Below are positions 1 through 47,940 of a stretch of DNA of 47,940 bases, piece by piece; within the stretch, counting starts at the first letter, position 1; the number at the start of each line of letters is the position of its first letter. Location of the stretch: NCBI GenBank assembly GCA_040182905.1, contig JARQWU010000050.1, forward strand, positions 1 through 47,940. The letters are read 5' to 3'. This stretch comes from Barthelona sp. PAP020. Lineage: Eukaryota. The translations under genes and the position numbers were made by a program. The notes beneath the pieces were generated by a model. The model did no database searches, was not told where the DNA came from, and was given only the letters and a program-made list of their open reading frames with translations.

Positions 1-600
1 AGATTCAATTGCAGCCACTCATTTTCTGTGGCTGAGATTTAATGAAATGAGTTTTCTCTGATCACTTTTTCTTTGTAAATAAATATAGTTGTTTCACAAC
101 TTGACCAATTATTTCCAAGCCAAGAAGCACTGTGCGTATGAGTGAATAAAAGAGAATAGTGTTTGTTTGGTTAAAGGCTTTCGAGGCCCGATTGATCTGT
201 TGAACAACTTTAGATTTTTTGAGGTAAAGTTTAAACTGAATAATTTTGCTTTTGCCAAATCCAAAAAGGAAAAAAAGACAAGAAGTTCTTTCCCAATGAC
301 GCAACCTAGTCCATACAACAGCATTTCAGTTTGGATCTTACACCATGAGTTTTGATGGAAATTCACAGAAATGACTATTTGGTTTGCTTTCTCTGCAAAC
401 ACGCTTATGTCACCACTACACCAAAATTTCATGCCACTTTTATCATTTCTTATTGTTACCATACCAATTGTTGGAGTCCAACACAACAAGAACAAAAAAC
501 AATTATAAATGATGTTGTCTTTATTAAAATAAATTGAAGGTTGTCACACTAACAACATTGTAGGTTCATTGAAGAAATAAAAAAGGTTTCTTCAATGGAA
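1..600. repeat. Dispersed/tandem repeat family, copy 1 (core unit 111-260)
   Basis: Core ATTTCCAAGCCAAGAAGCACTGTG...GGCCCGATTGATCTGTTGAA...TTTTGCTTTTGC recurs at 2996-3146 and 47788-47940. Sub-block GAATGAGTTTTCT...GTAAATAAATATAGTTGTTTCACAAC recurs at about 3254-3318 and 4534-4590. Bases 530-600 resemble 3985-4055. Confidence 0.85.
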
Positions 601-1018
601 GACAAAGAGAAAATTTGATGAATACATATCGCGCTCTTCCAAGTTTAATTTGTGAATTTCGTGAGTAAAAATCTGTCAATACCATCACTATATCAACAAA
701 TCTGTAAAAATAAATTGGAACAGTGTCTTATAAAAAATATTCGAACAAACATAATTATGACAAACTTTCATAATTGTGCCACATTTTCACAAAGTTTAAA
801 TCAATATCGTAAGTTCACTTGGCTGCATCAATTCGAAAAAGGAAATCTTAAGAAAGAATTAATTAATATTGTGAAGAGTTCTCCACAAACGAGTCAATCA
901 ATCATCGAATTTCATTTTGCCAACAACTAAATTAAAATAATGCCTGATTTGAGGGATAAATATTGAATATACAAAGAGAAATGACAAATTTGGGGTTTCA
1001 TAATTTTTTTTGCCGACA

Positions 1019-2509
1019 ATGATTGTTAACACTGCAGTTGAGGAAACTGACCCTTATTTTAAGTATAATATGGATCGAGTAGTTGTTCCAGATGGGTTCG
1101 ATGTGGATGGATTTGAAGATAATGGTCGACCAAAGAAGATTTATAATGCAGCGCTTGAAGGTAATCTTGATGTTGTCAAGCAGTGTATCAAAACTGGCGT
1201 TGATGTGAACAAACAGGGCAAGAAAGGAAGGACATCGCTTTGGGGAGCTGCTTTAAATGGGCATATTGAAGTTGTTGAGTTTTTGTTGGATTTTGGTGCT
1301 GATGTTAATTTGTGTATGAATGTGGGATATTCTCCATTATATGTTAGTTGTCAAAATGGTCATCTTGATGTTGCTAAAATTCTCTTGGATCATGGCGCTG
1401 ATGTTAATTTGTTTCCTAATGATGGTAGTTCTCCATTGTACGTCAGTTGTCAAAATGGTCATCTTGATGTTGCCAGAATGCTTTTGGATCATGACGCTCC
1501 TGTTAATTTGTGTAGGGACGGTGGATATTCTCCATTGTACATTAGTTGTCAAAATGGTTATCTTGATGTTGCCAAAATGCTCTTGGATTATGGAGCAGAT
1601 ATTAATTTGTGTATGAATGAAGGTGCTTCTCCATTGTACATCAGTTGTGAATTTGGTCATTTTGATGTTGCCAAAATGCTCTTGGATCATGGAGCTGATG
1701 TTAATTTGTGTGATAATAAAAGTTTTTCGCCATTGTACATCAGTTGTCAAAATGGTCATCTTAATGTTGCCAAAATACTCTTGGATCATGGAACTGATAT
1801 TAATTTGTGTAAGGATGGTGCTTCTCCATTGTACATAAGTTGTCAACTTGGTCATCTTGATGTTGCCAAAATGCTCTTAGATCATGGAGCTGATGGTAAT
1901 TTGTGTGATAATGATGGTATTTCTCCATTGTACATCAGTTGTCAAAATGGTCATCTTGATGTTGCCAAAATGCTCTTGGATTATGGGGCTGATGTTAATT
2001 TGTGTAGGCACGGTGGATATTCTCCATTGTATGTCAGTTGTTGGACAGGCCATCTTGATGTTGCCAAGATGCTTCTAGATTGTCCCGAAATAAACCTATA
2101 TCGTAAAGATATGCTGTTATTTTTCAACAGATTGTATACAAGTGATGAACAATGGAAAAAGAACAAATACAGTATTTTGAGCTGTCCCAATTTAAAACAT
2201 CAATTGGAGAGTGTCGAGCCTATTGATTTGAAATTTGAGCAATTTTCCAAATCCGAGTTAATTGAATTGGTGAAGAATGAGGGCTATCTTTTATCAACAC
2301 TTGTTGCAATGAAGGTAAACGGTGGCATCATCCGAGAATTTGTCAGTGCTGGAGTTTACATGAATCAAAGAGATTTTGACATGTCAATCAACTTATGTTG
2401 GGATTTGATTGACATCAATGAAAGGAATGGTGGTAATATGCGTCAGTATATTGATGAAGAGATGAAAGATGATGAGAGTGATGAGAGTGATGACAACGAT
2501 GATGATTAG
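1019..2509 (+). CDS. Ankyrin-repeat protein (about 10 repeats) with an unassigned conserved C-terminal module and acidic tail
   Basis: Repeated GxSPLYISCQNGHLDVAKMLLDHGADVNL ankyrin consensus. First ATG at 1019 (the ORF track starts at TTG 1010), stop TAG at 2507-2509. The C-terminal 61 aa align without gaps to the WD40 protein at 35691-36896. Confidence 0.92.
   Translation: MIVNTAVEETDPYFKYNMDRVVVPDGFDVDGFEDNGRPKKIYNAALEGNLDVVKQCIKTGVDVNKQGKKGRTSLWGAALNGHIEVVEFLLDFGADVNLCMNVGYSPLYVSCQNGHLDVAKILLDHGADVNLFPNDGSSPLYVSCQNGHLDVARMLLDHDAPVNLCRDGGYSPLYISCQNGYLDVAKMLLDYGADINLCMNEGASPLYISCEFGHFDVAKMLLDHGADVNLCDNKSFSPLYISCQNGHLNVAKILLDHGTDINLCKDGASPLYISCQLGHLDVAKMLLDHGADGNLCDNDGISPLYISCQNGHLDVAKMLLDYGADVNLCRHGGYSPLYVSCWTGHLDVAKMLLDCPEINLYRKDMLLFFNRLYTSDEQWKKNKYSILSCPNLKHQLESVEPIDLKFEQFSKSELIELVKNEGYLLSTLVAMKVNGGIIREFVSAGVYMNQRDFDMSINLCWDLIDINERNGGNMRQYIDEEMKDDESDESDDNDDD
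1325..2081 (+). repeat. Intragenic 99-bp tandem repeat array (8 near-identical ankyrin units)
   Basis: Nucleotide unit TCTCCATTGTACATCAGTTGTCAAAATGGTCATCTTGATGTTGCCAAAATGCTCTTGGATCATGGAGCTGATGTTAATTTGTGT repeats every 99 nt; one unit is 96 nt. Confidence 0.95.
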
Positions 2510-2879
2510 TGAGTTAGATATTTTTTCTTCACATATAAATCATAGTTTATTCTTTTTTTTTTGATATAGTCTCTGAGCAAGGTTCGTTAATAACTGAGTG
2601 ATTTGAAGAGGGCTTGGAATGTTTCATTTTGGGAACTTTAACTTCACATTGAACTTCCTCTTTCATTTGCAACAAAACTCAGATTCTTTGTCTAAAAAAA
2701 CAGAAAATACCTTGTTGGACAATTCTTTATAAAAACAAAAGAGCAATTGCTGTCTTGCATGGTGTTGTAGCTGTTAAACAGTTCATCATGAAATTTTCGT
2801 TGTGCTATTTAATAATGAAGGTAATGTGCTACAAATCTCTTTTAGAGTGATCAAAACCAATATTTCTATGTTTACCCAA

Positions 2880-4060
2880 GAAAATTGCACCAAATTTTCC
2901 TACTTGATCGTCGAAGTTACATTCCTTTAATTGTCCGCTTTGGTTTTTGCTAAAATTTATTTAAGTGAGTTTTTTGGATCTATTTTTTTGTAATTATTTC
3001 CAAGCCAAGAAGAACTGTATGTATGAATGAACAAAAATGAATAGTGCTCATTTGTTTAATGGCTTTCAAGGCCCGATTGATCTGTTGAAAAACTTTAGAT
3101 TTTCTAAGGTAAAGTTCAAACTTTAAAATTTTGCTTTTGCAAAAATACAAAAAGATAGGAATGAAGAATTTCTCCGAAATTCTCCTACTTGATCGTTCAA
3201 ATTACATGTCAGTCCCTCAATTCCCCTCCTGGGATTTTGACTGAAATTTGCTAGAATGAGTTTTCTGAGTTTACTTTCTTTGTAAATAAATATAGTTGTT
3301 TCACAACTGGACCAATTTTCTTTTGTTTCTCTCTCTCTTGTAAATAGATATAGTTATTTCACAATTGGACCAAAAAATTTTTCATGAAAAGAAGGAGGAA
3401 GAGCTGAAAATTTTGATCCGATAAAAATAGTCCCCTTCTGAACAACTCTCATTTTATTTATTTTTATTTTTTATTTTTTTAAATTTTTATTTCTCTCTCA
3501 AGAAACCCATCAAGAATGAGTGAATTAGAAAAAATCATGTTTATTTGGTCAAAAACTTTCAAGGTTCAATGGATATGATAACAACTTGGAATTTCTTTAA
3601 AGTAAAAGAAACTTAAAAAGACAAAAAGGAGGAATCAATTTTCAAATATCATACTTAATCCACATTGAATTTCAGTCCCTCTATTTTCCTCCTTCGGGTT
3701 TCGGTTAAAATTTGCAATTAGTTTTTTGGGTTCTTCTCATTTGAATAATTGCAGTTATCTAGTCAGTGCACCAAAATTTCTACATTCCCATTTGATCATC
3801 AAAAATGAAGTTTGGTCACTCTTTTCCTTTGTAAAATGAGTGTTCTCAGTTATTTGTTTTCATGTGTACAAATTTGTTTCAAGGTTAGACCGATTTTCAA
3901 TATGTTTTTATCATTTCTTGTTATCTCCAAATCAACAGGAACAAAAAAATATCAATTGCGAATGAATTTACCTTTATTTACTTCAATTGAGGGTTGCACA
4001 CACCAACAACTCTAGAGACTTTCATTGTTTAGGAATTGAAAGTGATTCTTCAAAACATTA
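2880..4060. repeat. Degenerate tandem array of the same repeat family (best core copy 2996-3146)
   Basis: Sub-blocks recur in the same order: AAATT(T/C)TCCTACTTGATCG at about 2892 and 3177 (weaker near 3640), then the GAATGAGTTTTCT block at about 2963, 3254 and 3338, then the core at 2996 and, degenerate, near 3490. Confidence 0.8.
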
Positions 4061-4479
4061 ATCTTGCTGACTCTCTTGCAAATCTCTTTTTAAGATCGAT
4101 AATGTGAATTTTTAAAATGAGGAGCTTTTAGGCCTAATTACAATTGATCTTGAACCTTTATTGTGATTGTTTTAGACTTCACTGCAAATTCAAATTCAAG
4201 ATTTGAATCAATCTGAAGCATTGTAAAAAACGCTATTTCTTTGCTATCACCTGTTCTGGAAAATCCAATTTGAAGTTGATTATCAAATACAGAACTTGTA
4301 TGAACTTGCAAAGCAGAAGTTCTGTTGTTTCACCTCAGCAACAGTAGTAAAAGCTCTGATATGCTAAATACACTATTATTTGAATGAAAGTTCTCTTTAT
4401 ACATTGATCTATTTTGACTTGAGAAGAATGAGAAACTTTCTATTTTAAGCTGGTTGATTAAAGTGTTGATACCAATCCT

Positions 4480-4590
4480 AGAAATTAAATTTGAGTTCCC
4501 AATTCCCACTGTAAGTTTGACTGAAATATTCTTGAATGAGTTTTCTGTTTCATTCTCAGTAAATACATATGGTCGTTTCACAACTGGACT
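4480..4590. repeat. Partial copy of the repeat family
   Basis: TTTGACTGAAAT...GAATGAGTTTTCTG...GTAAATACATATGGTCGTTTCACAACTGGAC matches about 3237-3312. Confidence 0.7.
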
Positions 4591-5044
4591 ATGTTTTTAT
4601 TTTATTAGCCATTAACATAATGCAAAGCCAATCAAATACTCCTCTTTAACATTGAAAAGAATTCTTTTTAAAGTCCTTGTATTTTTGATTTTTATTAATG
4701 ATATTAAATAACCAGTAATGCTTTGTGAAAGAAGTATTTGTTTATTTTTTTTGTCTTTTGAAAGTAAATAACAAATAATACTTTATTTGATCGTTATCCA
4801 TGAGCACTTACATGTCTTAGTATTATCAAAGTGATTTGAATCTTGAATCAGCATTAAAAGGTATTGCAAAGATATTTTTTTTACCAAATAAAAAAAAAAG
4901 AATATTTGTGGAGTTTTTATTATAAACAAACCATATTAAGTAAATGTTTTGAGTGATGGATGTAAAAAAGAAGCACTTTGAAAATTTTAAAATTTTGAAC
5001 AATAAATAGAATTGGATGTAATATTGTTTGTTTTTCAATATGCA

Positions 5045-6640
5045 ATGTGTACGATAGGATCAATTGCATATAATTATGCGAATTTAGTTGAAGCTATTTG
5101 TGGAAAAGTTGATAATGATATTATTTATCATCTTGAACCAAATGATGTTGGTGATTTAAAAAGAGTTTTATTAGCATTAAACCCATCATATTTACATACT
5201 GTCTATGCAAATCTCTGGTTATACATTAGAATAGATGAAGACACTACCTCTGAATTTCTTGATGAAGTTTTCAAAATTATTTCTTTTTTTCAAATTCAAA
5301 GACTTGTATTACGTTTTTATGTTGATGATTTATCTATTTTTACTGTGATTTCAAAAATTTCTTCAATCAATCTTGAAGTTCAATTTTATTTTGCGGTAAA
5401 TAATTCTGATGATCAAGAAGGATGGATATTCTATCACAAGATAAGAGGATTTTTTCCATTTTTCTTGCCAGTAATTTTTTTTGATGCTAATGAAGGATTG
5501 AATGTGTGTTGGCAAGGTGAAAAGATTGGTGCTATGGTCATTGAGGACTCAATTTATTCGGATTGTGATGTTGTACTTTTGGATGAAATTGCATTTAATC
5601 ATACTTGTCCAATATTTTCCAATCCATTAACAGTGAATTCTCTTGTGAAATCTAAGCATTCTATGCTAAATGCAGAGCTTCCAATGGAACCTTTACAACC
5701 TTTGTCTCATTCTTTAGATATTTTGACATATTCGATCTTTGAAAGTGATTTAGAAAAATATAATGCTTATGCTCAAGCTTTTTTGTCCATATTACCTAAT
5801 TATTCTTCTCCTGTGGTAGTTTATGCAGGAGCAGGTCGAGGAGCAATTCTTAAAGCAATTGTTGAATTGGCTGAAAGTGAAAATATTGATCTGACGTCAA
5901 TACACTTTGTTTTAATTGAAAAGAATCCTTTAGCCATTGAATACTTGAAGCAAGTTGATTTTGGCATCAAACCTTATATTATGTGTGGAGATGTTCGTAA
6001 CATTCAAACATTGATACCTAATACAGAGCCAGACATCGTGATTTCTGAATTACTCGGATCATTTGGTGATAATGAGCTTGCTCCAGAATGTTTGACATTT
6101 TTAAGCAGATTTGATTCTCCTCCTCTTTCTATTCCGTTGAATTGTTATTCTTTTGTGATGCCAATATGTGATCTAAATGCATGGGAAGCCATTAAGAACT
6201 TAGACAAAGAGAATTCAAAAAGAAATTTCGAAAAGATGTATGTTATGAATTTAGCGAAATATTGTTCCTTATCTTCGTTTCAACAATGTTGGGGGTTTCA
6301 ATTTGGAGAAAAAATTGAAGAAAAATTCGTAAAATTAGAATTTCCTGTCACAATTACTGGAGTTTGTCATGGTTTTGCTGGATTTTTTTCTGCTGATTTA
6401 ACAAATCAGCTTAGTATTGGCAATCACTTAGAAAAGTATGCTTCTTGGCATCCGGTCTATTTCCCCATCGAAAAACCTTTTTTTGTTATTGCTGATGAAT
6501 CTATCATTGAATTATTTCTTGCTCGAAAATTCAATGAAGAAAAAGTTTGGTATGAATGGGCTCTTAGTGATGGAATTACATCAACAACAATTCATAATCT
6601 TAATGGAAATACTTCTTCTTATGGATTGAAATCTCTTTAG
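5045..6640 (+). CDS. PRMT5: Protein arginine N-methyltransferase 5 (type II PRMT)
   Basis: PLQPLSHSL...TYSIFE, GAGRG SAM motif, IEKNP, double-E loop DIVISELLGSFGDNELAPECL, SWHPVYFPI, KVWYEW, IHNLNG. First ATG at 5045. Confidence 0.93.
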   Translation: MCTIGSIAYNYANLVEAICGKVDNDIIYHLEPNDVGDLKRVLLALNPSYLHTVYANLWLYIRIDEDTTSEFLDEVFKIISFFQIQRLVLRFYVDDLSIFTVISKISSINLEVQFYFAVNNSDDQEGWIFYHKIRGFFPFFLPVIFFDANEGLNVCWQGEKIGAMVIEDSIYSDCDVVLLDEIAFNHTCPIFSNPLTVNSLVKSKHSMLNAELPMEPLQPLSHSLDILTYSIFESDLEKYNAYAQAFLSILPNYSSPVVVYAGAGRGAILKAIVELAESENIDLTSIHFVLIEKNPLAIEYLKQVDFGIKPYIMCGDVRNIQTLIPNTEPDIVISELLGSFGDNELAPECLTFLSRFDSPPLSIPLNCYSFVMPICDLNAWEAIKNLDKENSKRNFEKMYVMNLAKYCSLSSFQQCWGFQFGEKIEEKFVKLEFPVTITGVCHGFAGFFSADLTNQLSIGNHLEKYASWHPVYFPIEKPFFVIADESIIELFLARKFNEEKVWYEWALSDGITSTTIHNLNGNTSSYGLKSL

Positions 6641-6920
6641 TTTTACAAACACATTTCACAATTAATTATTTTTTGTTTACAATATTTATTTTTAATGAAT
6701 ATTTTATTCACCCCTCCAAATAAGAACTTTTTTGTGTCAATTTTGATTCTTTCAAAATGATAAAGTTATTAAATTTTTCTCTGACAATTATGATTTGAAA
6801 ATAAATTATTAAACCATTTATTGTTAATTTTATTCATTGAAGATGAATGTGAAAGATCATGTGAAGAGATTGATTAATTATTTTTTTTTTATTTGAAGAG
6901 GTGATTATGTATTTTTCAAT

Positions 6921-9900
6921 ATGATAAGAAAGATACTTCCGATAATATTAATTTTCATATGTATGTTAATAAGCAGCGTTTGTGGAAAAATTGTCTTTTG
7001 TAGTTATGAGGGTGGATATTTTCGTTTTTTTCCAAGGGTTGTGTGGAAAGATATAACATACATCGATTATAATACCCAAAATGAACTTCCTTTTCGTGGA
7101 TATAATAAAATTTTTGAAGATATGATTGTATCGCATTATAATTATTCAGAAAAAATTGAATTTAGATATAATATATTCAATAAAACAATTTTAACTGAAG
7201 AATGTGATGTGTATTTCAGTTATTCAGAAGAGAATAGAACAGATGAAAATTCGTTTACATTTTTTCAGGATTACATTGGATTTTTCTATAAATCATCATC
7301 ATTTCATGATTTATTAACAACAGAGGTTATATTAAAACCGTTAGCATTATTTGATGGGTTTTCAGATTTTGGTTTTGACTTAAAATATGTCAAACATCAA
7401 TTTCTTTATTCTTATTTGGATTCAATGATTCATCCTATTATAAAAGATACTTCAGCACTTGTTTTACCATTTTCAATGGGATTTTTGAATAGTTTTTTAC
7501 GTTTAAATACACACGATTTTATTTCAGATTATTATGACATTTCTATTGGGTATTCAATCGGTAAACCAATATTTTTAAACATCAATTGCAAAGACAAAGA
7601 TTTGATTGACATGTTGAAAGTTAATTCCTTCAAAATTCCGGAAATACCTATTTTTAGAAAGGAAGAAAAGGCTGTCTCTTCCTTTTCTTTGGTTGATATG
7701 AATCAAATTATCTTCATAATAATACCATTTTTATCATTGTTACCATTTATAACTTTCTTTTCCTCAAAGATGCCTTTATTATTGATTCCAGAGCCTATTT
7801 TTAATATTATTCGACAATTTCCTTTTTTAATTGCCAATAAACAAAGGAAAATTATTGGAATATCGGATAAACTGTTGAATTCAATCAAAGCTTCTGGAAC
7901 AAATTGTATTTTAACCAACGAAGATGTTTTTAGGCAAAAAAAAATTGAAGATTTATTTCCTTTCTTCAACAGAACAAGTTTCATTTCTAATGAAATGGAT
8001 ACTCTTAATAACACTGGAACTACTTGTGTTGATGAAAAAAGTATAAAAGCAATCACAATTCGGACCAAATTTTGTTGTTTTGATTCAGATTCAAGAAATC
8101 AAACTTATGAGGACAATGAAAAGAACTTGGAAAGTGATAGTAAAAGAGTTTATTCAATAATTAAGCATTCTGCTGGATTTGAATTGCCACCACATTATTA
8201 CATGTTTCAATCAATTTTTTTTAAGTCCATTGACAATGAAGAAGGATTTGATTTATGGGTATTTAAAGATGTTGATGAAGATTTTAAACGAGTTTTTTCG
8301 TTAATGGACACTCATAACGGATTTTTTGAGATAAAATTGGAAAAATTATTGAGCCTTTTGGAAAAGCTATCATTTTCTTGTTCAGATCTATTATGGAGAT
8401 ATCGTACAGAAGTTTTTGGTTTAGTAACACCTAGTAGAGTTGAAATGAGAAAAAAATTTGTTAAGTATGGAAAGAATGAGGATGATTTGTTGCATTTTTT
8501 AAATGATTTATTCCCTAAATTGCGTTGTGTGAATGATGAAAAGAATAATAATCATCTAACAGGTTCTACAACAATAAACGATCAAAATTCAAATCTAAAC
8601 CTGATCAATGACATGATTTTGGTAAATAGCAATACAACCACATCTACTTCCATATCTAATATTCTAACTGATCACAGTAATCTTGATGAAGGCCAATTAA
8701 ATAATGAATTGGACGATGGGTTTGAAACAATGCATGATAACAAGACTAAAAACCCAGATGAAATTGAAGAAACATTAAATCCCTTGATGAATGATGACAT
8801 TGATAACATGGTTCATAAGCTGGTTGACGATTTGTTTCATGTTGAAAAAAATTCAACAAAAAAAGAACAAATCAATCTTGACAATGAACAAAACAACAAT
8901 TATGAATCAAATATTTCAGCTTTAACAGAATTAAATACAAATATGACTGATTTGAAAGAGATACAATCATTAGAGACATTGGGAGGAGATGTATTTGTTA
9001 TTGACAGAGATTTACAGGATAAACGATTAAAAGATGCATATAACACTCTTAACAAAGATCTAAAATTGTATTTTTCAATATTTGAAAGATTTATCAATTT
9101 AACCCATTCAAAAATGAAATCTTGGAAAATATATCAGCAATTTTTAAGTTCTTCCTTATATATGACACGAACAATTGCGACATTTGATCTTTTATATTGT
9201 TTAATAAAGTTAATAAAAGAGTTGAGTGATAATAATGTTGAGTTTTTTATCAAGTTAAATTACAAAAGATTGACGTTGAACAAAAACCATTCTTATGGTT
9301 ATATAATTAATAAGATTCCTTCACAATATCGTTGGTATCCCATTGGGAACAGTAATGAAATCAATCTTTTTCAATATATGAAGTTACAATTAACTGTTTT
9401 AAAAACTTGGTATTTAGTTCAGTTTCAAAAGTATAAATATTATTATAAGAGTGAAAAGTTGGATATATACATAAAATTAGATATTTTGAATTATCGTAAG
9501 ATGGTTTACAGTGAAGAGTTTGATGAATTATCAAATGAGATTGTGTATGGAGATAGTATAATAGATGATGTGAAGATTCCAAGTGATAAATTGGTTGGGA
9601 TACAATATCATGGGTTTATCAATAGAGAACATATTAGTTATTTAAATTTAGAACAAGTTCGAAATTTATTATATAAGGATTTTTATTCTCGTTGGATTTT
9701 CAGCAACTTTTATCATTCCACGAGAAAGATTCGAGGAAAAGTATCGATTGTATCCTTACAAACAGACACAAAATGTCTCATTCCAGTAGCATATTTACCT
9801 CTTGCTAACCAAAAATATACAGTAAATGAATACATTTCAGAAGATAACCCTTCACTCCTTTCCTTTTCAAGTGCTAACATTAAACAAATAAAACAAGTGG

Positions 9901-18130: not shown

Positions 18131-19183
18131 ATGGAAATTCAGTCTTTGGTAGCTGTGATTCTTTCGGTTTTTTTTTGGGGAACAAATCAAGTTTTTAATA
18201 GATTTCCAGAGCTTGATAGTGTTCCATTTTATGTGATACATTTTTATAATACCCTGGGTAACTTCGCTGGCTTACCCATTTCTTTGCTTTTATCTTTGCG
18301 ATTCACCACAATTAGTGGACCTTTTGATTTTTTTGATGCTCCAGCAATAATTTCTGCAATTGTTTATCAAATTGTTGATTCGTTGAGTGTTTTTATTGTT
18401 AAAAATTTGGGACTGTGCAAAGGGATGTCTCTTTGGGCTGCTGGTACAATGATTTCATCAACAATTATTGGTCGGTTGAGAAATGAACCCTTATCAAAAC
18501 CTGTATATGTTCTTTTTGGAGGAACTGCATTGTGTGTCATAGGAGCATGTATTATATCAATGGTGAGACCAAAATTATATAATTCTGTGGAAGAAGACCC
18601 ATCTTCATCTGGTAAAGAATTAAAACCAATGCAAGAAATTACAATTACCGAAAACGTGGCAGTTGAACCTTCAGAAACTACATCTTCACCTGAAATTTCT
18701 CACAATGATGAAATGGAAAAAGAAAAATTTGTTCCCAATCCACTAAAAGGCTATATAGCGTTATTTTTTTTTTCTATTTTAAATTCTCTTATTTTTTTGC
18801 CCAGTATGTATTCTAAAGGCCCCATGGAATTTTTATGCACATTCTTTTTTTTCAATCCTCTATTTTCGTTTATATATCTGATTATTTTGTTTGTTTGGAA
18901 TAAGGAGCCTTTCAATTTTCGTTGGAATCTCAAAAAATGGCCCATTTTTTCAGGAGCTTGGTGGTGTGTTGCATTTATTGCTTCCCAATTTGCAATGAGT
19001 CCTAAATTATCAACCATGGGAATGTCTATTGGATTACCTTTGGTCAACACGCTTATCATAGTTTCTACTATTGCTGGTATTGTCTATTATCGGGAAATAC
19101 GTGGTATTGATATCTTTTTTGGTTTATTTGGAGTTTTAGTTATTTTAATTGGAGCTTTTGTCATGGCTTCAACGGCCACATAA
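18131..19183 (+). CDS. DMT-superfamily multi-pass transporter, TMEM144-like
   Basis: VAVILSVFFWGTNQV, IVKNLGLCKGMSLW, SGAWW, GIVYYREIRG; two hydrophobic halves separated by an acidic loop. First ATG at 18131. Confidence 0.75.
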   Translation: MEIQSLVAVILSVFFWGTNQVFNRFPELDSVPFYVIHFYNTLGNFAGLPISLLLSLRFTTISGPFDFFDAPAIISAIVYQIVDSLSVFIVKNLGLCKGMSLWAAGTMISSTIIGRLRNEPLSKPVYVLFGGTALCVIGACIISMVRPKLYNSVEEDPSSSGKELKPMQEITITENVAVEPSETTSSPEISHNDEMEKEKFVPNPLKGYIALFFFSILNSLIFLPSMYSKGPMEFLCTFFFFNPLFSFIYLIILFVWNKEPFNFRWNLKKWPIFSGAWWCVAFIASQFAMSPKLSTMGMSIGLPLVNTLIIVSTIAGIVYYREIRGIDIFFGLFGVLVILIGAFVMASTAT

Positions 19184-19406
19184 ACAAAATTAATTTTTTT
19201 TTTGATTTTGCTCAGAACTTTTCATTTTTGAAATATTTTTCCCCATGCTTTTTCACAAATCAAATATGCTTTCACATCTTTCACTGGAATAAACTACTTT
19301 TTTTTATTTGAGAATTCAATTTAATATCAAAAGAAAAAAATTCAAAGTTAAAGATTTATAAAGAAAAAACTGGATTCATTCTTCAACTCTATGTCAACTA
19401 AAATGA

Positions 19407-21362
19407 CTAAAAGAAATGTATAATCAAACAAAGAACACACAGATTCACAGGGATTAATTGAATAAATGATAAAAATATCAAAGGACATATTGGAGAAACA
19501 TAACTGGAAAAAACAATCACTAGTAATTGAACAATTTGGTTAGGGAATGCAATAACATAACCATAAAAATAGAATTGAATAAGGTGACCAATTAAAGGTA
19601 CCACAGAAAAAATGATAAGAGCAATGGAAGAAACATATGGTTTAACTGCTTTTCTGAAATACATTGTGATATTAAATGCGATAAATACGCTAGCAACAAT
19701 TGTTTCATGAATATGTTTGGACATGAAATTGTTGAAGAGATATTCAGGCAAAAAAATTTGGAATTTTTTCGGATATTCAAAAAAGAAAGCACAAAGAATG
19801 CCAACAAAAATGAATAAACATGAGTAAAAGAGTTTTGAACTGATTATTATCATAATAACAAAATTAAAAGCAAAATAAAAAGATATGGCTAAGATTGATA
19901 AACAACAAATCTCTAAAATTGTTAAATTTTCTTGAGAAAATAAAAATGTTAAGTAATAAATAGGTAACGAAGAGAATACGAGACAATAATATTTTGATAA
20001 TCGTTTATTAAATAATTTATATCTGTTTTGACCAATAAACATAAGCAAAAGAACCATATTTGCTAAAACACCATGATGATTCATAAGTATAAAACCAATG
20101 GTTTGTAAAATATTCAACTTAATCACCAAACAATGGATTTCTTCTTTTGTTCCTTCTTCTACTATTTCTTTGCCATCATATATATACTCATAATTGCCCA
20201 CTTTATTCAACTTTCCTTTCGTAGCAGAATAAATTTCTTCTTTCTTTATAATGTTTTGTTGTTGATTCAAATACAAAACATCAAAAACCATAAACCTGTC
20301 AAAAGGAATGTTCAATTGAACATTGGTCATATTTTCATTCAAATAGATGACTTGCTTAAAGTAAGGTTTCTTCATCATAAACTTTGTTAATTCAACCTTT
20401 TCAATTTTCTCTTCTGATGTTCCTTCCCTCTTCATGTTTAAGAAACCTTTAATAACGTCAGAATATTCAGATTTAGAATAACTTTGCAAATAAAACATCA
20501 TTTCATCAATTAATTTGACAATTTCGTTGCACCATAAAATATGTTGATGCTCCATAGTTAAATTCAAAAGATCAATACTATCAAATATAAGAGTATTATC
20601 AAAAACATCAGCAAAACATGTTGAATAACTTATAGTTTTATCAGCAATGCCACCACAAAAGTTAACACGAGTAACTTTGTTAGTGAACTTAAAAAATTCA
20701 ACCATTCTTTTGTCAAATTTAAATACAGGAATATTTGGAGTTGCTAATGTAATCACCAAAGATGCATTTATTCTATTAGCCACTCTCATAGAAATGATAC
20801 CACCCATTGAATGTCCCATCATTATCACTTCTTGTTCAGGTGGATAATTGTTCAAAATTTCTTTAATAACTTCAAAAATATATTCTTCCTGATAAAAAAG
20901 CATCTCACCTGACAATCCATTGATAGCTTCATCAAAATCAAAAGCATAAAAGTCATATTGCGTTAAATTATCATAATCAAACGACAAATGTGATAAATCA
21001 CTGTCAATAATAAAACTTTCCACATCTGAATCTGAATATTTTCTTAATTTTGGATGAGATACCATTCTTGCAGCTTCAGAAGCTAAACTACGAACTTGTA
21101 ATCCAGATCCTCGATTTCCAGGAACAAAAAAAATGGGTATACCTGAAGGTTTAGATCCCAAAGTATGATAAGTTTCATCTTCTCTATATAAAAACGTGGA
21201 GCAACCTTTCTTTTGTTTTGTTAAATATAAAGGAAACTTATAAGGGTTCATAAATGTCATAGAACATTTAGAATTCACTGGTTCATATGAAAATGTTTCA
21301 AAAACGACATAACTTAGGAAAATTACACTCAAGACTACTGTTGCAAACTTTAATACAAACAT
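19407..21362 (-). CDS. PGAP1: GPI inositol-deacylase (PGAP1/Bst1)
   Basis: N-terminal TM, CSMTFMNP, GIPIFFVPGNRGSGLQVRSLAS, lipase motif GHSMGG, HQHILWCNE, multi-TM C-terminus. Confidence 0.93.
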   Translation of the reverse strand: MFVLKFATVVLSVIFLSYVVFETFSYEPVNSKCSMTFMNPYKFPLYLTKQKKGCSTFLYREDETYHTLGSKPSGIPIFFVPGNRGSGLQVRSLASEAARMVSHPKLRKYSDSDVESFIIDSDLSHLSFDYDNLTQYDFYAFDFDEAINGLSGEMLFYQEEYIFEVIKEILNNYPPEQEVIMMGHSMGGIISMRVANRINASLVITLATPNIPVFKFDKRMVEFFKFTNKVTRVNFCGGIADKTISYSTCFADVFDNTLIFDSIDLLNLTMEHQHILWCNEIVKLIDEMMFYLQSYSKSEYSDVIKGFLNMKREGTSEEKIEKVELTKFMMKKPYFKQVIYLNENMTNVQLNIPFDRFMVFDVLYLNQQQNIIKKEEIYSATKGKLNKVGNYEYIYDGKEIVEEGTKEEIHCLVIKLNILQTIGFILMNHHGVLANMVLLLMFIGQNRYKLFNKRLSKYYCLVFSSLPIYYLTFLFSQENLTILEICCLSILAISFYFAFNFVIMIIISSKLFYSCLFIFVGILCAFFFEYPKKFQIFLPEYLFNNFMSKHIHETIVASVFIAFNITMYFRKAVKPYVSSIALIIFSVVPLIGHLIQFYFYGYVIAFPNQIVQLLVIVFSSYVSPICPLIFLSFIQLIPVNLCVLCLIIHFF

Positions 21363-21446
21363 AGTTTGTTGAAATTTGATATATCTTTCAAAAAAATCAG
21401 TAGGAGAATTTCGGTTCTTTTTTTATGTAATAAAAGAATTGAATTA

Positions 21447-22943
21447 ATGGCTGGTGCTAATATTAGTGGAACAATAACCCCATTTTCGGCATTTGCTTTG
21501 ATATTTAATTTGGTTGTAGGAATTGGAAGCATGACTTTGCCTTCACATTTTTTTGATGCTGGGCTTTTGCTATCAATTGTTTTTATATCATTTTTGTCTC
21601 TTATTTCATATATATCTGCTAGCTATGTTGTTGAATCCATGGCAATATGCAATGCTTTGAGTGTTTTTCAAAAGACACAAAAAAACAAAAAAAATTTATT
21701 TTCTTTCAAAGCCCAATCTGAATTCACAAATGAAAATGAAAATGAGAATATTTCTGATGGTGAAGAAGAAATTTTTGACATTGATAACGAAAAACAAAAT
21801 TCTCCATATGATTTACATGAAAAGTTTGAGTATTCCAGAATGGCAAACATGCTGTATGGTAAAAAGTTTCAAGTTTTTCACACTGTAATATTTGTTTTGT
21901 ATTTTTTAGGAGATTTAGCAATATACTCGGTTGGTGCTCCTCGCTCTTTTAAAACGTGGGATTGTTTCAAGGAATTTACCCTTTTTGGTATTGATTTTAG
22001 TGGTATGGGAGCAACTCGTGTTTTGTTAATTATTTTTGCTTGTATTGTACTTCCATTTGCAATGCTTGACATGAATAACACTCAAATCGTTCAAAGGATT
22101 ACTTTGGTTCTGAGAATAGGTGCTTTTTTCACAATGGTTGTAATTGGTTTAAAGAACTTTGTTGAACTGTGTTTTGCAGGTGAATATAAGTGGAGCAATA
22201 TCCCTCAAATGAACTTCCGTTCCATTCCTTTACTTTTAGGTCCTATGGTGTATTCCTTTATGTCTCATCATTCATTGCCATCCATGCTTACACCTGTCAA
22301 AGTCAATTCTAAAAGGATAGGTTGTTCAAAAGGTGAAAATATTAGAAAATTGTTAATTGGTGACTTTGTGCTCATTACTGTTTCTTATCTGTTGTTGTCA
22401 TCTTCAGCTTTATTGGCTTTCAGTGATCCTAAACTTCCTGATGTGTGCCCAATGACAAGCGGTACTGCATGTAAGATTCAAGAATTGTATTTTCAAAATT
22501 TTGCATCATTTTCTATTCGTCCCGTTGCTTTTTTTCTTGAAACTTTTCCTCTTATAGTATTTACAACTGTATGGCCTCTCATTGCAATCACATTGAAATC
22601 TAATATCAATCAGTTGTTACCACAATTAGGCAGCTGGGAAAAGTATCGTTCAATCATTTCCTTTTTGTTGGCAGTGATTCCTCCACTTGTTATTGCATTT
22701 TTTACAGACAATGTTGGATCTTTGGTGATGATTTCAGGAGGTTTTTGTGGTGTATTTATTCAATTTATATTTCCCACTTTATTTGTTCAAAGGGCAAGAA
22801 AATTAGCGAAAAAGGCAAATCTACCAAAAGAATTTAATAACACATATTTATCACCCTTTCAAGCGGATTTTTGGAACAAATTTATATTGACTTTTTCGTT
22901 TTTGATTATTCTTTCACAAATTTATAAGTTTTTTTGCAAATAA
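21447..22943 (+). CDS. TMEM104: Amino-acid transporter-family protein TMEM104 (SLC38A12-like)
   Basis: FALIFNLVVGIGSMTLP, SYVVESMAICNA, YFLGDLAIYSV, VYSFMSHHSLPSMLTPV, PLIAITLKSN, YLSPF. First ATG at 21447. Confidence 0.88.
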   Translation: MAGANISGTITPFSAFALIFNLVVGIGSMTLPSHFFDAGLLLSIVFISFLSLISYISASYVVESMAICNALSVFQKTQKNKKNLFSFKAQSEFTNENENENISDGEEEIFDIDNEKQNSPYDLHEKFEYSRMANMLYGKKFQVFHTVIFVLYFLGDLAIYSVGAPRSFKTWDCFKEFTLFGIDFSGMGATRVLLIIFACIVLPFAMLDMNNTQIVQRITLVLRIGAFFTMVVIGLKNFVELCFAGEYKWSNIPQMNFRSIPLLLGPMVYSFMSHHSLPSMLTPVKVNSKRIGCSKGENIRKLLIGDFVLITVSYLLLSSSALLAFSDPKLPDVCPMTSGTACKIQELYFQNFASFSIRPVAFFLETFPLIVFTTVWPLIAITLKSNINQLLPQLGSWEKYRSIISFLLAVIPPLVIAFFTDNVGSLVMISGGFCGVFIQFIFPTLFVQRARKLAKKANLPKEFNNTYLSPFQADFWNKFILTFSFLIILSQIYKFFCK

Positions 22944-23093
22944 ATCTTATGGGAAAAAAGTGAGATTTTGGCGTTTCCTTTGGAAACAATTTTAAAGGAT
23001 GGAAAATTCCCATGTTCACAAATTTGAGTATCATTGAAGAAAAAATGTAGTAAATTGTTGTGATCATTGGTTTTTTTTTGTCGAAAAATTCAT

Positions 23094-23969
23094 TCAAATG
23101 AGAGACAACAAAAAGACCACAATTTCATCATATCCTTCACTTTTGGCGATATTTAAGGCTTTATCTGAGATTTCTATCTTTTGATGACTGTATTGAACTA
23201 ACAACTTTATAATTTCAAAGTTTCCGAAATAACAAGATATTTCAAGAGGTTTACGTTCTCCTAAATTGACATTTACACCATATGTTAACAAAGCCTTCAC
23301 AATTGGCGCATTTTCATTTTCACAGGCAAGATATAACAGACTATTTCCATTAGAATCCATAATATCAAATGATTCAATGAAATTTTGAAAAACTTTCAGC
23401 ATTTCCATGTTGTTTTGCCGAACAACTTCACATAAAATGTGATCACCATTCATTAACGGAATGTTTGGATCTGCCCCTAAATTTAACAAAGCTAAGGCTG
23501 TTTTATTGAAGTTTTTAATGACAGAACCATGCAAAGGAGTTAATCCATCACTGAAATCCTTAATAGAACGTTTCGCATTAATATTAGCGCCATTCATGAT
23601 CAAATATTTAACTACCTCTGTATGACCTTTTTTACTGGCAATAAATAATGAAGTAGACTCATTATTATCCAAAATATCAATTTCGTCATTATTATATAAG
23701 GGTAATAACAATTTTAGGATCTCTATATGTCCTCTACAACAACAAGAATGAAGGGGCAACCTACCCCATCTTCCAGCTCTGACGTAAATATTCGGATTAA
23801 ATTTTAAACATTCTTTGATCAATTCAATATCACCGTTTTTAGCACCTATGTGAAGCTTTGTGTATCCTTTTTCGTCTATATCATTAACATTATCTTCAGA
23901 AATGTTCATTTTGAAATATTTGGGAATTTGGTTTCTTGAAAAACTTCTTTTCATTTTTATTTTTGTCAT
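23094..23969 (-). CDS. Ankyrin-repeat protein (about 7 divergent repeats); start codon uncertain
   Basis: GYTKLHIGAKNGDIELIK, GRLPLHSCCCRGHIEILKLLL, STSLFIASKKGHTEVVKYLIMNGANIN, GNSLLYLACENENAPIVKALLTYGVNVN. Lacks the C-terminal module of 1019-2509. Confidence 0.9.
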   Translation of the reverse strand: MTKIKMKRSFSRNQIPKYFKMNISEDNVNDIDEKGYTKLHIGAKNGDIELIKECLKFNPNIYVRAGRWGRLPLHSCCCRGHIEILKLLLPLYNNDEIDILDNNESTSLFIASKKGHTEVVKYLIMNGANINAKRSIKDFSDGLTPLHGSVIKNFNKTALALLNLGADPNIPLMNGDHILCEVVRQNNMEMLKVFQNFIESFDIMDSNGNSLLYLACENENAPIVKALLTYGVNVNLGERKPLEISCYFGNFEIIKLLVQYSHQKIEISDKALNIAKSEGYDEIVVFLLSLI

Positions 23970-23979
23970 TTAATTCAAT

Positions 23980-24704
23980 ATGATTGCAATTATTGGATTA
24001 GTCTTTTTAGCAGTGTTTGTTTTCTTATGGTATATGGGAGTATTTAGAAAAATTGAGATCAATGAATCATATGATTTTCCTGGTGGCTTAATTGCTTTTA
24101 AACCGTATGGATTTTTCTTTTGAATATTTTTAAACTAACTTTTTAAAGATTTGTTGGTCATCCTTCAACGATTTCAAAAACGATGGATGTTTTGTATGAA
24201 GAATTGATTGCAGTGAATTTGCCTGTACGATATGGTTTGGGAATTTATTTCACTAATCCTGCTGTCACACCAAAAGAAGAAAATTATGGAATTGCCGCAT
24301 GCACTTTTGATGAGACTTCAACAAATTTATCAGAAACTCTTTTGGAAAAAGGTTTTACCATCACAAGACTATCTCCTATTGAATCTTACAAATGCGATTT
24401 TCCTTTAAAAAACAAACTGAGTTTTATGTTTGCGGTTTTGAAAATATATGGAAAATTGGCCAAATTTATGAGTGCTAAGGAAAATGTTGAGATAGAGAGT
24501 TTGAATGAAAGACCTTCTTTTGAGTTATATACTGATAAGTTAATTTCTATTATGTTCCCTCATGATTCCCATACTTTTGATGATCTCAAAGAAATTGCTT
24601 TGAATTTTAAAGATAATTATTTTTCTGAAGATGCTGCATCTGATGATGATGATGATGATGATGTAGAAGAAGCGGAAGAAGAAGTTTCTGATCTTGATAA
24701 CTAG
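23980..24704 (+). CDS. TEX264: TEX264-like protein (N-terminal TM, GyrI-like domain); exons 23980-24104 and 24149-24704
   Basis: Exon 1 MIAIIGLVFLAVFVFLWYMGVFRKIEI...GLIAFK is missing from the ORF track and splices in frame to ORF 24183. GIYFTNPAVTP, GFTITRLSP, DFPLKNKLSFMFAVLKIY and PSFELY parallel TEX264 motifs (AVYYDNP..VP, GFK, FPY..LSI, PRLEIY). Confidence 0.82.
24105..24148 (+). other. Spliceosomal intron, 44 nt
   Basis: GTATGG...AAACTAAC TTTTTAAAG. Removal joins CC|A (Pro) and restores the frame into ORF 24183-24704. Confidence 0.88.
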
Positions 24705-24953
24705 GCATGAATTGGTTAATTTGGACAAATTTTGTGTAATAAATATGTGAAAATTTTAAATTTTTGTTTTTAACCGAAAAAAAAAAGCCCAAATTGAATG
24801 AAGAGGAAGATTTTCAAGCGAGAAATTGATCCAATAAAAATTAATAACAAATTTTGCAAAAATTTATTTGTTCAAAAAAAAAATACACAAAAATCATTAA
24901 TCATAAATTTAAAACTTGAGACCAATTATTCATACTCTTTTTGTTGATAACAT

Positions 24954-27900
24954 TTAATAAATGTTTGATAGCTCAGAAATATAATTAACCAATGACTTTC
25001 TATTGTATCCCAATGCAACACTAATGATTTCTTGTAATGTACTGTCCAATAACAAGAAGCTTTCAATAACACCTCCATCGATACAATTAATTCGTTCTAT
25101 TTCCATGTTAGAGTCCAAATTTACATAACTTCTTGCTTGCTCAATATCTACTTCACCAGGAAGAGGTTTCAATTCAAGGATCTTCTTTTCCAATTTTTCT
25201 AACAATGAGTATAACTGGGGTGATAATGATTTATAACAAAAGAAAGCTCCGGACTGTCCTGTCATAATGAATTGAGGCATAAAGGAAAAATCCTTCGTGA
25301 TTTGGATATCTGTTTGAAATTCTTGAGACAATCCCCCCTTTAATAACACATTTATAGAATCACCAGTGTAAAAACATGTTAAAAAATGAAGGTATGAATC
25401 AGCTTTTTGTTCTTTTAAAAATGCTAGATTTCCACCACCACATACAAAACAGGAATCTTTGGACACAGCTAGAATTGCTGTTGAAAATTGAGGATTTCTT
25501 CCTTTTAAACTCGGTGTCAACTCTCCACTTTCCAAAAAATCTAGAGCAGTAACACCACCCAACAGATCACTAATAAACAAACGATTATCAATCAAAGAAT
25601 AATCTTGTGGTTGTCTCACAGTACTTGTGGTTTCAATGACACTTAACCGAGGATATTCAGGAGTTCCCTTTAAAATGAATTGATCCGCATGGCCTGATGT
25701 CAATACAATAATTCGGTTTTCATGTGTTAAAAGTTGTGCAGGTACTTCTTTCAAAGTCTTACTTAATAATAAATTGAAACTACTGTCACCAATCCAATAA
25801 ATATGTAAGCTACCCGAATTGTCATTAAGCAAACCACAACCAACAATTAAAATATCAAAGCCAAAAGCTTTTGATTTGGTTAAACACATAGGGACATGGT
25901 TCGAGGGTAAATTAACTTCAAATTGCTGAAGCAAAGTTGCTGAATCAATCAACCTTAATGTACCACCAATTATATGTCCTTTGTTAAAATGAACAAAACC
26001 AATTATGGTCTGAAAATCTCCATTGACTGTTTTATAAGTACAAATAGGATTTGGAGTTGCATCAAAATGATTTGCATGAAAATTAACCTTCTTACTTAAT
26101 CTAATACGGGTAATATTCAAATGGTTTTGTTCAATTGTTGAAAGATAATCATTAAATGGGGTAAAAAACCCATCATAACAACTCGGTAATGATAACTGAA
26201 ACATTGTTTTTCCACTGATATTGATAAGATACGAATCAATCCCTAGCACAATCACATAGTTCTTCTTATACATAAGAATCTCAAAAATATGTGATACATT
26301 TGTAAATTCACGACTAATTTTCATATTTTCATATAAAGTTATTGTGTTATCAGAATTATAAGTGATAAACATGGAATCATCTATGGTTTTCATCAATAAA
26401 CAGATACGATCCTTCCTACAATCTAAATCTTCCATTGCTTTAACCATCGTATCATCACCATACATCTCAATTTCATAAATATCATGAATAAAATCAGCGA
26501 AAATCAACCGATCATCAATAATCGTTAAAGATGAAATGGAAGAACCAAATTCAATTGTCTTATCAATTGTATCTCCTTGTCCATACAGAATTGTGCCTGC
26601 TACAGTATACATACACCACACATTCTTGTGGAATACACCACCGACAACGTACATTTCATCACAACTATCTTTAAAATTTTCAACACTACCAAGATCCACC
26701 ACATATCCTTCATCCAACATATACAACCCACGTGTGGTTATCATCAGCCCATCTTTATGAGCTGTATGAATTATTTCCTCAGGGAGTTCCAAATTATCAA
26801 TGTATGTAATTGTTGGTGTCGATGTGGATGGATTTTCCTGATTTTGAGACAATTTAACCAGTTGATTCCCTTCAATACCAGAAAATATCACACCAATAAA
26901 ATCATTAACAGCAACTCCAGTGTTCTTTAACGTTGTTTGCATCGTATCTTCTGCACCTGTTTCCATATTTTTGACAAGTTTTTTCTTCTCAATACTTTTT
27001 AGATCAACAAGATGACTTTTCATTGCTTTATTCTTTAGTTCAATTTCATCCACCAAATCTACCGTTGGTCCAGTTCTAATTGATCGTAAACTTCCATTGA
27101 AAGTGTTACAAGCAGCTAAAATACTTCCATTAGGCAGTCTTTGCAAACCAGTAACAGGGCCAAAATTTTCAAATGTCATTAACTCTTCAACTTTGCTGCC
27201 AATTTTTAATAACTTAGAATCGTTAAACTTGGAAGCTAAAAACAACAAGGAAGGAGTAAGCATCGTCAAATCACTTCCCACAATACCTTCATAACATACA
27301 TCATATGTTATTCTGGTAGAACTGACGTTGAGATGCAACACCTCACCAGTTTGATTGACTCCAAAAAATGTTGCCTCATCTCGTATTGTACGACTAGGTA
27401 CTCTTTGAACAAGGCTATGAATAAATGAAGGAGCTGGTGAACTTAAAATACAATGTCCTGAAGAGATAACAAACGAATGAGTGTCTGAACAACAAAGCAC
27501 AGTTTCCTCATCTTTTCCTATCAACGTCATGGATAAATTTCGATTTATTATATTATCAAGTCTAATAATTGTTGGTTCCCAAAGACCGTATTTCAGAAAG
27601 GTGACAGTTTTGTTACTAAACATGTACAAACAAGATGAAGTGGCTAGCATTGCCATTACTTGACTATGACGAGGAATTCTTCGGGCAACTTCCAGCAATT
27701 TATGTTGATTTGTCAATGTGATATAAAATATAACATGTTGATATACATAAATGAACAAATGCTTACCAGTAGGATCAAGTGTTATTAATGGTTTATCCAC
27801 TAAAGGATAACCAACATACCTATCATGTCCTGATTTTGCACGGGTTGTTATAGAATAATCATTTTCAAATTCCAAAATAAAATAATTGTGTCTTTCAGTC

Positions 27901-28181
27901 ATCACAAATAATAGATCTTTTTTGGGTGTTGCAATTACCTCAGCAATTAAAAATCCTCCAATAATTGGAATTGAAGCAACCGGAATCAAAGTCTCATTGG
28001 TTGAAGAAGAAATTGTTTGTGTTTGTGATTGCTGTTGTTGTAACCGATAAATATCAATATGAGTGTGGCGACATAATAATAAATTCGTAATTTGTTTGTT
28101 ACATAAGTTTGCGGTGAAAGAATTAATAATAGCTGTTGATTTTACAACAGTAGATACATAACCATATCGAATTTGAGACAT
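24954..28181 (-). CDS. DDB1: DNA damage-binding protein 1 (CUL4 adaptor), divergent
   Basis: YGYVSTVVKSTAI...NLLLCRHTHIDIY, KDLLFVMTERHNYFILEF, LLFLASKFNDSKLL, FENFGPV, GSLRSIRTG, FYTGDSIN, CIDGGVIESFL. First ATG at 28181. Confidence 0.88.
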   Translation of the reverse strand: MSQIRYGYVSTVVKSTAIINSFTANLCNKQITNLLLCRHTHIDIYRLQQQQSQTQTISSSTNETLIPVASIPIIGGFLIAEVIATPKKDLLFVMTERHNYFILEFENDYSITTRAKSGHDRYVGYPLVDKPLITLDPTGKHLFIYVYQHVIFYITLTNQHKLLEVARRIPRHSQVMAMLATSSCLYMFSNKTVTFLKYGLWEPTIIRLDNIINRNLSMTLIGKDEETVLCCSDTHSFVISSGHCILSSPAPSFIHSLVQRVPSRTIRDEATFFGVNQTGEVLHLNVSSTRITYDVCYEGIVGSDLTMLTPSLLFLASKFNDSKLLKIGSKVEELMTFENFGPVTGLQRLPNGSILAACNTFNGSLRSIRTGPTVDLVDEIELKNKAMKSHLVDLKSIEKKKLVKNMETGAEDTMQTTLKNTGVAVNDFIGVIFSGIEGNQLVKLSQNQENPSTSTPTITYIDNLELPEEIIHTAHKDGLMITTRGLYMLDEGYVVDLGSVENFKDSCDEMYVVGGVFHKNVWCMYTVAGTILYGQGDTIDKTIEFGSSISSLTIIDDRLIFADFIHDIYEIEMYGDDTMVKAMEDLDCRKDRICLLMKTIDDSMFITYNSDNTITLYENMKISREFTNVSHIFEILMYKKNYVIVLGIDSYLINISGKTMFQLSLPSCYDGFFTPFNDYLSTIEQNHLNITRIRLSKKVNFHANHFDATPNPICTYKTVNGDFQTIIGFVHFNKGHIIGGTLRLIDSATLLQQFEVNLPSNHVPMCLTKSKAFGFDILIVGCGLLNDNSGSLHIYWIGDSSFNLLLSKTLKEVPAQLLTHENRIIVLTSGHADQFILKGTPEYPRLSVIETTSTVRQPQDYSLIDNRLFISDLLGGVTALDFLESGELTPSLKGRNPQFSTAILAVSKDSCFVCGGGNLAFLKEQKADSYLHFLTCFYTGDSINVLLKGGLSQEFQTDIQITKDFSFMPQFIMTGQSGAFFCYKSLSPQLYSLLEKLEKKILELKPLPGEVDIEQARSYVNLDSNMEIERINCIDGGVIESFLLLDSTLQEIISVALGYNRKSLVNYISELSNIY

Positions 28182-28301
28182 AATCAATAACTTATGACAG
28201 AAATGTGTAACTGTAAAGAATTGTATAAACAAGAAAACTTTTTTTTCCTATTCATTTCATCATTTTCAGATGATTTTTTGGGCGTTTGATAGTATTTATG
28301 T

Positions 28302-30020
28302 ATGAAGGCATATGGATCTTGTTATTTATTTGTGGAAGAATCATTGTATTCTCCAGTATATTTTCAAAATATGTATTATGAATTTGAATTAGAAATGAAA
28401 TCATCAGTTATTTCTTCAAATAATGATATTGAAGGAAAAATATATTGTAAAATTGGGGATGTTAATGGATTAAAATTGGATACTTTTGAAATATCTTTTA
28501 AACAATTGATCAAAATTGGAAAAATGAAAAATTATAAGAGTTTTTTATTGCATTCCGTTGAATTACATCCAAAACTTTTGCCTGGGTTAACTGTGATTTC
28601 ATTTAAAGTTGATAAGATTTATTGTTTGCCATTTTTAAATGTTTGTTCGTATAATGATTCAAACATTAATTTAATTAGTGCAAAGACGTGCCTCTCGATC
28701 AAAATTAATGACAGTGTCAATGATATCCCAATTAAAAAAGCAAACAAACACACATATTTAAAAGCACCTAAGGTTCCACGCCTAAAAGTGAAAACTTTAC
28801 CGAATTATAAAAACAACAGATCAAATTTATATTCATTAGAATTGAATTCTTGTGATTTGTCAGGTCAATTACGAACATTCAACAATTCAGGAAACTTTTG
28901 TCATGGAGTTGAAGCTACTATTATTTCTACTGTAAAACCTTTTTTTGAAACCAAAGCCCTATTTAATCTATATATTCAAGTTGGTGACAAGTTTTGCGAT
29001 TTCACTTTGAATTATAAGGACCTTTTTTTGTCTGAGGAGCATATGCTTACTGAACCGCATGTTAATTTGTCATTTCAGATTCCTTTAATTCCATATTTTT
29101 ACTTTCATGATTTATCATGCAAAATTATGGTTGAAATCATCATTGATGGAAGTATTGTAGCTGTAGATTCGATTGTTCCATCAAATCAAACGTCATTTAC
29201 GGATGAATCAGAGGATGTACATGTTCTTTTACAAAGTGACAAGTGTATTCCTCAAAGCGATGCAATTCTTGGTTCTTCTATTCTTAGTAGCACCAGCACT
29301 GGTTCATTAATGGTGAATAGCTTTGACATTAACAGCTTATATGGAACAATGACCTCAATGTCAGAAAATGAAGAAGTAAATTTTCCTGGTTTTGATCATG
29401 AAGCAAGAAATGAACATGTCAATAAAGTACACAACACACCAATAACGGCAGCTAAGATGAATTTTTTTGATTCTTTTGAAACGGAATCAATTTTGGGCAA
29501 AGAAGAGAGTTTGGATGATGTTTGGTCGAATATTAATGATATATATGAATCACCTTCTACTATCGTCAATCATCGACCATTTTTGGAAGAAGAATCAGAA
29601 TTACAAGAGGTGTTTGGCAAGTATCCAACCACTGATGTGAGACAATTGTTCGAAATTATCTCTACTTTAGATAGTAGATTGGAAAAAATTCGAAATGAGC
29701 ATAAAACGTTGATTAAAACACATCAAGAATTGATTTTTGACAATGATGAATTGAAAACAGAATTGCATGCGTCAAAGAAAAGAGAAAAATATTTGATGAG
29801 TCAAATTGAAGAGATGAGAAATAATTTGGCACATTTTGAAGCTGAATCTGATGATAAAATTGAAAAGTTGGAAGAAATTTCAAGTGATTTGATGAGCAGA
29901 TTAAAAGAGTCTCAAAAAAGTGAAAATGATTTATTAATTAAGAATGAAAAGTTATTGGGAGAATTGATATTGTTAAAAAATAATTGGAATAGTTTCCTCA
30001 ATAATTTAGAGAGTTTTTAG
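28302..30020 (+). CDS. Hypothetical protein: beta-rich (possibly arrestin-like) N-terminus, acidic/Ser linker, C-terminal coiled coil
   Basis: 572-aa ORF. FELEMKSSVISSNNDIEGKIYCKI...LLPGLTVISFKVDKIYCLP loosely fits an arrestin-N pattern; heptads run from about aa 445. Confidence 0.65.
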   Translation: MKAYGSCYLFVEESLYSPVYFQNMYYEFELEMKSSVISSNNDIEGKIYCKIGDVNGLKLDTFEISFKQLIKIGKMKNYKSFLLHSVELHPKLLPGLTVISFKVDKIYCLPFLNVCSYNDSNINLISAKTCLSIKINDSVNDIPIKKANKHTYLKAPKVPRLKVKTLPNYKNNRSNLYSLELNSCDLSGQLRTFNNSGNFCHGVEATIISTVKPFFETKALFNLYIQVGDKFCDFTLNYKDLFLSEEHMLTEPHVNLSFQIPLIPYFYFHDLSCKIMVEIIIDGSIVAVDSIVPSNQTSFTDESEDVHVLLQSDKCIPQSDAILGSSILSSTSTGSLMVNSFDINSLYGTMTSMSENEEVNFPGFDHEARNEHVNKVHNTPITAAKMNFFDSFETESILGKEESLDDVWSNINDIYESPSTIVNHRPFLEEESELQEVFGKYPTTDVRQLFEIISTLDSRLEKIRNEHKTLIKTHQELIFDNDELKTELHASKKREKYLMSQIEEMRNNLAHFEAESDDKIEKLEEISSDLMSRLKESQKSENDLLIKNEKLLGELILLKNNWNSFLNNLESF

Positions 30021-30353
30021 TCTTTGATGTTTCAAATTATATCATTGTAAAGGAAATGAGGATCATAATATTATGATAAATATTTTACTTTGAATTTTTT
30101 TTTGTCTTTTTGAAAATGAAAAATTCTTGTTTTTAAATTTCTCAAAATTGAATGATGTTATTCGGTTGCATTATAAATATTTTACTGTAATTTATAAAAA
30201 ACAAAACTTTTTTATCATGGATAATAAAAAAAATCTCTTAAAATAGTGTTTGATAAAGAAAATTTTTTTTTTAGACTTTTATATGGCTTTGAAATTGCAA
30301 CAAATATAAATTTTGTTGATTAATAGAAATAGAAAGGAAAAAAACACAATAGA

Positions 30354-33300
30354 ATGGTTAAAATTAGTTTAATATTGTTTGAATTTTTACAATTTGAGAA
30401 TGTTTTGAATGATGAATGGATACACGAACGAACTTCAAGATTTGTCACAATAAAAAAAGAATATTTACCAAATATTGAAAATGGTACCATTGTGTATAAT
30501 TTTTGCAAACAAATTTCAAAGAAATACAGTTGGGATTCAATTGGAATTCCAAACATTAAAAATTTGACCACACCCGCTGCTAAATTGTACAATTGGAAAC
30601 ATTTGATTGAAGTTTTATATCAAATGTTTCATATTCAGGTGGAAGAGTTTGTATTGGACTTAATTGTTTCCGGAGATCTTGATATTGTTGTTGAATTGTT
30701 GAATGAGATGAAGAATGTTGTTGAAAAACGTTTAACTATCAGGAAAAAATTGAATTTGGATGATGATATACCAAATACACCAAATTTTCATACAATTGAC
30801 ACGTATGAAAACGTTGACATTTTTGAACGGGTTGGTTTGTTTGAAGAGATTGATTGTCCACCAATTGAAGATGTGTCCAGTGTTTTGGACATGTTAATTG
30901 TATCTTTAAGCACGAATTTGAATTTAACATCCACTCAAGCGTTGTATTCATTGACTGTTAAATTGACTGGTTTAAGATTTGTTTTGGAACATGGTGTTCA
31001 AGGGTCAATAATTCCTGTTATTAATTTTTTAACGACTTTAAATGAGCATGTTGATATTTTAACTAGGTATATTAATGTTGAATCTTCAACAATATTGGTG
31101 TTTTTAGCAAATTTGCTTTGTGCATGTTTTTCATCAAAACATGTTGAAATAGTATCTACCAGTACTGTTTTTATGTTAGAATTAGTTTTGAGATTGAATA
31201 AGAGCCAATTGAAAGTAATATATGATTGGTTGATGAATACAAATGAATATATGCCTTTTACCATTTTATTAACGGCTATGTATTCCATGGAATTGAACAC
31301 ATATGTATTGAATTTGATTTCAGCAATTACTTTTAATTATACTGATCATTTTTTGGATTGTAATTTTTTGAATAAATATTTTCTATCTGTAGCTCAATTG
31401 ATGGATTTTATTCATTTAATTATTCCTGTTTATAAACAATATATGATTATAAAGTGCAATATTAACAACATTTTGAATTTTTGTATTCATCAAGTTTCTA
31501 CAACAAATTGGATTCCAACAAAAGCTTCAGGTTTGCAATGTTTAACCACAATATTAGTCAATTATCATGAAATTGATGGTGAAACATTGATAGACATTAT
31601 TGATTTTATTGACAAGAATTTTCCTTTCAATATTGTAAATGATTTTGATCGAATGTTGAGCATGATATGCATATCTTCATTGATAAAGATTTATTCAATG
31701 GAAATAGGACTGGGAGTTGGTGAAGTTAGGATTGAAAAGAAACGTGATGATGACAAATTGTCTGCAAATATTTTTTTCATCATCATTCAAAAATTGTTGT
31801 TGTTGTATCATGATTCCATTTTTAAGGATCATGTGTTGTTATTATTGATACCCATAATTCAATCAAATTCAGTCTATTCATTAAATTCCCTTCCACAAAT
31901 GAATGTTATTGCGCCTTTTCATTTATTGATTGTATTATTACATACAATGATTCGAATTGACATTTTAGGTGAGGCAGAAATTGATATTTTACATACTTTA
32001 ACCAATAGATGTGATATAATGGATGAAGAAGATAGTTTAATGTTATTTCAGATATATGTAAAAATTTTCACAAATAATTCCAGATTTATTTCTTTAATTA
32101 TTAATGATTTAATACATTTACTCAGTATTCATATCAATTCACCGAAAATATTGATTGAAACAAAAGAATTTATTTCTTTTTTGTTAGTGAGAATTCAAAA
32201 TTGTACTTCTGATGATATTCAAATTGATTTTACACTAGATTTATTATTTCGTATCATATTTATGAAGAATTCTAGTTTAAATGAAGAATTTGCCAACATT
32301 CCATTGTCTTATATTCAATCATCCAAAAATATAAAGTTTTTAAAAAAGTTTTTTGATGGAAAAGTTAAATATGAGTTTCCTCCTGTTATTAATATGAGTG
32401 CTTATGATTCGATGAAACCTACACCACCAGTGACATTTGATTTTCTTCAAATATGGCAAACCGAACCAAATTCAATTAACATTTCTCCCAATCATCTTGA
32501 CCATAGGATTAAACCGTTCGGTGAAACAAGAGATTTTAAAAAATTACATTTAAAAGTGAAAATTAACTTTAACAAGATTAAATGGGTTACTTTGATGTTT
32601 AATATGCAATTTATTGAGTCAATTATTTCAAAACAAGGCAAGAACTACCCATCTAAAAATCTTTTTCAAAAAATAAAAAAGAAAGACTCCAAACAAATAC
32701 GTAAACAAAGAATAGAAGAATTGAAACGCATAAAAGAGGGAAGAAAGACAAAAATTGAGATGTTAAACAAACACAATGAAGCAAAACAGAGAAGAGAGGA
32801 TGATATTAAGCGAAAGCTCGAAAAAATAAGACATAAGAGATTGAAAGAACATAAATTAAGAAGCAAGCACATAAAATTGACATTTAATGAAGTGAATGAT
32901 CATCTAATTATTGATGATGAAAAGATAGTTGCTAGACCTTTTCCTTTTGATGATTCTGAACGAATTTGGTTGATTAAAAATGAAGAAGATAAGAAATTTG
33001 AATTTTTACTCAGATTACAAGAAAAATTACAAGAACGTGAGCAAAGATTGATGGAAAATGAAGAATATTTGGGTTTAGAATTAACAAAAATGAAAAGGTC
33101 AATCTCGAAAATGAATGATTATAGAGAAAATGAAGATGCTTCGTTAGCTTCAAAGTTAAAGAATTCAAATCAACTTGATGTGGAAAAGAAAGAACCAAAA
33201 AAAGCATTTGAAGTCAAATTGCAGGCATATGAAAGACACAAAAAGAAAATCGAAGAACAAGAAAAAGAAATGAGAAGAAAACATTTAGAAGAAAGAAAGC

Positions 33301-34241
33301 GAAAGGAAAAAGAGCATCAAAAGCGAAGAGAAGAAATAATGGATGAAATGAATAAGAGACGAAAAGAAATAGAGAATGAACGTGAAAAAAAGTATAAAGA
33401 AGAAAGACTTGAAAAACAACGACGAACTGTCATCAATGAAAGGAAAAAAGAAGAACTTCAAAACTTAAGATTGAAATGGCAACAAGATGCTGAAAGACAA
33501 AGGAAGAAATTTGAAGAAAAACAAAGAAAGATTTCAAATAAAAAGGAGAAACAATTGAATAAAATAAAAGAAAAGGATTATGAGAGAATAAAAACATACA
33601 AACAAAGAAAACATGAAGAAAAAATAATGAATGTTCGGAGTGAAGAAGAAAGATGTTTAATGAAAGAAGCGGAAGAAATAACTTGGAAACGTGAAAGAAT
33701 TGAACGTAAGAAAGAAAGAGATGAACTTCAAAAAATTCTTGAAAAGAAATCAAAAGTTTATTTAAAAAAAGTAAAAGAAAAGAATGATTTAAAGTTGAAA
33801 CGAAAATTGCATGAACAACAACTCAAAAATCAAAGAGAAATGAGAGAAGCACAAATAATTGAAGAAGCTATGGATAGAATAACAAAAGACAATTCTTATG
33901 TACAAAAAAGGCAAGCTGAAAAACGGGAAAATCATATGATGGCTTTGAATGAAAAATTTTCAATTATGCGAGAAGATTTTGAACACAAGAAATATATTTT
34001 ACAATCTCCTGTTCGTAACAAGCACAGAAGAGTTGTTTCCTCCAAAAGATCATCAAAATTGAATGGTTCAATTGAAAGAAGAAAAAAATTGAAAATCAAT
34101 TCGAATGATTCTGTTGTTTTGGAAAAAATTAGTTTTGACTCTTATCCTGTTGGGAGTGATGATAGTTCAACCAAAGTTAGTTCAGACAGAGAAATTGTTG
34201 AACTTGATGAAGTAATTGATGAGAGTGATGAAAATGTTTAA
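30354..34241 (+). CDS. Large protein: N-terminal Spef1/CH_2-like calponin-homology domain, helical middle, highly charged coiled-coil tail
   Basis: IENGTIV...AAKLYNWKHLIEVL...LIVSGDLDIVVELL fits the CH_2 pattern; K/E/R-rich region from about aa 775 to 1210. Confidence 0.75.
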   Translation: MVKISLILFEFLQFENVLNDEWIHERTSRFVTIKKEYLPNIENGTIVYNFCKQISKKYSWDSIGIPNIKNLTTPAAKLYNWKHLIEVLYQMFHIQVEEFVLDLIVSGDLDIVVELLNEMKNVVEKRLTIRKKLNLDDDIPNTPNFHTIDTYENVDIFERVGLFEEIDCPPIEDVSSVLDMLIVSLSTNLNLTSTQALYSLTVKLTGLRFVLEHGVQGSIIPVINFLTTLNEHVDILTRYINVESSTILVFLANLLCACFSSKHVEIVSTSTVFMLELVLRLNKSQLKVIYDWLMNTNEYMPFTILLTAMYSMELNTYVLNLISAITFNYTDHFLDCNFLNKYFLSVAQLMDFIHLIIPVYKQYMIIKCNINNILNFCIHQVSTTNWIPTKASGLQCLTTILVNYHEIDGETLIDIIDFIDKNFPFNIVNDFDRMLSMICISSLIKIYSMEIGLGVGEVRIEKKRDDDKLSANIFFIIIQKLLLLYHDSIFKDHVLLLLIPIIQSNSVYSLNSLPQMNVIAPFHLLIVLLHTMIRIDILGEAEIDILHTLTNRCDIMDEEDSLMLFQIYVKIFTNNSRFISLIINDLIHLLSIHINSPKILIETKEFISFLLVRIQNCTSDDIQIDFTLDLLFRIIFMKNSSLNEEFANIPLSYIQSSKNIKFLKKFFDGKVKYEFPPVINMSAYDSMKPTPPVTFDFLQIWQTEPNSINISPNHLDHRIKPFGETRDFKKLHLKVKINFNKIKWVTLMFNMQFIESIISKQGKNYPSKNLFQKIKKKDSKQIRKQRIEELKRIKEGRKTKIEMLNKHNEAKQRREDDIKRKLEKIRHKRLKEHKLRSKHIKLTFNEVNDHLIIDDEKIVARPFPFDDSERIWLIKNEEDKKFEFLLRLQEKLQEREQRLMENEEYLGLELTKMKRSISKMNDYRENEDASLASKLKNSNQLDVEKKEPKKAFEVKLQAYERHKKKIEEQEKEMRRKHLEERKRKEKEHQKRREEIMDEMNKRRKEIENEREKKYKEERLEKQRRTVINERKKEELQNLRLKWQQDAERQRKKFEEKQRKISNKKEKQLNKIKEKDYERIKTYKQRKHEEKIMNVRSEEERCLMKEAEEITWKRERIERKKERDELQKILEKKSKVYLKKVKEKNDLKLKRKLHEQQLKNQREMREAQIIEEAMDRITKDNSYVQKRQAEKRENHMMALNEKFSIMREDFEHKKYILQSPVRNKHRRVVSSKRSSKLNGSIERRKKLKINSNDSVVLEKISFDSYPVGSDDSSTKVSSDREIVELDEVIDESDENV

Positions 34242-34814
34242 TCGAATATTTGCGAGAATGAACCAAAAAATTTCTATTGATTCAAATGACAAAAAACAGA
34301 TTTTATTCTGAATGAATTTCAAGTTTTTTTTTTTTATCTTGTGTATTTAAAAACCCCAAAAAGAGGATAATTTTTTTTTCTATCCCTCGTGTAAACGTAA
34401 ACATGTACAAAATATTTTTCTTCAATCAAGCTTTTCTTAAAATCTTCACATTTGAGTGTGATAAGCAATAGATCTTGACAGTTATCCTGCATTTTCGTTT
34501 TTATATTGTGGTTTGATAATATTGCTTACAAAATTGCGCAGTCATCCAAAATGTTTAAGTTAGATCTTTCTTATGGCTCTCTTGTAAACTTAAGTTGGGG
34601 TTAGCAATATTCATCAAAATTTTCTTCTTTACATTTATTATTTCAAAAGGTTGCAAGTATTCTCCACTCCTTCAATCAAAGAGATTTTCCTCAAGTTTAA
34701 GCTTGAGGGTTTGAAAATCTTGAGCAATGTGAAAAAAGAAAACTATTTATCATTTTATGCATGAAAAACAATAAATTAACCAAAACAATGAAAGCTGAGG
34801 CAAAAAAAAAGCTA

Positions 34815-35156
34815 TTATTTAAATTTGAAAATTAGATAGATTATGAACATGATCAGAAACAAAATTACGCCACCAATAAGTATTTGTTTAGTTGACCATT
34901 CTTGTATAACCTTACCAAGCTTCTTTTGAGCATTTTTTGTACCCTTAACAATTGATTGAAATGTTTTTCTTGCTTGTAATACTGCATTTTCATATGTGTC
35001 AAGTGTGTTTCCCATGTTATTACCAACGTCTCGAAGATGCTTTACATTTTTATGAAGATCTTCAATCAAAACATCATTCAATTGTTCTTCTTCAATTTCT
35101 TCTTCATTTAAATCTACATCACCAAACAATAAAAATCTATTCTTATCTTCAACCAT
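34815..35156 (-). CDS. Tail-anchored Qc-SNARE, Bet1-like
   Basis: NDVLIEDLHKNVKHLRDVGNNMGNTL SNARE heptads, C-terminal TM ILIGGVILFLIMFIIYLIF, 113 aa. Confidence 0.8.
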   Translation of the reverse strand: MVEDKNRFLLFGDVDLNEEEIEEEQLNDVLIEDLHKNVKHLRDVGNNMGNTLDTYENAVLQARKTFQSIVKGTKNAQKKLGKVIQEWSTKQILIGGVILFLIMFIIYLIFKFK

Positions 35157-35690
35157 GGAACAAAAAAAAATCTGAAAGATGTGTTTTTATCTGAGTGCTT
35201 GAGGTTCGGACCAAATGAAAATCCAGTTTTCTATCATTATTTGAACAATTTGACACATGAGGGACATGTTAGGAGAAGCAAAATTGGCTATTCATGAAAA
35301 CTAACTTGAATGGTGAAACAATGAGAACTGGGCAGGATTTTTTTTCAAATAATTTATGAAGAAACTAAAATGAACTAAAAAAATAACCTATAGATGAAAA
35401 AATAAAAACACATTACCTTTTATATGACACATAAAACATTCAAATTCTTAAAAGTGCATCTGTGATTTGGCAAAAGAAAAAAACCAACAAGCATATTTTG
35501 TTGCTTTGTGTGAACTTACAAAGTTTTTAAAAGGCATAGAATGAGCAAATTAAACTTGAAGTTGAGCAAAATGTTTAAAGTGAAATTGCCACACAAAATA
35601 TATCAGCAATGTGAATATTATAACACACAAGGTACTGTCAATAAACTTAAATAAGGTCAAATAATTGGAAATAAAACCAAATACCTTTGA

Positions 35691-36896
35691 TTAGTCATCA
35701 TCATCGCTTATATCATCACAATGTTCATTCATAAACTCATGCATGTTACCACCATTATTTTTGTTGAAGTCAACCAAATCCCAACAAGTATCAAGAATCA
35801 TATTGTATTCCTCTTCATTCACATAAATTCCTGCAGCAACCAATTCTCTAATCTTTTGAGTACTCATATTCATAGCAATAAGATTCGAAACTACATTACC
35901 ATCACCTTTTGATAATTCAATGAGTGCCAATTTTTGTGAATGATAATAATCAGATTCGATTGAATATATCTTGATAGTTCTATCTTCACACGATCCACAT
36001 GTCAACTGTTTACCATCAGGTGATATAGCAAAAGAAAAAAATCTGCGTTCACAACCACAATGAAGCATTTGAATCTCCTGATAGCTGTCTATATTGTATG
36101 CAGTAATATATCCATCACCAGCCATTATAAACAAGATGTTGGGTGTTAAAAAATGAAGAGCCCATACTTCACCACCAAGATTAAATGAGTGAAGAAGAGA
36201 TCCATTATCAAAGTTCCAGAGTTTGACTTTATTTGATTGATCACTCGCACAAATAATCCTTTTGGTTAGATTAAAGTCAATAGCATTAACCTCTGCATGA
36301 TGTTTAAATGTGCGAATGACGGAAAAATTGTCAGGGTCAACTAATTTGGCGCTTTTATCTTCACTGCCAGTAAAAAGATATTTCCCATCTGATGAAAGTT
36401 TTATAGCCCAAATACACCTAGAATGAATTCTCTCTTTCAATACAACAGCACAGCTATCTATATCCCACTTTTTAAGAGCGCCATAACCATCACCAGAAAA
36501 AATATAATTAGAACAACAGGAAAAACAAATTCCAAACAGATTGGCATCAGTGCTCATTCTCCCCAAAATAGATAAATCTGGAAAACTGTAGACAATAATA
36601 GTCTTGTCAAGGGAACATGTTGCCATTCTTTGTCCATTGGGTGAAAATACAACACCAAAAATACTGTATTCATGATCTTTCAAACTTCGATATAATCTTC
36701 CAGTTTCCACATTGATTACATGTGTATTTCCATTATCACTACCAATTACTAGCCACTTACCATCTGCAGAGTATTCACAATCATGCATGGGACCCAAAAC
36801 ATTTCCAATTATTTTCATACTACTTTTGTTAATTTTGTGATAGAGCATTCCATTAATATTTTTTTCCATCAAATCAACATTTGATTCGGCAGACAT
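35691..36896 (-). CDS. WD40-repeat beta-propeller protein with the same C-terminal module as the ankyrin protein 1019-2509
   Basis: About 7 WD-like repeats (YSADGKWLVIGS, HEYSIFGVVFSPNGQRMATCSLDKTI, LKKWD, LSSDGKYLFTGSEDK, VKLWN, ISPDGKQLTCGS). Probable ATG at 36896; an upstream in-frame ATG at 36959 is also possible. Confidence 0.92.
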   Translation of the reverse strand: MSAESNVDLMEKNINGMLYHKINKSSMKIIGNVLGPMHDCEYSADGKWLVIGSDNGNTHVINVETGRLYRSLKDHEYSIFGVVFSPNGQRMATCSLDKTIIVYSFPDLSILGRMSTDANLFGICFSCCSNYIFSGDGYGALKKWDIDSCAVVLKERIHSRCIWAIKLSSDGKYLFTGSEDKSAKLVDPDNFSVIRTFKHHAEVNAIDFNLTKRIICASDQSNKVKLWNFDNGSLLHSFNLGGEVWALHFLTPNILFIMAGDGYITAYNIDSYQEIQMLHCGCERRFFSFAISPDGKQLTCGSCEDRTIKIYSIESDYYHSQKLALIELSKGDGNVVSNLIAMNMSTQKIRELVAAGIYVNEEEYNMILDTCWDLVDFNKNNGGNMHEFMNEHCDDISDDDD

Positions 36897-37719
36897 GACG
36901 ATTAAAACAAAAGATGAAAAAAAAAAAGTACTGCCAGTTTTTTCTTCCGTCTTCGCCATTTTGGAAATGCAAATTCGATAAAGCACTTCAATAAAGGATT
37001 CTTTGAGATTTTTCGATAATGTAATAACGTTAAACTAGAATTTATTGAGTTCACGATTCAATTATCCACATATTCATTACTATTCATTAAAATATAAAAA
37101 AAAAATTTGTGTTTCTAATAAAATAATATGTTTTATATCGTTTATAATTTGCAAAACTCCATCGACATCAAGCAAAAAATTCAAATATTATAATCTGGAG
37201 GTTTGTGCTCTGTTTTAGAGATTGTATAGTGGCAAATTAATGTTGTTATTTCCAAAGACAATGTCTTCACGTCAAATACTACTGATACTTAATGATTAAA
37301 GAAAGTAATTTGCTGAAATTTTGTTCGCTGTTACTTCAATAAATGTTATTTGTGGCAATTAAATACCCGAGGAATAGACATTTTGACAAGCAATGTAATT
37401 TGCAAGTAAATAAAAATCAATATTTATTTTTAATTCATCATCTTAAGAATTAGTTTGAGAAAGGTTTGAAAGACATTTGGAACAAAGAGAAGACAATTTT
37501 TGAAAAATGGAATAAAGGGTAAAATATACATGAACTGGAAGGAACTCAGCAAGATTCTCTCAACCCAATCATCAACTGAAGCTCAAATAATTCTACATAT
37601 TAGGTAAAAGGTGGTTTCGTATTGTCAGTGAAGCTATTTTGGGTGCAAATCTTTTCTTTCAATGTGAAAATCCAAAAAAAAAAAATTGTTTGAAAAATAT
37701 TCATTTACTTACAGTACAA

Positions 37720-39381
37720 TTATGTCATCAAAGGATCAGGAAACATCGTATCATTGGTTGTTTCCAACAACTCAGAAGATAATTCGGAAGATTTTACAGT
37801 TTCTGGAAGAGATTCTAGGAATTTGCCAAATTCTTCGACTTCATTCACTATTTCTTTCACTGTGGTTGAATTATAGGGTAATGGTTGACCAACAAATGAT
37901 GGATCTTCAACAGACAAATAATTCTTATAATCAGACATATTAGGCGTTAGACTGTCATTCATACTCTCTTCATAGTTTTTTTTAAAAGTGTTTCTTGGTT
38001 GTCTTTCCATTTCCTCCAGTTTGGCTCTGAGTCTGGCATTTTCTTTCTCTAATTCAATATTTTGCTTTGTTTGAACAGATTCACTCGGAAAAATAACTCT
38101 TGAATTTTCTTCGATTTCCAATCTATTTCGATCAATTAAAGATTGAGGTTTCTGTGTGCCAATTTCTGCTTGAATACTTTCATTTGCAAGTTGAGTTTCC
38201 ATAATCACATTGTTTTGAAGTTTGTTGGTATCAATTCTAATGGGCTTTAGCATAGGCTTGTTATTCATTGTTGAAACAGTATTCATATCAATAACTTGAG
38301 TTTGTTGAGTTTGTTGCTCATTAAATTTTTTGAAACTTTCAAGATTTTCAAGATTTTCCAATCTTCCAAGCTTATTTTTTAAAATGTTTGCTGGTATTTT
38401 TTCCAGATTATTGATATTGATTGGTTTTTGACCACTACTGACTAATTCTTCTAATTCTCGGTAAGACTTTAACAATTCAGTAATCATTTCATCTTTCCAT
38501 GAGGATTCTTTTTTTGTTTCATCTGTCATTGTCTCTACATTTATACCCTTTTTCTTCTTTTCCAAAAGGTCATCCAATAATTCTTTAGTCTGTCCACTTT
38601 CCTTTTCTATTTGTTGAATTTCTTGTTTTTTTTGATGATACAATTTCTTTAGCTTTTTGTACTTGCTTTTAACAGAATCTAGATCTTCAACAGTTTCCAT
38701 AATATTAATCAACTTTTCATCTACCAAGGGAGAACGATCAATCGTATTTAAAAGCTTCATACGTTCCTCTTTAGCAAATTTAGCTTCATTATTAACACCT
38801 GAATGATTCTTTAAAGAATTTTGAATTTGAATTTCGGCACAAAATTGTGGAAATTGCTTTATTAGTTCAACTTTTGTCAAAGTATTTATTTGAACTTTTA
38901 AGTGATCCATTGTTTGGGTTTGTTGATGATGTAAATGCTTTAAATGTGATAATTCTTGTTCAAGAGAAGATAATTCTTGTCTTGTAATAGTTGCGTAAAG
39001 AATATCTAATTCATTAAAATACTTTTCAACAATATTGGTGACTTCTTTTTTTTTTTTTTCAACTAATAATTTTAAATCCTCATGATCTTTCTTTTTATTA
39101 ACAATTACAGCTTCTATTTGGTGCATATCATGTGTAATTACATTGGTTTGAGGATCAAGCTGCTGCAATCTAATATTTAATTCATTCTTTCTTGTTTCAT
39201 ATAAATTATTAACAGATGTTTGTAACTCCCTGTCTTGTTCAATATATTTATTCGTAGTATTAAATGCAAATGGTGGTGATTGAGATTGAGAATTTAAATT
39301 TGGTTTAAGACTAGAATTATACGAGTCACCATTTAAATTAACATCCAATTCTTGTATTGGTGAATAATATGTCGAAAACAT
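37720..39381 (-). CDS. Hypothetical coiled-coil protein
   Basis: 553-aa ORF rich in E/K/Q/L heptads; no catalytic motif recognised. Confidence 0.75.
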   Translation of the reverse strand: MFSTYYSPIQELDVNLNGDSYNSSLKPNLNSQSQSPPFAFNTTNKYIEQDRELQTSVNNLYETRKNELNIRLQQLDPQTNVITHDMHQIEAVIVNKKKDHEDLKLLVEKKKKEVTNIVEKYFNELDILYATITRQELSSLEQELSHLKHLHHQQTQTMDHLKVQINTLTKVELIKQFPQFCAEIQIQNSLKNHSGVNNEAKFAKEERMKLLNTIDRSPLVDEKLINIMETVEDLDSVKSKYKKLKKLYHQKKQEIQQIEKESGQTKELLDDLLEKKKKGINVETMTDETKKESSWKDEMITELLKSYRELEELVSSGQKPININNLEKIPANILKNKLGRLENLENLESFKKFNEQQTQQTQVIDMNTVSTMNNKPMLKPIRIDTNKLQNNVIMETQLANESIQAEIGTQKPQSLIDRNRLEIEENSRVIFPSESVQTKQNIELEKENARLRAKLEEMERQPRNTFKKNYEESMNDSLTPNMSDYKNYLSVEDPSFVGQPLPYNSTTVKEIVNEVEEFGKFLESLPETVKSSELSSELLETTNDTMFPDPLMT

Positions 39382-39673
39382 AATTTCAATAACAAATGAA
39401 AAAAATGGCGAAATAAAATTTTAAACTTTGAATAAGATGATCCCTTCAAACTCCAATATTGGTTGAATGAATATAGTTGTGTGTAAAATAATGATGGTAT
39501 TCAAATATTTAATAGAGGAAATCCTTTTGATGATTCTTCTTTCAAAGCTTCTTCTTTGAATTTGAAAGTATTTATTCCACTAAACACGCAAAAAAAAATA
39601 AAATTTAATCTTAATTTACAAAATTCAAACAAAAATTACACAATTGATTGAATACAGTTGCTGAATAATTGAC

Positions 39674-42600
39674 TCATAATTCTTTACTAAAAGTAGATAA
39701 GGTAGAAAAGTGTGAATCAATATTGTCTTTCATTTTGACAAAAGATTCTTTTAAATGTTCTTGAAATTGGAAATCCATAGAACCATTTAGGAAAGCGTCA
39801 TTAATTTCTAACAATTTTTCAAGCAAAATTTGCAACACATACATGGCATCTCGCAATTGAAAAACATACTCCATATCCTCTGAATGCTCAATCAAATAAG
39901 CCCTTGTCATGAAAGCATCTAAAAAATTGGAAACCCCACCCAAAACTGCAGCATCAATAGTTCCGCTCAAGATTCTAAAGGCATCTTCAACATCCCATGT
40001 GTTATTGATGGTATATTCTATTAAATAATTGTGCAAACTGGATAATGTTTCATTCATAATAAACAGTGCACTTTGAATACTATTAAACTTGATTTCTTTA
40101 ATAGTATCTTTGTTCACTTTTGACACTCTTTTGAAATTTGGCAAAAATTCTTCAACACAGAAGAAAATTTGTGTTGTTTCAAAAGTTTGCCATTGAGATT
40201 CTCCTTTTTTATTTTTTTTCTCGCCTCGACTATATTTGAAACAGTTCACATGTTCATGCAAACTTTGTTCACAAGCAGATGGTAAAATGACGTTTCTCAT
40301 GTCCAAATGTTTTTCTTTCAACTTTTCAAAGTGTGATTTTGAACGATGATAATTTTCACCCCACCAAGAACTTTGAATCTTTGTTGGACATGAACACAGC
40401 CCTCCATTACACCATTTACAACTTGATACACTCATTCTAGGTACAACAGGAATATCCAACATCAATATTGGGTTTTCATAGGTTGAATTATCAACAGGTT
40501 CAATGGGTTGAACCTGAAAACTGGCTCTATTTAAATTTTTCTCATCTATTATTTCATTATGAGGAATACGATCAGCTTCAGGAAATATCTGACGGATTTC
40601 ATCAACAAATGCTAACAAACGTTCATGAGATCTGAAAACATATTCATTATTTTGCCAAATTCCAAAATAAGACCCATAAAATCTCACAAGATAATAATTT
40701 GCAAAAATACGATCAGAACCCAATTTTTCAGTCAACACTTGCATCTTCCTTGAAAGATCTCTAACTTTTGAGTACATTGAAGCATTTTGACAATGGGTTA
40801 TTAATTTTATCAGAATATCAAGACCAGTTTCATAGTATTTGTCCTTTATCAATAAATCAACTGCAACTTCCAAATGATAAAGTTTCAATTGATCTGTTGG
40901 TGCAATCCAAGACAATGAATCAGCAAAATTTAAATGTAAATTGGCGGCTTCAACAAAAAAGCCATGATCTTGATGCAACTGTGATAATATTTTCAATCGA
41001 GTTTCATACAAATTAAGATGATACAATCTTTGTACTGTATCCAACAAAGATAAGTGTTCTTCAACCAAAAAGTCATAGTGTAATGCTCTTCTGTCCAATT
41101 GTTGTAACAAATGACAAATTTGCAACATTGTTTTGGCAAACTCTTGTTTTAACTCAAAAGCACCCTCGCTTTCCAATTGTTTAGGTAAAAAAAATTCCAA
41201 AAACATTTGGAAATTTTTTTTTCGATAGTTTGGTTGAATAGCGGCGATCATGTGGAAGGAAGACCTTTGAACTTTTTTTGTATGAAGATGTTCCAAAATA
41301 ATGCAATCAACAATAATTGAGGTCAATGATTGCAAAGAAGTTTGATTGTCCAAAGCATTGATGCAATTCAAAAGATATGAAAACAACGGTTCACAAAAAA
41401 TCAGTCTGATTTTAGCAGGTAAATGCTTCCAAAATTCGCTTAACGTCTTAATAGCGAATTGCTTAAGGTTTGGATAACTTTTACTGATAGCTTGAATTTT
41501 GGATTGATTCATCTGCTTAATATCCAATTGAGGTAATGTAATAATTAATAATAATGTTCGAATTACACTATAAATGTAGAAGAAAGTATGTTCTTTTGAC
41601 ATGTTACCCAAACGTAAGGAGCCTTCACCACGAATAATATCTGCTACATCTTTATAATTAGTCTTATTGAAATCCTCTTTTGGCAGACAATGTGTGAGAA
41701 TAATTGGATGCAATTGGTTCAACATTTTGATGCTTAAATCAACGACACAATAATACATCATTGTCCAAGTTTTGGGGAAGATATTATCAAAAACAATAAT
41801 TGTGCTGAAATGAAACAAATTATCGAGTAAATCTAGATTACCATGACTGCAACTAACTTCAGCTTTCAAACAAACATTCTTAATGCCAATTATTTGGATT
41901 AATTCAATTAGTAGAATACTTAATCCACGTCTTAGTTCCAAATTATATGTGTCTTTGAATTTCTTCAAGAAGATTATGAAATAATCTTCATATAAACGCT
42001 GAATCACATATCTAGTGTCATTATTTAGGCCATCTGATTTGATCCATTCATTAGAAATATGATGTAACAATTCTAATAAGATATTGAGACATACGTTTGG
42101 TAACAATTGGTTTTCAACATCCACCATAAACTCCCAATTGCCTTTCACAGTGATGTTGGTGAAAGGCAAGTTATGAATTAAGTTATTAATTGTATAAAAG
42201 AAAGCGGGTAAGAGTTCATTGAGATTTCGTAAGAATAATGGTAATTTTGAAAATTCAAGCAAAAACACTATTATTTCTATGATATTTTCAGTCACTTTCA
42301 TGTGAATACAATTCAAAATAATTTCAGATTCAATAAAATTCCTTAACTCATCAATCAAAACTTCATTAGTGTATGGTAAATCAACCCACGATAATTTCAA
42401 AATTTTTAACAAACTTTTTAACTTTTCTGCAAAAATTTCATCATATGAGTTGTCTTCAATGCGATGTTCCATGATTAAATTCATCAAATAATATTGAAAT
42501 GGAACCATATAAAGATCTGCAAATACTTCAAAGGTCATTTTATGTTTTTGAAATATTTCAGGGTTGGATAAACCAATATCAAACATTGATTCATCACTAC

Positions 42601-45280
42601 GACTGAAATTTTTCCAATATCCATCCATTGAATGCATAATAATTTGTAATATGTATGGAAATCCTCGAATAATCTGCAAATCATTTCCAGCATCACTTTT
42701 CTTTAATCGACGCTCAAACTCTTTCAATAAAGGATACCAACAAAAAGTGTATTCAACAGAAACTTTTTCATTCAAAAAACTTGACAATAGATTGTTGTAC
42801 TTGGAATAATAACTGTCATTATAATACAAGATATCAACACACAAACGATTTAAAAGAAGATATCCAGAAGTCAATCGACTGGTTGATAAAAAATCATATT
42901 CAACCAACTGAACAATATTTTCTTTGTCATCTTTCACAGATAAAAATAATGAACGAGGAAATTCATTATCCAATACTTCAAAAAGAGATTTCAATGAAGT
43001 GCCTAAAACTTCACAGAATGACATCAAATCCGTACTTGAATTGCTTAAAATAGTAAGAGCATGATCAGTTTGATGTGCTGCCAAAGATTTCCAAAAATTT
43101 AAGTGATGTACTTCAGGATCAGAACTGAACTTTGTTGAATATACAGAAGTTCCCACCTCCATATAATAATCAGTAGCAATTTTTGTATTAACAGAAAGAC
43201 TGTGTAATGCCATCTCTCTCAAATCATCCGCCAATTTTGTTTTCTTTTCAATTTCTTCATCCAACAAAATGTTAAACTTTATCGGTTTAGAATTAACATA
43301 ACAACCATCTTGTGTGGTTAAAGGTAGACAACTATAAGCAAATGGCGTCTTAACACCTTTTGTTGAGGAAATATGACAAAACATAAATCTGACATGCAAA
43401 CCACGATTGTCAGGAGGTAATTTTACTCTAATAATTTGATTCCATTTTGGATTCATTGAATGGTAAAAGACAGGTAAACGAAGCTTTAGGACAGCTTCAG
43501 CACCAGCGGAACTAAATAAACCAAATGGTGCAACAATATCTTCATCATCATTATCTTCATCATCACAACCACTTTGATATGGAATGTCTAAAGGTGTTAA
43601 AATTCCAGGATTTTCATTTTCAGCAATTTCTACAATTGTTAAAATGTTCGGTAGAGTTCGTTTACCAACAGGTATTGGCAAATTAGCTGATGACATGTGC
43701 AAAAATACATTAGAATCATTGACGGTAGACAATCCCAAAGGTTCCACTATATAATGTTGGGTTTCTGAATAGATTTTTTTCAACTCATTTTGAAGCAAAA
43801 ACATATTAATGGTTACTCCTTTTGAAGAAAGTTTAAAGTTTGGTGGAATAAGTTCACCTTTTGCAATCATATCAAAATGACAATTGCTGAAAGAATCAAG
43901 CATTTTCAAAGAAATGATATCAAAGAATGGAACTGCTGTTTTAACGTTTCCAAAATATAAAGACTCACAAAATGAACTTATTTTCAACAATCCTAAACCT
44001 GTAGGCCATTGTAATTGATGACCATCGATCTTTTCCAATCGGTATAAACGAACAACTAAATATAACTCTTTTTCAACAATATGTGGCGGTAATTCAACAA
44101 ACAAATACGAATCTTTAGGTCTAAATGATTCTGCGCGTCCAGTATTATCAAAATTAACAACAACTGACTCAGTTAATCGTTCAGTTGAAGAACAAACAAA
44201 AAACTCACAAGAGGCTCTAGTCAATTGAGGTAATAACTCAGATTCAAGACTTTGAACAGTAAATTGCAAATGAAGTGGTTGGGCATCAATTTCGAAATCG
44301 AATGTGGAAGGCAAGTTTTTAGTTTTTAACCCACTCATTCTCGCAGTCAATGAACTGGTACCTAATTTTGATACACCAGGTAAACTATTAACCGATAATC
44401 GATTTTGTCCAAAGACAACTGTAGAACGACGATTATCAGAAATATCATTTGACAAAATAGCTGAAGGGAATGAATTAAACTTGTCTAATTCTGTTTTTTG
44501 TCCAATAGACAATCTTTGTGTCCAACGTTTAGAACCAACTTTCAATAATTCAAGATTTGTCTCTTCATTTTGCAATATTGCAACACGACTTTGAAATCTA
44601 TACAATGAATACAACTTGGAAATACTACAATTTGTGGTGTCTGCTATTTCACCTGTTGATATTCTTGCTAAAACATCAAACCCCAATAGCCTGCCTCCAC
44701 TTTCAATAACCGCCAATAAACGATTCAAAATTATTTCTCTTATTTTTCTATCAGCATCTATTGATAGAAAATGACGTCGTAATTTTATTAAATCAGCCAT
44801 GGATTTTCGACATTCAATAATATGTTGTTTTGTCTGTTGAATTATAACAGATTCACTCAAAATATCAACATTTGAATGGTGAATTAGCTTTAAAGATTCA
44901 TCCAATTCAAAACAATTATTTCTCCATTCTTGCAAAACAGAACCAGATTCACGCATAATGGGATTTTGAAATAACCCTTCATAATGTTTTTCTAACTGTT
45001 TATCAGATATTTCATACAATTTTAAACTGTCATCTTCATTTCGATTGTTAGAAACAAAAGTTGGATCACCATTCTTCAAATAATGTTTTAAAATAGAAAC
45101 AGGCATAATTCCTTCATCCATTCTATTCGTTGTTAAATGTCCAAAACCCCAGTCGCCACAAATTTCAGTAACTTCCACTTTTTCTCCAGCATTTAAACTT
45201 AATTGTTGAGGACTTCGAGCAGCAAAATCGTGGGTAACTTCATACGTTTGTTCATGTGGAATCCATCGTTGAGTAAACAT
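39674..45280 (-). CDS. DOCK-family Rho GEF (SH3 + C2/DHR-1 + DHR-2; DOCK-A/B architecture)
   Basis: SH3 VTHDFAARSPQQLSLNAGEKVEV...WGFG...GIMP; DHR-1 VFYHSMNPKWNQIIRVKLP...HVRFMFCH...FAYSCLPL; DHR-2 YYLVRFYG, EYVFR, FKYSR, LSGTIDAAVLGG. Confidence 0.93.
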   Translation of the reverse strand: MFTQRWIPHEQTYEVTHDFAARSPQQLSLNAGEKVEVTEICGDWGFGHLTTNRMDEGIMPVSILKHYLKNGDPTFVSNNRNEDDSLKLYEISDKQLEKHYEGLFQNPIMRESGSVLQEWRNNCFELDESLKLIHHSNVDILSESVIIQQTKQHIIECRKSMADLIKLRRHFLSIDADRKIREIILNRLLAVIESGGRLLGFDVLARISTGEIADTTNCSISKLYSLYRFQSRVAILQNEETNLELLKVGSKRWTQRLSIGQKTELDKFNSFPSAILSNDISDNRRSTVVFGQNRLSVNSLPGVSKLGTSSLTARMSGLKTKNLPSTFDFEIDAQPLHLQFTVQSLESELLPQLTRASCEFFVCSSTERLTESVVVNFDNTGRAESFRPKDSYLFVELPPHIVEKELYLVVRLYRLEKIDGHQLQWPTGLGLLKISSFCESLYFGNVKTAVPFFDIISLKMLDSFSNCHFDMIAKGELIPPNFKLSSKGVTINMFLLQNELKKIYSETQHYIVEPLGLSTVNDSNVFLHMSSANLPIPVGKRTLPNILTIVEIAENENPGILTPLDIPYQSGCDDEDNDDEDIVAPFGLFSSAGAEAVLKLRLPVFYHSMNPKWNQIIRVKLPPDNRGLHVRFMFCHISSTKGVKTPFAYSCLPLTTQDGCYVNSKPIKFNILLDEEIEKKTKLADDLREMALHSLSVNTKIATDYYMEVGTSVYSTKFSSDPEVHHLNFWKSLAAHQTDHALTILSNSSTDLMSFCEVLGTSLKSLFEVLDNEFPRSLFLSVKDDKENIVQLVEYDFLSTSRLTSGYLLLNRLCVDILYYNDSYYSKYNNLLSSFLNEKVSVEYTFCWYPLLKEFERRLKKSDAGNDLQIIRGFPYILQIIMHSMDGYWKNFSRSDESMFDIGLSNPEIFQKHKMTFEVFADLYMVPFQYYLMNLIMEHRIEDNSYDEIFAEKLKSLLKILKLSWVDLPYTNEVLIDELRNFIESEIILNCIHMKVTENIIEIIVFLLEFSKLPLFLRNLNELLPAFFYTINNLIHNLPFTNITVKGNWEFMVDVENQLLPNVCLNILLELLHHISNEWIKSDGLNNDTRYVIQRLYEDYFIIFLKKFKDTYNLELRRGLSILLIELIQIIGIKNVCLKAEVSCSHGNLDLLDNLFHFSTIIVFDNIFPKTWTMMYYCVVDLSIKMLNQLHPIILTHCLPKEDFNKTNYKDVADIIRGEGSLRLGNMSKEHTFFYIYSVIRTLLLIITLPQLDIKQMNQSKIQAISKSYPNLKQFAIKTLSEFWKHLPAKIRLIFCEPLFSYLLNCINALDNQTSLQSLTSIIVDCIILEHLHTKKVQRSSFHMIAAIQPNYRKKNFQMFLEFFLPKQLESEGAFELKQEFAKTMLQICHLLQQLDRRALHYDFLVEEHLSLLDTVQRLYHLNLYETRLKILSQLHQDHGFFVEAANLHLNFADSLSWIAPTDQLKLYHLEVAVDLLIKDKYYETGLDILIKLITHCQNASMYSKVRDLSRKMQVLTEKLGSDRIFANYYLVRFYGSYFGIWQNNEYVFRSHERLLAFVDEIRQIFPEADRIPHNEIIDEKNLNRASFQVQPIEPVDNSTYENPILMLDIPVVPRMSVSSCKWCNGGLCSCPTKIQSSWWGENYHRSKSHFEKLKEKHLDMRNVILPSACEQSLHEHVNCFKYSRGEKKNKKGESQWQTFETTQIFFCVEEFLPNFKRVSKVNKDTIKEIKFNSIQSALFIMNETLSSLHNYLIEYTINNTWDVEDAFRILSGTIDAAVLGGVSNFLDAFMTRAYLIEHSEDMEYVFQLRDAMYVLQILLEKLLEINDAFLNGSMDFQFQEHLKESFVKMKDNIDSHFSTLSTFSKEL

Positions 45281-45445
45281 TTGTTTTTAAATTTTTATAA
45301 TTTTTATTCACTCAGAAATGAGAAGAAACATATTATATATGAAATTGAATCAATATGTTGCAGAAATACTTTACAAATAAATCTTTAAAACAAATAAAAA
45401 TTGCAAAAATGGAAAAAAAACAATATTCTTTTTATCTTCTTTAAA

Positions 45446-46051
45446 ATGGCAAAATATCACGGTATTGATAAAATCGAATTTTCAAGTGAAAGAAGACACG
45501 AGTTTCTGGAAAAAATAGCGTTGAGAAAGAAAAAGAAACAAAAACGTGCAAAAAAAAGGATATTAGAGGAAAAAAAAATGCAAAAGAGGGAAAGAAGAAG
45601 ACAAAGAAGAGATAAAATTGCTGATTTATATCATGAAGAGATTGAAAAACTGGATGCAGAAGACAAACACAACAAAATTGATTTTGTTAATGATTTAAAT
45701 TTTAAAAAATCATTTAATAAAGAAGTAAAAGAAGAAATATTTGATGAAAATTCATCCATTTTGGATAAGCAGAAACAAAATGATGATTTATCATTGTTTA
45801 ATCAAAAAACAGAAATGTTAGAAAATGAAAATAGTGGATTTGATAAAGAAGAAATAAAATCTAGCGTTTTTAATTTATTACATGATGAAAAGATGGAACA
45901 TTATTCGTCATCTGGATCTGACAATGAATTTGAAGAGGAAATTGAGTCGGAACCTGAAATAAATGAGAAGCAGACTAAACTTGAAAGTAAAAAGAGACAT
46001 TTCAGAAATCTTTTTGTTCCAAAAACCGCAACATCAACTCCCCGTCGATAA
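45446..46051 (+). CDS. Rrp17/NOL12-like nucleolar protein
   Basis: IEFSSERRHEFLEKIALRKKKKQKRAK parallels the NOL12/Rrp17 N-terminal F.EEKRREYLTGFHKRK motif, although the TGF triplet is not conserved. First ATG at 45446. Confidence 0.65.
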   Translation: MAKYHGIDKIEFSSERRHEFLEKIALRKKKKQKRAKKRILEEKKMQKRERRRQRRDKIADLYHEEIEKLDAEDKHNKIDFVNDLNFKKSFNKEVKEEIFDENSSILDKQKQNDDLSLFNQKTEMLENENSGFDKEEIKSSVFNLLHDEKMEHYSSSGSDNEFEEEIESEPEINEKQTKLESKKRHFRNLFVPKTATSTPRR

Positions 46052-46348
46052 ATCTGAGATTTTTATAATTTTTTTCACACGATTGATATTTTTTTCTTAT
46101 GAATAAATGGGATTTTTATTCTTCCGTAATCACTCTTTTTTTTTTTTGAATGAAAATTTGGTAAATAGGCAAAAATATTGAAAAGGAAAGCTTTTACTGA
46201 AAATTTACATAACCTGAAGAATGCCAATAACAGGCCTTTTTGCATCTTTGGATAAGAATATGGTGTCAAATATATAGACTGCCAAAAAGATGAAATGATC
46301 AAAAAAGTTGAAATTTGATCATCATTTTTTCTAAAATTTTTTTCAACA

Positions 46349-47152
46349 ATGTCAAGCAATTTGGATCTTAAACAGAAGTTTAGTCTTTTAAGACAAGAGT
46401 ATGTCAAATTAAAGGGAGAATATGACGAATTATTTGAAACATATGAACAACTTCAAAAAGAAAATCAAGAATTACACAAATCTTTTGATTGTTTTAAAAT
46501 AAATTCCTCAAGTGATGAACAGAAAAAGGATATTATCAATAAAAAATTGGAAATGAAACAAGAAGAAATCAACAGATTGGTTGAAGAATTGAATGGAATT
46601 CGTATCGTTTATGAAAGTAAAACCAAAGAAAAAGTTGATTCATTGAGAGAATTTTATGATAATACAATAAAAGAACGACAAAAAAAAAGTGAAAATGATT
46701 TTGAAACACAAAAAAATAATTTAAGCGAAAAAATTCTTAATTTGGAAGAAAAGTTGTTTTTGTTACAGAATGCAGAAAAAGAAGCAGCAAAACGGACTGT
46801 TAATATTCCTTCCATTGATTTAGCAGAAGGTTTTTTGATTAAGGAAGGGTCAGTAAGAAAATCTTTGAAGAGACGTTTCTTCAGATTAGCAATTGATCGG
46901 GAAGAAAAGAGAGTCATTTTTAATTATTTTGCTGAGCCTGAAAATTCATCTCCAATTGGTTCTATTGATTTAGCTACCAGCACATTTGTTTATCAAGTTC
47001 CTGATGAAAAGCATCAACGTAAATATACTTTTGAAATTGATGTCGATACTGCTGATCCTGATTCTCGTATTTACGTATTATCTGCTGCATCATATGCAGA
47101 TTTGCAATATTGGCTTGTTATGTTGGACTTTGCTCTTGAAACTATTTCATGA
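46349..47152 (+). CDS. Coiled-coil protein with C-terminal PH domain (paralog B)
   Basis: Aligns without gaps to 11295-12101; 188/267 aa identical by manual count. Confidence 0.9.
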   Translation: MSSNLDLKQKFSLLRQEYVKLKGEYDELFETYEQLQKENQELHKSFDCFKINSSSDEQKKDIINKKLEMKQEEINRLVEELNGIRIVYESKTKEKVDSLREFYDNTIKERQKKSENDFETQKNNLSEKILNLEEKLFLLQNAEKEAAKRTVNIPSIDLAEGFLIKEGSVRKSLKRRFFRLAIDREEKRVIFNYFAEPENSSPIGSIDLATSTFVYQVPDEKHQRKYTFEIDVDTADPDSRIYVLSAASYADLQYWLVMLDFALETIS

Positions 47153-47236
47153 AATTGTATGTTTTATATGTATATTGTAAATATATTTTATTTTTCTTCT
47201 TGTACGAACCTTTTCCAGAACTTTCCCAAATTAGAG

Positions 47237-47424
47237 ACTGGGGAAACTCAGTTGATTAATAAATAATAAACCTTAAAAAAAAAATAATTTTCGGGGGGTC
47301 CAGTGTTCCTGAAAGGAACCTCTCTTTTTTGAGACCTACTCTTTTTTGGGCTTTCGTAAGAGAGCTGCGCCATATGATGAGTGTGAAATATTGCAATACT
47401 AATTGCTCAAAAGAGCTAAAAGCT
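47237..47424 (+). ncRNA. Candidate structured RNA (unassigned)
   Basis: Hairpins ACTGGG-GAAA-CTCAGT (47237-47252), GTTCC-TGAAA-GGAAC (47305-47319), GCTTTC-GTAA-GAGAGC (47350-47365) and GCTC-AAAA-GAGC (47405-47416) in a locally GC-richer intergenic stretch. Confidence 0.3.
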
Positions 47425-47787
47425 CCGATATTTTTAAAAATTTATCCTAATTTTGCAAGTTTTCATGCATTCACCGTGGCAGGTCAAAAATTTGGGGGTA
47501 AATTAAGGAAAAGTTTTGTACTTTGAGGAAAGAGGAAGAATCGGAAAATTTCGATTCGACACAAATTATGGGCTTGTGAACAACCCTTAACAGATTTCAA
47601 GCACAAGACTATCAAAACTTACATGAATCTGTTACAATTAAGATATTTTCTTGAATTCATTTTTCAATTGAAAATTGCTTTGTTTCTTTAAAACCTGAAC
47701 GAAATTAATCTTTTAAAATGGTAAAGACAATTCAAATGAAAAAATGTGAAATCAATTGTTAAGCTGAACACACATACAATACAAATA

Positions 47788-47940
47788 ATTTCCAAGCCAA
47801 GAAGCACTGTGCGAATGAGTGAATAAAAAAGAATAGTGTCTATTTGGTTAAAGGCTTTCGAGGCCCGATTGATCTGTTGAAAAACTTTAGATTTTCTAAG
47901 GTAAAGTTTAAACTTTAAAATTTTGCTTTTGCAAAAATAT
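47788..47940. repeat. Dispersed repeat family core, running off the window end
   Basis: Near-identical to 111-260 and 2996-3146, same orientation. Confidence 0.9.

Follow-up and report, generated by a model that had tools for sequence, protein, structure and literature searches.

The window analyzed here, 47,940 bp of contig JARQWU010000050.1 from the anaerobic flagellate Barthelona sp. PAP020, is AT-rich (26–34% GC; the published value for PAP020 is 30.5%, PMC11316075) and gene-dense, with long, uninterrupted ORFs of the eukaryotic type. Two of its genes, one encoding ankyrin repeats and the other WD40 repeats, share a C-terminal module, and their features are as follows:

1019–2509, + strand: ankyrin-repeat gene with the C-terminal module, an intact, intron-free ORF of 496 a.a (alternative start, the ATG at 1070)
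1130–2098, + strand: ~10 ankyrin repeats (10 stretches matched by Pfam Ank)
2255–2332, + strand: N-terminal half of the module in the ankyrin protein, a helix (ELIELVK) followed by helix 2, with Val instead of Ser/Cys/Ala at the BC-box-like position
2333–2449, + strand: invariant module core of the ankyrin protein, R-x5-G-x15-WDL-x3-N-x2-NGGN-M-x2-[FY], 39 a.a
2450–2506, + strand: acidic tail of the ankyrin protein, final residues DDD
35691–36896, − strand: WD40 gene with the C-terminal module, intact and intron-free, 401 a.a from the ATG at 36896 (ORF open from 36959)
35946–36836, − strand: seven-bladed WD40 propeller (AF2 model, pLDDT about 90+)
35850–35927, − strand: N-terminal half of the module in the WD40 protein, a helix (ALIELSK-GDG; L-x3-S-x3-G, a partial BC box) followed by helix 2
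35733–35849, − strand: invariant module core of the WD40 protein, with predicted helices IRELVAAG and EEEYNMILDTC, then WDL, the NGGN loop, and MHEF
35694–35732, − strand: acidic tail of the WD40 protein, final residues DDDD

The ankyrin region includes eight near-identical units of 33 a.a, which differ mainly at hairpin-tip and helix-1 surface positions and coincide with a family of 99-nt DNA repeats (D1; 1130–2098). Dividing the repeats by ankyrin surface and framework position numbering, pN/pS was 0.42/0.48 at the surface and 0.12/0.30 in the framework; the surface ratio, 0.87, does not exceed 1 and corresponds to either relaxed or diversifying change. A dispersed repeat of ~160 bp (84–92% identity; 104–270, 2992–3155, and 47781–47939, with a weaker copy at 3514–3619) flanks the ankyrin gene in direct copies separated by 2885 bp, where it could have aided gene duplication, and more short repeats are found nearby (20–110, 3229–3375, and 4509–4594). 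A second ankyrin gene in the window (23094–23969, −) lacks the module, so the tail is not general to ankyrin proteins here. For the WD40 gene, the ATG at 36896 is the probable start, giving a 401 a.a product that agrees with its paralogues. All structural matches of the full WD40 model are propellers, among them LIS1 (Z 39.5 over residues 21–314).

The first-pass annotation had paired the two tails in an ungapped alignment of 2258–2440 (+) with 35742–35924 (−), in which 30 of 61 residues are identical, and we confirmed both the coordinates and the strands. The Smith–Waterman score of the two tails is 217, compared to 39.3 ± 5.9 (maximum 61) in 300 shuffles, and the whole proteins match by BLASTP with an E of 4e-23. 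Identities at the three codon positions of the segments (37, 48, and 29 of 61, second positions being the best kept), together with a pN of 0.31 below a pS of 0.66 over 65 codons, indicate constraint on the protein, and the likeness appears to be old and maintained at the protein level. Significant DNA similarity between the two genes covers 63 coding bases only, with none significant in the flanks. The N-terminal parts are, as had been proposed, unrelated (Pfam recognizes ankyrin repeats in ORF 1019–2509 and WD40 repeats in ORF 35691–36959), both proteins do have Asp-rich ends, and the last 99 residues of either protein match no Pfam family (best E 0.25). Scanned with the profile in six frames and with the motif in DNA, the window yields exactly two module copies; the module itself is ~4 residues longer than first stated, reaching the F/Y after NGGNM.

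Beyond the window, this pair belongs to a family of 54 distinct module cores (52 clusters at 90%, the two window copies included). The first region searches gave 2 ankyrin clusters and 13 WD40 clusters; a profile run against 1.84 billion representatives yielded 45 matches, 42 with the module and three weak ankyrin/EF-hand repeat proteins, and a third search added one further module protein. Of the 67 proteins collected, 60 exceed 30 bits, and the complete core pattern is found in 59. Left out were P0053, P0055, and P0056 (weak matches driven by repeats), four proteins that do not belong to the family (P0060, P0061, P0063, and P0064), and the fragment P0058, whose core is incomplete. The module is always single and C-terminal, as a shared C-terminal box should be according to the annotation: the core ends 7–30 residues from the C-terminus in 59/59 proteins, none of which has two copies, and has an R-to-N length of 35 residues in 58/59.

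All 21 module proteins checked for source are Barthelona sp. PAP020 transcripts (EukProt), and eight more are labelled EukProt/Trinity. The relatives are thus transcribed, and the two window genes are known here from DNA. Exact copies of the two window proteins are absent from the searched collection, the best relatives being P0006 for the WD40 protein (its nearest paralogue, 56% identity) and P0001–P0004 for the ankyrin protein (about 50% over the shared part). Two isoforms of one Trinity gene, P0011 and P0012, share 71 identical C-terminal residues at 57.5% identity overall, which would reflect either chimerism in the assembly or a tail exchanged recently. As far as the sampling of the searched collections goes, the module is likely to be specific to barthelonids. 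No relatives were found in the viral contigs, metagenome contigs, or prokaryote genomes searched, and two ESM Atlas searches gave no usable match to the module. The sole metagenome motif match (L001) was rejected, having no fitting reading frame and missing the rest of the module. The barthelonid literature searched, subscription papers and one scanned supplement aside, holds no earlier description of the module; the main text of the genome paper (PMC11316075) does not mention ankyrin, WD40, ubiquitin, or cullin, and its text supplements are likewise bare of the five terms searched.

The module occurs on at least three unrelated repeat folds, namely WD40, ankyrin, and ARM, in keeping with the different scaffolds predicted from the window pair. 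The commonest scaffold is a single WD40 propeller of ~400 a.a, and there are also longer propeller proteins whose N-terminal part is helical. Three members of 877–961 a.a, with weak or absent Pfam support, are by eye probably two propellers; an alternative view of long members as propellers inserted in degenerate ankyrin solenoids was unsupported, as the ankyrin profile scored P0042 alone of 16 proteins. Ankyrin scaffolds are seen in the window protein, in P0001–P0004, and in P0042 (998 a.a), whose N-terminus appears kinase-like by eye with altered catalytic motifs and no Pfam match at E ≤ 1, a layout paralleling Giardia NEK-ankyrin proteins. P0030 carries importin-alpha-like ARM repeats (E 5.5e-8), and the short protein P0057 carries the module without any assigned domain.

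Both the ankyrin and the WD40 fusions are present in the genomic DNA of the window. No core on a non-WD40 scaffold is more than 74% identical to the core of another gene (the maximum is 64% for P0030 and P0042), so these cores are not copies of a neighbor's transcript, which speaks against chimeric transcripts. In a tree of the 54 modules, mostly poorly supported (4 of 51 branches starred), the four ankyrin rows form one group (98/96) and P0042 is joined to a WD40 member (98/80); P0030 is placed within the WD40 members, on branches that carry no star. This placement hints that the module may have been transferred between scaffolds more than once.

The module spans ~65 residues, with an N-terminal half variable in length and sequence and a core of fixed length. 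Within the core, conservation reaches 100% for R and G, 91% for W (F in the other 9%), 98% for D, and 100% for L and N, and continues through the NGGN end (N 91%, G 94%, G 100%, N 100%, M 81%, F 79%). Prolines are almost absent from it (4 of 2106 residues). An acidic end follows the core in 48/54 members, compared to 2/18 other ORFs of the window, and the terminal DDD occurs in 26/54. AF2 modeling on the WD40 alignment places helices at 319–330, 335–341, 346–355, and 361–375 after the propeller (pLDDT ~80, falling to ~50–65 in the NGGN part), and a model of the module alone gives the same helices (pLDDT 70, pTM 0.48). The tail is a small, predicted helical domain common to ~50 barthelonid repeat proteins.

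Pairs of the 31 single-propeller paralogues are on average 57% identical in the core and 35% in both the propeller and the module N-half, and the core exceeds the propeller in 465/465 pairs; recruitment of members via the module inflates its apparent conservation, and neither pairs nor shuffles are independent of descent. Variability in the same 31 proteins concentrates on the propeller's top face, where 21 positions, taken from model strand ends after the entropy table had been seen, show 3.09 bits and 30% aromatic residues. The bottom loops show 2.45 bits and 6% (p = 1.5e-4 against the top face), and the outer (d) strands 2.17 bits and 4% (p = 1.9e-5).

The annotation had been unable to place the module in a named domain, and our searches agree: neither the window tails nor sets of 15 and 33 members reached the cut-off of any Pfam family. 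With the module as the query, PDB sequences gave no match in one search and a best E of 0.11 in another. The module-only model found best values of E 1.6 in the PDB (Foldseek), E 0.62 in BFVD, Z 5.4 in VIA (48,161 chains; UNC-45, rmsd 2.8, 80 aligned, with generic helical repeats below), and Z 3.3 in a second VIA look; at pLDDT 70, these fold searches neither exclude a known family nor show a new fold.

The BC box is defined as [TSP]-L-x3-[CSA]-x3-[AILMFVPG], with Gly allowed last (PMC6232478). Its reported absence from the module stands for the strict pattern, seen in 2/53 members (shuffle mean 1.4) and out of register in one of the two, but not for its half, since L-x3-[CSA] is present in the first helix in 40/53. 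This helix reads L-I-E-L-S-K-x-x-G, with Val at +4 in the ankyrin members, and freeing the first residue of the BC pattern raises the matches in helix 1 to 26/53 (shuffle mean 7.2, maximum 16). The Cul5 box, LPxP (PMC3355856), occurs in 0/54 members. The F-box pattern LPxE, also reported missing, is indeed found in 0/54; a looser form (phi-P-x2-phi-x3-phi) occurs in 6/54 in any register, and the 15 and 33 members scanned gave no Pfam F-box or PRANC match at E ≤ 10. With the strict BC box, LPxP, and LPxE all failing, the invariant core is unlike any known cullin-ligase box. DCAFs are marked by a WDxR motif or an N-terminal H-box, and a scan of the module region for [WYF]DxR matched 2/54. The zinc-ligand Cys/His pattern of RING domains and the U-box were not found, and neither has a Pfam match among the 15 and 33 members.

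Two further likenesses came from profile comparison by hhalign, with ankyrin and EF-hand templates drawn partly from the profile search's own weak matches. The last 39 module columns align ungapped to EF-hands (P 2.3e-4, probability 44%, a P value biased by the template being itself a match of the search), and the comparison with the EF-hand protein P0053 shows agreement at the helix-E hydrophobic positions (−8, −5, −4, −1), D1 (43/54), N3 (54/54), N9 (54/54), and F13. The reference spacing is that of calcineurin-B/NCS-type EF-hands, and a canonical loop has 12 residues, with Ca2+ ligands at 1, 3, 5, 9, and 12 and a hydrophobic residue at 8. The module fails at positions 5 (variable), 8 (always Gly), and 12 (Glu/Asp in 16/54), matches the canonical pattern in 0/54, and forms a single motif with a short exit helix, so that canonical Ca2+ binding seems unlikely. 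The middle of the module shows ankyrin helix-2/GxxxN spacing over 23 columns (P 2.3e-4, probability 44%, with the same reservation on templates), and Ankyrin-1 matches it at an E of 0.71; a full 33-residue unit with TPLH, in tandem, was not found, the module being a single unit without a Pfam Ank match. Judged on these motifs and profiles, the ankyrin, EF-hand, and BC-box likenesses appear faint and none amounts to membership. As the motifs of the SOCS box, F-box, RING, and EF-hand do not fit, we treat the module as a putative undescribed domain, and the proteins that bear it as a family resembling SOCS-box receptors in layout.

The first-pass annotation interpreted the module as a lineage-specific docking box shuffled onto different binding scaffolds and linking many targets to one machine, such as a ubiquitin ligase. 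The modular part of this interpretation is borne out by the many single C-terminal copies, the three or more folds, the want of a named domain, and the pairing of a constant tail with variable binding faces, a combination that fits any receptor system. We consider it likely that the module is a docking box through which variable receptors bind one conserved partner: a structural cap would neither suit three folds nor hold R, D, N, and NGGN unchanged. The WD40, ankyrin, or ARM part would pick the target, and the tail would dock each protein onto the common partner by its invariant surface (Arg, Trp-Asp-Leu, Asn, Asn-Gly-Gly-Asn).

Granted one conserved partner, we would on balance expect it to belong to a cullin-type ligase. 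Helix 1 may then be a variant BC box or the relic of one, and the core would make a new contact with an adaptor or cullin. Duplication of genes in the WD40 family, along with a transfer now and then to another scaffold, would account for the spread of the module. A docking box that feeds a ubiquitin ligase, in which we infer the ligase step from the architecture, has overall about an even chance of being right. Against the ligase step, the BC-like helix lies in the less conserved half, whose 35% identity equals that of the propeller, and it cannot be recognized in several distant members. In favor of this step, the window encodes a divergent DDB1 homologue (24954–28181, −; 1075 a.a; 39/39 PDB matches at E ≤ 1e-5 are DDB1), and PAP020 therefore has at least one cullin adaptor. 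A cullin survey predicts further complex types in excavates (PMC2785787). Also against the ligase step, the same survey argues for an origin of elongin ligases in animals and fungi alone (PMC2785787), and Giardia is described as lacking Skp1 and Cullin1 (PMC7029713).

Several known receptor systems share parts of this layout. The ASB and WSB receptors of Elongin BC-Cul5 ligases combine a variable repeat domain, either ankyrin or WD40, with one short, constant, helical C-terminal box (PMC3355856). In contrast to the SOCS box, the module is ~65 a.a long, peaks in conservation in the WDL...NGGN segment, which SOCS boxes lack, ends in an acidic tail, and shows a strict BC box in 2/53 members, no LPxP, and no Pfam SOCS_box match. 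SOCS boxes are ~40 a.a in length. The poxvirus ANK/F-box (PRANC) and ANK/BC proteins likewise represent a lineage-specific ankyrin expansion with a C-terminal ligase-docking tail, and in ANK/BC proteins a cryptic BC box can work without a Pro-containing cullin box (PMC6232478). Unlike these, the module resides on cellular genes, mostly with WD40 repeats, lacks LPxE (0/54), and has a nearly proline-free core. In Giardia, a member of the sister lineage Fornicata, 30 ankyrin proteins carry a C-terminal RING, and these XB3-like ankyrin-RING ligases thus also form an expanded ankyrin set with a constant C-terminal domain (PMC7029713); the module differs in lacking a zinc-ligand pattern and in occurring on WD40 and ARM scaffolds too. 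A more ambitious version of the docking-box reading, which we offer tentatively, is a receptor class made by barthelonids around a new box that binds an adaptor or cullin (or another machine) in a way unlike F-box, SOCS, BTB, or DCAF proteins. The box would possibly be half BC box, ankyrin helix, and dead EF-hand, and would serve at least 50 quickly changing receptors of the WD40, ankyrin, and armadillo types in the streamlined genome of a free-living organism.

Other roles for a constant tail deserve consideration. The tail may instead dock onto a non-ubiquitin machine (a trafficking coat, chaperone, Atg8, or unfoldase), perhaps as an EF-hand-derived, dockerin-like element with or without calcium, a role we regard as fairly unlikely. 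The ungapped 39-column EF-hand alignment and its fit at D1, N3, N9, and F13 speak for such an origin, but its P value is biased by the template and the canonical pattern is met in 0/54. Similarly, W/F-D-L-[LIV] could act as an Atg8-binding core in 44/54 members, although this amounts to four letters at a predicted helix end. The terminal DDD of 26/54 members recalls the C-terminal acid motifs bound by TPR clamps.

It is also unlikely that the module is a homotypic interaction domain (death- or SAM-like), by which variable-faced sensors would oligomerize or signal, for example in defense against prey bacteria or viruses. Fungal HET-E/NLR systems include variable WD40 receptors, and the large lineage-specific expansion, the hypervariable faces, the kinase-like N-terminus of P0042 (by eye), and P0057, which bears the module without a recognizable binding domain as a downstream adaptor might, would all suit such a system. 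Yet no member has two copies, Pfam scans of the module-bearing proteins revealed no NTPase or effector domain, and near-invariance over diverged paralogues would fit one conserved partner better than many self-pairings. A predicted complex of two module copies scored 0.00 in a run without an alignment and with an uncertain fold, and so speaks neither for nor against self-pairing.

Quite improbable, in our view, is a module that itself binds E2 or ubiquitin, yielding a single-chain ligase or shuttle in which it replaces the RING of the Giardia ankyrin proteins, whose slot it occupies (PMC7029713). One member per scan touches Pfam UBA_BIRC2-3 (E 0.066 in 1/15 and 0.041 in 1/33), but this is the level of unrelated chance families. 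UBA domains are three-helix bundles marked by an MG[FY] loop, which occurs in 0/54 modules, and the helix-Gly-helix-WDL spacing recalls the UBA-like domains of DCN1 and p47. With a single conserved Cys (46/54), the module is no RING. Finally, a structural cap or passenger, in the form of a degenerate ankyrin unit plus cap carried along with duplicated 3′ ends and lacking a common partner, is very unlikely: the ankyrin spacing of the module middle, the Ankyrin-1 value, two weak ankyrin matches, the concentration of copies in one expanded WD40 family, and the ~160-bp repeat on both sides of the ankyrin gene favor it, but the invariant residues are polar or glycine (R, D, N, N, G, G, N), conservation in the core exceeds that in the scaffolds, a single cap cannot finish three unrelated folds, and the window genes share only the 63 coding bases, with no significant similarity in their flanks.

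Known cullin-ligase receptors use only a handful of docking boxes. If the module is a docking box, its 39-residue invariant core, present on ~50 receptors, offers a ready bait for naming the machine that it would serve. The ~50 module genes, a lower bound, correspond to near 0.8% of the 6305 predicted PAP020 proteins (PMC11316075, Table 1), a large investment for a small genome.

Other features of the window include two paralogous coiled-coil and PH genes with 73% DNA identity (11295–12101, +, and 46349–47152, +) and a kinesin with a C-terminal motor (12333–14480, +), the first 85 residues of which appear ubiquitin-like by eye, without Pfam support. Two ORFs, 6921–10397 (+, 1158 a.a) and 24183–24704 (+, 173 a.a), match no Pfam family at E ≤ 1. 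A 3.6-kb region without long ORFs (14480–18130) holds tRNA-Arg(ACG) (15820–15895, −) and tRNA-Gly(GCC) (16439–16509, +), along with several short repeats, some of them inverted.

Follow-up and report, generated by a model that had tools for sequence, protein, structure and literature searches.

Two genes of Barthelona sp. PAP020, one encoding a WD40 protein and the other an ankyrin-repeat protein, lie within the same 47,940 nt of DNA (the window, that is, the whole stretch analysed; contig JARQWU010000050.1, assembly GCA_040182905.1), and their products end in the same module of about 70 residues. BLASTP aligns the two C-termini with 37% identity over 94 residues (E 1e-20); a third copy of the module is not present in the window. 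How unrelated repeat proteins came to end alike, and what the common end does for them, are the questions raised by this locus. A sequence-only reading of the WD40 gene had seen in the module an autonomous unit on a short linker, recombined at the level of DNA or cDNA and carried by dispersed members of an expanded family.

The WD40 protein and the shared module

The features of the two genes are listed in Table 1. In the 401-residue protein, WD40 repeats were recognized as forming a seven-bladed propeller. Another in-frame ATG, at 36959, would give a protein of 422 residues; the alignment of the homologs begins at the Met encoded at 36896. The last WD strand (TIKIYSIE) stops at residue 314 and the LIEL that opens the module starts at residue 325, which leaves exactly 10 residues, just as had been estimated; the linker of the ankyrin protein, from its last repeat to LIEL, is indeed longer (54 residues, where about 60 had been claimed).

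Table 1. Coordinates of the two module genes, their parts and the spacers around the WD40 gene (positions in the window)
Feature	Position	Strand	Remarks
Ankyrin-repeat gene	1019..2509	plus	496 aa, same C-terminal module
Tandem ankyrin units	1286..2073	plus	eight units of 99 bp, 81% matches
Segment from last ankyrin repeat to module	2096..2257	plus	54 aa, partly kept in P0016/P0029
Module copy of the ankyrin protein	2258..2458	plus	aa 414-480
Downstream spacer of the WD40 gene	35157..35690		534 nt; no poly-A tail, target-site duplication or repeat common with the ankyrin flanks
WD40 gene	35691..36896	minus	401 aa: N-terminal helix, 7-bladed WD40 propeller, C-terminal module, acidic tail
Acidic tail	35694..35723	minus	aa 392-401, low confidence
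Shared C-terminal module	35724..35924	minus	aa 325-391, five helices predicted
Connector	35925..35954	minus	10 aa (315-324), predicted strand end and start of module helix 1
WD40 beta-propeller	35955..36836	minus	7 blades, about aa 21-314, top face hypervariable
N-terminal helix	36846..36881	minus	aa 6-17, predicted; pattern retained among paralogs
Upstream spacer of the WD40 gene	36897..37719		823 nt; no repeat common with the ankyrin flanks

Per 10 residues, the WD40 and ankyrin proteins share 0, 2, 1 and 1 identities ahead of LIEL and 6, 4, 4, 4, 5 and 6 from there on, and in this pairwise sense the similarity does start abruptly at LIEL, as had been noted. Across the family, a weak pattern (a hydrophobic residue at −12, an aromatic one at −8 and S-E/Q at −2/−1) already begins about 12 residues before LIEL, where the last strand of the propeller ends (two ankyrin lineages compared). 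Nor did the notion of an autonomous module on a short linker stand up: the module is predicted confidently within the full protein only (pLDDT 84-94 vs 43-75 for the module alone), and the 10 residues taken for a linker are predicted to be strand and helix, so that the five-helix module is predicted to run on from the last strand of the propeller. The N-terminal helix of the protein may pack on the module; a predicted complex of the N-terminal 32 residues with the module, computed without alignments and with an uncertain partner fold, scored 0.00.

The module is better conserved than the domain it follows. In 20 full-length paralogs its identity is 57.5%, vs 39-45% for propeller segments, and in 35 paralogs it makes up 17% of the length yet holds 12 of the 30 positions with the highest conservation. 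Some of its invariant residues (R350, G356, W372, L374, N378, G383 and N384 in the 35 paralogs) are polar or of a type usually exposed (R, W, N, G-N), and conservation is strongest in the last 40 residues. The opposite is seen on the top face of the propeller, where the hot spots, placed at positions which we take from WD40 conventions, have a mean entropy of 3.10 bits, where bottom loops have 1.87 and outer strands 2.18, in the same 35 paralogs (p 3e-8 and 1e-5, respectively, for columns that are not independent of each other). A conserved module combined with a variable top face is what one would expect of a library of receptors that share a constant plug. No Pfam family was found for the module, nor a PDB sequence match or clear fold match. 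An EF-hand reading of its D-x-N-x-x-N-G-G stretch was dropped, as the spacing, judged by eye, does not fit the EF-hand consensus.

A lineage-restricted family of carriers

Searches with the module returned 4, then 25 proteins, and 46 among 1.84 billion representatives. Beyond the window, 62 carriers with 56 distinct modules are now known (64 and 58, respectively, with the two window genes), which bears out the claim of an expanded family. The four weakest profile matches (P0060-62 and P0064) proved to be plain ankyrin proteins and not carriers; they and isoform duplicates were omitted from trees and counts, and the fragments P0027, P0033 and P0059 from some analyses. The module is C-terminal everywhere: all 57 aligned sequences have a GGN-type motif 6-29 residues before their end, mostly followed by an acidic tail.

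All 27 source records inspected (24 queried plus three cluster members) derive from one transcriptome, EukProt Barthelona sp. PAP020, and 13 further carriers are named in the same EukProt Trinity style. A diverse profile of 26 sequences retrieved 14 proteins already known as carriers, plus an ankyrin protein with a weak score. Relatives of the module were not confirmed among 24 pattern matches in metagenome contigs, 49 in viral contigs and 7 in prokaryote genomes, and a single-copy ortholog in a distant taxon was not found in the collections searched, which may lack other BaSk proteomes; so far, the family has been seen in barthelonid protists only. In the literature searched, no earlier description of it was found; in the main text of PMC11316075, as far as it was accessible, the words WD40, ankyrin and ubiquitin do not occur, and the supplements of that article may annotate the genes.

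The partner domains are diverse, and the inferred change of partners in the past is upheld, since the same module stands at the end of WD40 proteins, ankyrin and armadillo proteins and a protein without a propeller. A core WD40 subfamily comprises 38 sequences linked at E 1e-30, the window gene among them; besides these there are divergent WD40 proteins and three proteins of about 1000 residues that, by eye and with weak Pfam support, resemble double propellers. Ankyrin repeats precede the module in P0016, P0029 and the window gene, and P0045 combines ankyrin repeats with a motif that looks kinase-like by eye and has no Pfam kinase match. P0036 has importin-alpha-like armadillo repeats (E 5.5e-8), and P0063 is a propeller-less carrier with a hydrophobic stretch. 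The window ankyrin protein has more repeats than P0016 and P0029, and its tandem array looks recent; a second ankyrin gene of the window (23094-23969, minus strand, 291 aa) lacks the module. Ten divergent carriers (P0048, P0049, P0052, P0053, P0056-58, P0063, P0065 and P0066) share an N-terminal helical unit, located before the propeller, which resembles a degenerate ankyrin repeat; in leave-one-out searches it was the top match at or beside the anchor in nine of the ten, with strong scores in only four. Taken together, the module is a real C-terminal domain, hitherto undescribed and restricted to one lineage, on an expanded and diversifying family of receptor-like proteins.

Proposed docking on a common partner

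The module probably binds one partner common to all carriers. WD40, ankyrin and armadillo proteins would each be docked by it on that partner, and the variable top face of the propeller would pick the target. The most likely candidate for the common partner is a cullin-RING ubiquitin-ligase adaptor of the Skp1, Elongin-C or DDB1 type; by analogy to WSB/ASB, ANK/BC, PRANC and F-box proteins we give this somewhat less than an even chance. WD40, ankyrin and armadillo domains are the classic folds of substrate receptors, which counts for a ligase adaptor; a constant tail with a variable face fits any common hub equally well, which counts against ligase specificity.

The module was compared with known ligase-docking boxes. 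Placement at the C-terminus, after the WD40 or ankyrin domain as in SOCS-box receptors, is seen in 57 of 57 sequences. The BC box reads [TSP]-L-x3-[CSA]-x3-hydrophobic (PMC6232478, in part); its strict form occurs in one of 55 modules, where shuffled sequences give a mean of 2.7, and 4 of 55 match a less strict pattern from the literature. Of 57 modules, 50 keep a BC-box-like core, hydrophobic-x3-[CSA], at the same place in the alignment, which may be mere helix packing; the [CSA] site is V in the three ankyrin carriers, and the strongest conservation of the module lies outside this helix. The cullin box of the SOCS box carries LPxP (PMC4403949, in part), and a combined LPxP/proline-box pattern was found in one of 55 modules (shuffled mean 1.25). 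The F-box motif hydrophobic-P-x2-hydrophobic-x3-hydrophobic was found in two of 55, and none of two sets of module sequences (0/6 and 0/26) matched the Pfam families SOCS_box, F-box or PRANC at E up to 10; the unrelated P0064, serving as control, did match SOCS_box at 9e-8. The module thus carries no known ligase-docking motif. As had been remarked of the WD40 protein, a DCAF motif of the WDxR type is absent as well: its 401 residues contain no match to [WYF][DEN]x[RK], and [WY]Dx[RK] occurs, scattered in position, in 19 of 66 proteins of the comparison set. A reading of the WD40 protein as a DCAF was rejected on this ground and because the module is found also on non-WD proteins.

The failure of all ligase-box motif tests also speaks for a different hub, for example the proteasome, a chaperone, Cdc48/p97, a membrane coat or a phosphatase, on which the module would dock the same receptor library. 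The family shows just a constant tail and a variable face, which suits this alternative too, though it is an unlikely one: the occurrence of one C-terminal box on all three folds, WD40, ankyrin and armadillo, is, in the parts of the literature at hand, best documented for receptors of cullin ligases, and an unsystematic look for motifs of another hub showed none.

The hypervariable binding face, the varying number of ankyrin repeats and the lineage-specific expansion would also suit immune-like sensors of prey or parasite molecules, with the module as a self-associating signalling domain and the kinase-like motif of P0045, seen by eye and unmatched by Pfam kinase families, as a hint of signalling; we consider this improbable.

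No more credible is a module that is mainly structural, a degenerate ankyrin repeat with capping helices, belonging to a helical domain whose N-terminal piece lies ahead of the propeller, so that the propeller would be inserted into this domain. The first half of the module aligns without gaps to the ankyrin consensus, three of the five PDB matches (E 1.1-1.4) are DARPins, the four weakest profile matches are plain ankyrin proteins, and P0063 lies near ankyrin clusters by language-model features (0.88, a lead only); the N-terminal helical unit of the ten divergent carriers, and a fold that is confident in the full protein only, point the same way. However, the profile-profile probability to ankyrin is 2.4%, the DARPin matches are gone with the wider profile of 26 sequences, and a mere cap would not hold R, W, N and G-N invariant across unrelated partners better than the core of the propeller. 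The ankyrin-like reading may describe the origin of the module and is in that sense compatible with docking on a common partner.

Fusion history and genomic context

Since the partner folds are unrelated to each other, there must have been a few fusions at the least. In the core WD40 subfamily, the distances between modules follow those between propellers, with a Mantel r of 0.55 (p 0.002) in 20 paralogs, in the range of propeller-internal controls (0.47-0.74), and r of 0.51 in 35 sequences. This fits one old WD40 fusion followed by duplications and argues against frequent reshuffling within the subfamily. The two ankyrin modules form one clade (100/98), which in one tree is nested among the WD modules (99/96); module trees are mostly poorly resolved, and AU tests reject no alternative (p 0.44, 0.25, 0.58 and 0.56); the first two values are for monophyly of the WD core and for non-WD carriers that arose only once, respectively. 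A scenario of several datable swaps, with ankyrin and kinase-like carriers nested among WD modules, was abandoned as the nesting did not survive these tests. The only candidate for a recent swap is the pair P0018 and P0020, in which the propellers are 48% identical and the modules near-identical from LIEL on; Trinity lists the two as isoforms of a single gene, and they may reflect either a recent exchange of tails or an assembly chimera.

The window itself is AT-rich and gene-dense, with long uninterrupted ORFs, and includes genes for PRMT5, DOCK and a DDB1-like protein. Neither module gene has an intron at the junction, as had been stated, both ORFs being uninterrupted; a scan for splice motifs found a sense-strand intron candidate in only one of 20 ORFs treated as genes, so that the lack of introns in the module genes is the local norm and carries little weight. 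This candidate, a likely in-frame intron of 39 nt with a branch-point motif fused near the 3′ splice site, lies in a GST-like gene (10987-11025, minus strand). The spacers of the WD40 gene are as wide as claimed (about 0.5 and 0.8 kb), ranking fifth and third among 19 spacers with a median of 249 nt. A spacer of 573 nt between the SNARE gene and a coiled-coil gene (553 aa) adjoins no module gene, and wide spacers therefore lend little support to insertion. The flanks of the WD40 gene show no target-site duplication, no poly-A tail and no repeat common with the flanks of the ankyrin gene; no flanking 12-mer is shared, only low-complexity or unpositioned 10-11-mers. With introns uninformative and the flanks devoid of such traces, the proposed mobility at the level of DNA or cDNA finds no footing here.

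Some further elements of the window may be mentioned. Dispersed non-coding repeats (104-259, 2989-3144 and 47781-47936; 85-92% over 156 nt, with smaller pieces in 1-600 and 2880-4610), possibly decayed mobile elements, flank the ankyrin gene on both sides and recur at the end of the window. A spacer of 3650 nt (14481-18130) holds genes for tRNA-Arg(ACG) (15820-15895, minus) and tRNA-Gly(GCC) (16439-16509, plus) inside nested inverted repeats (15406-15462/17013-17069, 96%; 14975-15039/17341-17407, 85%). Two coiled-coil plus PH-domain genes (11295-12101 and 46349-47152) are duplicates, with 73% identity over 300 nt of DNA. The DDB1-like gene (24954-28181, minus, 1075 aa) matches the RSE1/DDB1/CPSF1 propeller and CPSF_A; its assignment as DDB1 is based on sequence features, and its product is a possible ligase adaptor in Barthelona sp. 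PAP020.

A mobile cassette, repeatedly recombined at the level of DNA or cDNA and inserted only recently among conserved genes, could draw on the several unrelated partner folds, on the nested ankyrin modules of one tree, on P0018/P0020 and on the wider-than-median spacers of the WD40 gene, but it is made very improbable by AU tests that reject no alternative, a pair of isoforms that may be a chimera, the co-divergence of module and propeller, flanks free of target-site duplication, poly-A tail or shared sequence, and the rarity of introns throughout the window. We rather propose that ordinary DNA recombination would have produced a handful of ancient fusions, each joining the module to one of a few repeat domains unrelated to each other, and that the WD40 fusion would then have been multiplied through whole-gene duplication.

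Significance

For the Barthelona strain, Table 1 of PMC11316075 (consulted in part) gives 6,305 predicted proteins; measured against this number, at least 56 distinct modules make a large family for an anaerobic lineage that branches deeply and whose genomes are very small. The broadest scenario is that barthelonid metamonads invented a ubiquitin-ligase docking box of their own, possibly from a degenerate ankyrin repeat, and deploy it on at least 56 receptors (about 1% of the genes) whose WD40 top faces diversify like those of immune receptors, so that the F-box and the SOCS box would be joined by a third box of independent origin; all of its parts taken together, this is doubtful. If the module is indeed a ligase plug, the design of a variable receptor plus a constant box would have evolved again from new sequence, and a single partner would then be the hub for the whole family.

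Comparison with known systems

The three N-proximal helices predicted for the module are similar in size to those of the SOCS box. Receptor families that combine WD40 or ankyrin domains with a box (WSB and ASB, respectively) are established, and in these receptors of Elongin BC-Cul5, as here, a short C-terminal helical box is found on both folds (PMC4403949, in part). Unlike WSB and ASB, the module lacks the full BC-box consensus, the LPxP cullin box and a Pfam SOCS_box match, has about 30 extra residues with the strongest conservation (W-D-L, N, G-G-N), followed by the acidic tail, and is known from barthelonid data only. The DCAF receptors of DDB1-Cul4 likewise have a seven-bladed WD40 propeller and a short N-terminal helix (PMC4403949, in part), and the location of a DDB1-like gene in the same window as the WD40 gene is a further parallel; in DCAFs, by contrast, there is a WDxR motif, whereas the element shared here is C-terminal, without WDxR, and found on non-WD40 proteins too.

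In poxviruses, ankyrin proteins with a PRANC domain (a C-terminal F-box-like element) and the ANK/BC proteins are likewise expanded sets in which a constant docking module follows the repeats at the C-terminus (PMC6232478, in part); unlike PRANC, the module is cellular, resides mostly on WD40 proteins, shows the F-box motif only in the two cases given above and has no relatives on the viral contigs. F-box proteins with WD40, ankyrin or armadillo domains are also established, and divergent protist repertoires, for instance that of Dictyostelium, likewise form lineage-specific sets of WD40, ankyrin and armadillo receptors, whose box can escape easy detection (PMC9485057, in part). In receptors of the Dictyostelium type, the F-box is N-terminal; the barthelonid module, without an F-box match, is C-terminal. 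What is known, then, is the receptor-plus-box design; what is new is the sequence of the module.
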